This document shows positions 1 through 64,000 of a stretch of DNA of 64,000 bases, piece by piece. A program made the position numbers and the translations under genes. Below the pieces are notes generated by a model. That model was not told the origin of the DNA. It ran no database searches and saw only the letters and a program-made list of their open reading frames with translations. The first letter of the stretch is position 1. Each line of letters opens with the position of its first letter. Source of the DNA: Pleurocapsa sp. (GTDB taxonomy: Bacteria; Cyanobacteriota; Cyanobacteriia; Cyanobacteriales; Xenococcaceae); assembly GCA_050330395.1 (NCBI GenBank), contig JBHJNW010000088.1:5787-69786 (forward strand), given 5' to 3'.

Positions 1-2219
1 GACTATTACTCAATTTCCAGCTACCCGCAGCTATTGGTTTACACATCAACGGAGACGCACTGTATAAGTCGATTAACCTCCCCGTACATCAGCTAAACTA
101 CAACGGCATTCCGCATCAGTATGTGGGCAGAATTAGAGCCTTAAGCGATGGTCTGATCTATTCTTTGGGACTAACTTTGGCAGGAATAGTCTTGTGGCTG
201 TGCCATCTTTATCTCAGCCTGCCACAAATTACCTTGTTAGCAATTGCCTTAACTGTATTGCTGCTGCTAGTACGCTTACCGATGGGCAGGTTTTATACCC
301 AAGGTTTAGAAGAGATGATTCGCGCTGATACAATTAATCTAGATGATTTTCAGTTCAATAGTACTCAGCTACCTGCTCAATCCAGCAAGGCGATCCGAGA
401 ATTTTTAACTGATGGCGATCGCTTTACCCAAATGAAAGGTTTAGAATTGGCTGCTAATATTGGCAATCCGAGTCAGTTTTTTAACGAAGTCAAGGCTTTA
501 TTACCCGAAGCAGATAGTTCCGTGCGGGAGGGAATCTTGAAGTTGTTTAGAAATAGCGATCGCGCAACTCTACAGCAGTTTGCCAATTTATTGACTGATG
601 ACAATCCTACAGTAAGAGCAACTGCGCTGGAAGTTTTGATTGCCAACCAATATACTTTTGATCCAGACCACCTCCAAGTTTTGATTGCCGATAGTAACCA
701 AGAAGTAAAGGCGTTGGGTTTAGTTGCTACATTTCAAGCCACCTCAGCCGAAGAATTAGATTCCAGCATTGCCGAACAGTTTTGGCAGCTAGAATTAACC
801 GACGCTACAGCCAAAGCGATCGCCTCAGTTGTGCGCCATAGTGAAAACCCTGAGTTTATTACTCTGATTGAATATTTACTACCCCAAGCTAGCCCCGAAG
901 CAAAACAAGAAGCACTTAATGCTTTAGTTAATATCGCTTCTCCTCAAGACCATAATTTAGCCAAAATTGCGGCGGCTGAAATTGAACATTACGATCCAGC
1001 AGTTCGGGTTTGCGCATTCAAAATATTAGAAATTACCCATTGCTCTGAAGCTTTGCAGCAAGTTACTAGAGGATTTGATGATGATGATGCACGAGTGCGT
1101 CAACAGGTAGCTAGTACTATATCCGCTTATGGGAAATTAGGCTTAACTATCGCTCAAGAACATTTAACCTCAGGAGATCCTCATGTAGTTAATACAGCGA
1201 TCGCGGCGATCGCTCTGTTTAAAAGCAAGCAAGCTAACGAAATTCTTTTTAAGCACCTCACCCCGGAATTTCAGCAGTTTAACCAGACTCGTAAGTGGCA
1301 ACAACAGATACCAAGACAAGATCCTAACTGGCGATTATTGGCAGTGGCAATTGAAGACTATCAGCAGCGGTTATTGCAAAAGGTGCTGTATATTTTGTCT
1401 TGTTTAGGATATTCCCGCACCGTTAACTTAGTCAAACGTATTTTGGCAACTGGCGATCGCCGTGATTTAGCTAATGCAGTGGAAGTTCTCGCTTCAATCA
1501 ATCATCGTCGCTTTGTTCAACCTCTGATGCCTTTACTAGAAGAGACGGTATCAGAACAACAGCCCCAAACCGAGATCGAGCCTACTCCTCAATGGCTGCA
1601 AACTAAAGGCTACAAAATACTCTTAGAGGCGTTAAATTCAAGCGATCGCTGGATCAAAACAGGTGCGTCCGTAGCCCTGGCGACTGTACCTAAAACTCTA
1701 ATCAAAGATTCCCATCCCATCGTACAATCAGTTGCACCAGAAATTATTCCTGTTCAGCCGACCTGTTCCATTAGCATTTCTATGAATCGATTACTTTTAC
1801 TACGCAACGTTGCCTTATTTAAAAATCTAACTCTTGATGAACTATTTCCGATCGACCAGGCTTTAGAACAAAGACAAGTACTAGCTGGAGAAACTATTTA
1901 CAAAGAAGGAAGTTGGGGCGGGCATCTATATATTATTGCCACAGGCAAAGTACAGATTGTCAAAGAACTTGATGGCGAACCACAAGAGATTAAGCAGTTG
2001 ACTACAGGACAGTATTTTGGCGAAATTGCCCTGTTTGATGAAGCTCCTCGTTGGGACAGTGCGATCGCAATTGAAGACACTGTATTACTCTGTCTAGAAA
2101 AGAAACGTTTTATTAGCCTGATTACTCAACGCCCCCATATCATTTTAGAAATCTGTCGGTTTTTGAGTCAGAGATTACGGGAAACTGATAAATATATGTC
2201 TGCGAAAAAACCCTGTTGA
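1..2219 (+). CDS. HEAT-repeat protein with a C-terminal cyclic-nucleotide-binding domain. It is 5'-truncated by the window edge, and the N-terminal part looks like the last TM helices of a transporter domain.
   Basis: The reading frame is open from nt 3 with no stop, so the listed GTG at 123 is probably internal. Hydrophobic helices come first, followed by repeated HEAT-like units (xVRxxAxxxL). The C-terminus carries a cNMP-binding signature (FGEIALFDEAPRWDSAIA). Confidence 0.7.
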   Translation, partial: LLLNFQLPAAIGLHINGDALYKSINLPVHQLNYNGIPHQYVGRIRALSDGLIYSLGLTLAGIVLWLCHLYLSLPQITLLAIALTVLLLLVRLPMGRFYTQGLEEMIRADTINLDDFQFNSTQLPAQSSKAIREFLTDGDRFTQMKGLELAANIGNPSQFFNEVKALLPEADSSVREGILKLFRNSDRATLQQFANLLTDDNPTVRATALEVLIANQYTFDPDHLQVLIADSNQEVKALGLVATFQATSAEELDSSIAEQFWQLELTDATAKAIASVVRHSENPEFITLIEYLLPQASPEAKQEALNALVNIASPQDHNLAKIAAAEIEHYDPAVRVCAFKILEITHCSEALQQVTRGFDDDDARVRQQVASTISAYGKLGLTIAQEHLTSGDPHVVNTAIAAIALFKSKQANEILFKHLTPEFQQFNQTRKWQQQIPRQDPNWRLLAVAIEDYQQRLLQKVLYILSCLGYSRTVNLVKRILATGDRRDLANAVEVLASINHRRFVQPLMPLLEETVSEQQPQTEIEPTPQWLQTKGYKILLEALNSSDRWIKTGASVALATVPKTLIKDSHPIVQSVAPEIIPVQPTCSISISMNRLLLLRNVALFKNLTLDELFPIDQALEQRQVLAGETIYKEGSWGGHLYIIATGKVQIVKELDGEPQEIKQLTTGQYFGEIALFDEAPRWDSAIAIEDTVLLCLEKKRFISLITQRPHIILEICRFLSQRLRETDKYMSAKKPC

Positions 2220-2246
2220 TTCTGAGAAGGAGAGTATTAAAAGCCT

Positions 2247-2753
2247 TTAGCTTTTAGTTAAACTATACATCTCTACATTTAAGCCGTGATAAATTAGCTT
2301 TTTTTCTAGCTTCATGCCTAGCTTTTTAGCTACCCTAACCGACCGAATATTATCAGGATCGATTAAACAGATAAAACGTTGAAAATTAAATCTTTGCTGA
2401 CCATATTCTAAGACCGCTTTAGCTGCTTCGGTAGCCAAGCCTTGTCCCCAATATTTTTTTGCTAACCGATAGCCAATTTCTACTTCTTGCTGCTGCTCAA
2501 CCGATTGAATAAAAAAACCGCAGTAGCCAATCAACTCCTGAGTTTGCTTATGAATTAAAGCATATAAACCAAACCCACATTCAAGGTAAGAGAGCAATCT
2601 CTGTTCAATAAACTGTCTAACTTGCTGGCGATTATGTACTCCAATAATGGAATATCGCATTACTTCAGCATCACCCAAAATTGGTATCAAAGCTTCTCGA
2701 TCGCCAATGGTAATATATCTAAGGGTTAATCTAGAAGTCTCGATGATCTTCAT
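2247..2753 (-). CDS. GNAT family N-acetyltransferase (RimJ/RimL-like)
   Basis: 168 aa. Acetyl-CoA-binding-type motif YWGQGLATEAAKAVLEYG, and the typical N-terminus TxRLxLR. Confidence 0.75.
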   Translation of the reverse strand: MKIIETSRLTLRYITIGDREALIPILGDAEVMRYSIIGVHNRQQVRQFIEQRLLSYLECGFGLYALIHKQTQELIGYCGFFIQSVEQQQEVEIGYRLAKKYWGQGLATEAAKAVLEYGQQRFNFQRFICLIDPDNIRSVRVAKKLGMKLEKKLIYHGLNVEMYSLTKS

Positions 2754-2888
2754 GAAGTCTCCAGCGACTAAATTAATATTAAAACAACTAATGCTTTGTT
2801 TATCAATAAGTTAACAGACTACTAGTAGTTGAAATACTCGCTTTCTCTTATGCACCTGTTGGCGATCGCTACCGAATTAAGCACACGA

Positions 2889-4802
2889 TTAATTAACCTT
2901 GTTAGCATTTATTTTGCTACTGGGCGGTATACCTTCAATATTGATTATGCCTTGAATCACCGAGCCTACTATTGGTGCAGCAACAGTAGAGCCATAAGTA
3001 TGTTCTCCGCGAGGCTCATCAACTACGGCTAAAACTGCGTAACGAGGAGCTTCGACTGGAAATAAACCAACAAAACTAGTGATTTTTGCTGTTTCATCGT
3101 ATCCACCCTGGTTAACGGCTTTTTGGGAAGTTCCTGTTTTTCCAGCAATTCTGTAGCCTGGAATCTTAGCTGCGTAACCACTACCTTCTTCAACCACCGT
3201 TTCCATCATTTCTAGAACAGTAGTAGCGGTTTTAGGAGAAAATATTTGCTTACTATTGGATGGCTGAAAATAGTGGAGATAGCCTTGATAATCTGACAAA
3301 CCCCTAACTACATGAGGCGTGATTAATTTACCTTTGTTGGCCAATGCTGCATGGAGTTGAATTAGCTTGAGGGGTGTTAGCGAAAAACCTTGACCAAAAG
3401 CTGTAGTGGCGGGTTCAATTTCCCTAACAGTAAATTCTACCTCGTTTTTTAATCTACCTGTGGTGTATCCTGGAATATCAAATTCTAACTCCTCCTCAAT
3501 GCCTAATTTCTGTAAATCCCGATAGTAGTCGAGAGGTTTCATCCGATGCATGATCTTAATCATCCCCACGTTACTAGAGTACTGAAGAATTTCTGGCAAA
3601 GTTAATTCTCCTCGCGCACCTTTTTTTTCAAAATCATGGTTACGCACCACAGCATCTTTAATCTTAATTTCTCCCGTATCATCAAAGGTATCCTGGGGAG
3701 AAATAACTCCCGCATCTAAAGCCAAAGCAATATTAATCGGCTTAAAAGTAGAACCAGGCTCGTAAAGATCGGTAATTGCCCAATTTTTGAATAGCCGAAA
3801 ATCAGTAGTTTCATAGTATGTATTAGGATTATAAGTCGGCTCGGACACCAAAGCGGCGATCGCCCCATCGCGAACATCCATGACAATTACCGCACCCTGT
3901 TTGGCCTTATACTGTTCCATCTGCTGCTTTAAGGCATTACGAGCAATTTGTTGTAAACGTAAGTCAATTGTTAACTGTAATCTCAGATCGTCAAAGTTAA
4001 ATAGCTGTTGCGATCGCTCTAAATCCCCTGGATAAAATACGGCTTTTTCTCGATCAAAGCTACGCTTCATTTTCCAGCTTATCGGCTTGCGTTCGAGAAG
4101 TTTGTTTTGAGTGTATTCTACTCCTGCCTGAGGGGCGCGGCTGCTATCGCGGTTGACATAGCCTGTTACCTCTGCTGCCATTGTTTGGTGAGGATAAAAA
4201 CGGGTGTAGTTTTGCTTTAAATCTAAACCATCAATTTGTAGTGCGGCAATTTTTGCTTGGGCAGATTCAGGTAAATCTTCCGCCAAAAGAATTCCCCAAT
4301 CTTGTTGAGCAAAAATTGCTAACAATTCTTCAGGGGTTTTGTTGCCTAATATATCTGACAGCTGATCGGCGATTTCTGCTGCTGGTACTGGCTGAGAATT
4401 CCGTTTAAATAAATGAGGATGAATGTAGAGAGTATAGGTAATTCGATCTGTTGCTAAAACATTTTGTTGGCGGTCAACAATTTGACGACGAGGGATATAA
4501 AAATTAAGCCTAGTTGTTTGCTGATCTTGAGCTATTTGGGTTAGTTTTTTTCCTTGGGGAGCTTGTTCGTATATGATTAAAGGATCAACGATTTGGAGAT
4601 AATAGAGTCTTGAGCCTAAACCTAGGGTACCAAAAACTAGTATGCCCCAGATCAAAAACAGCCTTAATAGCGGTTTATTTTTACCCTGATTCTGGTAAAC
4701 ATTATTAAAAGTATGGTGGTTGTACTGTAGCTTTCTCGGAGTTGGTCGAGTTGAATTGCGTTTAGTCAATCTGAGAGGGAGTTGAAACTTAGATTTAGAC
4801 AT
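2889..4802 (-). CDS. ftsI: Class B penicillin-binding protein / peptidoglycan D,D-transpeptidase (FtsI-like)
   Basis: N-terminal TM anchor plus transpeptidase motifs STFKP (SxxK), SSN and KTGT. It lies downstream of an FtsL-like bitopic protein. Confidence 0.8.
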   Translation of the reverse strand: MSKSKFQLPLRLTKRNSTRPTPRKLQYNHHTFNNVYQNQGKNKPLLRLFLIWGILVFGTLGLGSRLYYLQIVDPLIIYEQAPQGKKLTQIAQDQQTTRLNFYIPRRQIVDRQQNVLATDRITYTLYIHPHLFKRNSQPVPAAEIADQLSDILGNKTPEELLAIFAQQDWGILLAEDLPESAQAKIAALQIDGLDLKQNYTRFYPHQTMAAEVTGYVNRDSSRAPQAGVEYTQNKLLERKPISWKMKRSFDREKAVFYPGDLERSQQLFNFDDLRLQLTIDLRLQQIARNALKQQMEQYKAKQGAVIVMDVRDGAIAALVSEPTYNPNTYYETTDFRLFKNWAITDLYEPGSTFKPINIALALDAGVISPQDTFDDTGEIKIKDAVVRNHDFEKKGARGELTLPEILQYSSNVGMIKIMHRMKPLDYYRDLQKLGIEEELEFDIPGYTTGRLKNEVEFTVREIEPATTAFGQGFSLTPLKLIQLHAALANKGKLITPHVVRGLSDYQGYLHYFQPSNSKQIFSPKTATTVLEMMETVVEEGSGYAAKIPGYRIAGKTGTSQKAVNQGGYDETAKITSFVGLFPVEAPRYAVLAVVDEPRGEHTYGSTVAAPIVGSVIQGIINIEGIPPSSKINANKVN

Positions 4803-4939
4803 AAATTAAGCTCTAAGCTATCTGGAGGCATGAAAACTAATTTAGCTCGTATCTTTTCAATAGGTGTAAATAAGTAATTGTCAGCAAATATAAATGCCAA
4901 AATTAAACATAATAATTAAGATAGTCACATGGCTCTTGC

Positions 4940-5449
4940 TTAATAGCCAAAACTATTAAGCTTTAATTCAACCGTTTTTGCTTGCTCTGTGCTGATATTA
5001 GATTTGTTTTTGACGCTAATTTTTGCAGGAGGAATAAAGACTGCTGACTCTGGACTTGATACAGCTAGACGATTATCTTGACTGGCTTCTTGAGCTATTT
5101 GATATTTGAGCGTCTCGTTAATTGCTATTAGCTGACGCTCTTGACGTTGTAAACTTTCTAAATGCTGATATTCTTGGCTCCAAACTTTCGGAATATGCAC
5201 CGCAGATATATAAAGACCAATGCTAGCCGTCATCGAAGCTATAGCTATACCAAAAGAACTTTTTTGCAATAATAACAGTGTATTAAGATTACTAGGTAGA
5301 CTATTTGGTGACGAAAAAGTCTTTGGCTTGATTACTTTGGTTAATTTTGTTTGGGGCTGCCTAACTAATTGGCGTTGGTTACCAATTGTCTCTGGTTGTG
5401 CTTGAGGAGAATAATCGGGGTAAAAATCAGGCTGGCGAAGAGCAGTCAT
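4940..5449 (-). CDS. Bitopic membrane protein with a coiled coil, possibly an FtsL/DivIC-like divisome component
   Basis: Single TM (FGIAIASMTASIGLYISAV) followed by a heptad-like coiled coil (LESLQRQERQLIAINETLKYQI). It sits directly upstream of ftsI on the same strand. The function is inferred from architecture and position only. Confidence 0.45.
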   Translation of the reverse strand: MTALRQPDFYPDYSPQAQPETIGNQRQLVRQPQTKLTKVIKPKTFSSPNSLPSNLNTLLLLQKSSFGIAIASMTASIGLYISAVHIPKVWSQEYQHLESLQRQERQLIAINETLKYQIAQEASQDNRLAVSSPESAVFIPPAKISVKNKSNISTEQAKTVELKLNSFGY

Positions 5450-5601
5450 TGAATAATCTCCGTATTTTATCAGGAAGTCGTTGGGCGAATCTTAACTCAT
5501 ATTGGCAAAAATGATAAGAGGAGACGATAAAAATTAACGCCACTTGGTCTCCTGTAACCTTTTGGTAATCATAAATTTAATTCAGTATAAATATTTTGAC
5601 G

Positions 5602-6807
5602 ATGGCGCAGGTAGTAATTGTGGGAGCAGGTCCTGTTGGTGCAGTAACAGCATTATTGTTAGTACAAAGGGGGATTGAAGTAAAGCTGATTGAGGCATCT
5701 CGCGATTTTAAACGGTTATTTCGCGGCGAAGGATTAATGCCTAGTGGCTTAGATGCTTTAGAACAAATGGGCTTGCTGAAATTATTAACAGACATTCCCC
5801 ATCAGGCTATTGATGGGTGGGAATTTTTATTATCTCAGCGAAAACTATTTCGGGTGGATGAACCTATAGAAGCTAATGGAAGGCACTGCACGACAGTTTC
5901 GCAACCTGACTTATTAGCAGCAATTATTAGGCAAGCTGAGGAATATGCTCAGTTTGAATTTATGCAAGGCGAACCAGTACAGGATATTGTACGTAAGCCT
6001 GGTGGCAGAGTTGGCGGCGTTAAATTAAGTTCGGGAGTAGAAATCAGTGCTGATCTTGTCATAGCTAGTGATGGGCGTAATTCTGTAATCAGAAAAAAAG
6101 CTGGTATAAATTTGACTAAGTTGCAAAATAATGTTGATATTTTGTGGTTTCAGCTTGATTCTGGGGCGCGATCGCTTGGCAAGAATATTTTTTATTCAAT
6201 TCTGCAAGGAAGAGAGGGATTTGGTCTATTTAGAGGCTCATCAGGTAAGCTACACATTGGTTGGGGACTACACGCGGATGATAATTACGCTGTTGGAGAT
6301 CTTGACTGGGCAGCTAAACTCGCGGCAACTTCTCCTCCTTGGCTAGCCGAACATATCTTAAATCATCAGGACAGTTTAACTAAGCCCATACACTTATCTG
6401 TAGTTGTGGGACGTTGCGATCGCTGGTCAATTCCTGGACTACTCTTACTAGGAGATGCTGTTCATCCCATGTCACCGCTCCGCGCCCAGGGTATAAATAT
6501 GGCGTTTCGTGATGCGATTGTGGCCGCTAATCATTTAGTCCCACTATTGAGTGAGACAGAACTTAATTTAAGCCAAATTGATGCAGCATTACTGATAATT
6601 CAACAGGAAAGAGAACCTGAAATTATTCGCATCCAACAATTACAGGCGCAAGAAATGGGTCAAGCTGAATTATTACATAACAGTGCTTTTGTTCGTTGGG
6701 GTGCTAAAACTTTTACGTCCATTATTCGTCCAGCTATTCGGGCATCCTGGTTAAGGAGGCAAAAACAACTCCGTCAGGGTGTGACCAATGTCCGCCTAAC
6801 CGTCTAA
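5602..6807 (+). CDS. FAD-dependent monooxygenase (UbiH/PheA-type flavoprotein)
   Basis: N-terminal Rossmann motif VIVGAGPVGA and a conserved GDAVHPMSP FAD-binding motif. The ATG at 5602 is preferred over the TTG at 5596. Confidence 0.75.
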   Translation: MAQVVIVGAGPVGAVTALLLVQRGIEVKLIEASRDFKRLFRGEGLMPSGLDALEQMGLLKLLTDIPHQAIDGWEFLLSQRKLFRVDEPIEANGRHCTTVSQPDLLAAIIRQAEEYAQFEFMQGEPVQDIVRKPGGRVGGVKLSSGVEISADLVIASDGRNSVIRKKAGINLTKLQNNVDILWFQLDSGARSLGKNIFYSILQGREGFGLFRGSSGKLHIGWGLHADDNYAVGDLDWAAKLAATSPPWLAEHILNHQDSLTKPIHLSVVVGRCDRWSIPGLLLLGDAVHPMSPLRAQGINMAFRDAIVAANHLVPLLSETELNLSQIDAALLIIQQEREPEIIRIQQLQAQEMGQAELLHNSAFVRWGAKTFTSIIRPAIRASWLRRQKQLRQGVTNVRLTV

Positions 6808-6821
6808 AGCAAAAATATTGG

Positions 6822-7469
6822 TTAATTATCCGCGCTCAATTGCCCATTATTCATCGCGTATTTAATTCGAGCCTGAATAGCTGCTTCTGGTTCAGTACTA
6901 ATCAATTCTTGGAACTTAGTGATAATTTCTGATACTAATTTAGGTTGGCTGGTTGCCAAAGTATGACCTAATGCCTCTAGCCCAACTACAGCAGCATATC
7001 TAACTACCCATTCTCCGTCTTCTGTTGCCAGTAAGAGAGTCTTTGATACCTTCTGTTGGGCTGAAACAACTTCCTCAGGAGCTAGCTTGGACCAGATAAT
7101 ACCGCCCAATCCCTTGGCTGCTGCGCGGCGGACACTTTGAGAAAAGTCAGAAACAGCAGCTTTTAATAACAAATCTAAAGCAGCAGGATCGCCAATACCA
7201 GCAAACACTCTAGTAGCCCAGGCTCTTGCACCGTAGTTATAGCTGTCTAGGTTCTTGAGCAAATAAGGAACAACGGGTTCGCCAATTTTAATCAAACCAT
7301 CAACCGCAGCTACCGCAGCACCAGGATTATTGAACCCCAAAACCTCTACTAAGGTAGGTATTGCAGCTGTATCGGTCACTTCTGCTAAGTTTTCTACGGT
7401 TTTTAGTAGTAAATCAGCTGAGTCGGCTTGGTTTACTGCCTCAATTAATTGTTGAACATCAGACATCAA
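6822..7469 (-). CDS. cpcF: Phycocyanobilin lyase subunit CpcF (HEAT-repeat)
   Basis: 215-aa HEAT-repeat protein immediately downstream of cpcE in a cpcBAEF arrangement. Confidence 0.75.
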
Positions 7470-7563
7470 TAACTTGTGACTGGTTTAAAGTCGGGAAAAT
7501 ATAATAGATAATAGTTAAAGAATAATTTTACTACTTTACCTAACATCTATCTGAATTCTTGTA

Positions 7564-7602
7564 TTTTTTTTATAGCCTGCTCTTTTTAGGCTATAAAAAA
7601 AA
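7564..7602. repeat. Perfect extended hairpin T8-ATAGCCT-(9 nt loop)-AGGCTAT-A8 between cpcE and cpcF
   Basis: Read directly: 7564-7578 (ttttttttatagcct) is the exact reverse complement of 7588-7602 (aggctataaaaaaaa). The T-tract is 5' and the A-tract 3' on both strands, so this is not a canonical intrinsic terminator. Confidence 0.8.
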
Positions 7603-7658
7603 TCCTGACTTCTGATGTTATATCCTTTGCGATCGCTTTTACTCCGATGACCATCAAT

Positions 7659-8459
7659 TTAGAGGAGCGAATCCATTAAGTTCATGATTTTAATGCTCTC
7701 GGTAGATATTTCTGGATCTTGGCTGGTTAAACTAGTTTCTAATAATCCTTTAAGTGCAATCAACTTCATGCTATTTTCAGCTAAAGTATTAGCGATCGCC
7801 TGACCTGCTTTGAGATAGCCTACCGCACCCAAATCCATCAAAGCCGAGCGACGCAGCTGCAAATCGTCTCCAGATAATGCTCTAATCAGCATCTCTCCAT
7901 ACCTGTCTTTTCTAGTTAGCTGATACATCGCTCTGGCAGCAGCATATTTTACCTTTTCTGTCGGGTGCTGCGTAAACGGCTCTATTAGGTCAATTGCCTC
8001 GGTTGCTCTTAATGTTCCTAAAGCTTCAATTACTGCTTCATAAGGCTGGACTAAATGGGGTTTACCAGTCACTCTCGTAGCTGCTGCTACTCCTCCATTT
8101 AATAGCTCGATCAACGAAGGAATACATTGGTTATCCTGCAACATTTCTAAAGCTTGAGCAGCAGCTTCTCTGACGTAAAAATCAGGAAACTCTAAACAAC
8201 GAATTAATGGCTCTACAGCACTTTTGTCGCCCAGTTTACCTAAAGCTCTAGCGGCATTGCGACGCAAGGGATAGCCGCCATCGGGCGCACGGTCTTGTTC
8301 ATCTTCTAAGGCCATCAATAAAGCAGCGATCGCCTCTTTTTCTTGAACTCTAAATTTCCCTAACCACCATGCAGCATAGTATCGCGCCCCTAAATCTTCT
8401 TTTTGCTTGAGGTTAGCGATCGCTTGCTCTACCGTCAGTTGTTCCGCCTCATCTTTCAT
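7659..8459 (-). CDS. cpcE: Phycocyanobilin lyase subunit CpcE (HEAT-repeat)
   Basis: 266-aa HEAT-repeat protein with the typical CpcE N-terminus (ARYYAAWWLGKFR), directly downstream of cpcA. Confidence 0.8.
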   Translation of the reverse strand: MKDEAEQLTVEQAIANLKQKEDLGARYYAAWWLGKFRVQEKEAIAALLMALEDEQDRAPDGGYPLRRNAARALGKLGDKSAVEPLIRCLEFPDFYVREAAAQALEMLQDNQCIPSLIELLNGGVAAATRVTGKPHLVQPYEAVIEALGTLRATEAIDLIEPFTQHPTEKVKYAAARAMYQLTRKDRYGEMLIRALSGDDLQLRRSALMDLGAVGYLKAGQAIANTLAENSMKLIALKGLLETSLTSQDPEISTESIKIMNLMDSLL

Positions 8460-8635
8460 AATCGCTCCCTCTTTGCTTCAAACATGACAATACTCAGAAA
8501 AGTAAACAAATACTAGCCTTATTGCTGGCATTCGCATACTCCTCTGAGTATCGCTTGATCAATCAAATATTTTGATTTTTGTCTGATGTCTATCTTGTTT
8601 AAATAGACTAATAACTCGCTAAAATTTAGCCAACT

Positions 8636-9124
8636 CTAGCTTAGTGTGTTAATCGCATAGTCTAAGTAACTATTTGCTTCAGTAGCAGGATCTCCACTCA
8701 AACCATGATTACTCTTGATATATTTAAGAGCTTCAATATACCAGCTAGGAGAAAGTTCGTAAGCGCGATTGATTTCGTCTAGACCAGCTATTAGGTATTC
8801 GTCCATGGGACCAGTACCACCAGAAACTAGGCAGTAAGTTACCATTCTGAGGTAGTAGCCGATGTCACGAGAACATTTTGCTTTACCTTCAGGTGTAGAA
8901 GCATACTGAGGTCCTTGAGTGCTAGTAGTGTAAGGAAATTTAGAATACACTGCGTTAGCTGCACCATCAACCAATTTTTGAGAATTGCTAGTCAATGCTT
9001 TAGCTGCTTCTAAAGAAGCGTTAGCCTGTTTAAAACGACCAAAAGCGGTTTGAATTTCAGTGCTGCTTAAGAAACGACCCTGGGAATCAGCAGAAGATAC
9101 TGCTTCAGTTAGAGGAGTTTTCAT
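8636..9124 (-). CDS. cpcA: C-phycocyanin alpha subunit
   Basis: 162 aa, MKTPLTEAV...ADSQGRFLS...[18 protein letters not shown]...[13 protein letters not shown]. The sequence is near-canonical CpcA. Confidence 0.95.
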
Positions 9125-9211
9125 AGTTGTGATGTTGCCTTATTTTACTAATTTTTTCTAAACAACCAAAGGTTGATTTGTGTTGTCCAAAAGAGCAATT
9201 GCTCTTCTTTA

Positions 9212-9730
9212 CTAGGCTACTGAGGAAGCCGCGCGGTCAAAGTAGCCAGCAATCTCAGAAGAAATAGCACTACAGTCGCCAGGGGTGATGTTGTTAGTGT
9301 CGTTGATAATTGCTAAAGCTGCTTCTTTCATTTTTTGAACGCCAACTGCTACGGAAGCACCGGGAGTACCCAAAGCTAAATAAGTTTCGCGTAGTCCATT
9401 TAAACAACGATCTTCTAAAACACTTGCGTCACCAGTGAAGATAGCGTAAGTGATATAGCGCAAAATGATTTCCATGTCACGCAAGCAGGCTGCATTACGG
9501 CGACTAGTGTAAGCATTTCCGCCAGGAGCAATTAACTGAGGTTGCTCAGCAAATAAAGCGCGAGCTGCGTTTGTCACAATAGCGGAACCGTTACCAGTAA
9601 TGCGGTTAACTGAATCCATACGTTTGTTGCTTGCTGCAACCATTGCACTTAGAGCGTCTAATTGGCTAGTGGATAGAAATTCACCACGAGCATCAGCTTG
9701 AGACACTACTCTAGTAAATGCGTCGAACAT
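9212..9730 (-). CDS. cpcB: C-phycocyanin beta subunit
   Basis: 172 aa, [20 protein letters not shown]...[17 protein letters not shown]. The sequence is canonical CpcB and the gene lies upstream of cpcA. Confidence 0.95.
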
Positions 9731-10502
9731 TATAAATAATCTCCTACTCGAATTAAATTTGGTTTAGTTGGACTTCAAAAAGGAATCTTAACTTAAAAAC
9801 TACTTTCGGCCACTAGCTAAAGCTAGCTTAGAGAAAGCGGTCAGTTGTCGAAGGTGCTAAGTTACTATTCTCTAGCCACCCAGGAAAAGTTTCTTAAGTC
9901 ACCTAATAAAACTTTACACTCTTAATAAAAAACCGTAAAAGTGATAAATTTACGGCGATCGCTCATAGCATTTCGCAAAGCTTGATGGTACTGACCCCGC
10001 ACTGTGCGATTCCTATTTAGACCTCGCCAACAGGCATTTACCCCTCAGATAACTTTTATACAACGACAACGAACCATTATTTGTTACGTCTTGTTAATTT
10101 TTCCTGGCTTGACTGACTATTGTTAACAAAATTTGGTTTCTGTTAATTTTTCAGCCAGCTTGGGTGCTTTATTGATTTAATGATTAATTTTTGTTGACTC
10201 AAAATCAAAGACAAAACCTCAATTCTTTACTGTTTAGCATATAGCCAACCTGTTGAGAACAAATATAATCGACTAAATAAGTTAAAGACTTATCAGAAAC
10301 AAACATTGTTATCTGTTATTATCTTATCTTTTTGTAATTTAAAGCAATTGACTGTTACTTTTATCAACAATCAGCTGATTGGCTGCCACTGCAACAATTA
10401 AACACTCAATCGCCGAAAATCATGCCAATTATGACATGACAATTTTTAATGCGTGCTCATCAGTTGATAATTTTGAGTCATATACTTTGTCTTGGTGGCA
10501 AG

Positions 10503-11777
10503 TTACACTTTTACCAATTGATAGACTTTTTCAGCCACTTTCGCTAAACGCTGCATTGCTTCGGCTATTTCTAATTCTGTAGCAGTTAAACTGATCCTTA
10601 AACATTGTTGCTTATGCTGCCAATCTTCTTGTAATCCTGGGAAGAAAGTACTTCCAGGTACAGCAATTACCCCTACCTGCTTGAGTTGCTGATAAAATTC
10701 CCAATCTGTCATTGGCAGATCTTTAAGCCATAACCAAGCAAAGATCGCGCCTTCTCCTTGATGCAAAAACCAAGGAATATCTGGCATAGCTGCATCGAGG
10801 GTATTTTCCAATACTTTTATTTTACGTTGATAGTGAGGACGAATAATATTGGTGGCGATATCAGCTAGTTTACCAGATGAAATTGCTCTGGCTGCGATCG
10901 CCTGACCATATCGTGAAGAATGAATACAAGCATTGGTTTGAAAAGATTCTAAGATCTGAATCAATTGAGGATCGCCGATAGCAATACCAATTCTCTCTCC
11001 TGGTAATCCTGCTTTCGATAAGCTCATGCAGTGAATAACATTATCGCCAAACTGAGGAGTCATTTCAGTAAAGTTCAAGGCGGGAAAAGGTGGTGCATAA
11101 GCCGAATCAATCAATACGGGAACATCTTGTTTGGCAGCTAACGCAGCTATTTTCTTGACTTCCTCATCACTAATTACGTTTCCTGTCGGGTTGCAAGGAC
11201 GAGAAAAAATGACGCAGCCAGTTTGCTCATTTATTTGCAGTTGACTAAAATCAGGACGATATTTAAACCGATGTTTATCCTCGTCAATTTCCAATCTGGG
11301 TTTGTAGGCCAATAAAGCCTCTGGAGTTAGACTGACTCCGCCGTAACCCGTATAGTCGGGACTAAGAGGCAAGACTACCTGTCTTAATTCTCCTGATGCC
11401 GTGTAGCCACCAAAAGCATTGGCAGCATAAAGATACAGTGCCTGTGAACCGCCTGTGATTAAAATATGGCGATCGCTTAAATTTAAACCATAACGAGCAT
11501 TAAAATCTTGAACTACCGCCTCAATTAAAGGTGTATAACCCTGAGATGAACCATAACGACAGACTACTTCACCATATTCATCGCTAGCTAATAATTCTTG
11601 AGTACAGTCACGCCATAGCTGTTCGACTTCGGGCAAAATAACAGGATTACCTGCGCTAAGATTGATAAATTCTTTTCCTGCACTATTTCTCAGGGTTTCA
11701 ATAATGTCTTTCATAATTGCCCTAACTCCAGTTAGCTGAGACATCTGCGAACCAAATTGAGATAGAACAGGATTCAT
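10503..11777 (-). CDS. PLP-dependent aminotransferase, valine-pyruvate transaminase (AvtA)-like
   Basis: 424 aa. PLP-lysine context SLSKAGLPGERIG, motifs NPTGNV and EGAIFAWLWLKDLP, and end-to-end resemblance to AvtA as I recall it. Confidence 0.75.
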   Translation of the reverse strand: MNPVLSQFGSQMSQLTGVRAIMKDIIETLRNSAGKEFINLSAGNPVILPEVEQLWRDCTQELLASDEYGEVVCRYGSSQGYTPLIEAVVQDFNARYGLNLSDRHILITGGSQALYLYAANAFGGYTASGELRQVVLPLSPDYTGYGGVSLTPEALLAYKPRLEIDEDKHRFKYRPDFSQLQINEQTGCVIFSRPCNPTGNVISDEEVKKIAALAAKQDVPVLIDSAYAPPFPALNFTEMTPQFGDNVIHCMSLSKAGLPGERIGIAIGDPQLIQILESFQTNACIHSSRYGQAIAARAISSGKLADIATNIIRPHYQRKIKVLENTLDAAMPDIPWFLHQGEGAIFAWLWLKDLPMTDWEFYQQLKQVGVIAVPGSTFFPGLQEDWQHKQQCLRISLTATELEIAEAMQRLAKVAEKVYQLVKV

Positions 11778-12078
11778 AAGTACCGACCTAAAATAAGTAG
11801 AGAAAATAACCGCATGACGCTTATTCTAACGTGAGTTTGATGGTAGACAATCAAATAATTGAGCGATCGCGAAGGACTCAGCTAACCGAAGTGCCAAATT
11901 AAGGCGTACTCCTGCACCGCGTTGAAGAAACTGCACTACGTTGAGTTTCCTTTCTCTCCCCAAGCTACGAAAGATCGAACAGGGGTATTGATACAATTAT
12001 GTTTAAGTAACTCTGAGGGAAAAAGTATTGAACCAACAAAAATAATTGCAGTTGCCAAAATTTTCACTAAATACACTC

Positions 12079-12501
12079 ATGATTGATCAAACCACAAAAC
12101 AAGAAGAATGGGATGTTTGGCTTGACAGGCAAATTCAATGTTTGCGAGTCCATGAATTTGACAAGCTAGATTTAGCTAATGTGATCGAGGAGTTAGAAGA
12201 TTTGGGTAGAGAGCAGAGAAATGCTTGTAAAAGTTTTTGTCGTCAAATTATGGTTCATCTGTTACTAATTGATTATTGGCACGAACAAGCAGAAACTCGC
12301 AATCATTGGCAAGCTGAAATAGTAAATTTTCAAAGCGAATTACAAGACAGATTGACAACAAACTATAGAAAATATTTAACAGAAAATCTTCAGCTTATCT
12401 ACAAACAAAGCTTGAAAATTGTTGAATGCAAAACAGAATTAAGCGATCACTTTCCTGAAAACTGCCCCTATACAATTGAGCAGATAATTGAAGAAGATTA
12501 A
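12079..12501 (+). CDS. DUF29 family protein
   Basis: Helical protein of about 140 aa with the DUF29-like core NVIEELEDLGREQRNA, a family common in cyanobacteria. The internal ATG at 12079 is preferred over the TTG at 12046. Confidence 0.6.
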   Translation: MIDQTTKQEEWDVWLDRQIQCLRVHEFDKLDLANVIEELEDLGREQRNACKSFCRQIMVHLLLIDYWHEQAETRNHWQAEIVNFQSELQDRLTTNYRKYLTENLQLIYKQSLKIVECKTELSDHFPENCPYTIEQIIEED

Positions 12502-12544
12502 AGTTTATCTGGTGCAAGAGGCTATCAACTTGCTTTAATTAATC

Positions 12545-12725
12545 ATGGCTCAACTAAAATCTAAACCCTGCGATCGCTCTCTGCAATTTAGTCGATATTC
12601 GCTATCGTATTCAAGATCGAGAAGAAGGTGACTGGGTGTTAGTCTGTCCCGACTGTTGGCAACAAGTTAGCCAAAATAATCCTAATTATCGTTATGGTGG
12701 TACTTGGAAAGCAAAGAAAAAATAA
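12545..12725 (+). pseudogene. Small zinc-ribbon-like ORF (about 60 aa if intact) split by a frameshift at a (CT)3 run
   Basis: The ATG frame (MAQLKSKPCDRSL...) stops at 12629-12631. The +1 frame has no start codon but reads ...LCNLVDIRYRIQDREEGDWVLVCPDCWQQVSQNNPNYRYGGTWKAKKK to a stop at 12723-12725. The two halves of a C-x4-C...C-x2-C ribbon lie in different frames. Confidence 0.45.
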
Positions 12726-12950
12726 TCTGGCTTTAGCGGTTAGGCGAATATTGTTGAGAAATAATCTGACGGCTGCGATCTTTTAACTCATGGTTTTTAA
12801 TCGGTAGATGATACTAAAATTAATATTAAGACACTATATTATATTCAAGTCTTGGAATAGGTAATTTTGGACTTGGATGTTAATAGTTGAAGCCTTGCTA
12901 TACTGGGCATCATCAATTGTCAAATTTAACCAACTTAACTTAGCTAAAAT

Positions 12951-15680
12951 ATGCAGCCTACCGATCAAAGTAAGTTTACTGAACAAGCCTGGGATGCGAT
13001 CGTTAAATCTCAAGAAGTTGCCAAACTATTTCAGAATCAGAACTTAGAGGTAGAGCATTTAATCTTAGCGGCCTTAGAACAGGAGGGTTTGGCACTAGCT
13101 ATTTTAGATAAAGCCAATATTGATTCTCTGCGCTTCAAGCAGCAGTTAGAGATGTTCACCAAACGTCAGCCGAGGATTGGTTCGTCTCAACTATATTTAG
13201 GGCCTAGCTTAGATCGTATGCTAGATCGTGCAGAGGACTGTCGCTCAAGCTGGGGAGATAACTTTATCTCCATCGAACATATTCTGATGGGGTTTGCCGA
13301 AGACGCTCGGATTGGGAAGAAATCCCTTCGTAGTTTTAATGTTGACCCGCAAGATTTAGAAAAAGCCATCAGGTCAATCCGCGGTTCGCAGAAGGTAACC
13401 AAACAGAATCAAGAAGAACAGTATCAGGCATTAGAAAAGTATGGGCGAGATCTGACCGAACAGGCAACGGCGGGTAAATTAGACCCCGTGATCGGTCGCG
13501 ATGAAGAGATCCGTCGAGTAATTCAGGTGCTGTCTCGTCGTTCTAAAAACAACCCCGTGTTGATTGGTGAGCCTGGAGTTGGCAAAACGGCGATCGCCGA
13601 AGGATTAGCGCAACGCATTGTCAATGGCGATGTGCCTGAGTCTCTGAAAAACCGTCAGTTGATTTCTCTTGATATGGGTAGCCTAATTGCAGGAGCAAAA
13701 TATCGCGGAGAATTTGAAGAACGTTTACGGGCAGTTTTAAAAGAAGTAACCGAATCTAGCGGTCAAATAGTTTTATTTATTGATGAAGTCCATACCGTGG
13801 TCGGTGCAGGAGCAAAAGAAGGCTCTGGCTCAATGGACGCGGGCAACTTACTCAAGCCAATGCTCGCCCGCGGAGAATTGCGCTGTATCGGCGCGACAAC
13901 TCTCGATGAATATCGCAAAAATATTGAAAAAGATCCAGCCTTAGAAAGGCGTTTCCAGCAGGTGTACGTCAAGCAGCCTACCGTAGAAGATACTATTTCT
14001 ATTTTACGTGGCCTCAAAGAAAGATACGAGGTGCATCATGGCGTAACTATTACTGACTCGGCACTAGTAGCAGCAGCAACCCTGTCTCAACGCTACATTA
14101 CCGATCGCTTTTTACCTGATAAAGCGATCGATTTGATCGACGAGGCAGCCGCTAAGTTAAAAATGGAGATTACTTCTAAACCCAGCGAATTAGAAGACAT
14201 CGATCGCCGTATTATGCAGCTAGAGATGGAAAAAGTCTCTTTAACTGGCGAAAGTCAACGTCCAGGAATGCTTGCCGTAGATAGGGCAGCTAAAGAAAGA
14301 TTAAGCAAAATCAAAGCAGAAATTGAAACTTTAAAAGGTAAACAGGGAGGATTATCGGCTCAATGGCAATCAGAAAAGAGCTTATTAGACGAAATCAACG
14401 CTCTTAAAGAAGAAGAAGAAAAAGCACGACTCCAGTTAGATCAGGCTGAACGAGCTTTTGACCATGAAAAAGCTGCACAGTTAAAATATGGCAAGCTGGA
14501 AACTTTGCAGAGAGATTTGGAAGCCAAAGAAGCTCAACTAATTGATCTTCAATCCGAGGGAACAACTCTACTGAGAGAACAAGTAGGGGAATCTGATATC
14601 GCTGAAATTGTCGCTAACTGGACAGGAGTACCAATTAATCGTCTCCTAGAATCTGAAAAACAAAAGCTACTTCAACTAGAAGGACATCTCCATCAACGAG
14701 TTATCGGACAACAAGAGCCTGTGGCAGCAGTAGCAGCAGCTATACGTATGGCAAGAGCAGGCATGAGCGATCCTGGTCGACCTATCGGTTCATTTCTATT
14801 TATGGGACCGACAGGGGTTGGTAAAACTGAGTTAGCCAGAGCTCTAGCAGCTTTTCTCTTTGATAGCGAAGATGCAATGGTACGAATCGATATGTCCGAG
14901 TACATGGAGAAACATGCCGTATCTCGTTTAGTGGGTGCGCCTCCAGGATATATTGGCTTTGAGGAAGGAGGACAGTTAACCGAAGCGGTGCGCCGTCGTC
15001 CATACTGCGTGGTGTTATTGGATGAAGTAGAAAAAGCCCACAAGGATGTGTTTAATATTTTGCTTCAGGTGCTGGATGATGGCAGAATTACTGACTCTCA
15101 AGGGCGAGTAGTAGACTTTCGCAACGCCATTATTGTCATGACTAGCAATATTGGTAGTGAAAATATTCTTAACGTTAAGGGAGAAGACCAGGATTACGAA
15201 GAAATTTATAAGCAGGTAAACAAGGCTCTTCGGGGTCACTTCCGCCCTGAATTTCTCAACCGTATTGACGATCTAATTATCTTCCATGGCTTGAAAAAAG
15301 AAGAATTAAAAGAGATTGTTACTATTCAAATTCAAGGTATTCAACGTTTATTAAGTGAGCAAAAAATTACGATTGAACTTTCTCCAGCCGCTCAAGATCG
15401 TATTGTCACCATCGGCTACGATCCTGCTTATGGTGCGCGTCCGCTAAAACGGGCAATTAGACGGGAACTTCAAAATCCCATTGCCACGATGATTTTAGAT
15501 AATACGTTCACCGCAGGAGATAAAATTGTTGTAGATTGCGTGGGAGAAAAATTAACCTTTGACAAAGAAACTCCCCCAATCGTCATAGAAACAGCCCCGC
15601 CAGACCAAAACAAAAACTCGACCCAGAAAGCTGTTGCTAACAAAAAACAATTAACAGAAGTTGTTTCATCAGAAACATAA
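12951..15680 (+). CDS. clpB: ATP-dependent chaperone ClpB
   Basis: 909 aa. Clp N-domain, two AAA+ modules (Walker A GEPGVGKT and GPTGVGKT), a long coiled-coil middle domain, and a sensor motif GARPLKR. Confidence 0.95.
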
Positions 15681-15851
15681 GTTGTTTTTAGTTGTTTAAG
15701 GAGTTGCCTAACCTTGAGTAGTAGCGGACAAAAATAAAATACCCCTTCAGCATTAGACAAAATACTGAAAAGGGATAGCAAAATCTTAACTGTGGTAAAA
15801 TAAAACTTTTAAGAGACAATTGTGTTACGGTAATAGGCTGGTCCGCTACTG

Positions 15852-17441
15852 CTACATAGTTCTATAAGTACGATAGTTAATATTGGGAAAAATATTATCG
15901 ATCGCTTCCACCTTTTCTAACCATCCAGAATCTACTTTGCCTACCAAAAGATCTTCGTGAATTTTGTTAAAGCGGAGTAAATGCGATCGGGTTCTGCGAA
16001 TTGCATAGGGAACCATGGTTCCTGTGCGCATAATAAACGCCCAATCAGAGGACTGCGCTAACAACAACTCCCTAGCTGCTTGATTTAAGGCTCTCCACTC
16101 TAGTTCATCAGCGGGTTCGCGATTTGCCAGCTTAATCATTCTTTCCGCTGCTTTATGTAGATGAGGATAAACCCAAGCGTTAGTCTCATTTAACCAATAT
16201 TCATGGAATCCTTTATAGCCCCAGCTAGATTGTGACGGATGACAAACTTGTTGAGCGGGCTGCTGCTGCAAATATTCCGACAGGTGTGTCATGTCGTAGG
16301 TATTTTGGTCGTACCAACTCTTGCGAAATAGAAAATCAATAAATTGGGGACCTTCATACCACCAATGACCAAATAATTCGGCATCATAAGGAGAAACTAC
16401 AATCGGCGGACGCTGCAACATGTCGTTTAGATGTTGAATTTGTCTTTCTCGATTGTACATAAAGTTACTGGCGTGTTCGGCAGCTTTTTCCCTTGCCCAA
16501 TAAGGATCGTAAAGACCTTTTTCTGACAATCCGCCATCCCGACTAGTAATTTTATGATATTTAATGCCCGTATTTTTGCGCTGACCATTAGGCATAATGT
16601 AGGGCTTAATATACTCATATTCAGCCTCCCAGCCTAGGTCTTTGTAAAATTCACGATATTCAACTGCACCAGGATATCCAACTTTGGAAGACCAAACTTG
16701 CTGCGAAGATTCGTGGTCGCGACCAAAAGCAGCAACTCCTGTTTCGGTAAAAATCGGGGCATAAGAGCCAAAACGGGGGCGAGGACGTGCATAAAGAATA
16801 CCGTGTCCATCAGTTAAGAAGTAGCGTAAGCCAGCATCAGCCAGCATTCTTTCCAAACCTTCGTAGTAGGCACATTCTGGTAGCCAAATTCCTTTGGGTG
16901 GACGACCAAAATTTTCCTCATAATGTTCGCAAGCAACCTTTATTTGTGACCAAACAGCTTGAGGATACATCTTCATCAAAGGAAGATAACCGTGAGTCGC
17001 ACCACAGGTAATAATGTCAAGGTTGCCGCTATCTAAAAATTGTTTGAAGCCAGCTACTAAATCTCGGCTGTAGCCCAACCAAGTTTTTCTGATTTGATTA
17101 AAAGAGTTAGCATAGTATTCAGCCAAATAGCGCATATGACCATTGTGTTGATGCCGTTCCAACTCTTTGTCAATTAATTCTTGTAGCTGAGTAAGATGAG
17201 CATCATAACGATCTTGCAGGAGTTCATCGCGTAGCATTGACACCAAAGGCGGTGTCATACTCATAGTCATTTTAAAATCGACCCCGTCCCGCTGCAAGTT
17301 TTCAAAGACCTGAAGCAAGGGAACATAGGTTTCAGTGATGGCTTCAAACAGCCATTCTTCTTCTAAAACAAAATCGCTTTCGGGATGTCGAACGAAAGGT
17401 AAGTGAGCGTGTAAGACGAGAGCAAGATAACCAAGAGCCAT
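15852..17441 (-). CDS. Glycoside hydrolase family 57 protein (1,4-alpha-glucan branching enzyme type)
   Basis: 529 aa. N-terminus GYLALVLHAHLPFVRHPE and a conserved WLPECAY segment, both typical of GH57 branching enzymes. Confidence 0.8.
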   Translation of the reverse strand: MALGYLALVLHAHLPFVRHPESDFVLEEEWLFEAITETYVPLLQVFENLQRDGVDFKMTMSMTPPLVSMLRDELLQDRYDAHLTQLQELIDKELERHQHNGHMRYLAEYYANSFNQIRKTWLGYSRDLVAGFKQFLDSGNLDIITCGATHGYLPLMKMYPQAVWSQIKVACEHYEENFGRPPKGIWLPECAYYEGLERMLADAGLRYFLTDGHGILYARPRPRFGSYAPIFTETGVAAFGRDHESSQQVWSSKVGYPGAVEYREFYKDLGWEAEYEYIKPYIMPNGQRKNTGIKYHKITSRDGGLSEKGLYDPYWAREKAAEHASNFMYNRERQIQHLNDMLQRPPIVVSPYDAELFGHWWYEGPQFIDFLFRKSWYDQNTYDMTHLSEYLQQQPAQQVCHPSQSSWGYKGFHEYWLNETNAWVYPHLHKAAERMIKLANREPADELEWRALNQAARELLLAQSSDWAFIMRTGTMVPYAIRRTRSHLLRFNKIHEDLLVGKVDSGWLEKVEAIDNIFPNINYRTYRTM

Positions 17442-17489
17442 GATAAAGTAATATTTCTAAAAATTTTCTGACCGCGAAAAACATTTTGA

Positions 17490-17720
17490 GGGTGTAATAC
17501 ATACGGGCAAAGCCTTGATGGGGTTATTTGCCCGATGTTGACCGCCCGCCGCCCGAATCAGGTAACAGCCCTTCGTCAACGCAAGCGCCATCGTCTATCT
17601 CAATCCTGCTTGACAGGGGACAAGTCCGCATCGCCAAGGGTTTTCCTTGGCGTTTGAGTGCGTAGCAGCTGATCTAACCACGCTGTTAGCGGACGCGGTG
17701 GTGTAACGTTGACCGAAATT
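17490..17720. other. GC-rich, ORF-poor intergenic patch. It is a candidate structured RNA or cis-regulatory leader of unassigned class and strand.
   Basis: Visibly GC-richer than the flanks. Hairpins include GGGCAAA...TTTGCCC (about 17504-17532) and CGCCAAGG-GTTTT-CCTTGGCG (17632-17652), the latter followed by TTTGAGTG on the + strand. GTTGAC/GTCAAC segments could pair in alternative ways. Confidence 0.3.
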
Positions 17721-17963
17721 AAGCAACTGAGGCAATCTGGGTAAATTTTATGATATCTTAATAGTGTCTTATAAGAAAGTTTGAGTTGTCGGAAAAATCT
17801 TTCCAACAGCCTAATTGGTGGCTAATAGCTACTTTCTAATCAACTAAATAAGCTACCAATATTGGCACAATTAAGTATTAAAAGGCAGTTTATTTAATCG
17901 CCATTTTGTTTATATTGAAGAGTTGAGGTAGCTTTTAGCGAACTTGTTGGGTTTTTAGATCTA

Positions 17964-19145
17964 GTGTTGCAATCCAATAAGCAATACCCTGATTACAACC
18001 AAAGTAATTCTGAGGAACTATTGCTTCAACTATTATTGTTTGTAGATAAACGCTCTTCTTCCGATGAGCAAGTTCAAGAAATTCAGGCTTACTTGGAGAG
18101 TTTACAATCTGATTACGCTTTTAAGTTAAATGTGGTTGAGATCGAAAAACAGCCTCATTTAGTAGAATTTCTGAAGCTGGTTGCCACTCCTGCTTTGGTT
18201 AAGATAGCTCCAGCGCCCCGACAGACTTTAGCGGGAAGCAATTTAATCAAGCAGTTAGAAAAATGGTGGCCTAAATGGAAGACCTTTTCAAAAGATTTAA
18301 AAGCAGCAAGCGAAAATGAACCTAATGGGCTAGAAGAATCAAATTACCCACTAGCTCAGCAAAGTTATTCTATTAAAGATATTGAACTATCTGACGAAAT
18401 ATTTAGCCTGAAGCGAGAAAAAGAAGAACTGGCTGCACAGTTACGGTTTAAAGATCAGATTCTGGCTATGTTGGCTCACGATTTGCGGACACCGCTGACA
18501 GCAGCTTCCATGGCAGTAGAAACTATTGAACTATCTGAGCAAAATGACCGCTTAGAAGCTAAAAAGCTTAAAGCTCTCAAACATAGGCTTTTTCGACAGG
18601 CAAAAAATCAATTCGGCATCATGAATAGCATGATTAGCGAATTATTACAAAATTCTCAGAGTGCGAATGCTAAGTTAGCAGTTAAGCCTAGAGAGTTAGA
18701 TTTACATGCCTTATTCCAAGAAGTAATTAGTCAGTTTGATGTCCGGCTAAAGCAGAAACTGATGACTTTTCAACAAGATATTCCTCAAGATCTTCCGCGA
18801 GTTTATGCTGATGAAGAGTTAATTCGTCAGTTAGTGGGCAACCTGCTTGACAATGCCATCAAATACACTCCCAAGCAAGGTAAGATTTCGTTATCCGTAT
18901 TGCACCGTACAAATCAAAAGGTTCAGGTCAGTATTTGTGATACAGGACCAGGAGTTCCCCCAGAGAAAAGAGAACGCATTTTTGAAGATAGCTTCCGTCT
19001 ACAGCGCGATCGCGAGTTAGAAGGCTATGGATTAGGGTTAGCCATGTGTTATCAGATAGTTTGCGCTCATTACGGTCAAATTTGGGTTGAAAGCTCTCCT
19101 GAATCAGGTAGCTGTTTTCAATTCACTTTGTTGGTATATAAATAA
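17964..19145 (+). CDS. sasA: Circadian output histidine kinase SasA (KaiB-like N-domain plus HisKA/HATPase)
   Basis: N-terminal KaiB/thioredoxin-like segment (LLLFVDKRSSSDEQVQ...ATPALVKI), H-box LAHDLRTPL, and G-boxes DTGPGV and GYGLGL. The start codon is GTG. Confidence 0.8.
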   Translation: MLQSNKQYPDYNQSNSEELLLQLLLFVDKRSSSDEQVQEIQAYLESLQSDYAFKLNVVEIEKQPHLVEFLKLVATPALVKIAPAPRQTLAGSNLIKQLEKWWPKWKTFSKDLKAASENEPNGLEESNYPLAQQSYSIKDIELSDEIFSLKREKEELAAQLRFKDQILAMLAHDLRTPLTAASMAVETIELSEQNDRLEAKKLKALKHRLFRQAKNQFGIMNSMISELLQNSQSANAKLAVKPRELDLHALFQEVISQFDVRLKQKLMTFQQDIPQDLPRVYADEELIRQLVGNLLDNAIKYTPKQGKISLSVLHRTNQKVQVSICDTGPGVPPEKRERIFEDSFRLQRDRELEGYGLGLAMCYQIVCAHYGQIWVESSPESGSCFQFTLLVYK

Positions 19146-19152
19146 TTAAATT

Positions 19153-19180
19153 ATTAGGGCAAATAGCTGTTTGCCCTAAT
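19153..19180. terminator. Bidirectional intrinsic terminator between convergent sasA and ppc
   Basis: 11-bp perfect stem ATTAGGGCAAA / TTTGCCCTAAT with a 6-nt loop. It is followed by TGTGTTTGG on the + strand and AT-rich sequence on the - strand. Confidence 0.7.
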
Positions 19181-19201
19181 TGTGTTTGGTAGCGGTCAAG
19201 C

Positions 19202-22200
19202 TTAGCCTGTATTACGCATTCCCGCTGCAATACCGTTAATAGTTAGCATGGCACCTCTGAGTAACTCTTCTTTGCTAAAGCGGAAGTGTAGAGCCTGAGA
19301 TTTATCATGCTGACGCAGGCGTTTAATTAAAGCCACCTGTAAAAACCCTAAAGGAACAATCGTACCGTTGCGCAGCTGTACCGATCGCTGTAGTTCGGGA
19401 TCGCCGTCGAGAAGTTTCTTCTGACCATTTATTTTGAGAATGAGAGCTTTGGTCAAATTATATTCTTCCGAAATTTGGGCAAACAACTTTTGAAAACGTT
19501 CTAGATCCTCTGGTTGAGACAATTCTTTGACATAATGTTCGGCTATCTGCAAATCTACCTTCGCCAAAGTCATTTCTACTTTGGAAATCACCACTCTAAA
19601 AAAGGGCCACTTGACGTAAAAATATTGCAGCAGGTCGAGATTTTTCTGGGGTTCTTGGTCTAAAAATCCCTGCAAAGCAGAACCCACTCCATACCAAGCA
19701 GGTAGTAAGAAACGACTTTGAGTCCAGCTAAATACCCAGGGAATTGCCCTTAGACTGCTCATGTCTTTTTTCTTGTTGGCGTTTCCCTTGCCAGGACGTT
19801 TGGAAGGACGAGAGCCGATTTGCAACTGACTAATAACGTCTACTGGAGTAACCGAATGGAAGAAATCAACAAAATCCTCCTGCTCATAGATTAAAGAGCG
19901 GTATACGGTACGCGATCGCGCTGATAATTCTTCCATAATCTGATTCCAAGGAGCTACTCGGTCAAATCCACTACCGAGCAAACTAGACTGAATCACTGCC
20001 GTGGTCATAGTTTCAAGATGATACAAAGCCAACTCTGGCAAAGAATACTTAGAAGCTAATACTTCTCCTTGTTCGGTAATCTTGATTCTGCCCTGAATTG
20101 TATCTGTAGGCTGGGCTAAAATCGCCGAATAAGCAGGACCACCACCACGACCGACCGAACCACCACGACCATGAAAAATCCTTAAAGAAATGCCAAATTC
20201 TGAGGCTACCTTTTGCAATGCTCTTTGAGCTTTATGGATCTCCCAATTACTACTGAGGAAACCAGAGTCTTTGTTACTGTCAGAATAACCCAGCATCACT
20301 TCTTGAAGATCGCTAGGCTTGAGCGGAACGGAACTAAGATTAGCTTTAGTGTTTTGTTGATTTGTGGCAACATGCTCGTAGCCTCCTGCAAGAGATGCAC
20401 GGTAAAGAGGCAGTTCAAATAATTCCCGCATCACCTCTGGAGCGCGTTTTAAATCTTCAACTGTCTCGAACAAAGGTACGATTCTTACGGAGGTGCTACA
20501 GGTAGCTGGATCGTATAAACCTGCTTCTTGGGAAAGTAATAATACCTCCAAAACATCACTAACAAAGTTAGTCATGCTGATAATGTAAGTCTGACAAATG
20601 CCCCGTCCAAATTCTTGCTGCAATAAGTGCAACATTCTAAAGGTTTCAATCGTCTCACAAGCCGTATCGGAAAAAGGCATTTCCGCAGGAATCAAAGGAC
20701 GACGAGTTTTTAATTCTTGAATCAGCCAAGCAGTTTTCTCGGCTTCGGAAAGCTCATCGTAAGGCTTGGGTAGAATTTGGAGATATGCAGTGATTTCGGC
20801 GATCGCATCGCTATGGCGCGAGGAATCCTGTCGAAAATCTAGCTCCACTAGATTAAAGCCAAATACTTCTGCCTGACAAATTAAATTATCTAGCTCACGA
20901 CATTGCAAACTAGTTGCAGCCAAACTATTCTGCATGAGCTTTAATTCAACTACAAATTCAGCTCCTGAGACATAGATATTATCGGTATTGATTTCTGAGA
21001 TTGCCTGTCTTCCAGCCGTCGAAGCTAAAACCCGATTACGCTCTAGGGTATTTTTTAATCTTTGAGCAACGTAAGCTAGCTTGAGGCGATAAGGTTCTTG
21101 ACGATAGCGAATTGCTAATTCTTCATAAATACCAGGCATACTTTGCTGATCTTGCTCCAAAGAATCGAGTAGTTCCTGCTGAACGTCGCTCCAGTGCAAC
21201 GAAAGACTCAATAACTCCCGCAGTTGCTCGATTGAATTAAGATATTTTTCAATGACAATTTTTCGTTGATAACAAGCTGTTTCCCAGGTTACCTGAGGAG
21301 TTACAAAAGGATTGCCATCGCGGTCTGAACCGACCCAAGAGCCGAAATAACAAAAATTATGAGTGGGAGCAACTAAACCAGGGAAAGAATTGGCTAATGA
21401 CTGTTTGAGACGAGAAGCCAATTGAGGAATTACGTCAAACAATACTTCTTGAAAATAATGCAGCGAATAATCTACTTCATCCAAGACTTTGGGCTTAAAC
21501 TGGTGTAGTTCGTCTGTACGCCACCAGAGCCGAATCTCTTCGGTTAGTTGACTAATAGCCTCATTAGATTCCCAAGATTCTGCTAATCCGATCTCCCGCA
21601 TTACTTCTTCTGCTACATCGAGCTGTTCAAGAATGTGAGATATACGACGCTGTTTTTTACGGATAGTGTGACGCACAATCTCCGTTGGGTGAGCCGTAAA
21701 AACTAGCCTGATGTCTAAGCGATCTAATAATCTTTGTAGCATTAGCGGTGGCATATTAATTTCCTTAAGATAAGGAAATAGCCAGTGAAACAACCCTGCT
21801 TGATTGCTACTAGATATAGTGGGTTCGACCCAATTATCAGCTAATTCATTCGCTAGGGAGCTATTGCTGCTGTCAAAAGGAGCATGGGAGTGCTGCTTTA
21901 AACCATTGCCATTAGAATGCTGTGGTAATGATGCAGTGCGCGTAACACGCCGAGCTAGTTTTTGTTCTCTAGATTCGTAGTGTTGTTCAACAATATTAGT
22001 TAATTGAAAATAAAGAGCAAACGCCCTAGCTGCTTGAATAGCATCGCTCAGGGTGAGCTTTGCAATTAGCTGTGGCACAGAAGACTGAGGAAATGTATCT
22101 GTTACCTGTCCTTCAGCAGAAGAAAGAGAGCGCATTTGCTGAAGTAGATCGAGCATTTCCTGACCACATTCAGAACGCAATACAGATTCCCAAAGATCTT

Positions 22201-22297
22201 CGATCAATTTTTGGCGATGACGCAGCAGCAAATAAGAAGTGTCGACTACGTTAACCTCTGTTTGATCTGCTATTGAAGATTGAACAACCGAACTCAT
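19202..22297 (-). CDS. ppc: Phosphoenolpyruvate carboxylase
   Basis: 1031 aa. Motifs VFTAHPTE and [10 protein letters not shown], and the invariant C-terminus GMRNTG. Confidence 0.95.
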
Positions 22298-22382
22298 AAA
22301 AACCTCTGCTTAGCGTATGTAAATCGTAATTTGGTGAGTGTAATAACAATGTTTGAGTTTTGCTGAACCAGATTATTAGCGA

Positions 22383-22574
22383 TTATTGGTCATCTAAGTT
22401 GGAGAAGTTGAGGATAGGCAAACGCTCTGAACGAAATATTTCTTCACTGACTTTCCCAAGCTCAGTCATAAATTCGGTTAATAAATATAAAGTCAAAATG
22501 CTAATAATGAAAGGAGTGGTAGCAATACTCAATCCTAAAAATGAGACTAGGTAGGATGGATTATTTGGCTTCAT
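22383..22574 (-). CDS. Small single-TM hypothetical protein
   Basis: 63 aa with one clear TM (LVSFLGLSIATTPFIISILTLYLL), located 85 nt upstream of ppc on the same strand. The overlapping + strand ORF looks like a shadow ORF. Confidence 0.4.
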   Translation of the reverse strand: MKPNNPSYLVSFLGLSIATTPFIISILTLYLLTEFMTELGKVSEEIFRSERLPILNFSNLDDQ

Positions 22575-22730
22575 GGTTTAAATTGCTGATGTTATTTAAC
22601 TACTATTGTATGGACTTTAGGCAATTGCAGCGCAAAGCTAGATAATTTTTCTTTAATCAAAGCAAAACTTACTTGAGTTTTCTGTATATTTTGTTCAAAC
22701 TTAATTCAGGTTTAGATCTGGCAAAATTTT

Positions 22731-23525
22731 ATGAATCAAAAGATAATCCAGGTAGATGCTTTTACCGCTCAAGCTTTTCAAGGAAATCCTGCTGCTGTAT
22801 GTGTCTTGCGATCGCCCCAAGATGATTGGTGGATGCAGTCGATCGCTCATGAGATGAATCTTTCCGAAACAGCATTTTTAATCAAACAAGACCAGCACTA
22901 TAAACTACGGTGGTTTACTCCAGCTATGGAAGTTCCATTGTGCGGTCATGCAACTTTAGCTAGCGCGCACGTATTATGGACAGAAGGTTATGCTTCTACT
23001 GGTCAAGAGATTAAGTTTGAAACTAAAAGTGGCGTGTTAACTGCTAAGTATGAAGATGACTGGATTAAATTGGATTTTCCCGCTAATCGATCGCAAGATA
23101 TACCGCCAATTACTAAACTAGGAGATGCTTTGGGAGTACCTTTGAAGACTGTTTCATATAATTCTTTGGGTTACTTAGTCGAAGTTGCCTCGGTTGAACA
23201 GGTAAAACAGCTACAGCCTAATTTTGCTTTATTAAAGCAGCTACCAATATCAAATGTAATTGTTACTAGTTTGGCCGGGGATAATTCAGAATATGATTTT
23301 GTCTCCAGATTTTTTGCTCCAGGGTTAGGCATAGACGAAGATCCAGTTACGGGTGCCGCTCATTGCTGTTTAGCTCCTTATTGGCGCGATCGCTTACAAA
23401 AAGATCGGTTTTTAGCTTATCAGGCTTCGCCCCGCGGTGGCGTGGTCAAAATTGAATATGATGGTGGCGATCGCGTTTCGCTTCTAGGACAGGCGGTAAC
23501 AGTGATGCGGGGGGAATTATTGTAA
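22731..23525 (+). CDS. PhzF family isomerase
   Basis: 264 aa. VDAFTAQAFQGNPAAV N-terminus, SETAF, and a second-half motif DPVTGAAHC typical of PhzF/YddE. Confidence 0.8.
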   Translation: MNQKIIQVDAFTAQAFQGNPAAVCVLRSPQDDWWMQSIAHEMNLSETAFLIKQDQHYKLRWFTPAMEVPLCGHATLASAHVLWTEGYASTGQEIKFETKSGVLTAKYEDDWIKLDFPANRSQDIPPITKLGDALGVPLKTVSYNSLGYLVEVASVEQVKQLQPNFALLKQLPISNVIVTSLAGDNSEYDFVSRFFAPGLGIDEDPVTGAAHCCLAPYWRDRLQKDRFLAYQASPRGGVVKIEYDGGDRVSLLGQAVTVMRGELL

Positions 23526-23550
23526 TCTTTTAGTCTTATAAAAGAAATAA

Positions 23551-25233
23551 ATGAGAATTAAAAAAGCTATATTTCTGGCTGTCAGCATTGTTTTTATAGT
23601 CGTAGTTGGTAACTATTTGATTAACAATTTATATTTAATCTATTCGACAGTCGATAGCTGGTATTCAGTTAATGCCAAGACTGTAGCAACTCAAGCCGTC
23701 GGTAGAAATGGGGTAGTAGTTTCAACGCAAAAAGAGGCTTCGTTAGTTGGGTTGGAGATCTTAAAAGATGGAGGGAATGCGATCGATGCTGCGGTAGCTG
23801 TTGGCTATGCCCTAGCCGTAAGCGATCCCTGCTGCGGTAATCTTGGTGGAGGCGGATTTATGCTGATTCACCTGGCAGATGGCATAGAAACTTTTATCGA
23901 TTTTCGCGAGACTGCACCCCGTAAGGCTACTGCTGATATGTATCTTGATGAGACAGGTGATTTGATTGAAGATTTAAGCACAGATGGTTATTTAGCCGTA
24001 GGTGTTCCAGGTACGGTTAAGGGATTAAATTATGCTCTAGATAAATATGGCACAATGCAGCGTAAACAGGTAATTAATCCAGCAATCGAGTTGGCTGCCA
24101 ATGGTTTCCAGCTGCAACCAGGAGATATAGATATATTTCAGGCTGGTAAAAAGAGATTATTACAACCTAATGTTGCGTCAATCTTTTTGCAAGACAACAA
24201 GACTTATCAAGCTGGAGACACCTTAATTCAGCCAGACTTAGCTAACACTCTAAGTTTAATTGCTGAAGATGAGAATGCTTTCTATCAGGGAGAGATAGCC
24301 AAAAAAATAGTTGCTGCTAGCGAAGAAAACAACGGCATTCTAAGTTTAGAAGATTTTGCTAACTATCAAGTGAGTGAATACGAACCTGTTAGCTGTGATT
24401 ATCGAGGATATGAGGTAATTTCTGCCCCGCCTCCTGGTGGTGGTACTACAGTTTGCCAGATGTTAAATATTTTGTCTGGCTACGATTTAAAAGAATTGGG
24501 CTGGAAAACCCCTCAAAGCTTACACCCGATATTTTCTTCAATGTTATTCGCTTTTGGCGATCGCAATCGTTACTTGGGCGATCCTCATTTTGTCGATAAC
24601 CCGATAGATAAATTACTCTCTCCTGAATATGCCGCTACTTTAAGAGACAAAATTGCGTTTGCAGCCATTCCCCCAGAATCTGTCTATTCGACAGATGTTC
24701 AAGCCGAAGGAACAAACACTACTCATTACTCGGTAGTAGACAAAGAAGGTAATGCCGTAGCTGTTACTTATACAATTAATTCTTATTTTGGTGCAGGCGT
24801 AATTGCTCCAGAAACAGGATTTTTGCTCAACAATGAAATGGATGATTTTACTACCAAGCTGGGCGAAGTGAATCAATTTGGGTTACGACAGGGAAAAGCT
24901 AATCTAATTGAACCAGGGAAACGTCCCCTTAGTTCCATGTCACCGACTATAGTTACCCATGATGGGCAAGTTTATCTGGTTACAGGAAGTCCAGGAGGTT
25001 CAACCATACCCACTACCGTATTGCAGATAATTACCAATGCGATCGATTACGGCATGAATCTTAGTGATGCCGTCAATACTCCCCGTTTACATTACCAAGG
25101 TATACCCAATCGGGTAGTCAGCGAACCTCAGGCAATTAATCCTGAAACTTCTAGGGGCTTAAAACTTAGGGGATATGAAAATCGTACCATTTATACAATG
25201 GGGGGCAGCAGAGTCGATTTTAGTCAATCCTGA
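23551..25233 (+). CDS. ggt: Gamma-glutamyltransferase. The C-terminus appears frameshifted, and the homologous reading continues in the +1 frame to 25294.
   Basis: Signal-anchor N-terminus, autoprocessing/nucleophile Thr context EGTNTTHYSVVD, and GSPGGSTI. The last 19 residues of this ORF look non-homologous. The +1 frame from 25178 reads KIVPFIQWGAAESILVNPDGTIVGVNDVRKPAGKAIAY*, a typical GGT C-terminus. Confidence 0.85.
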   Translation: MRIKKAIFLAVSIVFIVVVGNYLINNLYLIYSTVDSWYSVNAKTVATQAVGRNGVVVSTQKEASLVGLEILKDGGNAIDAAVAVGYALAVSDPCCGNLGGGGFMLIHLADGIETFIDFRETAPRKATADMYLDETGDLIEDLSTDGYLAVGVPGTVKGLNYALDKYGTMQRKQVINPAIELAANGFQLQPGDIDIFQAGKKRLLQPNVASIFLQDNKTYQAGDTLIQPDLANTLSLIAEDENAFYQGEIAKKIVAASEENNGILSLEDFANYQVSEYEPVSCDYRGYEVISAPPPGGGTTVCQMLNILSGYDLKELGWKTPQSLHPIFSSMLFAFGDRNRYLGDPHFVDNPIDKLLSPEYAATLRDKIAFAAIPPESVYSTDVQAEGTNTTHYSVVDKEGNAVAVTYTINSYFGAGVIAPETGFLLNNEMDDFTTKLGEVNQFGLRQGKANLIEPGKRPLSSMSPTIVTHDGQVYLVTGSPGGSTIPTTVLQIITNAIDYGMNLSDAVNTPRLHYQGIPNRVVSEPQAINPETSRGLKLRGYENRTIYTMGGSRVDFSQS

Positions 25234-25371
25234 CGGAACAATCGTAGGTGTTAATGATGTTCGTAAACCTGCGGGAAAAGCGATCGCCTATTGAGCCAAA
25301 CTAAACAACGATCATTAAGAGTTGTTGATAAATTGTTGTAAGTTGATAATGAAGCTAGACAAGAAAACTAA

Positions 25372-26238
25372 ATGAAAATCGGGTTTTTGGGAACTGGTTT
25401 GATGGGGCAGCCAATGGCTTTGCGATTGCTATCAGTCAGCCACAGTGTAACTGTTTATAACCGTACTAAGTCTAAATTAAAGCCTTTAGAAGACGCTGGG
25501 GCAAAAGTTGCCGACTCAGCAAGTGAAGTTATTCAGCAAACAGACTGTGTAATTTTGATGTTGAGCGATGCAGCAGCGATCGCTGAATCTCTATTGTCTG
25601 ACGCAGCCAAAAGTCATTTAGCCAACCTTACCATAATTCAAATGGGGACGATCGCCCCGACAGAGAGTCTGTCAATTCGCGATGCGGTATCCCAAGCAGG
25701 AGGAGAATATTTGGAAGCACCTGTATTAGGCAGTATTCCCCAGGTAAAAACAGGGGAGTTAATTGTCATGGTAGGCAGTACTAAAGCACAGTTTGAGCAA
25801 TATGGTGAACTACTCAAATGCTATAGCCCTGAGCCGATGTATATTGGGGAAGTAGGTACAGCAGCAGCGATGAAGCTAGCTCTCAATCAGTTAATTGCTG
25901 GGTTGACTAGTACTTTTGCCCTCAGCCTTAGTTTTGCTCAAAAGCAGGGAGTAGATATAGAACAGTTTATGTCAGTGGTAAGGCAGAGTGCTTTATATGC
26001 CCCTACGTTTGATAAAAAGCTCGATCGGATGCGCGATCGCAATTTTGCCAATCCGAATTTCCCTACCAAACATCTCCTAAAAGACACTAATCTGTTTCTC
26101 AACCAAGCAGCTGAGTTGGATTTAAACACCAGTAGTTTAGAGGGAATCAAGCAAATTATTGAACAGGCGATCGCACTAGGTTTAGGAGATCTAGACTATT
26201 CAGCTATCTACTCAGCCATTAACCAATCCGACTCATAA
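25372..26238 (+). CDS. NAD(P)-dependent oxidoreductase, 3-hydroxyisobutyrate/6-phosphogluconate dehydrogenase-like
   Basis: 288 aa with an N-terminal dinucleotide fold (KIGFLGTGLMGQPMA) and a beta-hydroxyacid dehydrogenase-like layout. Confidence 0.75.
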   Translation: MKIGFLGTGLMGQPMALRLLSVSHSVTVYNRTKSKLKPLEDAGAKVADSASEVIQQTDCVILMLSDAAAIAESLLSDAAKSHLANLTIIQMGTIAPTESLSIRDAVSQAGGEYLEAPVLGSIPQVKTGELIVMVGSTKAQFEQYGELLKCYSPEPMYIGEVGTAAAMKLALNQLIAGLTSTFALSLSFAQKQGVDIEQFMSVVRQSALYAPTFDKKLDRMRDRNFANPNFPTKHLLKDTNLFLNQAAELDLNTSSLEGIKQIIEQAIALGLGDLDYSAIYSAINQSDS

Positions 26239-26295
26239 AGTACTCTTTTGCGGCAACTAAGTCATGTCATAGACCGACCTAATAAAAGTCCTCTT

Positions 26296-26357
26296 AACTT
26301 CTGACTTCTCCTGTCAAGCAGGACAATGTGACTTGTGACTTCTGACTTCTGACTTTC
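26296..26357. repeat. Heptamer tandem repeats (GACTTCT family) interrupted by a short palindrome
   Basis: AACTTCT GACTTCT (26296-26309), palindrome CCTGTCAAGCAGG (26310-22), then GACTTGT GACTTCT GACTTCT GACTTTC (26330-26357). Confidence 0.85.
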
Positions 26358-26361
26358 TAGA

Positions 26362-26619
26362 TTAATCTTCTGGTAAATCAGATAAACCAGTAATCCGATC
26401 GAGAATTACATCAAGTTTTCCATTAGCTTGATTCAAGTCATATTGCAGTCTATCTAGCTTTTTATCATGCTCATCCATATGCTCTTCGATGGCATCAAAA
26501 GCATTGCTAATTCTTCCGCTTGGCTCAAGATCTAAATCAATTCTTCGCAAAGCAATTTCAAGTCGAGCAATACGCCTATTTAATTCATTTATTTTTCTGT
26601 TTTGTTCGGCTTCTGACAT
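26362..26619 (-). CDS. Small coiled-coil hypothetical protein
   Basis: 85 aa, charged and heptad-like (INELNRRIARLEIALRRIDLDL...). No recognisable domain. The gene is flanked on both sides by GACTTCT heptamers. Confidence 0.5.
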   Translation of the reverse strand: MSEAEQNRKINELNRRIARLEIALRRIDLDLEPSGRISNAFDAIEEHMDEHDKKLDRLQYDLNQANGKLDVILDRITGLSDLPED

Positions 26620-26693
26620 AGTTGATGTTGAGATAGAGCATTTAATATTTAGTTAACTTCAATATTTGCCTAACGAGTAGTTTCCTTACGAAT

Positions 26694-26707
26694 GACTTCT
26701 GACTTTT
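26694..26707. repeat. Two further copies of the GACTTCT heptamer
   Basis: GACTTCT GACTTTT, read directly, between the 85-aa ORF start and the glmM stop. Confidence 0.7.
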
Positions 26708-28111
26708 TCACGCTACTAAATTCTGTTCCACAACCTGAACTAGTTTATCTGTCCAATAATTAGTCAATTGACGATCTGCGGCTTCTACCATGACGCGAAT
26801 TAGGGGTTCTGTTCCCGAAGCACGCACTAAAATACGTCCTTGTTCTCCCATTGCTGCTTCCGCTTGAGCGATCGCCTGCTGTAATGCTTCGCATTCTTGC
26901 CATTTGCTGCGACGTTCTCGATCTTCAACTCTGACATTACGCAAAATTTGCGGATAGGTTTGGAAACTGTTATTTACTAATTCGGTTAAAGACGTTTCTG
27001 ATTGACATACCAAAGAAGTCAAGTGCAATGCAGTTTGAATTCCGTCGCCCGAAACTCCATGATGATGACAAAGGATATGTCCAGACTGTTCTCCGCCCAA
27101 CATAGCTCCCGTACTCCACATCGCAGCCTGCACATAGCGATCGCCAACTTTGGTGCGCTGCATTTTGCCGCCGATAGCTTGCCAAGCACTCTCAAAGCCC
27201 AAGTTTGCCATTACCGTCGCCACAATTAAATCGTCTGGAAGCTGTTGTTTCTGCCTTAATAGTTCGCCCCAAAGATAGAGGATATAGTCGCCATCAATGA
27301 CTCTACCTTGACTATCTACCGCCATCACTCGATCGGCATCACCATCAAAGGCAAATCCCAGATCTGCCTGGTATTCTTTGACTGCTTGCTTTAATGGTTC
27401 TAGATGAGTTGAGCCACAGTTAACGTTAATGCGATCGCCATTTGCTGACTGATTCAGGCTAATTACTTCTGCCCCCAACTGCTGAAAAATAGCAGGAGCA
27501 ACCTTTACTGATGCTCCCCAGGCTAAATCTAAAACAATTCGCATTCCTGCAAAGCTGCTGTTTTGAGGTAGGGATGCTTTAAGAAATTGAACGTATTGCT
27601 TGACCAATTCTGGGCGATGATAATGCTTGCCCCAAGCTCGATCTAGTTCATTCTGCACATCGTTGTTTCTCAGATGTGCCTCTATTTTCTGGGTTAAAGA
27701 ATCAGCTAGCTTAGTTCCTTTCTTGCCAAAAAACTTGATGCCATTGTCTTGTGGAGGGTTGTGACTTGCAGAAATCATAATGCCACCAACTGCTTCAGTT
27801 GCGCCAGTTAAGCTGGCAACACAAGGAGTAGGACATAAACCTAAATGCCAGACTTCTAGCCCTGCTGAAGTTAATCCTGCTGCGATCGCACAAGATAGCA
27901 TATCGCTAGAATTGCGAGAATCCTGTCCAATAATAATTGGCCCTTTATTTTCTGCTGCCTCTGCCAGAACTTTTCCTGCCCAATAGCCCAACTGGAGGGT
28001 AAAAGCTGCATTTAAAATGTCTCCTGCTTTGCCCCTAATTCCATCTGTTCCAAATAAAGGAGTTGTGGGTAATTGACTCCCATCTAATAAGGTTTTGGCT
28101 AAACTGTTCAC
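26708..28111 (-). CDS. glmM: Phosphoglucosamine mutase
   Basis: 467 aa. Active-site loop [14 protein letters not shown], metal site FDGDADR, and a GEQSGH sugar-binding loop. Confidence 0.9.
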
Positions 28112-28201
28112 ACCAATATACTCCTAAGCTTAATTCAAGCTAATTTCTCTAGTATTTTTTATTTTTGCCTAATATATAGAATGTTTGATAATTAGGCGAA
28201 A

Positions 28202-28240
28202 TTGTGAGATTCAAATGTAATACCTGCTTGAATCTCACAA
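28202..28240 (-). terminator. Hairpin downstream of the 100-aa gene, a likely intrinsic terminator
   Basis: 13-bp perfect stem TTGTGAGATTCAA / TTGAATCTCACAA with a 13-nt loop. On the - strand it is followed by TTTCGCCTAATT. Confidence 0.5.
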
Positions 28241-28317
28241 CATCTACACCATAAAATTAAGCCATAAAGTTTAATTTTGGGTAAATAACTTAAATTTTGG
28301 GTATATGTGCTTATGCT

Positions 28318-28620
28318 TCAGAGATTCATCTTCGCTAAAAGATCGATCATTGCGGCTAAACTTAAACCAGATTCAATAATCTTTGGCTCGCTAGGATTAT
28401 AAGGACTAGCAAGGCGATCGATTGAAATAATATGGGAATCGGCTGCAATTATGGGAACATCAGGATCGAAGGCAGTAGCTCTCATTAAAGAACTAGAAAA
28501 CCCAGCATAAATCATTACCGTATCAGGCTCACCCGAAGCAGTTTCAAGATGAACCATCAATAATTCCTGTTTACGTTTGAGGGTATATTGTTCCAGACGC
28601 AGACCAATTGATTCAGGCAT
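28318..28620 (-). CDS. Conserved hypothetical protein
   Basis: 100-aa ORF with coding-like composition. I recognise no motif. Confidence 0.5.
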   Translation of the reverse strand: MPESIGLRLEQYTLKRKQELLMVHLETASGEPDTVMIYAGFSSSLMRATAFDPDVPIIAADSHIISIDRLASPYNPSEPKIIESGLSLAAMIDLLAKMNL

Positions 28621-28668
28621 ATTTTTGATAGCTTAAAGCTTATAGCCTATAGCTAAAGATTAATTTGA

Positions 28669-29262
28669 TTATTGTTCTAGCGCAGAACGTCCTTGCTTAC
28701 CAAGACGAATCAGTACGAAATAAGCTAAATAAATTATATATATCACTAAGCCAACTGACCCCATAAAGCCTAAAAAACCCTCATTTCCTGGCTCGTTGTG
28801 GAAGAAATTACGATAAGCTTGGGGTGCTTCTAACCATACTTGGCAAAAAGCTGTCTCTACAGTACTGCTGGATAAACCGCAAGGGAGAAAAAAAGCTTTA
28901 GCGATCGCTCCTAAAACACAGTAACCTGTCATCGCCCAACGCCAAGAGGTAAATACCAGCTTTAAAATACTCTGGGGTATATCTCTAATTTCTTCATTTA
29001 AATCTACCCAAAACCAGAGAGAAATTGGAATTAAAATGCGCACCGCCAAGCCAGTAATAAATCCAATTTTCCAGTCAGGAATTAATAAATAGACGGTAAT
29101 TAACAACAAGCTGGCAACCCGCCAATAAATGATTAATAATTTTTGCATGGCTTCTTGTTTTTGGAATAAAGCCCAAATCAAAAGCACTAACGGGATAATT
29201 ACCGCTACCAGTACTCCTAAACGATAGTCCATCCATACCAAAGGTCTAAACCAAATATCCAT
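28669..29262 (-). CDS. Polytopic membrane protein of unknown function
   Basis: 197 aa with about 5-6 hydrophobic helices. No catalytic motif recognised. Confidence 0.6.
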   Translation of the reverse strand: MDIWFRPLVWMDYRLGVLVAVIIPLVLLIWALFQKQEAMQKLLIIYWRVASLLLITVYLLIPDWKIGFITGLAVRILIPISLWFWVDLNEEIRDIPQSILKLVFTSWRWAMTGYCVLGAIAKAFFLPCGLSSSTVETAFCQVWLEAPQAYRNFFHNEPGNEGFLGFMGSVGLVIYIIYLAYFVLIRLGKQGRSALEQ

Positions 29263-29685
29263 TATTTATTGTGTTAACGAAATTGATGTCTACTAGATTA
29301 AACAGCCTGAGATTCCTTTTTAAGAGTGCATTAACAATTGTTCTAAGTCAACGCCTGAAGCGTTAAAGAATTTTTGTGTATTGCAGTTGGTTATATTTTT
29401 ATAGCCAAAAATAAAGATCAACGCAGGCATCGTCAGAAAATAACGATGTAACGTTGACCGCATTCCACAGTAAGGAAATATATATATTCTTATATATTCT
29501 CACTTGTGTATTAATGATAATTATCTAACCGCAAAATGCGGTGGGGCGTTTAAACTTAAACTACCTGTAAATAAACTCATAAGACAGCATATACGCCATT
29601 TAAAACGTTGTCGATCAAACTTTGTTGACAGACGTGGCAGATAACGTCGGCTGTTGATTTAAAGTTTATTTATACAGAGATAATG

Positions 29686-29910
29686 CTAGTCTTCGTAGAC
29701 TCGACACTCTAAAGCATCAGGGTTATCTTCGCAATATTGCTCAAAAGAATTTTTCTTAGGAGCTTTTTGCTTTTGATGAGCTGCTTCAGCCGATAATTCT
29801 TCTACTGTGTCCCAAGCGGCAGCACATTCTCCAGAAGTATCACCTTCAGTGCTACAAACTTGTCTTGCAGCATCTCTTTCTTTTTGTATTTGTTCTTGTA
29901 TATCGCTCAT
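29686..29910 (-). CDS. cp12: CP12, the Calvin-cycle GAPDH/PRK regulatory protein
   Basis: 74 aa. Core AAWDTVEELSAEAAH, N-terminal Cys pair (C19...C29), C-terminal Cys pair C60-x8-C69, and a YED terminus. Confidence 0.9.
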   Translation of the reverse strand: MSDIQEQIQKERDAARQVCSTEGDTSGECAAAWDTVEELSAEAAHQKQKAPKKNSFEQYCEDNPDALECRVYED

Positions 29911-30205
29911 ATTAGTCCTCTTATTTTCAATATCAGGATTATGTTATACCATGCCAGGTTATTTAGCGGCGGTAGCTACTTACAGGCTTTATCATTATAA
30001 GAAATTTCATAGATACCATACATTTTGGTAACTATGAATAATTATTTCTCTCACTTGGATTAGCCTAAGCATTTATACTTAATAATTTAGCACTGCTTCT
30101 AATTTAACCAGCTTAACATTTATAGCTTAAGGGTTAAAAGCCAAAGTCTATACTGGTAAGGTATCTGTAGCATTACGCCTATAAATACCTTACTAGCAAA
30201 TTGAT

Positions 30206-31648
30206 CTAACCACGCTTCCAGATTGTTACATTTCCAGGTTTATCGATCAAAGTAATACCTTGAGCTTGTAATTCATCCCGAAGGCGATCGCTTTGGGCAT
30301 AATTTTTATTCTTTCTCGCTTCGTTGCGCTGCTGCACTAAAACCTCAATTTCCGAGTCTTTTAATCCTCCAGTATCAGTGCTAATTCTTTCTGGCTTGGC
30401 TTCAAAACCCAAAATTTTGGCTAATTTAGTCAAAGTTCGCCATTGTTGTTCTAATTCTCTAGCTTCAGTCGAAGTCTTTCCTTCATGGGTCATAATATGC
30501 CCTTCTTTGCTCAAGTTTTTCGCAATCTCAAACAGCACAGCCAAACCACCAGCAAAATTGAAGTCATCGTCTACAGCTAATTTAAACTTATTTACTAATA
30601 CTTCATCTTGCAAATCGGCATGAGCAAAACCTAATTGTTGCCCATACTGATGACCAAACAACAATCCTGCTTTCAAAGTTGACCAGCTACTGGTAGCGGT
30701 AATTAAGGCTTCTTCTGTAAAATCTACAGGCTTGCGATACTGAGTTTGCAAAATGAACAACCGTACCGCCATAGACTCATATTTATCCAGCAGTTCACGG
30801 ATGGTAATAAAGTTGCCTAGTGACTTAGACATCTTTTTCCCTTCCACGATAATCATGCCGTTATGCAGCCAATAATTAGCCAGGGGTTTACCTGTTACCG
30901 CCTCCGATTGAGCAATCTCATTTTCATGATGAGGAAAAGTTAAATCGCTACCACCGACATGGATATCAATTGTTTCGCCCAGCATTTCGCGCACCATTGC
31001 CGAACATTCTATATGCCAGCCAGGGCGACCATTACCCCAAGGAGACTCCCAAGAAGGTTCATCTGCTTTGGCTGCTTTCCAAAGAGCAAAATCAAAAGGA
31101 TAATGTTTTTTACTACCCTCCGAATCTTCTACACCGACTCTACCGCTAGCACCCGCCTGCATATCATCAAGTTTCCTACCCGATAACTTGCCGTATTCAG
31201 GAAATTTTTGCACCGCATAGTAAACATCCCCCTGCGTAGGGTAAGCAAAACCTTTTTGTTCTAATTCATAAACCAGACGTTTAATTCCATCTAGGGTATG
31301 TGTAGCGCGGGGATAAGCATCTGCCTTGCCTACTCCCAACCTGGCCATATCTTCAAAATATGCTGCAATAAATTTCTCGGCAACCTCCTCCATTGATGTT
31401 CCTTCTTGCCTAGCGCGATTGAGAATTTTGTCGTCAATATCAGTAAAGTTCTGAATATAATTTACTTCGTAGCCAGACCATTGCAAGTAGCGACGCACAA
31501 CATCCCAAACCAAACAAGTTCTCGCATGACCAAGATGGCAATAATCATAGACAGTGATGCCACAGCAATACATCCGCACCTTATTTTCTTCAATGGTCTG
31601 AAACGTTGATTTGCTACGGGTAAGGGTATTGTATACGGTTAAAGTCAT
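30206..31648 (-). CDS. cysS: Cysteine-tRNA ligase
   Basis: 480 aa with class I signatures HLGHAR (HIGH) and KMSKS. Confidence 0.95.
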
Positions 31649-31821
31649 GACTTTAGTTTAGGGTGGAAATATTATTGCAGAGTCGCAAAGATCGAAGCTA
31701 AAAGTCAAGCTTCCTCGGTCAAAAGCTTGATATTTCATTTAACAGAAGCGATCGCCTTAAACGAAATTACCTCGATAAACTTTGATAGAATTCTAGATTA
31801 TCTTTACATAGCCTCCCGCCC

Positions 31822-33333
31822 ATGAAATCCGACTACTTGGAGAGGATTCTCAACGCTCGTGTTTATGATGTCGCTCAAGAATCGCCTTTAGAATATGCGC
31901 CTATTTTATCAGCTAGACTGAATAACAAGCTGCTATTAAAACGAGAAGATATGCAGTCGGTATTCTCCTTTAAGCTACGGGGCGCATATAACAAAATGGT
32001 GCAATTGCCACCTGATGTACTGCAACAGGGAGTGATTGCCGCCTCGGCGGGAAACCATGCTCAAGGGGTAGCTTTAGCTGCTCAACATTTAAAAACCACG
32101 GCAATTATTGTCATGCCTGTAACTACACCCGAGGTAAAGATAGATGCGGTAAAAGCTCGTGGTGCTACTGTAGTTTTGCAGGGGGATACTTATGATGATG
32201 CTTGCGCTTATGCTAAACAACTAGCTCAACAAAAAAGTTTAACTTTTATCCATCCCTTTGACGATCCCGATGTGATTGCGGGGCAGGGAACAATCGGCAT
32301 GGAAATTTTACGGCAATACCAGCAGCCCATACACGCAATTTTTGTGGCAATTGGTGGTGGTGGCTTAATTGCGGGAATTTCAGCATATATTAAGCGTTTA
32401 CGCCCAGAAATTAAGATTATTGGGGTAGAACCCGTTGAAGCTGATGCAATGTATCGATCGCTCAAAGCGGGATATCGAGTTTGTTTACCCAAAGTAGGCT
32501 TGTTTGCCGATGGCGTGGCGGTAAGAGAAGTGGGGGCGGAAACATTCCGTCTTTGCCAGGATTATGTAGACGAAATTATCTTAGTTGATACGGATGACAC
32601 TTGTGCTGCGATTAAGGACGTATTTCAAGATACACGCTCTATTTTAGAACCCGCTGGCGCATTAGCGATCGCTGGAGCGAAAGCCTATGTAGAACGGGAA
32701 AATATTACAGGAGAAACTTTAGTAGCGATCGCCTGTGGTGCCAATATGAACTTTGATCGCTTGCGGTTTGTCTCGGAAAGGGCGGAATTGGGCGAACGTC
32801 GCGAGGCAATCTTTGCGGTGACTATTCCCGAAGCGAGGGGCAGCTTTCGTAAGTTCTGTGAGTGTATTGGTAAGCGTAATCTGACTGAGTTTAACTATCG
32901 TATTTCTGACGACGAGAAAGCCTATATTTTTGTCGGCATCCAAATTCAAAATCGCGCTGATGCTGCTTCGATAGTAACTACTTTTGAGGAGCAAGGATTT
33001 GAAACTATCGATCTAACTGATGACGAACTGGCTAAGATGCACCTGCGTCATATGGTAGGAGGGCGATCGCCTCTAGCCCAAAATGAGCTACTGTATCGTT
33101 TTGAATTTCCCGAACGTCCAGGGGCATTAATCAAGTTTCTCAGCTGTATGAGTCCCAACTGGAACATTAGTCTATTTCACTATCGCAATAATGGTGCAGA
33201 CTATGGACGCATTGCCGTAGGAATGCAGGTTCCTCCTGATGAAATGGCTCAATGGCAAAAGTTTTTGAACTCAATGGGTTATCGTTATTGGGATGAAAGT
33301 TCTAATCCCTCTTATAAATTATTCCTGAGTTAA
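31822..33333 (+). CDS. ilvA: Biosynthetic threonine ammonia-lyase (threonine dehydratase)
   Basis: 503 aa. PLP-lysine motif SFKLRGAYN, a GGGGL loop, and two C-terminal ACT-like regulatory repeats. Confidence 0.9.
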   Translation: MKSDYLERILNARVYDVAQESPLEYAPILSARLNNKLLLKREDMQSVFSFKLRGAYNKMVQLPPDVLQQGVIAASAGNHAQGVALAAQHLKTTAIIVMPVTTPEVKIDAVKARGATVVLQGDTYDDACAYAKQLAQQKSLTFIHPFDDPDVIAGQGTIGMEILRQYQQPIHAIFVAIGGGGLIAGISAYIKRLRPEIKIIGVEPVEADAMYRSLKAGYRVCLPKVGLFADGVAVREVGAETFRLCQDYVDEIILVDTDDTCAAIKDVFQDTRSILEPAGALAIAGAKAYVERENITGETLVAIACGANMNFDRLRFVSERAELGERREAIFAVTIPEARGSFRKFCECIGKRNLTEFNYRISDDEKAYIFVGIQIQNRADAASIVTTFEEQGFETIDLTDDELAKMHLRHMVGGRSPLAQNELLYRFEFPERPGALIKFLSCMSPNWNISLFHYRNNGADYGRIAVGMQVPPDEMAQWQKFLNSMGYRYWDESSNPSYKLFLS

Positions 33334-33415
33334 ACATAAATAACCCAGGAACAAAACTATAAATTGTGGGCGAGCAACTTTTAAGTAAATCAAAACTTCT
33401 TGACTGTTGAACTTA

Positions 33416-33646
33416 TTACTCTTTCTGTTCAAACGAAACTGATTTATAATTATCTGTCGGTTTGATCGACGAGATTTTATCCAAATCTTGATTAATACAG
33501 CCTTTTTTCTGATCGGCGACGTATTGACAGACTCGCGCCCAAAGTTTGGTGCGATCGCCTGGTTTGCCCGCGCTAAATATTACTTCGCGATCGTTTTTAA
33601 TCTTAACCTGACAAACTGGGCAAATCTCGATATTTTCTGAAGACAT
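33416..33646 (-). CDS. Small Cys-containing (zinc-ribbon-like) hypothetical protein
   Basis: About 76 aa from the ATG at 33646. CPVC near the N-terminus plus two later Cys residues. Confidence 0.45.
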   Translation of the reverse strand: MSSENIEICPVCQVKIKNDREVIFSAGKPGDRTKLWARVCQYVADQKKGCINQDLDKISSIKPTDNYKSVSFEQKE

Positions 33647-33815
33647 AAGCCTTACCAACTAGTGCTTGCTTTAATCATCATACGTATTTTTGTTACCGAT
33701 GCTACTTATTAGGTGGCGATCTTAATCAAAAATAAAGTCGATCTGTTTTATTAACTTGCTAATCGATGGGCAGAGATACAATGCAAATAAGAGTAGGCTT
33801 AGTCGCATTGGATTG

Positions 33816-34424
33816 ATGACATATACCACCGACGAACTAATCAAAATACTAGACTCTGAGCTAAAAGAAAATTGGAAAGGAAAGCGTGTTGTCCTGTCTT
33901 CAGCGCAACGAATTAACGATCCTGTGATGGCAAAAGCCCTTAATATGGATCAGGTCAACAAAGTCTTTGCCTATCGTGATTTTCGCCATCAAATTCATGA
34001 ATATCAACAGCAACATGGAGTATCGGGCATTATTTGGCGCACCTGTACTTTTAACGAGCAAAGTATTACCTATCCTGAAATTCATAATCAATTGATTCCT
34101 ATCCAGGGGGATAAAGAAATTCTCATTTCTGCCCGTTCCCAAATTTTAAATTTTTGGCATCGAGTCACCTCCCAAATGAATTTCTGGCTAGTCAATAATC
34201 GAACTAACCGTCACGGTAATCATCATCAACCAATTTCACCAGAATATCTTCAGAAATTAGTCATCCAAACCGAGTGGGCAGAAATCGATGCAGCCCTTAC
34301 CGAGATATACCTTGGCTTGTGTTGGGGCGATCCTCGAGATCATCAATACCAGTGGGCAAAACCAAAATCAGGTTGCGATCGCATTATCGCTACTAGATCC
34401 GAACCGAGCGCAATCAAGATATAG
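33816..34424 (+). CDS. Hypothetical protein
   Basis: About 202 aa from the ATG at 33816 (the track starts at the TTG at 33756). No motif recognised. Confidence 0.5.
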   Translation: MTYTTDELIKILDSELKENWKGKRVVLSSAQRINDPVMAKALNMDQVNKVFAYRDFRHQIHEYQQQHGVSGIIWRTCTFNEQSITYPEIHNQLIPIQGDKEILISARSQILNFWHRVTSQMNFWLVNNRTNRHGNHHQPISPEYLQKLVIQTEWAEIDAALTEIYLGLCWGDPRDHQYQWAKPKSGCDRIIATRSEPSAIKI

Positions 34425-34628
34425 TGGTTTAGATGAAGATTACTCCATCACGGGGCTTATCAAGGGTAGAACCTGCGTCCTCCCATATGCGCAGCGGTAT
34501 ACCACAAGGGTATATCCGAAGGTGTATCCGTGATAGACAACGTCCTTTAGGACAGCCGCTCGTAAAACTGGTGTGAGTTGATTTCAGAAAATATGTCTTA
34601 ATTATTAAAATTTTGAAGCAAAAAGTTT

Positions 34629-34943
34629 ATGTCTCAACAACACGCGGTAGGCGTAATCCAAACTTTAGGTTTTCCTGCTGTTTTAGCTGCTTCTGATGCG
34701 ATGTTAAAAGCTGGTCGCGTCACTCTAGTTTATTTTGACAAGGGAGAAAGTGGTACTTTTGTCATTGCGATTCGTGGTCCAATTTCGGAAGTAAGACCGT
34801 CAATGGAAGCGGGATTAAAGGCAGCGGAAAATACTTTTGGTGGCGAGGTAACAACCCACTATACCGTTCCTAATCCGCCTGACAATGTGGTTACGGTTTT
34901 GCCCATTGATTATACCGAACAAGTAGAGCAATTTCGCTCCTAG
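34629..34943 (+). CDS. ccmK3: Carboxysome shell protein CcmK3 (BMC-H)
   Basis: 104 aa. AVGVIQTLGFPAVLAASDAMLKAGRVTLVYFD...VPNPPDNVVTVLP closely matches the CcmK3 sequence of Synechocystis as I recall it. Confidence 0.8.
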   Translation: MSQQHAVGVIQTLGFPAVLAASDAMLKAGRVTLVYFDKGESGTFVIAIRGPISEVRPSMEAGLKAAENTFGGEVTTHYTVPNPPDNVVTVLPIDYTEQVEQFRS

Positions 34944-35068
34944 CTTATCTTTGATCAAAAGTTGAATTTATTCAACAATTACCGCGCGTCAGTTAAAATT
35001 AGTACTCGTCAAGGTAATTTAGCCTTACTAAATTTCTATTTGTAATTAATAATTTCAGGAGCAAATTT

Positions 35069-35419
35069 ATGCCATCTCAATCTGCCGTGGGGTCGATCGA
35101 AACAAAAGGATTCCCAGGCATCTTAGCAGCAGCCGATGCTATGGTAAAAGCCGGGCGAGTAACCTTAGTCGGCTATATTCGCGTCGGTAGTGCGCGCTTT
35201 AACGTTAATATTCGTGGCGATGTTTCAGAAGTTAAAACGGCTATGGCTGCGGGAATTGAGGCTGTCAAAAAAGCCGAAGGCGCGACTTTAGAGTCTTGGG
35301 TGATTATTCCTCGTCCTCATGAAAATGTCTGTGCCGTATTACCAATTGACTATACTGATGAAGTCTTGCCTTATCTAGATCGCGTCGAGGGTAGAACATT
35401 GCCTATTGCACCCAATTAA
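35069..35419 (+). CDS. ccmK4: Carboxysome shell protein CcmK4 (BMC-H)
   Basis: 116 aa. SAVGSIETKGFPGILAAADAMVKAGRVTLVGYIRVGSARFNVNIRGDVSEVKTAMAAG...IIPRPHENV is near-identical in pattern to known CcmK4. Confidence 0.85.
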   Translation: MPSQSAVGSIETKGFPGILAAADAMVKAGRVTLVGYIRVGSARFNVNIRGDVSEVKTAMAAGIEAVKKAEGATLESWVIIPRPHENVCAVLPIDYTDEVLPYLDRVEGRTLPIAPN

Positions 35420-35442
35420 ATTGCTTGAGTTGCTTCATTTAC

Positions 35443-35472
35443 GGATGGGTCTAATCATCGCTTTACCCATCC
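35443..35472 (+). terminator. Possible terminator hairpin after ccmK4
   Basis: 8-bp stem GGATGGGT / ACCCATCC with a 14-nt loop, followed by ATCCTGTATTTTC. The short stem makes this modest support. Confidence 0.3.
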
Positions 35473-35510
35473 ATCCTGTATTTTCTACTATTGACTTGAA
35501 TAGTTAGAGT

Positions 35511-36065
35511 CTAATTATCCATCGTAGATAACTTTCTTTTTAAAGCTCTGACATAGAGGAAAATCGGGAACTGATAATACTCAATAATTAGCCAAATAAT
35601 ACAGCTTAGGTGAGCGCAAAAAGTCAAAATTGTCCAAGTTAGAGGAAGCCACGATAGCAAGCTACCATCCATAGGCGGAAATAAATATACTCCTGTGCCA
35701 ATGATCGATGTGGGAATCACCACAAAAGCCAAAGCAAATAATACATAAGCCCATCCCACTTCAGCACCTTCTCGGTGGATACCCTTCCAGATCTTACCAT
35801 TCCAGTACCATGTCAGAGGAAGTTGACTGTCTACCATTTTGAGTAACTGTTTATCAAAGTTAGTCGTAAAAATGTGCTGACAAAAATTACAAGAAAAAGT
35901 CTCCATTAAAGGCATTTCGGTAACTTTACCATGACGACATACGGGACAAGGATATTCTCCACGGTCATGAAAGCGATGATGCTCTGTCCATTCTTGTTGT
36001 AAAAGATCGATTTTCTCGATTTTCGAGTTTGTGAGTGAACTATGAGAATTATGAGCGTTAGCCAT
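35511..36065 (-). CDS. Membrane protein with an N-terminal zinc-ribbon-like domain
   Basis: 184 aa. CPVC...CNFC pairs in the N-terminal half and two or three TM helices in the C-terminal half. Confidence 0.55.
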   Translation of the reverse strand: MANAHNSHSSLTNSKIEKIDLLQQEWTEHHRFHDRGEYPCPVCRHGKVTEMPLMETFSCNFCQHIFTTNFDKQLLKMVDSQLPLTWYWNGKIWKGIHREGAEVGWAYVLFALAFVVIPTSIIGTGVYLFPPMDGSLLSWLPLTWTILTFCAHLSCIIWLIIEYYQFPIFLYVRALKRKLSTMDN

Positions 36066-36410
36066 ATACTTCAGATGTCGTGATACTTTTCAAGTGACGA
36101 TAGATATGAAAATTATCTAGCTGGTAATTTGTCTTTAACTATTGTTTAACTAAATGCTCGATTGCTGCGTCATATAGACACAGTAAATTATACAAAATGC
36201 TGCTGATCCACATCTGTTGATTAGCATTCGATATTGATTTAGAATTTAGAGTGTAGTAATTATAGCTAGCTTCGTATAGCTAATCACTAAGTCCAGCTAT
36301 ATTTGATATAAATATCAATATTAATTCGCAGAATAAACTTTTATTGTAAATATTATGGGTATGTGACTAACAACTATAGAGAATATCTATTTTAAGTCTT
36401 CTTGATTCTT

Positions 36411-37427
36411 TTAGAGGTTGGTAGTCAATCTAGCTTTTCTGAGCATAAACTGCAAAAGCGTTTCTTCTCTGGAAATAATGTCAGCTTGACTTTCCATTCC
36501 CAATTGCAGCGAACAGTGATTTTTTTCTCTACCAAAAATATTGCTATTGGGAGTAATCAAAACTTCATAAAAAGAGGTCTGTTTTTGGACTTGAGAACTA
36601 TTATCCGTCTGTTGAGTTGGTGGTTTACTGGTGTCTTTAGCAATTTGACGAACCTTACCTTGAAGAATGCCGTAGTCAGGATAGGGACAAGCAGAAACTC
36701 GCATCTGTACTTCTTGTCCTACCTTTAACTTGCCAATATCTTGAGCTAATACTGCTGCTTTCATTTCGCTCTGAGAATTTTCGGGAATGATTCGGGTGAT
36801 TTCTTCTCCAGGCTGTACGGTTTGTCCTTGATTACGTAAACCAAGCTGAAAAATTGTCCCTGCGGCGGTGGCAGCTATCTTAGTTTGGCTAAGCTCTTTG
36901 TTGACCTGATTTAGCTCTTCTGTATCTTGCTCTAGCTGCTTGTCGATCTCGATGCGTTGTTGAATTAAAGCTTCTGTTTCTCGATTTAAACCTGCTATAG
37001 TGGCTCGACCAGATTTTTTGGCTTGTTCGATGCGCTGTAAAGATATATCAATCTCTGCGGTCGAGGGATTGAGTGCAGCAACTGCTCGTTGCTGTCTGGC
37101 TTTGGCAGCTTCTAGCTCTTGCTCTTGTCGGTTGACTTCTAACTCAGCTTCTGCCAGTTGATCTTTACCAATTGCTCCAGCTTGCGCTACCGATTTATAG
37201 CGGTTATATTTCGCTCTAGCGGCGTTTAAAGTTGCTTCAACTGCTTTAACTTGAGCTTGGGATTCTGCTACTTGAGTAGTAACCTCAGTTTTTTTATCTT
37301 GATAGTTGCGCTGACTGCCTGCCAGTTCTGAGTTGGCTGCTGCAACCTCGGATTGATTGCGCTCGGTTTCGGCAATCATTTGACTGGCTAGACTAGCAAT
37401 TTGAGCGTTGAGTTGTGTTAACTGCAA
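36411..37427 (-). CDS. HlyD-family periplasmic adaptor, C-terminal fragment (coiled coil plus beta-barrel). It continues the upstream ORF after a frameshift.
   Basis: Long Q/A/E-rich coiled coils, then barrel-like segments (GTIFQLGLRNQGQTVQPGEEITRIIP; VSACPYPDYGILQGKV). The listed start is a TTG inside an open frame that extends upstream to 37512. Confidence 0.75.
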   Translation of the reverse strand: MQLTQLNAQIASLASQMIAETERNQSEVAAANSELAGSQRNYQDKKTEVTTQVAESQAQVKAVEATLNAARAKYNRYKSVAQAGAIGKDQLAEAELEVNRQEQELEAAKARQQRAVAALNPSTAEIDISLQRIEQAKKSGRATIAGLNRETEALIQQRIEIDKQLEQDTEELNQVNKELSQTKIAATAAGTIFQLGLRNQGQTVQPGEEITRIIPENSQSEMKAAVLAQDIGKLKVGQEVQMRVSACPYPDYGILQGKVRQIAKDTSKPPTQQTDNSSQVQKQTSFYEVLITPNSNIFGREKNHCSLQLGMESQADIISREETLLQFMLRKARLTTNL

Positions 37428-37512
37428 TCTTTGTTGCTCTATGCCTGTTTTGAGTTGGTTTTGCTTGGTTTGAAAGCGAGAACGATCAATAATGGCGATC
37501 GCTTGTCCTTGC

Positions 37513-38298
37513 TTAACGGTTTTGAGCCTCTTTGACCAAGATCTGGGAAATTTGGCCTTCCACTGCTGCTTGAACCAGATGTAATTCTGTTACTGGTCGA
37601 ACGATTGCACTGGCTCTGACAACTGTTTTGTATTTAAAGACAGAGGCAGCAGGAATAGCTAAGACAATCAGCATAACTACTGAAATTCCTCCCTTAGTAA
37701 GCCATTGACTTACAGGAGGCAATAAATCATCGGCTTGGTTTGATGCTAGTTGCTGAGAGTCTGATTGACGAATGCTGGAATAGTTGTCTAATGATGCTGT
37801 TACTTGGGGACTGTTTATTTTAGAAGAACGATCAACATTTGGCGCTAGCTGAATTTTTTTGAATAATTGAGAACCAAAATGAGAGTAGCCTTTGCCAACT
37901 GAGTGAATCGCCGTCACCAAATCTTCTGTGGGTGTGGTTTTAAGGATATAGCCATCCGCTCCCGCAGCGATTATTTTTTGAACATATTCTTGATGTTCGT
38001 AGCTACTGAGGATCAAAATTTTACAGTTAGGAAAACGCTGGGAAATAACCTTGGTTGCCTCAATACCGTTCATTTTAGGCATTTCGATGTCAATTAGTAC
38101 CACATCTGGCTTTAAAGACTCTACCTGAGCGATCGCTGTCTCGCCGTCGCTGGCAAGGCCCACAATTTGTAAATCGACTCTCGAAGACAACATTTGCTGC
38201 AATTTATGCTGGACAAATTTTTGGTCGTCAACTAGCAAAATTTTGATGACATCAATAGCAGGAACTGGGAGTGGGAAATTATTTTGATTGGTATACAT
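37513..38298 (-). CDS. Response-regulator receiver domain fused to the TM anchor and first strands of an HlyD adaptor (N-terminal fragment)
   Basis: REC motifs ILLVDDQ, DVVLIDIEMP (phospho-acceptor Asp context), ILILSS and DGYILK. These are followed by a linker, a TM (GISVVMLIVLAIPAASVF) and the HlyD-type start VRPVTELHLVQAAVEGQISQILVKE. The ORF stops 3 codons after a 4-A run. Confidence 0.75.
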   Translation of the reverse strand: MYTNQNNFPLPVPAIDVIKILLVDDQKFVQHKLQQMLSSRVDLQIVGLASDGETAIAQVESLKPDVVLIDIEMPKMNGIEATKVISQRFPNCKILILSSYEHQEYVQKIIAAGADGYILKTTPTEDLVTAIHSVGKGYSHFGSQLFKKIQLAPNVDRSSKINSPQVTASLDNYSSIRQSDSQQLASNQADDLLPPVSQWLTKGGISVVMLIVLAIPAASVFKYKTVVRASAIVRPVTELHLVQAAVEGQISQILVKEAQNR

Positions 38299-38331
38299 TA
38301 TCGATCAATAAAAATGATTCAATGCCTAGTT

Positions 38332-40539
38332 TTAATTCGGCTTAAACGGTAAATCGGCGATCGCTCTGCCGTTACGATTACCTCGAGAAAAAGAGCCATC
38401 GAGGAAATCTAAATGTTCTCCCGATATCTCGCGTAATTCGTCTGGAGTCCCCTGGATTTTTAGTTTTCCTTGGTCTAACATCACAATCCAATCAGCGCGC
38501 TCGATTACTTTGGGACGATGGCTAATCATAATCGTCGTTTTATTTTGGCGATGACATAGCAATTGTTCTAGAACCTGATGTTCGCTCACAGGGTCTAATG
38601 CGCCTGTAGATTCATCTAAGATCAACACTGGTGGATTGTTAACTATCGCTCTGGCGATCGCTAATCGCTGTTTTTGTCCCCCCGATAGATTTGCTCCAAA
38701 TTCACCTAAAACGGTTTGATATTTATCGGGTAATTTACTAATAAATTCATCCGCACCAGCAATTTTACAAGCTTGGAGGATTTGTTCAAAGGTGATTAGT
38801 GGATAACCCAAGGTGAAATTTTCAATAATCGAACGACTCCAAAAATGCGCTTCTTGCGGAATTAGTACTACCTGCTGTCGCCAACAGTCTAAATCGATGT
38901 CAGATTGGTTATACAAACCGATGCTAAGATTGCCAGATTGAGTCGAATAAAGATTGGCAATTAATTTAGATAGGGTGCTTTTACCGCATCCAGATTTACC
39001 AGCTAGAGCAGTTACTTTTCCCCCAGGAATATTTAAAGAGAAATCCTGGAGCAATTCAACTCTACCAGGATAGCTAAAGCCGATATTTTCGCAAACGATA
39101 TCTGCATTGCCAGCCAGTTGAACTACCGGCTTGTTTTTTTCTAGGTTGCTTTCTGGAGTATGATCGATAACTTCTGTAAGACGCTGAGTAGCAGTTTTTA
39201 CACGAGTCCATTCATCGACAAATTGAATTGTCGTACTAATCAAACCCAAAAAATTAGCAGTCATGCTATTGAAAGCTAACAGCTGTCCGATACTTAAGCG
39301 ATCGCTAAAAACCAGGGTGCTACCATACCAAAGCAGTGTCACACTGCCGATACTCGAAACTAACTTAGAAAAGGTGTAGTTAAAAATTCCAATTTGAGCA
39401 GTACGGTAAGTTTGATTGGCAAAGCTACCGAAGCGTACCTGCAATTCTGACCATAATTGGGGTGCAGCAGCCGTAGTCTTAAAAGTTAAAGCACCTTTAA
39501 AGGTTTCGACTAAAACCCCTTGATTTTCTGAATCTAAAACCATAACTCGACGGACTTTTTGTTGCAGCGTCGGTAAAAAGATTACTGTCGAGATGGTCAT
39601 GCAAACAGCAATGGCTATTGCCACCAAGGTGAGGGATACACTGTAAAACAGCATAAATCCCAAAGAAATTATAGCGATGAAAAACTGACTGGGTAAGCTA
39701 ATTACTACCTGCGCTACCAACTGATTAATTTCTTGCACATCTTCTAGACGGCTGACTATTTCGCCGCTACGACGAGCTTCAAAGTAGGTTAGGGGCAAAC
39801 GTAATAGCGTTCTAGCAAATTCTAAAATTAGTCCCAACTCTAGTTTTTGGGCGAAATGAGTGATCAGGTTGTATTCAACCAATTCCAGCCACGCACTAAC
39901 TAGATTCATCGCGATCACAGCGATCGCTAATCCCGTTAATAATTGTCTGTCGCCTCGAATTAATACATCATCAGTCAAAATTTGAATTAAAAAAGGATAA
40001 GCCAGAGAGAGTAAACCAATTACCTGAGCGCAAATGGAGGCTTCAATTAACGTACCTCGATAAAGCCATAGCTGATTAAAAAATCTGCTCAAACCTTGAC
40101 CGTTTTTTTCATCTTGCTGGTGATAAAAATGTATTGGATCTGGTTCTAACAGCAGCATGATCAAATCAGTCCAACTTTCGACTAATTCTGTACGAGAAAT
40201 ATAACGAATTCCGCTTGCTGGATCGGCAATAATATATTTGCCACGACGTTGACCATGTAACACCACCCAGTGATAACCTTTCCAGTGAATAATGGCTGGC
40301 AAAGAAGCAGATTTAAGATTATCAATAATATTTGGGGAAGCCCGCACTGGACGAGTATTCAAACCCAGAGAAGCTGCACCTCTTCTCAATCCCAGCATCG
40401 TTGTTCCTAGTTGCCCCGTACCCACGGCTTCGCGAATGCGATTTAAAGTTAAGGTACGTCCATAATGCTGGCAAATCGTTCCTAAACAAGCCGCACCACA
40501 GTCTGTTTCACTATGCTGTAAAACAACTGAATATTTCAC
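38332..40539 (-). CDS. Bacteriocin-type ABC exporter with an N-terminal C39 peptidase domain (double-glycine leader processing)
   Basis: 735 aa. C39 catalytic Cys context QHSETDCGAACLG and His context GYHWVVLHG, six-TM ABC membrane domain, Walker A GKSGCGKST, signature LSGGQKQR, Walker B VLILDE. Confidence 0.9.
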   Translation of the reverse strand: MKYSVVLQHSETDCGAACLGTICQHYGRTLTLNRIREAVGTGQLGTTMLGLRRGAASLGLNTRPVRASPNIIDNLKSASLPAIIHWKGYHWVVLHGQRRGKYIIADPASGIRYISRTELVESWTDLIMLLLEPDPIHFYHQQDEKNGQGLSRFFNQLWLYRGTLIEASICAQVIGLLSLAYPFLIQILTDDVLIRGDRQLLTGLAIAVIAMNLVSAWLELVEYNLITHFAQKLELGLILEFARTLLRLPLTYFEARRSGEIVSRLEDVQEINQLVAQVVISLPSQFFIAIISLGFMLFYSVSLTLVAIAIAVCMTISTVIFLPTLQQKVRRVMVLDSENQGVLVETFKGALTFKTTAAAPQLWSELQVRFGSFANQTYRTAQIGIFNYTFSKLVSSIGSVTLLWYGSTLVFSDRLSIGQLLAFNSMTANFLGLISTTIQFVDEWTRVKTATQRLTEVIDHTPESNLEKNKPVVQLAGNADIVCENIGFSYPGRVELLQDFSLNIPGGKVTALAGKSGCGKSTLSKLIANLYSTQSGNLSIGLYNQSDIDLDCWRQQVVLIPQEAHFWSRSIIENFTLGYPLITFEQILQACKIAGADEFISKLPDKYQTVLGEFGANLSGGQKQRLAIARAIVNNPPVLILDESTGALDPVSEHQVLEQLLCHRQNKTTIMISHRPKVIERADWIVMLDQGKLKIQGTPDELREISGEHLDFLDGSFSRGNRNGRAIADLPFKPN

Positions 40540-40749
40540 GCTTGACCTATCCTCAATGTAAGATTAAAATTTTAATTCTAAAAATGCTCGAATGTATCTC
40601 TTGTAGTTTATGGAGCAACCAATATGTACATCAACATGGCGTTATTTTTGCCAATCACTTCACTACTGATTAAAAATTGCTTGTCAATCTGTTGGAGACT
40701 AACCCACCACGTAATTTTTTCTCGTTAAATTCTGATATCATCTACATAA

Positions 40750-40787
40750 ATAAGGTCGCATCATCGTCAACTTGAATGCGACCTTAT
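40750..40787 (-). terminator. Hairpin between the precursor peptide gene and the exporter gene, a candidate partial terminator/attenuator
   Basis: 12-bp perfect stem ATAAGGTCGCAT / ATGCGACCTTAT with a 14-nt loop, located 73 nt downstream of the peptide stop codon. On the - strand it is followed by TTATGTAGATG. Confidence 0.55.
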
Positions 40788-40859
40788 ATACCTAGGGCAG
40801 TTAGTTTGGTAGTTTTCTCAAGCTATCTATAACTAGCTGCTCTTTCAGTAGCAATCTAC

Positions 40860-41045
40860 TTAATGGTGACCTTTGCCACGACCTTTGCCACCTTTTTCAT
40901 CGTAGCCATAACCGTAGCTATAACCATAATAACCATAGCCATAACCGTAGCCATAACCATCGCCACCAGAGATTTGTTCCATTTCAGAATCTACTAACTC
41001 GGTAAATTCTACTGATTGCTGGGAAAGATTTTTTTCGTTTAACAT
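40860..41045 (-). CDS. Double-glycine-leader precursor peptide with a Gly/Tyr-repeat core and a basic His-terminated tail
   Basis: MLNEKNLSQQSVEFTELVDSEMEQISGG | DGYGYGYGYGYYGYSYGYGYDEKGGKGRGKGHH. The leader has hydrophobic residues at -4 (I), -7 (M), -12 (L) and -15 (F), Glu at -8 and GG at -2/-1. The gene lies directly upstream of a C39-ABC exporter. Confidence 0.8.
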   Translation of the reverse strand: MLNEKNLSQQSVEFTELVDSEMEQISGGDGYGYGYGYGYYGYSYGYGYDEKGGKGRGKGHH

Positions 41046-41908
41046 GAGCCTATTTCCGTTAATAAAGTTGTCTGTTTACAAAGTCGCTTGGATTTAATTC
41101 AAACTTACTTCCAACCCAATGCCAATAATTAAGATTGAGCCAGAGTATTGAATAAAAGAACTGTAGCCTTTTCCCAAGACGCTTTTAACTCCACCAGAAC
41201 CAAAAATTTGAAGCACCGTGTCGTTACCAGAGGAATATCTTCTAGATTGGTAAGATTTAGCACCAATTAGCTTGATCTTTCTATTCTGAAGAAAATAAAA
41301 TTATTCCAATTTAGGTTGGCTTTACTGCCTAACATAGTGTTTCTGATAATTGGCATTAACATATTCTTTTGAGAATATTGTCAGTGGAGAAACATCAGTA
41401 AAAAAAATCAAAACTTTTTGAATTTTTTACTGAGTTAAACATACATGATTTTGCTAAGCATGACAATAATATTTGGTTAAAAAAAGGTTAATATAATAAC
41501 ACCAATAGAATTGAAATATATAATCATCAGTGCTTATAGCAATTGTAAAAAAGTTTTAAATTTATGTCTGTTTAATTGTTTAACTTGAATAAGATGTTGT
41601 GTAGTATACATTTCATTGTAATGATTATAGATAATATAAATAAACCAAATTAATGTAATATAAACAACAAATAATTACAATTTTTAAAATAGATTAAAGA
41701 GCTAATTGTCAAAAATTATTTGAAAAACATGGTAATTTTAAACAGAAGATTCTTCAGCTTTTGGCAGAATAATCGTGTTTTTCTATCTAGCCTGGAAACT
41801 AATTGAGCCAAGGTAAAATTGAAATGGCTAGGTAGGGAAGCGATAGCGCGTCAGATTCGATTAACCGCGATATACGGATTTAATGATCTGGCGATTTATA
41901 CGCCTTAT

Positions 41909-42370
41909 TTAGGCGATATTCGGAGGAATTGAACCTAGTTGCTGAATCTGCTGTTGGATTAATTCAGCTACGCGATCGCGCTTGATTTCAATACCACGAT
42001 TAAGATTTTGCGAATCTTCTAGAAAAATAATGCTGTCTACCTGCTGTAGAGAAAACAGCCTAAACAAAAGCTGGATGACAGAAATTGGCATCGCCATGAG
42101 ATCGGGGTTAATTTTACCTTGAAAAGTAGCGGCATCCTGAACTGAGACAAAAGCGTAAATTACTTTTTTGTCCTGGTTTAATTGCCGATTAGTAATCGTA
42201 GTTAAGACCCAATCTGCGGCGAGATTTTGTAGCACATAATATTCGAGATGCTGAAGCTGACCCGCCAACAATTTTAATACTGGAGCGATCGCCTGTTCTA
42301 CTACTATGGCTGGTACACCATGATTTGCTGCATCTTTAATTATGATCTCTAACTGTTGCTCCAAGTTCAT
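41909..42370 (-). CDS. Hypothetical protein
   Basis: 153-aa ORF with coding-like composition. No motif recognised. Confidence 0.5.
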   Translation of the reverse strand: MNLEQQLEIIIKDAANHGVPAIVVEQAIAPVLKLLAGQLQHLEYYVLQNLAADWVLTTITNRQLNQDKKVIYAFVSVQDAATFQGKINPDLMAMPISVIQLLFRLFSLQQVDSIIFLEDSQNLNRGIEIKRDRVAELIQQQIQQLGSIPPNIA

Positions 42371-42540
42371 TGAATCTACTTATTGTGAGCTACCTTGGTT
42401 CAAATTTATGACTTCTTAGACAAAATCCGATGGTCAACACGGTGATTGAACAAGTGGAGGAAACCTCCGCGTCCCTCATCGTCAAAACCCACTTTTAATA
42501 AAAGTGTAATAAAGACCTTAAGAACCTTTTGACTTTTGTA

Positions 42541-44253
42541 CTATGCTTTAGCTTTTTTGTTTTTCTTTTTCTCCGCTTGTTTGGCTCTTTTTGCCGCTTC
42601 TTTGGCTGCTTTTAATTCTGCTTCGCCTTTTTGTCGGGCTTTTTCTTTTTCTTCGGCAATCTTGTCTAAATAGTAATGATAATCGCCACGATAAGCAATC
42701 AATTCTCCATCGCGAATTTCGACAATTTTGTTAGCAGTTTGAGAAATAAAATAGCGATCATGAGAAACAATCAACACCGTACCGTCGTAATACTGTAGAG
42801 CTTCTTCTAGCATCTCTTTGGCGGGAATATCTAAATGATTGGTCGGCTCGTCTAAAATCAACAAATTTGCTGGTCTCAGCAGCATTTTTGCCAATGCTAA
42901 ACGGGCTTTTTCACCACCGCTTAAGGCGGCTACTTTTTTAAAGGCGGTATCGCCACTAAACAAGAATTGTCCTAGTAAAGTCCGAACTTCCTCGTTTTTC
43001 CACTCAGGAACTTCATCATGAACCGTATCCATGACGGTTTTCTCTAGATCTAACGCTTCAGCTTGATTTTGCTCAAAATAACCAGGAATAACGTTGTGTT
43101 TACCTAATTCAACCGTTCCCTCGTCGAACTTTTCCATTCCCATAGCCATACGCAACAAAGTGGATTTTCCCGCCCCGTTTGGCCCTAAGATCGCAATGCG
43201 ATCGCCTCGTTCAATGGTTAATTGGGCCCCTAAAAATAAAATGTTATTATTATAGGCATGAACTAAATCCCTAATGATAACTACTTCTCTACCGCTTCTA
43301 GGTGAAGGGGGAAATCGAAACTTGAGAGTTCTTAAATTGGCAACTGGTGCTTCCACAAGTTCTACTTTATCTAACTGCTTTTCTCTACTTTTAGCTTGGG
43401 TACTGCGAGTAGCACTGGCTCTAAATTTCTCGATAAATTCTTGCTGTTTGGCAATTTCTTTTTGCTGTCGCTCGTAAGTTGCTCCTTGAGACAAGCGCGC
43501 TTCAGCTTTTTGCTGGAGATAGGCGGAATAATTGCCTAAATAAGTAGTCGAAATACCTCGCTCTGTTTCGACGATTTTGGTGCAGAGACGATCTAAAAAT
43601 TCGCGGTCATGAGAGACAATAACCATTGGGGTATTAATGCCTCGCAAATAATTTTCTAACCATTCGATGGTTTCTAAATCTAGATGGTTAGTCGGTTCAT
43701 CCAGCAGCAACAAATCTGGTTCTTGCAGCAGAATTTTTCCTAAACTCATTCGCATCTGCCAGCCACCACTATAAGAGCTTACCAGGCGATCGCCATCTTC
43801 GGAAGTAAATCCCATTTCAGGTAGAATTTTTTCAATTTGAGCATCTAGGGTATAGCCTTCAATAGCCTCAAATTGACGCTGTAGCCTATCCAGCTGATCA
43901 ATTAAACGATCTAGCTCATCGGGATCGGCTGTCTCCATCTTTTGCTGTACTTGTCCCATCTCCTGCTGTATTGCATTAGCTTCCGTAAAAACCGTCCAAA
44001 ATTCTTCGTAAACTGTTCGCGTCGGTTCAACTTCAAATTCTTGAGTCAAATAAGCAATTTTGAGGTTAGCTGGACGAATTACTTCTCCAGATGTGGCTTC
44101 AATTTCACCGCTAATGATTTTGAGCTGAGTCGATTTTCCTGCACCATTAACCCCGACTAAACCAACCCTTTCTCCAGGTTTAACTTCCCAGGTAACGTCT
44201 TTGAGAACTTCCCCCGTAGTGTAAATCTTCTTGATGTGTTCGAGTCGTAACAT
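42541..44253 (-). CDS. ABC-F family ATPase (two fused ABC cassettes, no TM domain)
   Basis: 570 aa. Two Walker A motifs (GVNGAGKST, GPNGAGKST), two signatures (YSGGWQMR, LSGGEKAR), an inter-domain linker and a Lys-rich C-terminal tail. Confidence 0.9.
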   Translation of the reverse strand: MLRLEHIKKIYTTGEVLKDVTWEVKPGERVGLVGVNGAGKSTQLKIISGEIEATSGEVIRPANLKIAYLTQEFEVEPTRTVYEEFWTVFTEANAIQQEMGQVQQKMETADPDELDRLIDQLDRLQRQFEAIEGYTLDAQIEKILPEMGFTSEDGDRLVSSYSGGWQMRMSLGKILLQEPDLLLLDEPTNHLDLETIEWLENYLRGINTPMVIVSHDREFLDRLCTKIVETERGISTTYLGNYSAYLQQKAEARLSQGATYERQQKEIAKQQEFIEKFRASATRSTQAKSREKQLDKVELVEAPVANLRTLKFRFPPSPRSGREVVIIRDLVHAYNNNILFLGAQLTIERGDRIAILGPNGAGKSTLLRMAMGMEKFDEGTVELGKHNVIPGYFEQNQAEALDLEKTVMDTVHDEVPEWKNEEVRTLLGQFLFSGDTAFKKVAALSGGEKARLALAKMLLRPANLLILDEPTNHLDIPAKEMLEEALQYYDGTVLIVSHDRYFISQTANKIVEIRDGELIAYRGDYHYYLDKIAEEKEKARQKGEAELKAAKEAAKRAKQAEKKKNKKAKA

Positions 44254-44722
44254 AAAGCATCTCCTGTTATAAATAACGTGTAACCAAACAAAATACTGGG
44301 CGGTTTGTTTATTTTTGTTACATTTTTCGTTTAATTTCTATTATATGATTGATAGATTGAAATATATCTAATAATTTCTTCAAACTATTGCTTGCTTGAT
44401 TTAGTTAAGCAAAAATCAACTTGGCGGGCTTAGTTCCTGACCAAAGTAACGCTTCCCAGCGACTTTAGATAGGCTAACTCAGGTTTTAAATAACAACTAC
44501 TAATAGCAAATCGTTAGAAAATTGCCAATTGCGTAACTTTTAATGTCTAATACTTAAAATAGGTAATTAGAGATGGAAGCTAACTCAAAATATAGGTAGT
44601 ACTAGCTTTGAGCCGTAATGCCTTTAACTATTGGTGTTTTTTCGCATATTTTTCCTTTTAACTATTCATTTTTTTTTAAACACGGGTTTAATTTTTCTGG
44701 CTGTATTTAATTTCGGATCAAG

Positions 44723-45559
44723 ATGACAACAGTTCTAATCGTTGATGACTCAAGCAGCATTAGAGAGTTTTTGAAAATTAACTTATCTAGTGAACTAAAT
44801 ATAAAGATCATTGGGTTGGCAGATAATGGAGAGAGAGCGCTCTCTTTGGTTGAAGAACATCAACCAGACGTGATTTTGATGGATATCGATATGCCTGGCC
44901 AAATCAACGGCATACAAGCAACTGAAAAAATTGTTCAGCGTTTTCCTGAGATCAAAGTTCTACTCCTAACCAGTCAAGATGATAGAGAACAGCTCAATCT
45001 AGCTCTCAAAGCAGGTTCTCGAGGCTATATTCTTAAAAATACTAGCGTCAAAGATATTGCCAACATTATTCGCTTAGCGGAGAAAGGCTTTTTTCAAATT
45101 GGTCCTATACTAGGCAACTGGGATGGTTCGCTACACAGCAATATGCAATCAAATAATGGGACTAAAGCAATAGTCCAAAATTCCCGTAAAGTTGGAGCTA
45201 TCGTCCAGCAAGACACAGAGTCTAATAACAACTATAGCCAAGCATCTGAAATGAATTATGTCTTATCTAATTTGACATCTGGACTATTTCAATTGCAAGA
45301 AACAATTAAATCTCAGGAAGATACGATTGTTAATTTAACTAATCAATACTCCCTGGTTCAACAAGAAATTAGAGCTAAGCTAAACAAAGATAAGCGTACT
45401 TTTAATCCATCGAGAGTGCCTGGTTATAGTTACAAAATCGCCTCCAAAAGTCGTACTCTAAGAAGGCAACATCTTTTATTTATCAGTAGTTTTTTCTTGG
45501 GAGTATTTACTGTGCTTGTTTTAATGTTGGTAATTATGACTTTAGGAACAGTAGTTTAG
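44723..45559 (+). CDS. Response-regulator receiver protein with a coiled coil and a C-terminal TM anchor (no DNA-binding output)
   Basis: REC motifs VLIVDDS, DVILMDIDMP, VLLLTS and RGYILK. These are followed by a low-complexity linker, a coiled coil (LFQLQETIKSQEDTIVNLTNQYSLVQQEI) and a terminal TM (LLFISSFFLGVFTVLVLMLVIMTL). Confidence 0.75.
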   Translation: MTTVLIVDDSSSIREFLKINLSSELNIKIIGLADNGERALSLVEEHQPDVILMDIDMPGQINGIQATEKIVQRFPEIKVLLLTSQDDREQLNLALKAGSRGYILKNTSVKDIANIIRLAEKGFFQIGPILGNWDGSLHSNMQSNNGTKAIVQNSRKVGAIVQQDTESNNNYSQASEMNYVLSNLTSGLFQLQETIKSQEDTIVNLTNQYSLVQQEIRAKLNKDKRTFNPSRVPGYSYKIASKSRTLRRQHLLFISSFFLGVFTVLVLMLVIMTLGTVV

Positions 45560-45582
45560 TTGAACTCAATAACTAATTGTTT

Positions 45583-46035
45583 TTACCTTGCTTGGTTCGA
45601 CGCAGCAGTTTCGCCAATTAAATTAGAGTGCCTACCGCCAAAAATTACTTCAGGCTTGCTATAGTATTTAAATTCTAGCAAGTTGTAAAATGGATCTTCT
45701 AAAAAAAAGCAATAATGCTCTAAATTTTGATTAGGAAAGCGTAACTTTGGTTGATGATAAAAAGTAATTTTTTGCTCTTGAGCGCGATCGCAGATCTGCT
45801 GCCAAGCTGATTTTGTAGGTAAAATTAAACCCAAGTGTCTGGGATAGATCCCTGGTTGTCTAGTCAAAGTTTCTTTAGTAACGTGACCTACTAATTGAGT
45901 GCCGTAAAAATCAAAAATTACTGCCAATTGGTTTTCACGTCCTACTGGGCAGCCTAACCCATCTGCGTAAAATTCTTTGGCTTGAATAACGTTGCTAATG
46001 GGAATAGTTAAATGAAAAATAGCTTTTTGATTCAT
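45583..46035 (-). CDS. VOC (glyoxalase/bleomycin-resistance/dioxygenase) family protein
   Basis: 150 aa with a FHLTIPISN start and beta-alpha-beta-beta-beta-like module spacing. Assignment is at family level only. Confidence 0.55.
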   Translation of the reverse strand: MNQKAIFHLTIPISNVIQAKEFYADGLGCPVGRENQLAVIFDFYGTQLVGHVTKETLTRQPGIYPRHLGLILPTKSAWQQICDRAQEQKITFYHQPKLRFPNQNLEHYCFFLEDPFYNLLEFKYYSKPEVIFGGRHSNLIGETAASNQAR

Positions 46036-46235
46036 AACTTTGCTGTTGTCAATTCATTTAGTTTAGATTGATAATTCTAGAAAAATTCTCGCTTGAAAAA
46101 CAGTCGAGGGAGTCAAGATTACTCCATTAGGTTTGATTTTGGATGCCAACATATATTTTTAGCCTTGCTAGCCCTGTCGCATTCCAGGGTAGAATACTGA
46201 ATGTCTTAAAAACATATTAAAGAATCTAAAGAATC

Positions 46236-46766
46236 ATGAAGCATCAGGGAGTAGCAGTTTGGTTTACAGGATTTAGTGGTGCAGGCAAAAGCACTATTGC
46301 TGCGGCACTTACTGATAAATTGAAATCTGAAGGATACCAGTTAGAAGTTTTAGACGGCGACGAAATTAGAGAAAATTTGACCAAAGATCTTGGTTTTTCT
46401 AAAGAAGATCGAGATACCAACATCCGTCGTATTGGCTTTGTTGCTAAACTATTGGCCCGTAATGGAGTAATTGTCTTAGTCCCTGTTATTAGTCCCTATC
46501 GCGCTATTAGAGAAGAAATGAGGGCAAAAATCGGTAACTTCGTCGAAGTTTTTGTTAATGCTCCTTTATCAGTATGTGAAGAGCGAGATGTCAAAGGGCT
46601 TTATAAACAGGTAAGAGCTGGAAAAATCAAACAGTTTACTGGCATTGACGATCCTTATGAGCCTCCAGTCAATCCTGAAGTCGAATGTCGCACTGATCTC
46701 GAAGAATTATCGGAAAGTGTGGAAAAGATATTCAGCAAACTCAAAGAATCAGGATATATTGCCTGA
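46236..46766 (+). CDS. cysC: Adenylyl-sulfate (APS) kinase
   Basis: 176 aa. P-loop GFSGAGKST, LDGDEIR, and FTGIDDPYEPP. Confidence 0.9.
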   Translation: MKHQGVAVWFTGFSGAGKSTIAAALTDKLKSEGYQLEVLDGDEIRENLTKDLGFSKEDRDTNIRRIGFVAKLLARNGVIVLVPVISPYRAIREEMRAKIGNFVEVFVNAPLSVCEERDVKGLYKQVRAGKIKQFTGIDDPYEPPVNPEVECRTDLEELSESVEKIFSKLKESGYIA

Positions 46767-47023
46767 ACTCAACAAACATTTGCTCAATTTTGACAGCTAG
46801 ATTCTGTGATCTGGCTCAAAACTACTTAACCTCAATTGTTGGCAAGTTCTTGCTATAAATGGCTAAAAAGCTCGACTTATGGTTGAACAGCAAAAATTTG
46901 CTATCAATATTTTATTCAGATCCCCATTGTCCCGTAATTTTACCAGCAAAAAGTTGCCTCACTATTTAGTTTGATTAATTGTCAATATAGTTCAATACAG
47001 GTTTTTAAATTTATACCTAATCT

Positions 47024-47500
47024 ATGGATGATGTAGTATTCGATACGGCCGATTGGCAATTTAAGGTAAATCAAATAGTTTGTTTAGAACATCAAAGCAA
47101 TAAACTTTATGGTGAAGTAATTCAGCTAATTCCCAATCGTAAACTGTGCTGGTTTAGACCAAAGTGCTTGGTGCTATCTAACTTTGATATTGCACAGCCG
47201 AACGATTACTTCTACAAGCAAAGTAAACAGCCTCTTTTGAACTCAAACTCAGTCGATTTGGCGCAAAAAGCTTTTTGCCGCAGCTCTAATTTAGAAGAAA
47301 CTCAATTAATAGATCTACGGTCAACTTCCGACTTATTATGGCCTGTAATCTTATTTAGACCAGCTTTCGATACTGAAATTATTTATTTATTAGCTCAATT
47401 AAATGATCCAAACTATTGTATAACTGATAAAACAATTAATCGGCAACATTTAAACCGATTTGTTCAGCAGGTTTGGCAAGCTAATCAGGATAAATTTTAA
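47024..47500 (+). CDS. Hypothetical protein
   Basis: 158-aa ORF. No motif recognised. Confidence 0.45.
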   Translation: MDDVVFDTADWQFKVNQIVCLEHQSNKLYGEVIQLIPNRKLCWFRPKCLVLSNFDIAQPNDYFYKQSKQPLLNSNSVDLAQKAFCRSSNLEETQLIDLRSTSDLLWPVILFRPAFDTEIIYLLAQLNDPNYCITDKTINRQHLNRFVQQVWQANQDKF

Positions 47501-48019
47501 ATATTTGAATATATAGAAGATAATTGACATTATTATTTGACTCTTTAATTCTTCATATGTCTATGTCTTTTTTCTCCTAGTTCTTTACTTTTGTAGTTTA
47601 ACCTGAATGAAAGTAAACATAATTCTCTAGCAATTAAAGATTTAGTAAATTCTAATACCAACCATTAGATCAAACTAAATCATAATAAGTTCATGATGCT
47701 AGTCAAAAGCAGTTTAATTGGTGTCAGCAAAAACTAAAAATTCAGTAATTGCCCTGATCTAGAAAAGCGATAAATTGATTATAAATATAAGGTGTTTCTC
47801 ATAGTTAAGGTGGAATGGGGTTTTTCAAGGCATAGCATGGGTCAAAAAAATGTAAAACATTTTACATAATACCCACAGTTAACCAAGCTTTTGGGCAAAG
47901 TTTAGTAGTGCTTTATCTCCCTATCAAGATTCCATAAAGTAGGTTGAAAAAAGTGGATATCTGTGAATTTACCGATTATTCTTGGAACATAAAACTAATT
48001 TTTTTAAGCAATATCTAAA

Positions 48020-48373
48020 GTGAGAAACAATCAAATGAGCAGCACACAACTACGTACGCAATTTACCACTTTCAGACCAGAAGGTTTTTTAAGTGCAGCA
48101 AATGCTTCAGAATTTTTGGAACGTTTGACGGCAGAAGTAAAATCTTCAGTAAATTCCGCTTTGCTCGTCAATATGGAGGCGGTAGAATTTATGGATAGCG
48201 CGGGATTGATGGCTTTAATCAAAGCATTCCGTCTCGCTGAAAGCTTAGGGCGTAGATTTGGGATTTGCTCTCTTGCCCCTTCAGTACGCATGATGTTTGA
48301 GCTGACTCAATTAGATAAAGCTTTTGAAATTTTTGACACTCAAGCTGATTTTCAACTAGCAATTAAGAACTAA
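48020..48373 (+). CDS. STAS-domain protein (anti-sigma-factor antagonist, SpoIIAA-like)
   Basis: 117 aa with the phosphorylatable-Ser context FMDSAGLMALIK, typical of STAS/anti-anti-sigma factors. Confidence 0.75.
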   Translation: MRNNQMSSTQLRTQFTTFRPEGFLSAANASEFLERLTAEVKSSVNSALLVNMEAVEFMDSAGLMALIKAFRLAESLGRRFGICSLAPSVRMMFELTQLDKAFEIFDTQADFQLAIKN

Positions 48374-48515
48374 GCATGAAGAAATTTTTATCTTGCTGTT
48401 AGCAGGCAGATAATCACTATGTAAAGTCACAAAGACAGTAACAGTTGTTAGTAATTCTTGAAGATTGCCAGCGAAGCTTGAGTTTAGTAGTTTGGCTTTA
48501 GCAATTAAGTTCTAT

Positions 48516-48869
48516 CTAAGCAAAGCGACTCGTTACTTTGCCTACTATGTCCAATAGTCCTACTACTCCCCAATGACGACTATCAGTACTGGCAATTGGA
48601 TTATCCCCAGTTAGAAAATACTGGTCATTGCGCTCAATCGCTGAAACTCTTTTGACAATCTTTAAGTTATTCACTTGCGGATGCTTTGTCACTACGATGT
48701 CATTAATTCTGGGAAGGTTTTTGTGATAAGCATATGGATCGACTAGGATCTCATCTCCTGGGTTTAGAAAAGGCTGCATTGATTCTCCGACAACTTTCAG
48801 CCGCTTTCGCCTACGTAGCACTAACATTAATAGTTCGTAATAACTAGTTCTTGGGAGAATATCTGCCAT
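48516..48869 (-). CDS. Small S26-family signal-peptidase-like protease (SodX-like size and layout)
   Basis: 117 aa. Ser nucleophile context VGESMQP, Lys context IVKRV, and C-terminal GDNPIASTDSRHWG. Confidence 0.65.
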   Translation of the reverse strand: MADILPRTSYYELLMLVLRRRKRLKVVGESMQPFLNPGDEILVDPYAYHKNLPRINDIVVTKHPQVNNLKIVKRVSAIERNDQYFLTGDNPIASTDSRHWGVVGLLDIVGKVTSRFA

Positions 48870-49204
48870 AATTTGCTTGCTCGAAATGGAAAAAGAATTA
48901 TCATAGCCATGATTAAATTCTAAAACTTTAAGTTGACGAATAGAAACTCGGGTTAGTTGATATTTTAGCCAAATTTACGATATTTAATTAGCGTGAAGGT
49001 TGCTAACACGTAACATGATTTGATCTGTTGTTCAAAGCTGTTCTTAAAATTATTTTGGTCTTGATTACCTGATCGCTTTTTATGATCTAGAGCAGGGTTA
49101 AGCGAATACAACCTAAGACTTGCTAATTTTGCTTGCTTACCAAGACGATCTGGTGAATTACCCTTTATCATTCGAGGTAGACTTTAAAATTATCTTACTT
49201 GATA

Positions 49205-50851
49205 ATGAGTAATCATCGATTTTCCTGCCTTTGGCAACGACCAGAAAAAATCAGCAGATATCTATGCCTGTTTTTAATTTGCTTGTTTTTGGCTATAGGG
49301 TGTAACAACAGTCGAACTACCGAAAATATTAATAATGTTGACAGCAATCGAATTTCTTTTGGCACAACCTTAAAACCTCGTACTCTCGATCCAGCAGATA
49401 ACTACGAGCTAGCCGGATTGAATATTATTTATAATGTGGCAGAAAGTCTCTACACCTATGAAGTAGGAACAACAGAAATTAAGCCACTGTTGGCAACCGC
49501 CATTCCAGAAATTAGTGAGGATGGTTTAAGCTATACAATTCCCTTGAGAGAAGGAGTTACTTTCCATGATGGTGCTGTTTTCGATGCCAAGGCAATGGAA
49601 TTTTCTATCAAACGTTTTATAGAAAACGGCGGTAAACCCGCTTTTTTGTTAGGAGATGTAATTGAGACTGTAGAAGCGATCGCCGAATATCAACTGAAGA
49701 TTAGTCTTAAGCAGCCTTTTGCTGCTTTTCCTGCTTTATTAGCCTTTCCTGGTGCTTGTGCGCTATCCCCGCAAGCTTACAAAATTGGTTCAGGAGAATT
49801 TAATCCTAATAACTTAGTTGGTACGGGAAAATATAAGCTAAATCAGTTTAATAGCGACTCAATTAGTCTTGATGCTAATAATAACTATTGGGGCGAAAAA
49901 CCAGCTAATCAAGGGATAAATATGCAGATTTATGCAGGAAATTCGGCTAATCTATTTAATAGTTTCAAAACTGGGGCAGTAGATGTAGCTTATCAGTCAC
50001 TTGACCCGCAACAGATTGAAAGCTTACTTAACAGCAAAGACGATATACAAGTAACTGAAGGTTCAGGAACTGTAGTTAATTATTTGGTGTTAAATCTACA
50101 GCAAGAACCCCTAAATCAGCCAGAGATTCGTCAGGCGATCGCCGCTATTATAGATCGTGCTTTAATCAATGAGAGAGTATTAAAAGGACAGGCTGAACCT
50201 ATTTATAGTCTACTTCCTACTGCATTTGATATTTACCGACCCACATTTGCAGAGTTGTATGGTGAAGTTAATACAGACAGAGCCACAGAATTGCTAACCA
50301 AAGCAGGTTATTCAGTGGAAAATCCAGCTATTATTGAAATTTGGCATCCCTCTGGCTCGATCACACGAGGTATTGTGGCTGATACCATCAAAGCCTACGC
50401 CGAACAAGAGTTAGGTGGGATCATTCAGTTTGTGCCTAACAGTATCGAATCAGCTTCGTTCTTTAGCAATTTGAGTCAGGGAGTATATCCTGCTGCTTTA
50501 GTAGACTGGTATCCTGATTTTCTTGATCCTGATAATTATCTGCAACCTTTCTTGAGCTGTAGTCAGGGTTCTCCTAATGTCGGTTGCGAAGAAGGTGCTG
50601 CCCAGAGTCGTGGTTCATTTTATTATAGCGATCGCGCTAATCAATTAATCGAGCAATCCCGAGAAGAACAAGACTCTACTAAACGTCAGGCTATCTTAGT
50701 GGAACTGCAAAAACTTTTAGCGCAAGATGTTCCTTATATTCCTCTGTGGCAAACCAAAGACTATGCTTTTGCTCAAAATAATATCAATGGTGTAGTAATC
50801 AATCCTAGCCAAACCTTCCCCTTCTGGACAATCAAAAAAGTTTCTAGCTGA
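49205..50851 (+). CDS. ABC-transporter substrate-binding lipoprotein, family 5 (peptide/nickel type)
   Basis: Lipobox LAIGC after a signal sequence. Length and motif spacing are typical of DppA/OppA/NikA-type SBPs. The ATG at 49205 is preferred. Confidence 0.75.
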   Translation: MSNHRFSCLWQRPEKISRYLCLFLICLFLAIGCNNSRTTENINNVDSNRISFGTTLKPRTLDPADNYELAGLNIIYNVAESLYTYEVGTTEIKPLLATAIPEISEDGLSYTIPLREGVTFHDGAVFDAKAMEFSIKRFIENGGKPAFLLGDVIETVEAIAEYQLKISLKQPFAAFPALLAFPGACALSPQAYKIGSGEFNPNNLVGTGKYKLNQFNSDSISLDANNNYWGEKPANQGINMQIYAGNSANLFNSFKTGAVDVAYQSLDPQQIESLLNSKDDIQVTEGSGTVVNYLVLNLQQEPLNQPEIRQAIAAIIDRALINERVLKGQAEPIYSLLPTAFDIYRPTFAELYGEVNTDRATELLTKAGYSVENPAIIEIWHPSGSITRGIVADTIKAYAEQELGGIIQFVPNSIESASFFSNLSQGVYPAALVDWYPDFLDPDNYLQPFLSCSQGSPNVGCEEGAAQSRGSFYYSDRANQLIEQSREEQDSTKRQAILVELQKLLAQDVPYIPLWQTKDYAFAQNNINGVVINPSQTFPFWTIKKVSS

Positions 50852-50864
50852 TTAGAACAAAGAT

Positions 50865-51872
50865 ATGAAGCTGATTATTCAAATTCCCTGCTATAACGAG
50901 GAAGCAACTCTTGGGCTAACTTTGTCTGAGCTACCTCGCCAGTTAACAGGTATAGACAAAGTAGAATGGCTAATTATTAATGATGGTAGTCGCGATCGCA
51001 CTTTAGAAGTAGCGCAGGCTTGTGGAGTGGATCATATTGTCGATTTACAGTCTAATCAAGGTCTGGCAAGAGGCTTTATGGCTGGGATCGAAGCCTGTCT
51101 CAAAGCGGGAGCAGATATTATTGTTAATACCGATGCCGATAATCAATATTGTGCAGCAGATATTCCTAAATTGATCGCACCGATCCTCGAAGGTAATGCG
51201 GAAATAGTCATTGGTGCTAGACCAATCCCCGATATTCCTCATTTTTCTCCAATCAAGAAGCTGCTGCAAAAGCTAGGTAGTTCTGTGGTTCGTCTGGCTA
51301 GCAAGACCAATATTCCTGATGCTCCCAGTGGTTTTCGGGCAATGAGTCGAGAAGCTGCTTTAAGGCTCAACGTTTTTAATGAATACACTTATACCTTAGA
51401 AACAATTATTCAAGCTGGTCAAAGGGGTTTGGTAGTTACCTCAGTACCGATTCGCATTAATGGTTATCTACGTCCTTCTAGGTTAGTCAAAAGCATTACC
51501 GCCTACATCCAGCATTCTATTGTCACCATTGTGCGGATCTTTATGACCTATCGTCCGCTTCAGTTTTTTATGATGCTGGGTAGTGTGCCTTTTGGCTTCG
51601 GCTTTCTACTTTGTTGTCGTTGGCTGCTGCTTTTTTGGGGCATTATTGGCGATAATCCCGCCAAGCCGCGTGTTCCCAGTTTGATTCTAGCTGCAATGTT
51701 AATTATCATTGGAGTTCAGCTTTGGCTCTTTGGTCTAATTGCCGATTTGATGGGCGTAAATCGCCAGTTACTTGAAGACATTCAGTTGCGATTAAGACGC
51801 AAAGAGTTTGAATCTAATCATAGTAAAAAAAGCAGTAAAAAAAGCGATCGCCAAAAAGATACTGTCTATTAA
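50865..51872 (+). CDS. Family 2 glycosyltransferase with C-terminal TM helices (polyprenyl-phosphate sugar transferase-like)
   Basis: N-terminal IIQIPCYNEE, NDGSRD and the DAD motif (NTDADNQ), with two C-terminal TM helices. Confidence 0.8.
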   Translation: MKLIIQIPCYNEEATLGLTLSELPRQLTGIDKVEWLIINDGSRDRTLEVAQACGVDHIVDLQSNQGLARGFMAGIEACLKAGADIIVNTDADNQYCAADIPKLIAPILEGNAEIVIGARPIPDIPHFSPIKKLLQKLGSSVVRLASKTNIPDAPSGFRAMSREAALRLNVFNEYTYTLETIIQAGQRGLVVTSVPIRINGYLRPSRLVKSITAYIQHSIVTIVRIFMTYRPLQFFMMLGSVPFGFGFLLCCRWLLLFWGIIGDNPAKPRVPSLILAAMLIIIGVQLWLFGLIADLMGVNRQLLEDIQLRLRRKEFESNHSKKSSKKSDRQKDTVY

Positions 51873-51876
51873 TTGA

Positions 51877-52665
51877 TTAACTTATTAGTTCGCTAATCAG
51901 CTTTAAATCTAGTTTTTCTAGGTTACTCAAAACAATTTCTGCACCAGCTTCCATCAGCTTTTGAGCGTAATCGGCTTGTTTTGCTTCTGAAGTTTGTAAA
52001 TGAGGAGGAAGAACTCCTACAGCAACCCAAGGACGTTCTGGTTTGATTTCTTGAGCTTTGATTACGGTATAGATATCTGCCACCGTATCTCCCAAATAAA
52101 ATACAGGAATGTTGCCAGGAGTGGTTTCAATTTGAGTCAAAACAGCAAACATTCCTGTGGGATCGGGCTTACTGGGGGCATCTTCCATGGCGATCAAAAC
52201 TGGTTTTTCTAGCTTCAAACGCTGTTTAAGTACAAATTCTGCCGAACCTCTGGTTGCACCACTAAAAAAGCCGTAACTAATTTGATTTTTATTTAGCTGC
52301 TCAAAATAGCTAGGAGATACCAGTAGAGGTTCATTAGCAATATACCCGTCAAAAAGCTCAGGGTGTTTGCCACGATAACGTTCTTGAAAAAAATCCACAA
52401 TGCGGTCATAATCTAGACCGACTGACTCACGAGTTTGCTCCATTGCTTCAAAATAACGATAAATTAGTTCTTGTGATGCTAACCAATCGTTGTTCCAAAT
52501 TCCCTCTGATTTGAGCTGATCCATGTCTTCCATCGTTGGTCGCCAAGCACCACCCGTAAACTTTTCTACGGTGTCAGCGATCGCCTTACGATAAGAATTT
52601 CCCACATCCCTAATCACGCCATCTATATCAAAAACAATAATTGCTATGGATTGATTTTTATTCAT
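51877..52665 (-). CDS. HAD-superfamily hydrolase
   Basis: Motif I FDIDGVIRDV, and a late GDTVAD acidic motif. Confidence 0.7.
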   Translation of the reverse strand: MNKNQSIAIIVFDIDGVIRDVGNSYRKAIADTVEKFTGGAWRPTMEDMDQLKSEGIWNNDWLASQELIYRYFEAMEQTRESVGLDYDRIVDFFQERYRGKHPELFDGYIANEPLLVSPSYFEQLNKNQISYGFFSGATRGSAEFVLKQRLKLEKPVLIAMEDAPSKPDPTGMFAVLTQIETTPGNIPVFYLGDTVADIYTVIKAQEIKPERPWVAVGVLPPHLQTSEAKQADYAQKLMEAGAEIVLSNLEKLDLKLISELIS

Positions 52666-52737
52666 GTTCGCTTTCTTGTATAATTATCCTTGGTTAATTA
52701 TGTAAAATATTCATTTAAATAATTATTGGAGGCTTAA

Positions 52738-53046
52738 TTGGAGTCAGAGGCAAGGTTTAAATTAAAAGTTTTGTGGTTAGACAAAAATGTAGCGATCGCC
52801 GTAGATCAGGTAGTAGGTAAAGGTACGAGTCCCCTGACGGCTTATTACTTCTGGCCTCGTAACGATGCTTGGCAACAGCTTAAAGAAGAATTAGAAGCTA
52901 AGCATTGGATTGAAGAAGCAGAAAGTATTGAAATCCTTAACCAAGCTACAGAAGTCATCAATTTTTGGACGGAAAGGGGCAAGACTACTCCGATGACTCA
53001 AGCTCAAACTAAGTTTCCTCATATTGTGTTTACTGGAACTAACTAA
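52738..53046 (+). CDS. ycf65: Plastid-specific-type 30S ribosomal protein 3 (PSRP-3 / Ycf65)
   Basis: 102 aa. [18 protein letters not shown]...[27 protein letters not shown] matches the Ycf65 pattern. The start codon is TTG. Confidence 0.75.
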
Positions 53047-53122
53047 ATGCCAGGCAGAGAATGAAATTTTAAATTGAAGTTGCCAAATTTAAATTGCTCT
53101 TTTCTATAATATCAACCTACAG

Positions 53123-53160
53123 ATCAAAGGGCAGAACTAAATACTATTCTGCCCTTTGAT
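53123..53160. terminator. Bidirectional terminator hairpin between convergent ycf65 and atpC
   Basis: 14-bp perfect stem ATCAAAGGGCAGAA / TTCTGCCCTTTGAT with a 10-nt loop, followed by GTTGAAATTTT on the + strand. Confidence 0.7.
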
Positions 53161-53261
53161 GTTGAAATTTTGGCTCAGCTCAATCTAGGTACTATCGGGA
53201 CTTAAAATAATTGACAATTTTAGGTCGTCCTTTATTTCTCCTCTGGCAGTTTTTTAGCTAT

Positions 53262-53672
53262 TTAGACCATTCCACCTGAGGCTTGCAGGCGCGCTCTGGC
53301 TTTTCTCATTGAGTTTTCAGCTTGGATTTTCTCTTGACGATCTTCGCTCTTTTCAACTTTTTGAAATCTGGTTTGTGCCTCTTGATACTCGGTGCGAGCA
53401 GCATCTCGATCAATGTTATCACCTAGTTCTGCACCGTTGACTAAAATTTTGATCTCGTCATTTTCTACTTCGGCAAAACCACCCATCAAAGCGATCGTTT
53501 TCCACTCCTTGTTAGGACGCACGCGCATTACGCCTACCTCTAAAGCCGTCAACAGAGGCGCGTGACCAGAAAGAATTCCCAGTTGTCCAGTGGTGCTGGG
53601 TAGAATAATCTCTTCTACTTGATCATCCCAGACTGTCTTGTCGGGAGTAATTACTTTTACAGTTAATACCAT
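53262..53672 (-). CDS. atpC: F0F1 ATP synthase epsilon subunit
   Basis: 136 aa. [14 protein letters not shown]...[13 protein letters not shown] pattern, directly downstream of the beta subunit gene. Confidence 0.9.
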
Positions 53673-53730
53673 TTCTTGTAGATATTTTATTTAATGAGTG
53701 ACTATTTAATCAGCTACTAGGCTTTGATTC

Positions 53731-53769
53731 ACAGTTATCAGCCAACTTTGATGAATAACTGATAACTGT
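53731..53769 (-). promoter_or_regulatory. Intercistronic hairpin between atpD and atpC
   Basis: 11-bp perfect inverted repeat ACAGTTATCAG / CTGATAACTGT with a 17-nt loop, in the 147-nt atpD-atpC spacer. The function (processing, stability or attenuation) is not determinable from sequence. Confidence 0.3.
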
Positions 53770-53819
53770 CCCCAAGGCGATCGCCGCCTCTACTAGTAAC
53801 TATCCACTGATTAACGATT

Positions 53820-55295
<1,476 letters not shown>

Positions 55296-55512
55296 TTAGC
55301 TGTTTTATATGGCAGGTAAAATCTTAAAAAAAGTGTAAAATTTTGCCATCTTTAAGATTATCATTGATCGATTCATCTGAAAACTCTCTTTTTGTCTGTG
55401 TTCAGGTAAATACTACCTAGTCGCTTAGCAAACAAGTCATTACTTAACCAAACCTAGAGTGCGATCGCCCGAAGAGCTTGCCTCAGTCTGGCAAAGCGAT
55501 CGCTCATCTGCT

Positions 55513-56013
55513 TCAATTAATAGATAAGACACCAAACTCTTGCAGTGCTGGAATAAAGTTTTTATTTTCATGACTGGGACGACTCAGTTTAATCACGGCA
55601 AAACGCTGGGCGGGGGTCAAGTTAGACCACTGCTTCACGGATAGATTGACTTGGCATTCTTTGGCTTTTTCGACGACGCTGCTGGGAATATCTGTTTCGT
55701 TTAGCCACGGTGGATGAGGATTAATCGCTAATTCTTGAGCAGGTTGACCAGTTTTAGCCACAATCAAATTTTGCAGGAATTGACGATAAATTTGGCTTTC
55801 TGCTTGATTAGTACAGGGCATATCTACCAGTGCTTGGCGTTCTATTTGGCTCAATTGATTCCAGTGTGACAATTTCAGTTTAACACCGCAGTTATCTAGC
55901 TTCATTCTTACCTGCATTGGAATGCACTGGAGAGAGCCAACAAAATCTGCTTCAAATTGAAAATAGTTAGTAGATGGAGAGTTATGTGACTTGGGTTGTA
56001 AGTTTGACATCAA
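55513..56013 (-). CDS. Conserved cyanobacterial protein resembling the 'nitrate reductase associated protein' family
   Basis: 166 aa. FQFEADFVGSLQCIPMQVRMKLDNCGVKLKLSHWNQ matches my recollection of that family. This was not verified by search. Confidence 0.45.
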   Translation of the reverse strand: MMSNLQPKSHNSPSTNYFQFEADFVGSLQCIPMQVRMKLDNCGVKLKLSHWNQLSQIERQALVDMPCTNQAESQIYRQFLQNLIVAKTGQPAQELAINPHPPWLNETDIPSSVVEKAKECQVNLSVKQWSNLTPAQRFAVIKLSRPSHENKNFIPALQEFGVLSIN

Positions 56014-56274
56014 TTTCTACCTTGTCAGATTGATCTATTTCTGGATTCTGGAGTTAAAAATTAAATTGTCAGCAATCCCAATAACTACATTTGATTAAAT
56101 CTTGGGACATTGAGTGGACGAATTTACTAGGTTTAGCTTGCCAAAATTTAAATAGTTAGTAGGATCGACAGTAATGTGCTGCGTCTTTGGTAATTAAATA
56201 TTAAACTGCTCAGTATTCTCATTGCAGTAAGCTCAGACAATTTTTTCAAATGTTATATTTTTATTGCTAATAAA

Positions 56275-57585
56275 GTGATTAAACTTCGCTCTCAATCTAG
56301 AAAACCAAGTACAAGTACTTCAAAACTTAAGCTGACACACATCGCTCAACAAGCATTGTTCTTACTCTCCTCCTGGAGAAAGCTAGACTGGCTATTACTG
56401 ATGCTGATCATTGGGTTGACCGCGTTTGGAGGATTGACTATTTACAGTACCGAACTTCCTGGAGAACATAGTTATAGCTATCAACATTGGCTCATTAGCG
56501 TACTGGGTTTGGCAATAGTTTTAGTTTTTTCTCGTTGGCATTATCAACTATTATTGCGTTGGCATTGGGTAATATATGCTTTGACCAATATATCTTTGAT
56601 CGCAGTAATGGCAACAGGGGTTGCGGCTAAAGGAGCGCAACGCTGGATTAATATTGCGGGTTTTAACGTTCAGCCTTCAGAGTTTGCCAAAATCGCCATG
56701 GTTATTACCTTGGCAGCCTTACTGCATAATCAAGATGGAGCAGATTTAAAAACAGTGGTTAGAACCTTGACAATTACAGCTATTCCCTGGGGTTTAGTAT
56801 TTTTACAACCTGATTTAGGTACTTCTTTGGTTTTTGGAGCAATCGTAATCGCTATGCTGTATTGGGCAAATGTTAATACGGGATGGCTAATATTAATGAT
56901 TTCTCCGTTGGTTTCTGCCATTCTATATCATATCTATCTTCCAGGCTGGCTGTTGTGGGTTCTGATCGTGGCGGGAATAGCTTGGCTAACTTTGCCTAGT
57001 AAAGTTGTTTCCACTCTTAGCGCCATAACGATTAACTTAGGTGCAGTAGAATTAGGAAATTTTTTCTGGAACTTGCTTAAGGACTATCAAAAAGCACGAT
57101 TAATTATGTTTCTTGATCCAGAACAAGACCCTTTAGGCGGTGGATATCATTTAATTCAATCGCGAATTGCCATTGGTGCGGGTAAACTTTGGGGACAGGG
57201 ATGGCATCAAGGCACTCAAACTCAGCTTAATTTTATTCCCGAACAGCATACGGACTTTATTTTTTCGGCGGTGGGAGAAGAGTTCGGTTTTTTAGGCTGT
57301 ATTATTTTGTTATCAGTATTTTGGTTGATTTGTATCCGTTTGATTTGGATTGCCTCTACTGCAAAAGATAACTTTGGCTCTTTGTTAGCGATTGGCATCT
57401 TAACAATAATTGTGTTTCAAATCGTGATTAACATCAGTATGACCATAGGATTAGCACCAATTACGGGAATTCCTTTGCCTTGGATGAGTTACGGGCGTTC
57501 TGCCTTGTTGTCTAACTTTATTGGTATTGGCTTAGTAGAATCTGTGGCTAATTATCGCGAACAAAAAACTAGAAACACTTATTAA
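56275..57585 (+). CDS. SEDS-family peptidoglycan glycosyltransferase (FtsW/RodA)
   Basis: 436 aa with about 10 TM helices. Conserved QPSEFAK, LQPDLGT and PEQHTDFIF motifs. The start codon is GTG. Confidence 0.85.
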   Translation: MIKLRSQSRKPSTSTSKLKLTHIAQQALFLLSSWRKLDWLLLMLIIGLTAFGGLTIYSTELPGEHSYSYQHWLISVLGLAIVLVFSRWHYQLLLRWHWVIYALTNISLIAVMATGVAAKGAQRWINIAGFNVQPSEFAKIAMVITLAALLHNQDGADLKTVVRTLTITAIPWGLVFLQPDLGTSLVFGAIVIAMLYWANVNTGWLILMISPLVSAILYHIYLPGWLLWVLIVAGIAWLTLPSKVVSTLSAITINLGAVELGNFFWNLLKDYQKARLIMFLDPEQDPLGGGYHLIQSRIAIGAGKLWGQGWHQGTQTQLNFIPEQHTDFIFSAVGEEFGFLGCIILLSVFWLICIRLIWIASTAKDNFGSLLAIGILTIIVFQIVINISMTIGLAPITGIPLPWMSYGRSALLSNFIGIGLVESVANYREQKTRNTY

Positions 57586-57724
57586 ACTTCACCATGGCTG
57601 GCTTAAATATATGACTGACAATTAATTGTTTATTGATATTGTAAAGATCAAGAACTAATTGAGTAAGGGCAAAATATCAAGATAAATACTACTAGTTGCT
57701 GAATAATTTTATTAGTCTAGTTGT

Positions 57725-58531
57725 CTATCCATAAGATTCAATTTTTTCTTTGCCATCTGGCATAGAAGGGATGAATTTTTTTAATCCCAAATATTGCTGT
57801 AGGATATTCCAAAGATAAAGTGGATTGAGAATCGCATAACGCTGCCAGAGTCTTTTTGGCTCTTGAACCAAACGAAACAACCATTCTAAGCCAGCGTTTT
57901 GCATCCATTTAGGAGCTTGAGGTAATGTTCCAGCATGAAAATCAAAAGCCGCCCCGACCGCTAATACTGGTATATTCAGCAAATTGCGATACTCATAAGC
58001 CCAAGTTTCTTGTCTAGGACAACCTAAGCCCAGAAAGACCGCACTAGCTCCAGAGTTTTTGATTCGTTCAACTAACTGTATACGCTCGGAGTCAGAAAGC
58101 CGTCTAAACTTAGATTCTTCCATTCCAGCAATTTTGAATCCAGGATAGAGTCGTTTGAGATTTTGAGCGAATTTTTCTAATGTTTCTCTTTTACTACCAT
58201 AAAGATAAACGCTTAATCTTTCTTTAGTTAGAGATTCCGCCACTCTGAGAGTTAGATTTGGTCCATAAACGCGGTCGGGTAGATGTTTTCTATATAACCA
58301 ACCCAGCGCCCATTTTACAGGCTGTCCATCTGGTACAACAAGATCTAGACCATTTAAGCGTCTGGCATGAGTAGTATCCAAGAATCCAGTCATCACACCA
58401 TGTACCGCCAAAGCACTGACAGAATAAGGTTTTCTTTTGATAGCCGCTGCGGTAATTGCCGAAACCGCAAAATCGTAATCAACAGCATTAATGTTGACAC
58501 CTAATATTGAATATTTTCCTAGATTAATCAT
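57725..58531 (-). CDS. WecB/TagA/CpsF family (GT26) glycosyltransferase
   Basis: 268 aa. [15 protein letters not shown] and LGLGCPRQE motifs typical of GT26. The start overlaps the upstream gene's stop (ATGA). Confidence 0.8.
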
Positions 58532-59595
58532 TTCTCATTCCATCTGGTTACACCACTTTCGTAAATTTCTGATAATATTTGGTTAATGTTATATTTAAGC
58601 GACCAGTCAGGATAATGAGACTTGAACTTTGATAAGTCGCTGATATACCAAATATGATCGCCACTACGATTATTATCGGTATAAGAATAATTTAATTCCC
58701 TGCCTGAAAGCTCTTGCGCCACTTCAATTGCTTCTAGCATCGAGCAGTTGCTTTCTCTGCCACCACCAATGTTATAAACCTCAGCTACACGAGGATTTTT
58801 ATAAAACTCGTAAAAGGCAGCGATTAAATCTGAAGAATGAATATTATCGCGGACTTGTTTACCTTTGTAGCCATAGATAGTGTATGGTTTACCAATAGCA
58901 GTGCATTTAACTAAGTAAGCTAAAAATCCATGAAGCTCGGTTCCTGAATGATTTGGTCCAGTTAAACAACCGCCTCTAAATGAGGCTGTTCGCATACCAA
59001 AGTAGCGTCCATATTCTTGAACTAGCACATCAGCAGCAACTTTGGAAGCTCCAAATAAAGAATGTTTACACTGATCAATACTCATGCTTTCTGGTATGCC
59101 TACGTGATATTCATGATCCGAATCTATTTCCCAGCGCTTTGCTAATTCTTGCAAAGGTAAAGAATTAGGAAGGTCTCCATATACTTTGTTAGTAGATGTA
59201 AAGATAAACACTGCATCAGGACAGTATTCACGGGTTGCTTGCAGAAGATTTAGCGTACCATTAGCGTTAACTGTAAAATCCGAAAAAGGATCTTTGGCAG
59301 CCCAGTCATGGGATGGTTGAGCTGCGGTATGAATAATTAAAGCAATATCGTTACCAAAACGTTGGAAAATCTCTTTAATTTCGTTGTAATCTCGTATGTC
59401 CACTTCACAGTGTTGATAATTAGCCAGTTCTTTTTCCAATCTTTGGCGGTTCCACTTAGTTGAAGCTTCTTCCCCGAAAAAAAACTTACGCATATCATTG
59501 TCAATGCCAACAACATCCATTCCCAAATTACCAAAAAATCTGACCGCTTCTGAGCCGATTAAACCAGCAGAACCAGTAATAATTGCTATACCCAT
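58528..59595 (-). CDS. NAD-dependent sugar-nucleotide epimerase/dehydratase (extended SDR)
   Basis: 355 aa. Rossmann [10 protein letters not shown], and catalytic YxxxK context (FGASKVAAD). Confidence 0.85.
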
Positions 59596-60049
59596 AATTT
59601 AATTCTTGTGGTGATTGTCTAATAAGTTCAAAGCGAAGCTCTCAGCCATGATTTCTGAGTTTCAATTTTACTGTATTTTTGTAAGTAATTACTACTCAGT
59701 ATATTCACTATTGATTTTTTGCCATAATACAATAAGCTCTTAATTATGTCGATAGCTGATCAGTAAAAATTCTGAATTTAAAACTTGGACAAAAAAGACA
59801 ATAAGGATATAATTTTTTGGTTTGAAAAAATATAAATATTTGATGTGCTGATATGTACTGAAAGTATGAAGTTTGTTTGAAGCAAAAATATTTATTTATC
59901 GAAAACTTGCTTCAAGGGAATACAAGATAATTATAATACGGTTGATTTTTTGCTAGTATTCAATATGTTTTGGGTAGTTCAGAGTTGATTAGTTGTTGCT
60001 AATCAAGTGTTTATAGATAATTTAAGATATTGTTAATCGCTCATAGTTT

Positions 60050-61231
60050 ATGCTTATTGGAATTATTGAAGTTAGCGAACCCAACCACTATTCAGCAGTC
60101 AACGGTTTACTCAAAACCTATGCCAACAATCAGAACAATAAAATAATTGTTTACACTCTGCCTTTGATCCAGAAAGCTCTAGAAGAAAATGGCTTACCAA
60201 ATAATTCTAGTTTAGTAGTCTTAGAACGAGGGCAATCTTTAAAAAAATTGCTCGATGATATTGAAAAAATTGCTTTTGAGCGGATACATATTTGTACTAT
60301 TTTTGACAATTATCTTGAGTTTTCGCAATTTAAACCTCAAACTAAAGAAATATTTTTACATATTCACCAATGCGAAGAATGGTATAACGATAACCTCAGT
60401 AGAGCTATGAATACTTTGGTTTTGAGTTTAAAGAATAAAGACCAAAATCGAGATTATTCGCGTATCCTAGCTCGTGCAGTCGTGGACTATCTAATTTATA
60501 AACCGATTAGGAAAAAAATGCTGGCTCAATATGAACAAAACTATCAGCTTAAGATTATTGTCCATAGTGAAGGGCAGAAAGAAGCTTTACTAAAGTATGC
60601 ATGCAAATCTCCAATCACGATATTTCCCTTTGCGATATATGAAGGGATGGAAGATCATTCTCAATCAAATGAGCTTCTGACAATTTGCATACCTGGAGTT
60701 ATTACTCAAGCTAAAAGAGATTATCTAGGATTATTTAAAGCTTTACAACAGAACTCTGAGACTTTAAGCGATCGCATTTATTTGCATCTTCTGGGATATG
60801 TCAATGAGCGAGAAAAAGCCGAAATAGGTACAGCTATTACTAAGCTGATTGATTCTGGTTATCAGGTTCATTACTACGATTCATTTGTTTACGGAGAAGA
60901 ATTTGATCGGGCGATCGCCAATTGCGATCTTTTGCTCAACAATCAATTTATCAGCCGAAATAGTACGGAAGTTTATGGCAAAACAAAAGAGTCTGGCATG
61001 ATCTTTAATATGCTTAGGGCAGCTAAACCAGGAATCTTACCAAAGGAATACAATGTTTCGGCGGAATTTCAAAACTCTACTTTATTTTTCGATAGCTATC
61101 CTCATTTAATCGCAATTATCCACCAAATTTTAGACGATTCTCAAAGATTAGAGCAGTTAAAGACATCTGCTCAAAAACTATCAGCAACTTATTCTCCCGA
61201 AAGTCTTTATCCCAGACTAGCGTCTGCCTAG
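60050..61231 (+). CDS. Hypothetical protein, possibly a GT-B-fold glycosyltransferase
   Basis: 393 aa. The C-terminal segment KESGMIFNMLRAAKPGILP resembles the GT1/GT4 E-x7-E region. The context is a sugar-modification cluster, and overall support is weak. Confidence 0.35.
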   Translation: MLIGIIEVSEPNHYSAVNGLLKTYANNQNNKIIVYTLPLIQKALEENGLPNNSSLVVLERGQSLKKLLDDIEKIAFERIHICTIFDNYLEFSQFKPQTKEIFLHIHQCEEWYNDNLSRAMNTLVLSLKNKDQNRDYSRILARAVVDYLIYKPIRKKMLAQYEQNYQLKIIVHSEGQKEALLKYACKSPITIFPFAIYEGMEDHSQSNELLTICIPGVITQAKRDYLGLFKALQQNSETLSDRIYLHLLGYVNEREKAEIGTAITKLIDSGYQVHYYDSFVYGEEFDRAIANCDLLLNNQFISRNSTEVYGKTKESGMIFNMLRAAKPGILPKEYNVSAEFQNSTLFFDSYPHLIAIIHQILDDSQRLEQLKTSAQKLSATYSPESLYPRLASA

Positions 61232-61265
61232 TCAACTACAACTCTGCTTGAGGTGGTCAAATCTG

Positions 61266-61318
61266 TAACATTCCGTGATCTCAAGCTTCTTTTGAAAACT
61301 TGAGATCACGGAATGTTA
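61266..61318. terminator. Bidirectional terminator between convergent genes
   Basis: 20-bp perfect stem TAACATTCCGTGATCTCAAG / CTTGAGATCACGGAATGTTA with a 13-nt loop (CTTCTTTTGAAAA). Confidence 0.75.
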
Positions 61319-61340
61319 AACCTGTTATGTTTTTGGGTTC

Positions 61341-62321
61341 TTAATCTGTCAATTTAATCAGCCGAGAGATTTCCTGATGTACCGAAGCATTCCATCGCTC
61401 ACGATATGGGGCAAGATCTAACTCTTGTAGAGATAAGTTCTCGATCGCCTGAATAATTGATTCAGAAGAATTTTCTACTAGCACAGCCCATTCGCCAAAA
61501 AGCTTTTGAGTCAGAGAGGTCTTACTAATAATTAGTTGAGTGTTGGAAGATAAAGCTTCACAAGCACCGCTTGGCTGAGTCGCATCGCTAGTAGTCAAAA
61601 CCAACGCTGCCAAGCTAGAACACAACATCTGATGATATTCGGCTGTCGCTAAAAAACCAGTAAGCTTGACATTCTTTAATAGCCTGAGTTTGGCTGCTGT
61701 TTCTAAAGCGAGTTTATCAGGATCGGCAGTAATAATAAAATCAAAATCAGCTAGTGCTGCCATGGTTTCAATTAGCAAATCTACTGGTTCATCCCAAGGA
61801 TCAAAAGAAGCAATGACTAATATCTGCTTTGGATGGCGTTTTTGAGCTTGAGCCGGTTGGATTGATTCAAGTGGATCGCAAATAGTAAACAGTTGAGCTG
61901 AGGGATAATTCTTTTTAACCAACTGAAACATTTCTGCATTGTGTACAATTATCCCTAAAGCATTATGCAATATACTTTTACTTAAAGGTAGATTCTGCCA
62001 CATTGCCACTTGAAACAATGGATTATGAGCATCAATCACGTATGGAGTCTTAGCGAGCCACGGGGGAAGTGCGCTAAAAGTAGGAGGACATTGAGCAACA
62101 ACAAACTTGGGTTTTCTGAGCCAGATATCTTTAACGCTGACTATTAATTTAATTAAATAATCAAGCGGACGCAAATATTTGTTTTTAAATAAATGGGGAA
62201 TAAATTTTAGTTTGCAGTTTATTAGAGGTGCCATGACTTCTGCTCTTCTTTGATATTTTTTCCAAACGAGGAATAAACCAAAAGATTTTTGATTAACGGT
62301 GGGATCGGACATTATGATCAA
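61341..62321 (-). CDS. Putative glycosyltransferase (GT-B like)
   Basis: 326 aa with a two-lobed Rossmann-like layout and a C-terminal QPSGACEALS segment resembling the GT1 donor-binding region. Context supports the call. Confidence 0.4.
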   Translation of the reverse strand: MIIMSDPTVNQKSFGLFLVWKKYQRRAEVMAPLINCKLKFIPHLFKNKYLRPLDYLIKLIVSVKDIWLRKPKFVVAQCPPTFSALPPWLAKTPYVIDAHNPLFQVAMWQNLPLSKSILHNALGIIVHNAEMFQLVKKNYPSAQLFTICDPLESIQPAQAQKRHPKQILVIASFDPWDEPVDLLIETMAALADFDFIITADPDKLALETAAKLRLLKNVKLTGFLATAEYHQMLCSSLAALVLTTSDATQPSGACEALSSNTQLIISKTSLTQKLFGEWAVLVENSSESIIQAIENLSLQELDLAPYRERWNASVHQEISRLIKLTD

Positions 62322-62375
62322 TTCTTAACTAGTTTAAATTGTTAAAAGTGTATAGCTTTACGTAGTGTTATTAAA

Positions 62376-62520
62376 TAGACCAATGTGCATGAATCATAAA
62401 TTTTGGTTGGGTATGAAGTATGAAGTATGAAGTATGAAGTATGAAGTATGAAGTATGAAGTATGAAGTATGAAGTATGAAGTATGAAGTATGAAAAAGTA
62501 TATTTATGCACATTGGTCTA
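62376..62520. repeat. 12 tandem copies of the heptamer GTATGAA (62411-62494), bracketed by a perfect 15-bp inverted repeat
   Basis: Read directly. TAGACCAATGTGCAT (62376-62390) is the exact reverse complement of ATGCACATTGGTCTA (62506-62520). The 84 nt between them is an uninterrupted (GTATGAA)12 array. Confidence 0.95.
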
Positions 62521-62578
62521 ATTTAGATATGGCGATGATTGTTTTTATGTCAGGTATTTGATTTATCTTCAAGTTAGA

Positions 62579-64000
62579 TTACTCTTTTTTTGACTCCTGA
62601 ATTCTGACGATACATTGAGCATTTAAAAGGTTTAATTTTGTAGTTTTAAATATGCTACATCGGTCTACTTTACTAACGATTGAAGGTTCTTTGGCTTGTT
62701 GTAAAGAAGCGATCGCATTGGGCGTTTCTGGCTGAAACTGACTTAGCCAAGGGTTAGTACTTAAGTATTCAGGGGTGAAAGCAGCTTGATCGATCAGCCA
62801 TAAATCGACTTGGTACTGTTGAATAAACTGATTGAGAGCGGCTTGATTAGAGCTATATTGAGCCTGAATCAAATCTTTGGTTCGCTGACGAATTTGGGCA
62901 TAATAGTCCCAATGGTAGGGAATACTGTATTCTTTGGAAACCAAGACTGTACGCTGGGCAAAGCTAGGGATAAAGTCTGCTTCCAAACTAAGGCTAGCAA
63001 TAACAACATCTTTAGGTTGCTGCTGTAAAAATTGATAAAGCTGTGGTGCTTGCCCCGTAAGATAGCTGAGTCGCTCAGAACGAGACTGAACTTTAATCGT
63101 CGGATACAAGATGACGATCATCGCGATGATCGCGATCGCCAGCTGGCGTTTTTTAGGCAAATTTGCCATGTTTAGCAGGAGTTGACGCAGCAATATAGCC
63201 AGAGCGATTCCAGTGCTTAAGGCAATAATAATTCGCCAAGTATGTTGAGAATATCGACTGGGCAAATGTAAGCGAAATAGCAGTAAATGAGACAGGAAAA
63301 ATAAACCCAGAGAAGTAAAAAGTATTTGCCAAATAATCCTCACTTTAGCGTTAATTTTACGGACTAAAGGAAACTGACGCGGGAATCTAGTGATGAGCGG
63401 CAAAAACAAGCCAAAGGCACACATTGCTGAATATTGCCATTCAAAAGGGAAAAATCCGCTTCTTTTAGCTGATAGCCAAAAAATCCAGGGATTTTCTCCA
63501 AAAAACTCGCTTCTTCCTCCCGGATAAAATTCGGGTAGCCGTTTGGCAGCTTCTAAAGTTATAACTTCACTAAATTCGGCAGTTTGTAGTTGATAAACTC
63601 CCAAAATAAAAACTGCCGCGATTAATCCGATTAAATAAAAATATCTGCCTTGTTGAGTAATCAGATTGAGACTAAGAATACCTGCGGAGATTAAGACTAC
63701 TTGGGGATAAAACAAACCCTGCAAAATAATTAGCAGCAGACAGGGGAACAATTCTTGCCGCAGTAAATAATAAATAAATCCGAGAAACAAAATATAAAAA
63801 AAAGCTCTGGGAGTACCCGAAACCAGATCGTTTAATAGCCAGAGATTTTGATTTAACAGCAGACTAGACAAAAACCCCGCCAAGGGGAGAGGAAAGATTT
63901 CAAGAGTTACTAAAAAAGCATAAATGCTAGTGCCAACACCAAGCAACAAAGGAAGTATTTTATTAAATACTAGTGGTTCGAGTCCCAATAAATTAGCGAA
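62579..64000 (-). CDS. Polytopic membrane protein with a C-terminal soluble domain (GT-C/ArnT-like architecture?). The 5' end lies beyond the window.
   Basis: At least 10 hydrophobic helices followed by a roughly 170-aa hydrophilic tail. The frame stays open past the listed start to the window edge. Confidence 0.55.
   Translation of the reverse strand, partial: FANLLGLEPLVFNKILPLLLGVGTSIYAFLVTLEIFPLPLAGFLSSLLLNQNLWLLNDLVSGTPRAFFYILFLGFIYYLLRQELFPCLLLIILQGLFYPQVVLISAGILSLNLITQQGRYFYLIGLIAAVFILGVYQLQTAEFSEVITLEAAKRLPEFYPGGRSEFFGENPWIFWLSAKRSGFFPFEWQYSAMCAFGLFLPLITRFPRQFPLVRKINAKVRIIWQILFTSLGLFFLSHLLLFRLHLPSRYSQHTWRIIIALSTGIALAILLRQLLLNMANLPKKRQLAIAIIAMIVILYPTIKVQSRSERLSYLTGQAPQLYQFLQQQPKDVVIASLSLEADFIPSFAQRTVLVSKEYSIPYHWDYYAQIRQRTKDLIQAQYSSNQAALNQFIQQYQVDLWLIDQAAFTPEYLSTNPWLSQFQPETPNAIASLQQAKEPSIVSKVDRCSIFKTTKLNLLNAQCIVRIQESKKE

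Follow-up and report, generated by a model that had tools for sequence, protein, structure and literature searches.

A predicted GG-leader peptide secretion cassette with a receiver-HlyD adaptor gene, frameshifted in one Pleurocapsa-like cyanobacterium

What is exported, and under what control, by a peptide secretion cassette whose adaptor gene also encodes a phospho-receiver? The question is raised by a locus on the minus strand of a 64,000-nucleotide stretch of DNA (the window, the whole of which was analysed) from a Pleurocapsa-like cyanobacterium, where a 61-aa GG-leader precursor is followed by a 12-bp hairpin, a C39-ABC exporter and a receiver-HlyD (REC-HlyD) adaptor. A first-pass annotation had described these four elements as a self-contained unit at 36411-41045. 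Their positions on the minus strand were verified, as was the 33-nt gap between the exporter and the adaptor start, and all lie inside the given bounds, but the unit reaches further upstream, to a degenerate GG-peptide gene (41124-41362) and a promoter-like site (41438-41466). It is also not self-contained, as a TolC-type outer-membrane factor and a histidine kinase must come from elsewhere in the genome. The locus is read here, with a probability of about 0.6, as a chromosomal cassette for type I peptide secretion, of the microcin or EbfG-PteB type (the PCAT kind), apparently under direct two-component control and crippled in this strain.

The exporter gene (38332-40539, minus strand, GTG start) encodes 735 aa with Pfam matches to Peptidase_C39 (E 7e-35), ABC_membrane (E 4e-32) and ABC_tran (E 3e-29). 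Its best full-length structural relative is PCAT1 of Clostridium thermocellum (PDB 4RY2 and others; E 1e-106), and it also matches the ComA and HlyB structures over its full length. The C39 site had been called intact, and on alignment Q8, C14, H90 and D106 coincide with the catalytic Gln, Cys, His and Asp motifs of the PCAT1 peptidase. The translation furthermore contains the nucleotide-binding domain motifs Walker A (GKSGCGKST), signature (LSGGQKQR), Walker B (LILDE) and H-loop (ISHR). PCAT1 is from a Gram-positive bacterium and works without an adaptor or outer membrane step, unlike the cassette here. The orthologue at locus L001, the closest relative, is 87.6% identical, while all NCBIfam equivalog and subfamily models for the exporter scored under their cutoffs. 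On these sequence matches the protein is assigned to the peptidase-containing ABC exporters (PCATs), with the adjacent GG-leader ORF as its predicted cognate substrate.

This ORF (40860-41045, minus strand) consists of the leader MLNEKNLSQQSVEFTELVDSEMEQISGG (40962-41045) and a 33-aa core, DGYGYGYGYGYYGYSYGYGYDEKGGKGRGKGHH (40863-40961). Every leader position claimed by the first-pass annotation (G-1, G-2, I-4, M-7, E-8, L-12 and F-15) can be read in the sequence, and a strict GG-leader regular expression matched this ORF alone in the 64 kb and nothing in 100 shuffles. Conservation of so small an ORF had been named beforehand as a point on which the annotation might fail; the leader is kept in about 25 homologous peptides, ending in ..DSEMEQISGG, and this, together with the conserved position of the gene, rules out a spurious small ORF. 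No NCBIfam model matched the peptide above cutoff.

Among these peptides (about 25 compared) the cores vary while the leader stays constant. The core in the window is 70% Gly+Tyr, its coding DNA is an imperfect 6/12-nt tandem repeat (40903-40965), and the predicted mature product has a monoisotopic mass of 3650.56 Da and a pI of 8.2. The cores form an unannotated Gly/aromatic low-complexity family with (GY)n, (GYGG)n, (GGFDRGGFGK)n and polyQ repeats, often combining polyQ with a basic GHY(K) tail; most are basic (pI 8.2-10.9), the exception being the type A core of L001 (pI 6.0). On a colinear contig (L094), whose flanks are 83-86% identical to the window, another core occupies the same position. 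The GY repeat reported earlier for the cargo is thus present, but as one fast-changing allele of a wider Gly/aromatic family. Database matches to the GY repeat (P0123-P0130) share the YGYGY run; they lack a GG leader of the family type and occur in other contexts, and were set aside.

Upstream of the precursor gene, a degenerate second GG-peptide gene, the "type C" pseudogene, was identified (41124-41362, minus strand). Its counterpart in L094 is an intact ORF (..NFVDLKDGEAELISGG|SYQSRKYSQGDDTVLQVFGPGG..), relative to which the stretch in the window lacks 1 nt, contains an in-frame TAG and reads GA in place of the GG motif. With two examples only, type C is uncertain as a real gene. Relatives also carry a "type B" peptide gene that is absent from the window; tblastn and blastn searches for a hidden copy gave the degenerate type C remnant only.

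A consensus scan placed a promoter-like site upstream of the precursor genes (41438-41466, minus strand; -35 TTGTCA, 17 nt, -10 TATGTT). The site overlaps a motif, AAAGTTATGTA, which is kept about 100 nt 5' of the precursor genes in L001, L084, L086 and L088, and its region is homologous to the upstream regions of L088 and L094; it is regarded as a putative promoter. The 12-bp hairpin and the 320-nt spacer noted in the first-pass annotation were both verified. The stem-loop (40750-40787, minus strand) pairs ATAAGGTCGCAT with ATGCGACCTTAT around a variable loop, has a weak U tail, and folds with a dG of -24.2 kcal/mol (z -4.7). The stem AAGGTCGCAT/ATGCGACCTT lies 3' of every precursor gene in L001, L084-L088 and L094, and three of its base pairs show compensatory changes among these loci. 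The window contains one copy of the motif (0 expected); among 94 fetched loci, it is present in those of the close clade only, bar one variant-pattern match in L013. No known RNA family in Rfam matched it. It lacks a good U tract, and a simple terminator scan did not call it.

The ORF downstream of the exporter opens with a Response_reg domain (E 5e-28). This 5' part of the REC-HlyD gene (37513-38298, minus strand) encodes the receiver (residues 18-135), a variable linker, a TM helix (about 199-221) and the first periplasmic residues, before a premature TAA. In family alignments of 25 and 33 sequences the residues D24, D25, D70, S98, Y117 and K120 are invariant, covering the acidic DD pocket, the phospho-acceptor Asp, the Ser/Thr, the aromatic switch and the Lys of a receiver. 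In the AF2 model of an orthologue (P0004) the receiver is a (beta-alpha)5 fold predicted with confidence, and it superposes on those of VraR, LiaR and DesR (TM 0.91-0.95), which belong to the NarL family and dimerise on phosphorylation. Between receiver and TM helix lies a linker of 60-130 aa that is variable in length in the alignment, of low confidence in the AF2 model and predicted to be disordered. The 3' part, in a shifted frame (36411-37522, minus strand), encodes lipoyl-like strands, a long alpha-helical hairpin and a beta-barrel, with HlyD_3 and HlyD_D23 Pfam matches. The adaptor body of the P0004 model, with helices of about 100, 30 and 58 residues, resembles the adaptors EmrA and MacA (E 1e-15 to 1e-18). 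The NCBIfam model TIGR01843 (type_I_hlyD) gave 165.7 bits, below its cutoff of 208.65, and no NCBIfam model passed its cutoff for the adaptor. The cytoplasmic N-terminus of HlyD is reported to take part in substrate sensing and TolC recruitment; the receiver occupies the position of this segment.

The adaptor had been annotated as one HlyD protein with an N-terminal receiver. Both sets of domains are encoded, but by two ORFs in different frames. The upstream ORF (37513-38298, 261 aa) ends with TAA after the receiver, the TM helix and the initial ~40 residues of the periplasmic region, and the HlyD body is a separate ORF (36411-37427), open further upstream. The frameshift lies in an A4 run (37520-37523, minus strand) where homologues imply A3. 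Removal of one A yields a 628-aa protein that aligns across the junction with single-ORF homologues of 619-660 aa, and the repaired junction (..ILVKEAQTVKQGQAIAIIDRSRF..) is colinear with the consensus ILVKEGQxVxxGxxIATIDxSR. Programmed frameshifting or transcriptional slippage at the A4 was ruled out, the frame of the homologues being uninterrupted and the run short and without known hallmarks of recoding. The HlyD body, as it is encoded here, is without a membrane anchor, and because the gene is frameshifted the operon probably does not make a functional adaptor; the secretion system in this genome is probably inactive or only just inactivated.

Whether the copy is a decaying, non-functional remnant, with an inactivated adaptor, one precursor paralogue reduced to a pseudogene and a GY peptide that is no longer exported, is finely balanced; we lean slightly towards it. 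The premature stop cuts the receiver and TM helix off from the HlyD body, type C upstream has lost one nucleotide and its GG motif and gained a stop codon, and the relatives' type B gene is missing. The lesion is probably real, since a contig of GCA_964557795.1 and a Logan contig of SRR3310984, found in 3 samples, both match the window here at 100% identity, frameshift included, although the assemblies that share it may derive from overlapping read sets. Against decay, neither the ABC gene nor the GY precursor is damaged, and the 369 codons past the frameshift contain no further stop and have a mean identity of 0.72, among the highest of the clade; comparison of their conservation with relatives gave no sign of relaxed selection. 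Since these codons are undecayed, any inactivation must be very recent, unless the extra A is an error of sequencing or assembly common to these contigs. Decay would in any case bear on the state of this one copy and not on the identity of the system.

The architecture itself (GG precursor, hairpin, C39-ABC with an intact site, REC-fused HlyD) is real and recurs as a cassette in related cyanobacteria. The C39-ABC gene lies immediately 5' of REC-HlyD, with GG-peptide genes near, in the window, L001, L084/85, L086, L087/88, L089, L090 and L091, despite flanking genes that differ. L032 and L025 likewise have C39-ABC directly upstream of REC-HlyD. The two genes do not always occur together: in two complete genomes (L002 and L003) REC-HlyD has no ABC gene in its vicinity. 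Of 112 related clusters at 90% identity, 69 encode REC-HlyD as one ORF of 600-700 aa, as do at least 17 of the representatives at 50% identity; the family diverges down to ~30% identity with its phospho-acceptor residues still strictly invariant. HlyD relatives without a receiver pair with the same kind of C39-ABC. A scan of GTDB genomes informs little on frequency in the close clade, since the matches listed are mostly such REC-less HlyD proteins or unrelated receivers; a scan of JGI metagenomes with the leader alignment gave no matches.

The first-pass annotation had reported the locus to lack a modification enzyme, an outer-membrane factor and an obvious immunity gene, and no candidate for any of these was found in the whole window. 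No RiPP modification enzyme (LanM, radical SAM or YcaO) lies beside the cassette, judging by Pfam analysis of the window's large ORFs and the precomputed Pfam annotations of related loci, and no conserved immunity candidate or small membrane-protein gene adjoins the precursors in the cassettes examined. A 184-aa TM protein downstream and a 153-aa protein upstream were considered for an immunity or accessory role and rejected, both being absent from cassettes elsewhere. A cognate histidine kinase is neither adjacent in the window nor consistently present in related loci; the sole kinase in the window is SasA-like and 18 kb from the cassette. A nearby 278-aa protein with a receiver and TM segment but no HlyD body was rejected as a cassette part, as it is syntenic in L001 only and was not seen beside the cassette in L086-L088.

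The cassette resembles the CvaAB-TolC/microcin V system of Enterobacteriaceae in having a GG-leader precursor below 10 kDa, a C39-ABC protein for cleavage and export, an adjacent HlyD-family adaptor and an outer-membrane factor encoded elsewhere. It differs from that system in the N-terminal receiver on the adaptor, in the adjacent immunity gene, which was not found in the window, in a precursor placed first and followed by a conserved stem-loop, and in a cargo that is a Gly/Tyr tandem repeat, the microcin being globular or amphipathic. Closer in lineage is EbfG1-4/PteB of the cyanobacterium Synechococcus elongatus PCC 7942, in which small GG-motif proteins are likewise encoded in tandem upstream of a C39-ABC; this resemblance is one of function and context, not of compared cargo sequences, and the present cargoes are much richer in repeats (GY, GYGG, polyQ). 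We know of no receiver on the adaptor of the EbfG/PteB system. EbfG1-4 depend for secretion on PteB and on the catalytic Cys, and their role is not antibiotic: they enable biofilm formation as matrix components, and EbfG1-3 form amyloid (PMC4997328, PMC9981879). HetC of Nostoc PCC 7120 (PMC10986499) is another cyanobacterial PCAT whose export machinery includes a signalling domain, by analogy a precedent for post-translational control of peptide export. There the domain is a cNMP-binding sensor on the ABC protein, with neither an adaptor gene nor a GG substrate nearby; here a receiver is on the adaptor and the substrates are adjacent. The cassette also fits the general scheme of cyanobacterial "bacteriocin" clusters of groups I-VII (Wang, Fewer and Sivonen 2011, PMC3140520), in which C39-ABC, HlyD and GG precursors are described as widespread in cyanobacteria, and no modification enzyme was found in the window. 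The text of that paper does not contain "response regulator", "receiver", "glycine-rich" or "tyrosine", and neither the REC-HlyD subtype nor the cargo family is described in it. The first-pass annotation knew of no characterised combination of a GY-repeat cargo with a phosphorylation-gated adaptor, and the literature searched gave no earlier description of this cargo type or of a REC-HlyD adaptor; the adaptor type and the Gly/aromatic peptide family are conserved and previously undescribed.

Export, cleavage, phosphorylation and cargo function are predicted here from homology and context. In the proposed mechanism, a promoter near 41440-41466 would transcribe the small precursor gene or genes, and the stem-loop after each would probably stabilise the precursor transcript or partly terminate transcription, with the exporter genes made at a lower level through read-through. 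The cytoplasmic C39 domain would recognise the conserved leader and cleave after Gly28, as in other members of its family, and the unfolded 33-aa core (3.65 kDa) would leave the cell through the ABC protein, an HlyD-type adaptor hexamer and a TolC-like outer-membrane factor encoded elsewhere. In place of a short cytoplasmic tail, the adaptor has an intact NarL-type receiver, held on a tether that is long, variable and probably disordered. An orphan histidine kinase may phosphorylate Asp70, which would probably dimerise the receiver and thereby switch how the adaptor assembles or engages the ABC protein, placing secretion under post-translational control by a two-component signal. The "phosphorylation-gated" adaptor of the first-pass annotation is, in these terms, what the intact receiver residues suggest.

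The receiver might instead sink phosphate, direct localisation or oligomerisation, or sense secretion status and report it to another pathway, export being constitutive once the genes are expressed. The variable, predicted-disordered linker of 60-130 aa makes rigid conformational coupling through the membrane unlikely, REC-less HlyD relatives pair with the same kind of C39-ABC, and a separate REC+TM protein without an HlyD body is conserved nearby. We nevertheless think a non-gating receiver rather unlikely: the phosphorylation residues are strictly invariant in a family that diverges to ~30% identity, which argues for selection on phospho-signalling, and the receiver sits where the cytoplasmic N-terminus of HlyD is reported to act in substrate sensing and TolC recruitment. 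It is very improbable that the peptide is a pheromone whose kinase phosphorylates REC-HlyD, in a post-translational positive feedback akin to ComC/ComAB/ComDE. The secretion machine itself bears a receiver, and Gram-positive PCATs export GG-leader pheromones (PMC10986499), but repeat cores of low complexity that vary widely in length and sequence would be poor specific ligands, and no kinase gene is linked to the cassette in the window or the related loci examined.

As for the cargo, our preferred guess, by analogy with EbfG, is a peptide that self-assembles as part of the extracellular matrix or in adhesion, with a cationic, glycine-rich bacteriocin close behind in likelihood. More specifically, but only tentatively, a phosphorylation-switched REC-HlyD may release prion-like or phase-separating Gly/Tyr/Phe/polyQ cargoes with cationic tails, which sessile Pleurocapsales would use on cue for matrix building or gluing. 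That the cargo is a class II microcin-like, cationic, Gly-rich antimicrobial, restricted by the receiver to a competition or density signal, is a possibility that we hold no more firmly. GG leader, C39-ABC and HlyD-family adaptor make up the canonical microcin layout (PMC12219008), the majority of cores are basic (the type A core of L001 excepted), and the cores differ widely among loci and have been swapped between flanks that are 83-86% identical, which fits diversifying antagonism. Because such rapid replacement between conserved flanks fits an antagonistic bacteriocin, a purely structural role is disfavoured; slippage of the tandem-repeat DNA, however, would also explain the variation. Verified microcin immunity genes are directly adjacent to the microcin (PMC12219008), but no conserved small membrane-protein gene adjoins the precursor in the cassettes examined, and cores of the (GY)n, (GYGG)n, (GGFDRGGFGK)n and polyQ kinds were not found in the microcin literature retrieved. 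Self-assembly of microcins in biofilms has been reported (PMC13188072).

Type I and PCAT secretion are generally described as transcriptionally controlled, and we know of no earlier case of a two-component signal acting directly on a type I secretion machine. A large review mentions two-component systems in a role of transcriptional control only. If the reading preferred here is correct, REC-HlyD would bring such a signal to the machine itself and not to transcription, and a receiver built into an adaptor, with phospho-acceptor residues kept down to ~30% identity, offers a concrete and testable model of signal-gated secretion. The predicted cargoes are a family new to annotation, short secreted peptides with GY, GYGG or GGF repeats or polyQ and with basic tails, and a matrix or an antimicrobial outcome alike would broaden the roles supposed for cyanobacterial "bacteriocin" clusters. 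The choice between an amyloid or adhesive and an antimicrobial peptide should be quickly decidable, as the 33-mer is short enough for synthesis. The cores resemble eukaryotic low-complexity, self-assembling sequences.

The cassette encodes a peptide exporter of the peptidase-containing ABC transporter (PCAT)/type I kind, in which the adaptor is fused to a receiver and the cargo belongs to an undescribed low-complexity family. The elements named in the first-pass annotation are all present on the minus strand from 41045 to 36411, the adaptor as two ORFs. The precursor gene (40860-41045, minus strand), identified by ORF reading, encodes 61 aa with a GG-leader (MLNEKNLSQQSVEFTELVDSEMEQISGG/DGYGYGYGYGYYGYSYGYGYDEKGGKGRGKGHH, the slash marking the cut site). 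Counted from that site, each leader consensus residue previously noted was found (G-1, G-2, I-4, M-7, E-8, L-12 and F-15), and this ORF was the sole match to a strict GG-leader regular expression in six frames of the 64 kb, with no matches in 100 shuffles. Glycine and tyrosine make up 70% of the 33-residue core (the precursor minus its leader), whose DNA is an imperfect 6/12-nt tandem repeat (40903-40965) and whose basic tail is encoded by a 12-nt duplication. The mature peptide is predicted to begin with Asp29 and to have a monoisotopic mass of 3650.56 Da. The exporter (735 aa; 38332-40539, minus strand) possesses Peptidase_C39, ABC_membrane and ABC_tran domains and its entire length is matched by PCAT1, ComA and HlyB. 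Its C39 peptidase is intact, as had been proposed, with Gln8, Cys14, His90 and Asp106 aligning with the Gln/Cys/His/Asp motifs in the peptidase domain of PCAT1.

The spacer of 320 nt between the precursor and ABC genes contains a 12-bp stem (40750-40787), the stem-loop having a predicted folding energy of -24.2 kcal/mol (z -4.7 against shuffles). A simple scan did not call it as a terminator, its U tail is weak, and no match for it was found in Rfam. In the close clade (L001, L084-L088 and L094 among the fetched loci of relatives), each precursor gene is followed by this stem (AAGGTCGCAT/ATGCGACCTT), whose loop varies and in which three base pairs show compensatory changes. Its motif occurs once in the window versus zero expected; among the 94 fetched loci (~1.1 Mb) it is limited to those of the close clade, one per precursor gene, with the exception of one variant-pattern match in L013. 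A consensus scan identified a sigma-70-like site at 41466-41438 on the minus strand (-35 TTGTCA, 17 nt, -10 TATGTT), coinciding with a motif kept ~100 nt 5' of precursor genes elsewhere, while no promoter-like site was found on this strand from the hairpin to the ABC start. We infer that the cassette is probably a single transcription unit starting near 41440, in which the stem-loop would give more precursor relative to exporter, via transcript stabilisation or partial termination.

Following a gap of 33 nt, the ORF next to the ABC gene starts with a Response_reg domain. Of the receiver-fused HlyD adaptor described earlier, the receiver (REC) and the HlyD body are both present, but not as one gene, being split over two ORFs. 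The 5' ORF (261 aa; 37513-38298, minus strand) encodes the receiver, a linker, one transmembrane (TM) helix and ~40 periplasmic residues, ending in ..VKEAQNR and a stop, with the HlyD body in a different frame. When the A4 run at 37520-37523 is shortened by one A, an adaptor of 628 aa is restored, and the sequence at the repaired junction (ILVKEAQTVKQGQAIAIIDRSRF) is then colinear with the consensus of single-ORF homologues of 619-660 aa. Two other contigs that show 100% identity with the window also carry the extra A, one from GCA_964557795.1 (6.8 kb compared) and one a Logan contig of SRR3310984 (three samples; 6.0 kb compared); it is possible that the A represents an error common to assemblies built from overlapping reads. 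The 369 codons downstream of the frameshift contain no further stop and are as similar to relatives as those of any other clade member. Given its presence in other assemblies, and with no later stops or loss of similarity, the sequences indicate that the frameshift most likely arose recently as a genuine inactivating mutation, and this copy of the cassette is probably freshly broken.

Among full-length proteins, those nearest to the repaired adaptor (60-74% identity) all possess Response_reg and HlyD-type Pfam domains. An arrangement of one or two small ORFs followed by C39-ABC and REC-HlyD genes was identified in L001, which also has the flanking genes of the window, and in L084/L085, L086 and L087/L088, cassettes whose genomic contexts are unrelated. 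More distant fusions in L089, L090 and L091 (43-59% identity) have a C39-ABC gene directly upstream and GG-leader genes nearby, and a C39-ABC gene again lies directly upstream of REC-HlyD in L032 and L025 (25-30% identity). Linkage of the two genes is strong, but not absolute, since two complete genomes, L002 (7001-8935) and L003 (7001-8953), represented by contigs of 5.8 and 6.1 Mb in one ENA assembly (ERZ25070591), encode REC-HlyD alone. There it lies 3' of a glyoxalase gene, and neither a C39-ABC nor a GG peptide gene occurs within 7 kb. The flanks of L003 (TauE, Usp and a Na/Ala symporter) are common to the intact L086 cassette, which suggests a rearrangement.

At 50% clustering, with P0004 (the intact orthologue of the adaptor) as reference, at least 17 representatives align unbroken from receiver to C-terminus and about 40 of the best 150 are of fusion length; 388 proteins in total have E <= 1e-30. 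HlyD proteins without a receiver, 45-55% identical in the HlyD part, are paired with 60%-identical C39-ABC proteins in Nostoc, Scytonema and Pleurocapsa; the GG cargoes of these systems are larger and unrelated. Neighbour-joining analysis of the HlyD part put the window inside a large, almost wholly REC-fused clade, with other REC-fused lineages dispersed among REC-less ones. The resulting tree, which lacks support values, is no more than suggestive; it would fit either an ancient fusion that was later lost in some lineages or gains on several occasions.

Residues D24, D25, D70, S98, Y117 and K120 of the adaptor are invariant in family alignments. The AlphaFold2 model of P0004 (mean pLDDT 77) has a confident receiver (residues 18-135), a low-confidence stretch comprising a variable linker and the TM helix (residues 147-221) and, after the TM helix, lipoyl-like strands, helices of ~100, 30 and 58 residues and a beta-barrel. 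Foldseek analysis of the periplasmic part showed similarity to the adaptors EmrA, MacA and AcrA, and that of the N-terminus to the NarL-family receivers of VraR, LiaR and DesR (TM 0.91-0.95). These receivers dimerise when phosphorylated, and HlyD-type adaptors are reported to function as hexamers. The long floppy tether argues against rigid coupling across the membrane; the simplest mechanism may therefore be that phosphorylation pairs the adaptor N-termini or changes how they engage the ABC protein's cytoplasmic domains.

Phosphorylation gating of export, as put forward in the first-pass annotation, is overstated. No histidine kinase is linked to the cassette, and the sole kinase in the 64 kb is SasA-like (17964-19145, plus strand; KaiB domain, HisKA and HATPase_c), presumably serving circadian output and having no connection with the cassette. 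The absence of an outer-membrane factor extends to the whole 64 kb, which has no TolC-like gene. The earlier observation is real but incomplete; the architecture was described correctly and the completeness of a self-contained operon was overstated. A 278-aa protein (44723-45559, plus strand) consisting of a receiver, a linker and a C-terminal TM helix corresponds to REC-HlyD's N-terminal module and lacks a periplasmic body. The receivers of this protein and of the adaptor share 43% identity, and L001 has a 277-aa Response_reg gene at the matching position. The 278-aa protein could act as a membrane-tethered phosphate sink or as a rival for the same kinase.

A precedent for a sensor within a cyanobacterial PCAT is HetC, whose ABC protein carries a cNMP-binding domain (PMC10986499). 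The 1083-aa C39-ABC protein directly 5' of REC-HlyD in L032 (419-3670, plus strand) shows similarity to the ABC protein of the window only from residue 376, and thus has an N-terminal extension of ~375 residues; this could be a HetC-like sensor region, placing sensor domains on both partners. CvaAB/microcin V and the clusters of Wang et al. 2011 employ a similar PCAT and HlyD type I machine, with no mention in that paper of receivers or of glycine-rich or tyrosine cargo (PMC3140520). A large review of type I secretion treats two-component control solely as transcriptional. Neither a REC-HlyD adaptor nor the present Gly/aromatic low-complexity peptide family was found described in the literature searched, though a lack of mention there does not prove absence.

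The leader (..SV[EQ]F[ST]E[IL][AV]DSEMEQISGG) is kept in every close locus, and a profile search returned about 25 peptide clusters, all unnamed or 'hypothetical' and without a Pfam domain. The commonest core among them, type B, begins DK[IF]I(Q)IFNP[YF]SFAAP[YF]GF.GPGFG and continues with a Gly-rich stretch, 6-9 Gln, Gly again and an Arg/Lys-rich tail ending in GHYK. Other cores are pure repeats, namely (GYGG)n, (GGFDRGGFGK)n, (GYDNYGG)n and the (GY)n of the window. L094, a 1-kb Logan contig, is colinear with window positions 41481-40511 at 83-86% DNA identity except in the core, which reads DKIIQIFNPYSFAAPYGFIGPGYGGGYGGGGKKKGHYK, so that the GY repeat is one allele at a fast-changing position. 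The 3' flank of the window precursor matches that of the repeat-type gene in L001 and L084; in those loci a type B gene adjoins the ABC gene, and this gene is absent from the window. Upstream in L094 is an intact GG-leader ORF (..DLKDGEAELISGG/SYQSRKYSQGDDTVLQVF.., the stretch also given as ..DLKDGEAELISGG/SYQSRKYSQGDDTVLQVFGPGG..). Relative to L094, the degenerate paralogue of this third peptide type in the window (41124-41362, minus strand) has lost 1 nt, contains a TAG and reads GA in place of the GG motif. Low-complexity cargoes differing from that of the window were also seen in other REC-HlyD cassettes (L091, 3208-3462, minus strand; L086, 4243-4494, plus strand), one a charged repeat (HRRRRRKKRRKGRGDDDDGGKGRRRGDDDDGG..) and another the RGG/FG-like repeat (GGFDRGGFGK)n; cargo of this kind may recur across the exporter family.

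We lean, only slightly, towards the cargo being a self-assembling matrix or adhesion peptide, with a bacteriocin slightly less favoured. The canonical layout, the basic nature of the majority of cores and the rapid turnover of cores between conserved flanks are as expected of a bacteriocin, although tandem-repeat slippage is an alternative cause of that turnover. Against a bacteriocin, the cassettes examined yielded no conserved candidate for immunity, whereas the immunity genes verified for microcins are adjacent (PMC12219008). The cores are moreover extreme low-complexity Gly/aromatic/polyQ sequences, of a kind prone to self-assembly. Cyanobacterial GG proteins with a role that is not antibiotic have a precedent in EbfG1-4, which require PteB for secretion and enable biofilm formation, EbfG1-3 forming amyloid (PMC4997328, PMC9981879); microcins that self-assemble in biofilms have also been reported (PMC13188072).

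Immediately 5' of the cassette are genes for an ABC-F (EttA/Uup-like) ATPase (42541-44253, minus strand) and a 153-aa protein without family (41909-42370, minus strand), syntenic in L001 and L084. As they are absent from cassettes in other contexts, these are flanks and not components. Just 3', on the opposite strand, are two carboxysome shell (BMC/CcmK-like) genes (34629-34943 and 35069-35419, plus strand), with BMC Pfam matches listed for the same genes in L092. A 184-aa protein (35511-36065, minus strand) has paired Cys-x-x-Cys motifs (zinc-ribbon-like) and, by eye, long TM-like hydrophobic stretches; neither Pfam nor NCBIfam gave a match for it, and the other cassette loci lack it. Elsewhere in the window, a 698-aa protein (123-2219, plus strand) possesses HEAT repeats and a C-terminal cyclic-nucleotide-binding domain, and the threonine dehydratase (IlvA) falls in one 90%-identity cluster with proteins of Pleurocapsa sp. 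FMAR1 and Pleurocapsa minor.

Follow-up and report, generated by a model that had tools for sequence, protein, structure and literature searches.

The 64,000-nucleotide stretch of Pleurocapsa sp. DNA analysed here (the window) contains a short gene whose predicted product consists of a double-glycine leader followed by a Gly/Tyr-repeat core, next to the gene of a C39 peptidase exporter (PCAT). The explanation that we favour is that this precursor is a member of a small, previously undescribed cyanobacterial double-glycine-leader family with low-complexity cores, secreted as an unmodified, self-associating matrix, sheath or adhesive peptide. The parts of this explanation differ in strength: it is highly probable that the gene is a genuine precursor gene encoding the cargo of the PCAT, and rather probable that the peptide stays unmodified; the matrix or adhesive role, argued by analogy with related systems, is put forward tentatively. 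The coordinates of the features are collected in Table 1.

Table 1. Features of the precursor locus in the window, and precursors and cores of related loci (positions of the two extra precursors are those of their own loci).
Feature	Position	Strand	Description and basis
REC-HlyD adaptor gene	36411..38298	(-)	Receiver domain, TM and HlyD periplasmic adaptor; reading frame interrupted by a +1 frameshift (A-run 37520-37523)
PCAT	38332..40539	(-)	C39 peptidase, ABC membrane and ABC ATPase domains; 735 aa, short type; Pfam
Stem-loop between precursor and exporter	40750..40787	(-)	AAGGUCGCAU…AUGCGACCUU; conserved
Precursor gene	40860..41045	(-)	61 aa and stop; ORF and translation; leader kept in ~30 homologues
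Core (predicted mature 33-mer)	40863..40961	(-)	(GY)n repeat and K/R/G tail ending in HH
Perfect 12-nt x2 repeat	40868..40891	(.)	Encodes GKGR/GKGH in the tail; TRF, 100% matches
12-nt tandem repeat	40903..40965	(.)	GGT TAT GGC TAC type, encodes the GY run; TRF, period 12, 5.5 copies, 79% matches
Double-glycine leader	40962..41045	(-)	Residues 1-28, predicted cleavage after G28
RBS-like GGAAA	41053..41057	(-)	8-12 nt upstream of the ATG; (A)GGAAA(T/C)A kept in a five-locus alignment; putative role
Remnant of a second, different GG-leader precursor	41094..41362	(-)	Pseudogene, upstream of the precursor
Low-complexity core, window			(GY)n, DGYGYGYGYGYYGYSYGYGYDEKGGKGRGKGHH
Low-complexity core, P0007 / L087			DKPYSSGYDNYGGRGGYDNYGGYGGYDNYGGYGKGKGKGYY
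Low-complexity core, P0008 / L089			G/S/Y-rich repeat
Low-complexity cores, L091b, P0027, P0028			GFGKGGFDRGG repeats
Extra precursor, L099	7327-7560		Core NGYGGGYGGGYGGDGYGG…GRKGRGYGWC
Extra precursor, L100	7056-7298		Core NGYGGGHGGG(YGGG)x10YGCGCGKKH

The precursor translation reads MLNEKNLSQQSVEFTELVDSEMEQISGG up to the predicted cleavage site and DGYGYGYGYGYYGYSYGYGYDEKGGKGRGKGHH from there to the stop codon, the interval 40860-40961 comprising exactly the 33 core codons and the stop codon. The original prediction of a 33-residue Gly/Tyr-repeat core behind a GG site was reproduced in its ORF, its coordinates and its composition (10 Tyr, 13 Gly and no Cys). The core lacks any hydrophobic stretch and is very hydrophilic, with a GRAVY of -1.58, a pI of 8.2, a net charge of about +1 and a mass of 3653 Da. 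Among the 26,295 stop-free windows of 33 residues read in six frames over the 64 kb, a G+Y count of at least 14 is found only at the precursor locus, where it reaches 25 of 33. A protein identical to the precursor is present in the NCBI MAG GCA_964557795.1 and in one Logan contig. Differences between the leaders of homologues pile up at third codon positions (319, versus 164 and 128 at the other two), which fixes the strand and the frame of the gene; a true reading frame on the other strand, named in the original prediction as an alternative, is thereby ruled out. An ORF in another frame (40856-40966, minus strand) and one on the opposite strand (40863-40997, plus strand) were rejected as by-products of the repeat, since the conserved leader is joined only to the reported frame. 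A Pfam search with the precursor peptide returned no match, and the family members, too, score below every Pfam and NCBIfam cut-off.

Hydrophobic residues occupy leader positions -4 (I), -7 (M), -12 (L) and -15 (F), the leader reading …F(-15)TEL(-12)VDSEM(-7)EQI(-4)SGG before the Asp that opens the core. Residues at -4, -7 and -12 dock into a hydrophobic groove of the C39 domain and are needed for cleavage, according to the structure and mutagenesis of LahT150 (PMC6363468); direct reading of the precursor finds hydrophobic residues at all three of these positions ahead of the GG. The 15-position model TIGR01847 (bacteriocin_sig) gave 13.9 bits (E 0.067) with the precursor, against a cut-off of 15.7 bits. 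The consensus of the leader family, MSNEKNLxQQSVEFTELVDSEMEQISGG, defines a short family of its own, which is neither NHLP nor Nif11. In comparison with the nearest relative, L006, nucleotide identity is 94% in the leader and 80-84% in the flanks, but 54% in the core, which is effectively unalignable.

The PCAT gene starts about 320 nt downstream of the precursor on the same strand. Its product is of the short type, i.e., it has no N-terminal cNMP-binding extension and begins with the C39 domain (Peptidase_C39, E 6.9e-35, residues 2-130), and it also matches the Pfam families ABC_membrane and ABC_tran. It aligns over its full length with PCAT1 (4ry2; E 1e-106); Cys14 aligns with the position at which the inactive 7n87 construct has Ala, and the His and Asp residues also have their counterparts in PCAT1, so that the catalytic triad is intact. 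The predicted pairing of a double-glycine-leader precursor with an adjacent C39 exporter is thus borne out both by the hydrophobic residues of the leader and by the catalytic Cys, His and Asp of the exporter. Orthologues of the PCAT that are 82-91% identical go together with the same leader family. Among 185k genomes, 526 relatives were found, of which the best are just 64-69% identical; their cargo includes Gly-rich GG peptides (in Nostoc, of a different family), NHLP/Nif11-type peptides, microviridin and a LanM lanthipeptide, and for PCATs 60-69% identical to that of the window it consists of microviridin, lanthipeptide and other Gly-rich GG peptides. Since related PCATs carry unrelated cargo, the transporter clade does not predict the function of the cargo.

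Downstream of the PCAT gene, the adaptor gene reads as two ORFs of 261 and 338 aa. Removal of one A yields a 628-aa adaptor that is 66-71% identical to the intact 627-aa orthologues, and the extra A is visible in a DNA alignment with four orthologues. The same frameshift is present in the Logan contig L002, although the two assemblies may share reads. The receiver domain (Pfam, 97.8 bits) has, as read from its sequence, the acidic pair (LLVDDQ), a predicted phospho-acceptor Asp (VVLIDIEMP), the Ser (ILILSS) and the Lys (YILK). REC-HlyD fusions constitute a cyanobacterial family with full-length matches from 74% down to about 29% identity, and roughly 70 clusters have an identity of at least 38% among the matches listed. 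The few named members, from Pleurocapsa, Calothrix and MAGs, are annotated only as "response regulator" or "HlyD family", and a literature search found no paper describing the fusion. In Calothrix FACHB-1219, the gene of a distant member adjoins those of a PCAT and of a GG peptide whose core, amphipathic and cationic, is quite unlike the present ones; another member of the family is an orphan.

Exhaustive searching of 1.84 billion representative proteins with a profile yielded only eight homologues of the precursor, a database of 90% clusters yielded 27, and six-frame scans of related loci added more, so that the leader is common to about 30 distinct proteins from public assemblies. A DNA pattern for EMEQISGG hit 24 loci, two of them in the family and the others with unrelated GG leaders, and a scan of JGI metagenomes with the peptide alignment gave 600 pattern matches, of which none was confirmed. 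A literature search for bacterial Gly/Tyr-rich GG peptides found nothing relevant. The order of genes, one or more precursors followed by PCAT and REC-HlyD, is the same in every locus long enough to judge (the window, L087, L091, L099, L100 and L101); these are the only genes common to the six loci, and no modification or immunity gene is conserved with them.

Most homologues carry a canonical core, DKIIQIFNPYSFAAPYGFIGPGFG…Q8…GRGKKHGHYK, which differs from that of the window. Its layout is DK[FI]I(QI)FNPYSFAAPYGFIGPGFG, then a Gly-rich stretch, then Q6-9 and then GGG(R/K)G(R/K)GKK(H)GHYK(H). The same core is also found behind two divergent leaders (P0010 and P0029), and the mature sequence itself is therefore under constraint. 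A hydrophobic segment of the KIIQIF type, which gives the canonical core its amyloid-prone look, is absent from the window core, and this absence counts against a matrix role. The other, low-complexity type of core recurs as well: L099 and L100, which are syntenic with the window (ABC-F 92% and PCAT 88% identical; the 153-aa protein, REC-TM, glyoxalase and APS kinase genes shared in the flanks), each encode a G/Y-repeat as well as a canonical precursor, followed by PCAT and REC-HlyD genes that are both intact. The recurrence of G/Y cores in loci with intact exporters indicates a genuine subtype rather than an oddity of a decaying locus. Lack of GY conservation among homologues, which the original prediction had said would speak against it, was not what we found: several homologues have true G/Y repeats, and the Gly/aromatic design is kept. 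The search it had proposed, for GG-leader ORFs with GY cores beside C39 exporters, returned such ORFs in L087, L099 and L100.

The composition of the window core is due to tandem DNA repeats and not to chance. In the GY run, the Gly codons GGT and GGC alternate. This alternation of synonymous codons had been taken as a sign of selection on the protein repeat; the alternation is present, but it follows from the multiplication of the 12-nt unit GGT TAT GGC TAC by slippage and is therefore no proof of selection on its own. We propose that the G/Y-repeat core was made and is resized through slippage of this 12-nt repeat. Codon usage across the family is more informative. Gly is encoded by GGT or GGC in 138 of 152 codons of nine family genes, versus a background of 59% in the long ORFs of the window, and in 67 of the 68 Gly codons of the L099 and L100 G/Y cores; Tyr is encoded by TAC in 41 of 44 codons of the other G/Y cores, though the background prefers TAT (73%). 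This bias towards GGT/GGC and TAC looks like translational optimisation, although the repeat units are not independent observations, and the family-wide GGT/GGC bias supports translation better than the alternation does. In the window core, seven of the ten Tyr codons are TAT, as in the background, which fits relaxed selection in this genome.

The C-terminal ends of the homologues read GHYK(H), GHY, GYY, GKKH, GWC or GGF, with G-H-Y-K being the commonest. The His-His end noted earlier is indeed present in the window precursor; it is not kept across the homologues, GHH recurring only in L124, and a metal-binding HH end as a family trait was rejected.

The stem-loop between the precursor and the exporter has a fold z-score of -4.2; it was present in all eight loci examined and has 13 pairs, two of them with compensatory changes. 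A scan for intrinsic terminators did not call it, and it has no strong U-tract; judging from sequence and fold, it is probably a 3'-end or attenuator element. An Rfam search over 35-46 kb gave no match. The second precursor, upstream of the first, is intact in L006, where it reads …VDLKDGEAELISGG before the cleavage site and SYQSRKYSQGDDTVLQVFGPGG… after it. In the window, one nucleotide of this gene is deleted and the GG is missing; L004 and L005 likewise have broken copies. The frameshift in the adaptor and the pseudogene state of the partner precursor together suggest that the system may be decaying here, and export in this genome may no longer be efficient. A 184-aa zinc-ribbon membrane protein encoded downstream was considered as an immunity candidate and rejected, having no counterpart in the related loci.

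A possible course of production can be outlined on this basis. The 61-aa precursor would be made from its own transcript, ended or attenuated at the conserved stem-loop. The C39 domain of the adjoining PCAT would dock the leader helix through I-4, M-7, L-12 and F-15 and cut after Gly28, the ABC part would export the unmodified 33-mer, and the HlyD adaptor would connect the pump with a channel in the outer membrane whose gene lies elsewhere. Given the cytoplasmic receiver domain on the adaptor, export is probably gated by phosphorylation. The products would be of two recurring core types, one a G/Y repeat and the other an aromatic segment with Gly-rich stretches, polyQ and a basic tail. The Tyr-rich, beta-prone repeat could drive association, and the cationic K/R-Gly tail could bind anionic polymers. 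An extension of this scheme, which we consider unlikely, is that paired eukaryote-like low-complexity peptides (a G/Y or G/F/charged repeat and an aromatic-Gly peptide with polyQ and an RG/KG tail) assemble outside the cell into a condensate, a hydrogel or an adhesive, which oxidation of Tyr may harden, and that their release is switched by phosphorylation of the adaptor receiver.

The original prediction had suggested four possible roles by analogy: an antimicrobial, a dityrosine-cross-linkable sheath or adhesive component, a metal binder and a signal. The matrix, sheath or adhesive reading is preferred because no immunity gene is conserved, the core has a low charge and no amphipathic or hydrophobic segment, and the chromosomal site is stable; because related genomes co-encode two low-complexity partners and export is apparently regulated; and because EbfG/PteB and the amyloid-forming microcins provide precedents. 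The 90% cluster that holds the ClpB of this genome also includes Pleurocapsa and Waterburya, to which the organism is thus probably related; these are attached and sheathed cyanobacteria, which was counted for a matrix role. Its main rival, rather unlikely in our judgement, is that the peptide is an unmodified glycine-rich antimicrobial, similar to class II microcins or bacteriocins, which the PCAT exports against competitors. In this reading, eukaryotic antimicrobial peptides rich in Gly/Tyr or Gly/His would be its functional analogues. Glycine/aromatic/basic repeats are a known design of eukaryotic antimicrobial peptides, and the composition here is like that of the glycine-rich ones. A GG leader, a PCAT and a HlyD are the classical export set of microcins and bacteriocins, the cores differ strongly between close relatives, as in diversifying toxins, and most family cores are cationic, with net charges of +2.5 to +4.8; the Calothrix REC-HlyD/PCAT locus L098 has clearly amphipathic cationic cargo. 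Such cyanobacterial clusters have also been catalogued as putative bacteriocin clusters (PMC3140520). However, the GG motif is no predictor of bacteriocin activity (PMC12267927), a conserved small membrane (immunity) gene was found neither in the window nor in L087, L091, L099 and L100, and the window core, with a charge of only about +1, offers no hydrophobic or amphipathic segment. The locus also occupies the same chromosomal site in related genomes and is not on a mobile element.

It is also possible, if doubtful, that the gene is a relic in this genome, the export system being lost and the (GY)n core being driven by slippage under relaxed selection, with no current function. The adaptor frameshift seen in two assemblies, the pseudogene upstream, the canonical N-terminal core motif and polyQ missing from the window core, and a PCAT that is alone in its 90% cluster (one member) would all be explained in this way, as would Tyr codons that follow the genomic background, unlike those of other G/Y cores. 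Yet the precursor ORF, canonical leader, RBS-like motif and hairpin are intact, the PCAT retains its whole length and its catalytic triad, and G/Y-repeat cores are present where exporters are intact; moreover, the frameshift lies in a homopolymer and the assemblies may share reads, so it could be a sequencing error or a population variant. Modification of the precursor by an enzyme encoded elsewhere (a triceptide-type Tyr cyclophane, DOPA or dityrosine), which would make the product something other than the linear 33-mer, seems improbable. Known enzymes forming 3-residue cyclophanes act on Tyr-x-Asp and Tyr-x-Arg (PMC11002830), and Tyr-x-x triplets are abundant in the core; family members match TIGR04260 (GrrA/OscA1, E 0.78) and TIGR04495 (XyeA, E 0.1-0.24) weakly, but with 10.3-12.8 bits against cut-offs of 31-33 bits, and the window peptide does not match at all. 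No radical SAM CxxxCxxC motif occurs in any ORF of at least 200 aa in the 64-kb window, and the Pfam tables of five related loci contain no radical SAM, P450 or tyrosinase families. Least probable of all is a secreted signal or metal binder, that is, a quorum-type pheromone tied to the receiver or a chelator acting through His-His and Tyr phenolates. PCAT-exported GG peptides do include pheromones, the L100 leader has a weak match to the ComC family (E 0.034), the exporter itself contains the receiver domain, and family members often have His close to the C-terminus. On the other hand, low-complexity cores that change in length and sequence between close relatives would be poor specific ligands, no histidine kinase was found at the window locus or at related loci, HH ends only the window and L124 peptides, and there is no N-terminal Cu/Ni (x-x-His) motif.

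The GG-peptide/PCAT kind of system is already known in cyanobacteria; what is new is the leader family, the G/Y-repeat and aromatic-Gly-polyQ-basic cores, and the consistent pairing with a receiver-fused adaptor. To our knowledge, GG-leader peptides and PCATs are abundant in cyanobacteria and almost none of them has a known function. In the one case studied in cyanobacteria, that of EbfG, the peptides build biofilm matrix and do not kill. With about 30 short peptides sharing one leader, a PCAT and a phospho-receiver adaptor, the present family is a sharply defined and testable case. Should its members prove to be extracellular materials that self-assemble, bacteria would have in them a minimal counterpart to the Tyr/Gly-rich proteins that act as adhesives or form condensates, and the paired-peptide extension, if true, would amount to signal-gated secretion of phase-separating or amyloid-like material; should they be antimicrobials, the glycine-rich design of animals and plants would have its first examples in bacteria. 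The REC-HlyD fusion would, if the proposed gating is true, represent a novel mode of type I secretion control. The window locus itself is of lower value, because the system looks partly inactivated.

Gly/Tyr- or Gly/aromatic-rich analogues exist in eukaryotes, including the nematode NLP/caenacin peptides, shepherins, armadillidin, mussel foot proteins and FUS-like [G/S]Y[G/S] domains. The likeness is in composition only (Gly with Tyr/Phe repeats, K/R/H), with no homology, in another kingdom and with other routes of secretion; its use is confined to suggesting functions, namely antimicrobial action, adhesion and condensation. The GrrA/OscA triceptide precursors (rSAM cyclophane RiPPs) are likewise cyanobacterial, have Gly-rich repeats with aromatics and show weak, sub-threshold HMM similarity to the family. 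Unlike them, the present system has no rSAM/SPASM maturase and its precursors score far under the cut-offs, and a triceptide/rSAM identity was rejected for these reasons. The double-glycine families of Wang, Fewer & Sivonen 2011 and Haft 2010 (NHLP, Nif11-type and others) share the processing logic and the class of exporter with the window peptide. The catalogued cyanobacterial GG cores vary widely and contain much Gly, Cys, Ser and Thr (PMC3140520), whereas the present family has its own short leader and Cys-poor G/Y or G/F repeats, or the aromatic-Gly-polyQ-basic module.

Class II microcins (MccV, MccE492 and MccAB1 of A. baumannii) are, like the window peptide, ribosomal, smaller than 10 kDa and often Gly-rich, with a GG leader cut by a PCAT. 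They leave the cell through PCAT/MFP/TolC, and some self-assemble into biofilm-supporting amyloid, so that PCAT-exported microcins can be biofilm amyloids (PMC13188072). They differ in possessing hydrophobic segments, a neighbouring immunity gene and a demonstrated ability to kill; the window peptide shows none of these.

The EbfG1-4/PteB/HlyD system of Synechococcus elongatus PCC 7942 resembles the window locus in that small GG precursors directly precede a short-type C39 PCAT and a HlyD, with no modification enzyme, and in having several precursors per locus and secreted cargo without homologues outside its own lineage (PMC4997328, PMC3140520, PMC9981879). The mature peptides have no detectable similarity, those of EbfG being 6-7 kDa and not tandem G/Y repeats, and descriptions of that system mention no REC fusion of its adaptor. 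EbfG1-4, GG-motif proteins exported by the PCAT PteB, are needed for biofilm formation, and EbfG1-3 form amyloid (PMC4997328, PMC9981879); the biofilm role is demonstrated for EbfG and proposed by inference for the window peptide. With a short-type PCAT, an adjoining HlyD (here REC-fused and, in the window, frameshifted) and no modification enzyme, the system fits the cyanobacterial "group III" GG-peptide clusters, to which EbfG/PteB belongs (PMC3140520).

The fusion of a response-regulator receiver (REC) to the HlyD adaptor of the exporter forms a family within cyanobacteria, for which a literature search found no describing paper. The REC-HlyD gene of the window is broken in two by a 1-nt insertion in an A-run (positions 37520–37523), and orthologues without the break are 619–627 aa long. 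A 278-aa protein, consisting of a receiver and a membrane segment with no output domain, is also encoded in the window. The receivers of this protein and of REC-HlyD share 42% identity. Syntenic counterparts of the protein, about 60% identical, are found in L099 and L100, two loci from other genomes with intact exporters; this protein may be part of the same regulatory circuit as REC-HlyD.

Features of the window and of related loci from other genomes
Feature	Locus	Position	Strand	Remarks
REC-HlyD adaptor gene	window	36411–38298	-	N-terminal receiver domain
Stem AAGGUCGCAU/AUGCGACCUU	window	40750–40787	-	gap between precursor and peptidase-containing exporter (PCAT) gene; equivalent position in 7 other loci
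Second double-glycine (GG) leader precursor	window	~41094–41362	-	frameshifted remnant; intact form in L006
Receiver protein, 278 aa	window	44723–45559	+	C-terminal membrane segment
ClpB	window	12951–15680	+
CysS	window	30206–31648	-
Large serine recombinase (Resolvase/Recombinase/Zn_ribbon_recom)	L087	8303–9634	-	divergent, upstream of precursor
Large serine recombinase (same domains)	L088	269–1612	-	divergent, upstream of precursor
Glu_cyclase_2 (glutaminyl-cyclase-like) and PmbA/TldD-family peptidase genes	L099	14093–16203		just past exporter
Same two genes	L100	14062–16211		just past exporter
GG peptide, Calothrix sp. FACHB-1219	L098	4935–5135	-	adjoins PCAT and divergent REC-HlyD

The stem between the precursor and PCAT genes is strikingly conserved across all eight loci, with a variable loop. 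Since it is better conserved than the intergenic DNA around it, it might be a recognition site for a protein or an RNase, rather than a simple terminator.

The second precursor gene is disrupted not only in the window but also in L004 and L005. The intact product from L006, the locus with the nearest relative of the window precursor, contains …VDLKDGEAELISGG followed by SYQSRKYSQGDDTVLQVFGPGGVESVLGKGYGSFLQDSGSILIVEF, and its match to NF038167 ('CTB family bacteriocin') is weak and below threshold.

The serine recombinase genes upstream of the precursor in L087 and L088 hint that some copies of the system adjoin, or sit within, an excisable element. The cyclase-like and peptidase genes of L099 and L100 are missing from the window, where ccmK genes and a gene for a zinc-ribbon membrane protein of 184 aa are found instead. 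At the 90% identity level, two housekeeping proteins of the window, ClpB and CysS, cluster with proteins from Pleurocapsa sp. FMAR1, Waterburya sp., and a Coleofasciculaceae MAG, which makes a Pleurocapsa-like cyanobacterium (MAG GCA_964557795.1) the probable source of the window.

The core of the Calothrix GG peptide, TFLLLGLLLKKKWLKWHPAPQPPVHKPYVPPHPHH, is amphipathic and cationic, and the HH C-terminal end is present there too. In Nostoc and relatives (L009, L012, L013, L016–L018, L020, L034, L046, L060, and L084), the GG leader is also short but of another kind, M(E/Q)STLFTTLTANEEANLSGG. It occurs about 1–1.5 kb upstream of the PCAT match and leads into long, Gly-rich cores of low complexity (GNGGAGGAGG…, with K/P/T-rich stretches), frequently in tandem copies. 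These Nostoc-type precursors suggest a wide occurrence of low-complexity PCAT cargo among filamentous cyanobacteria.
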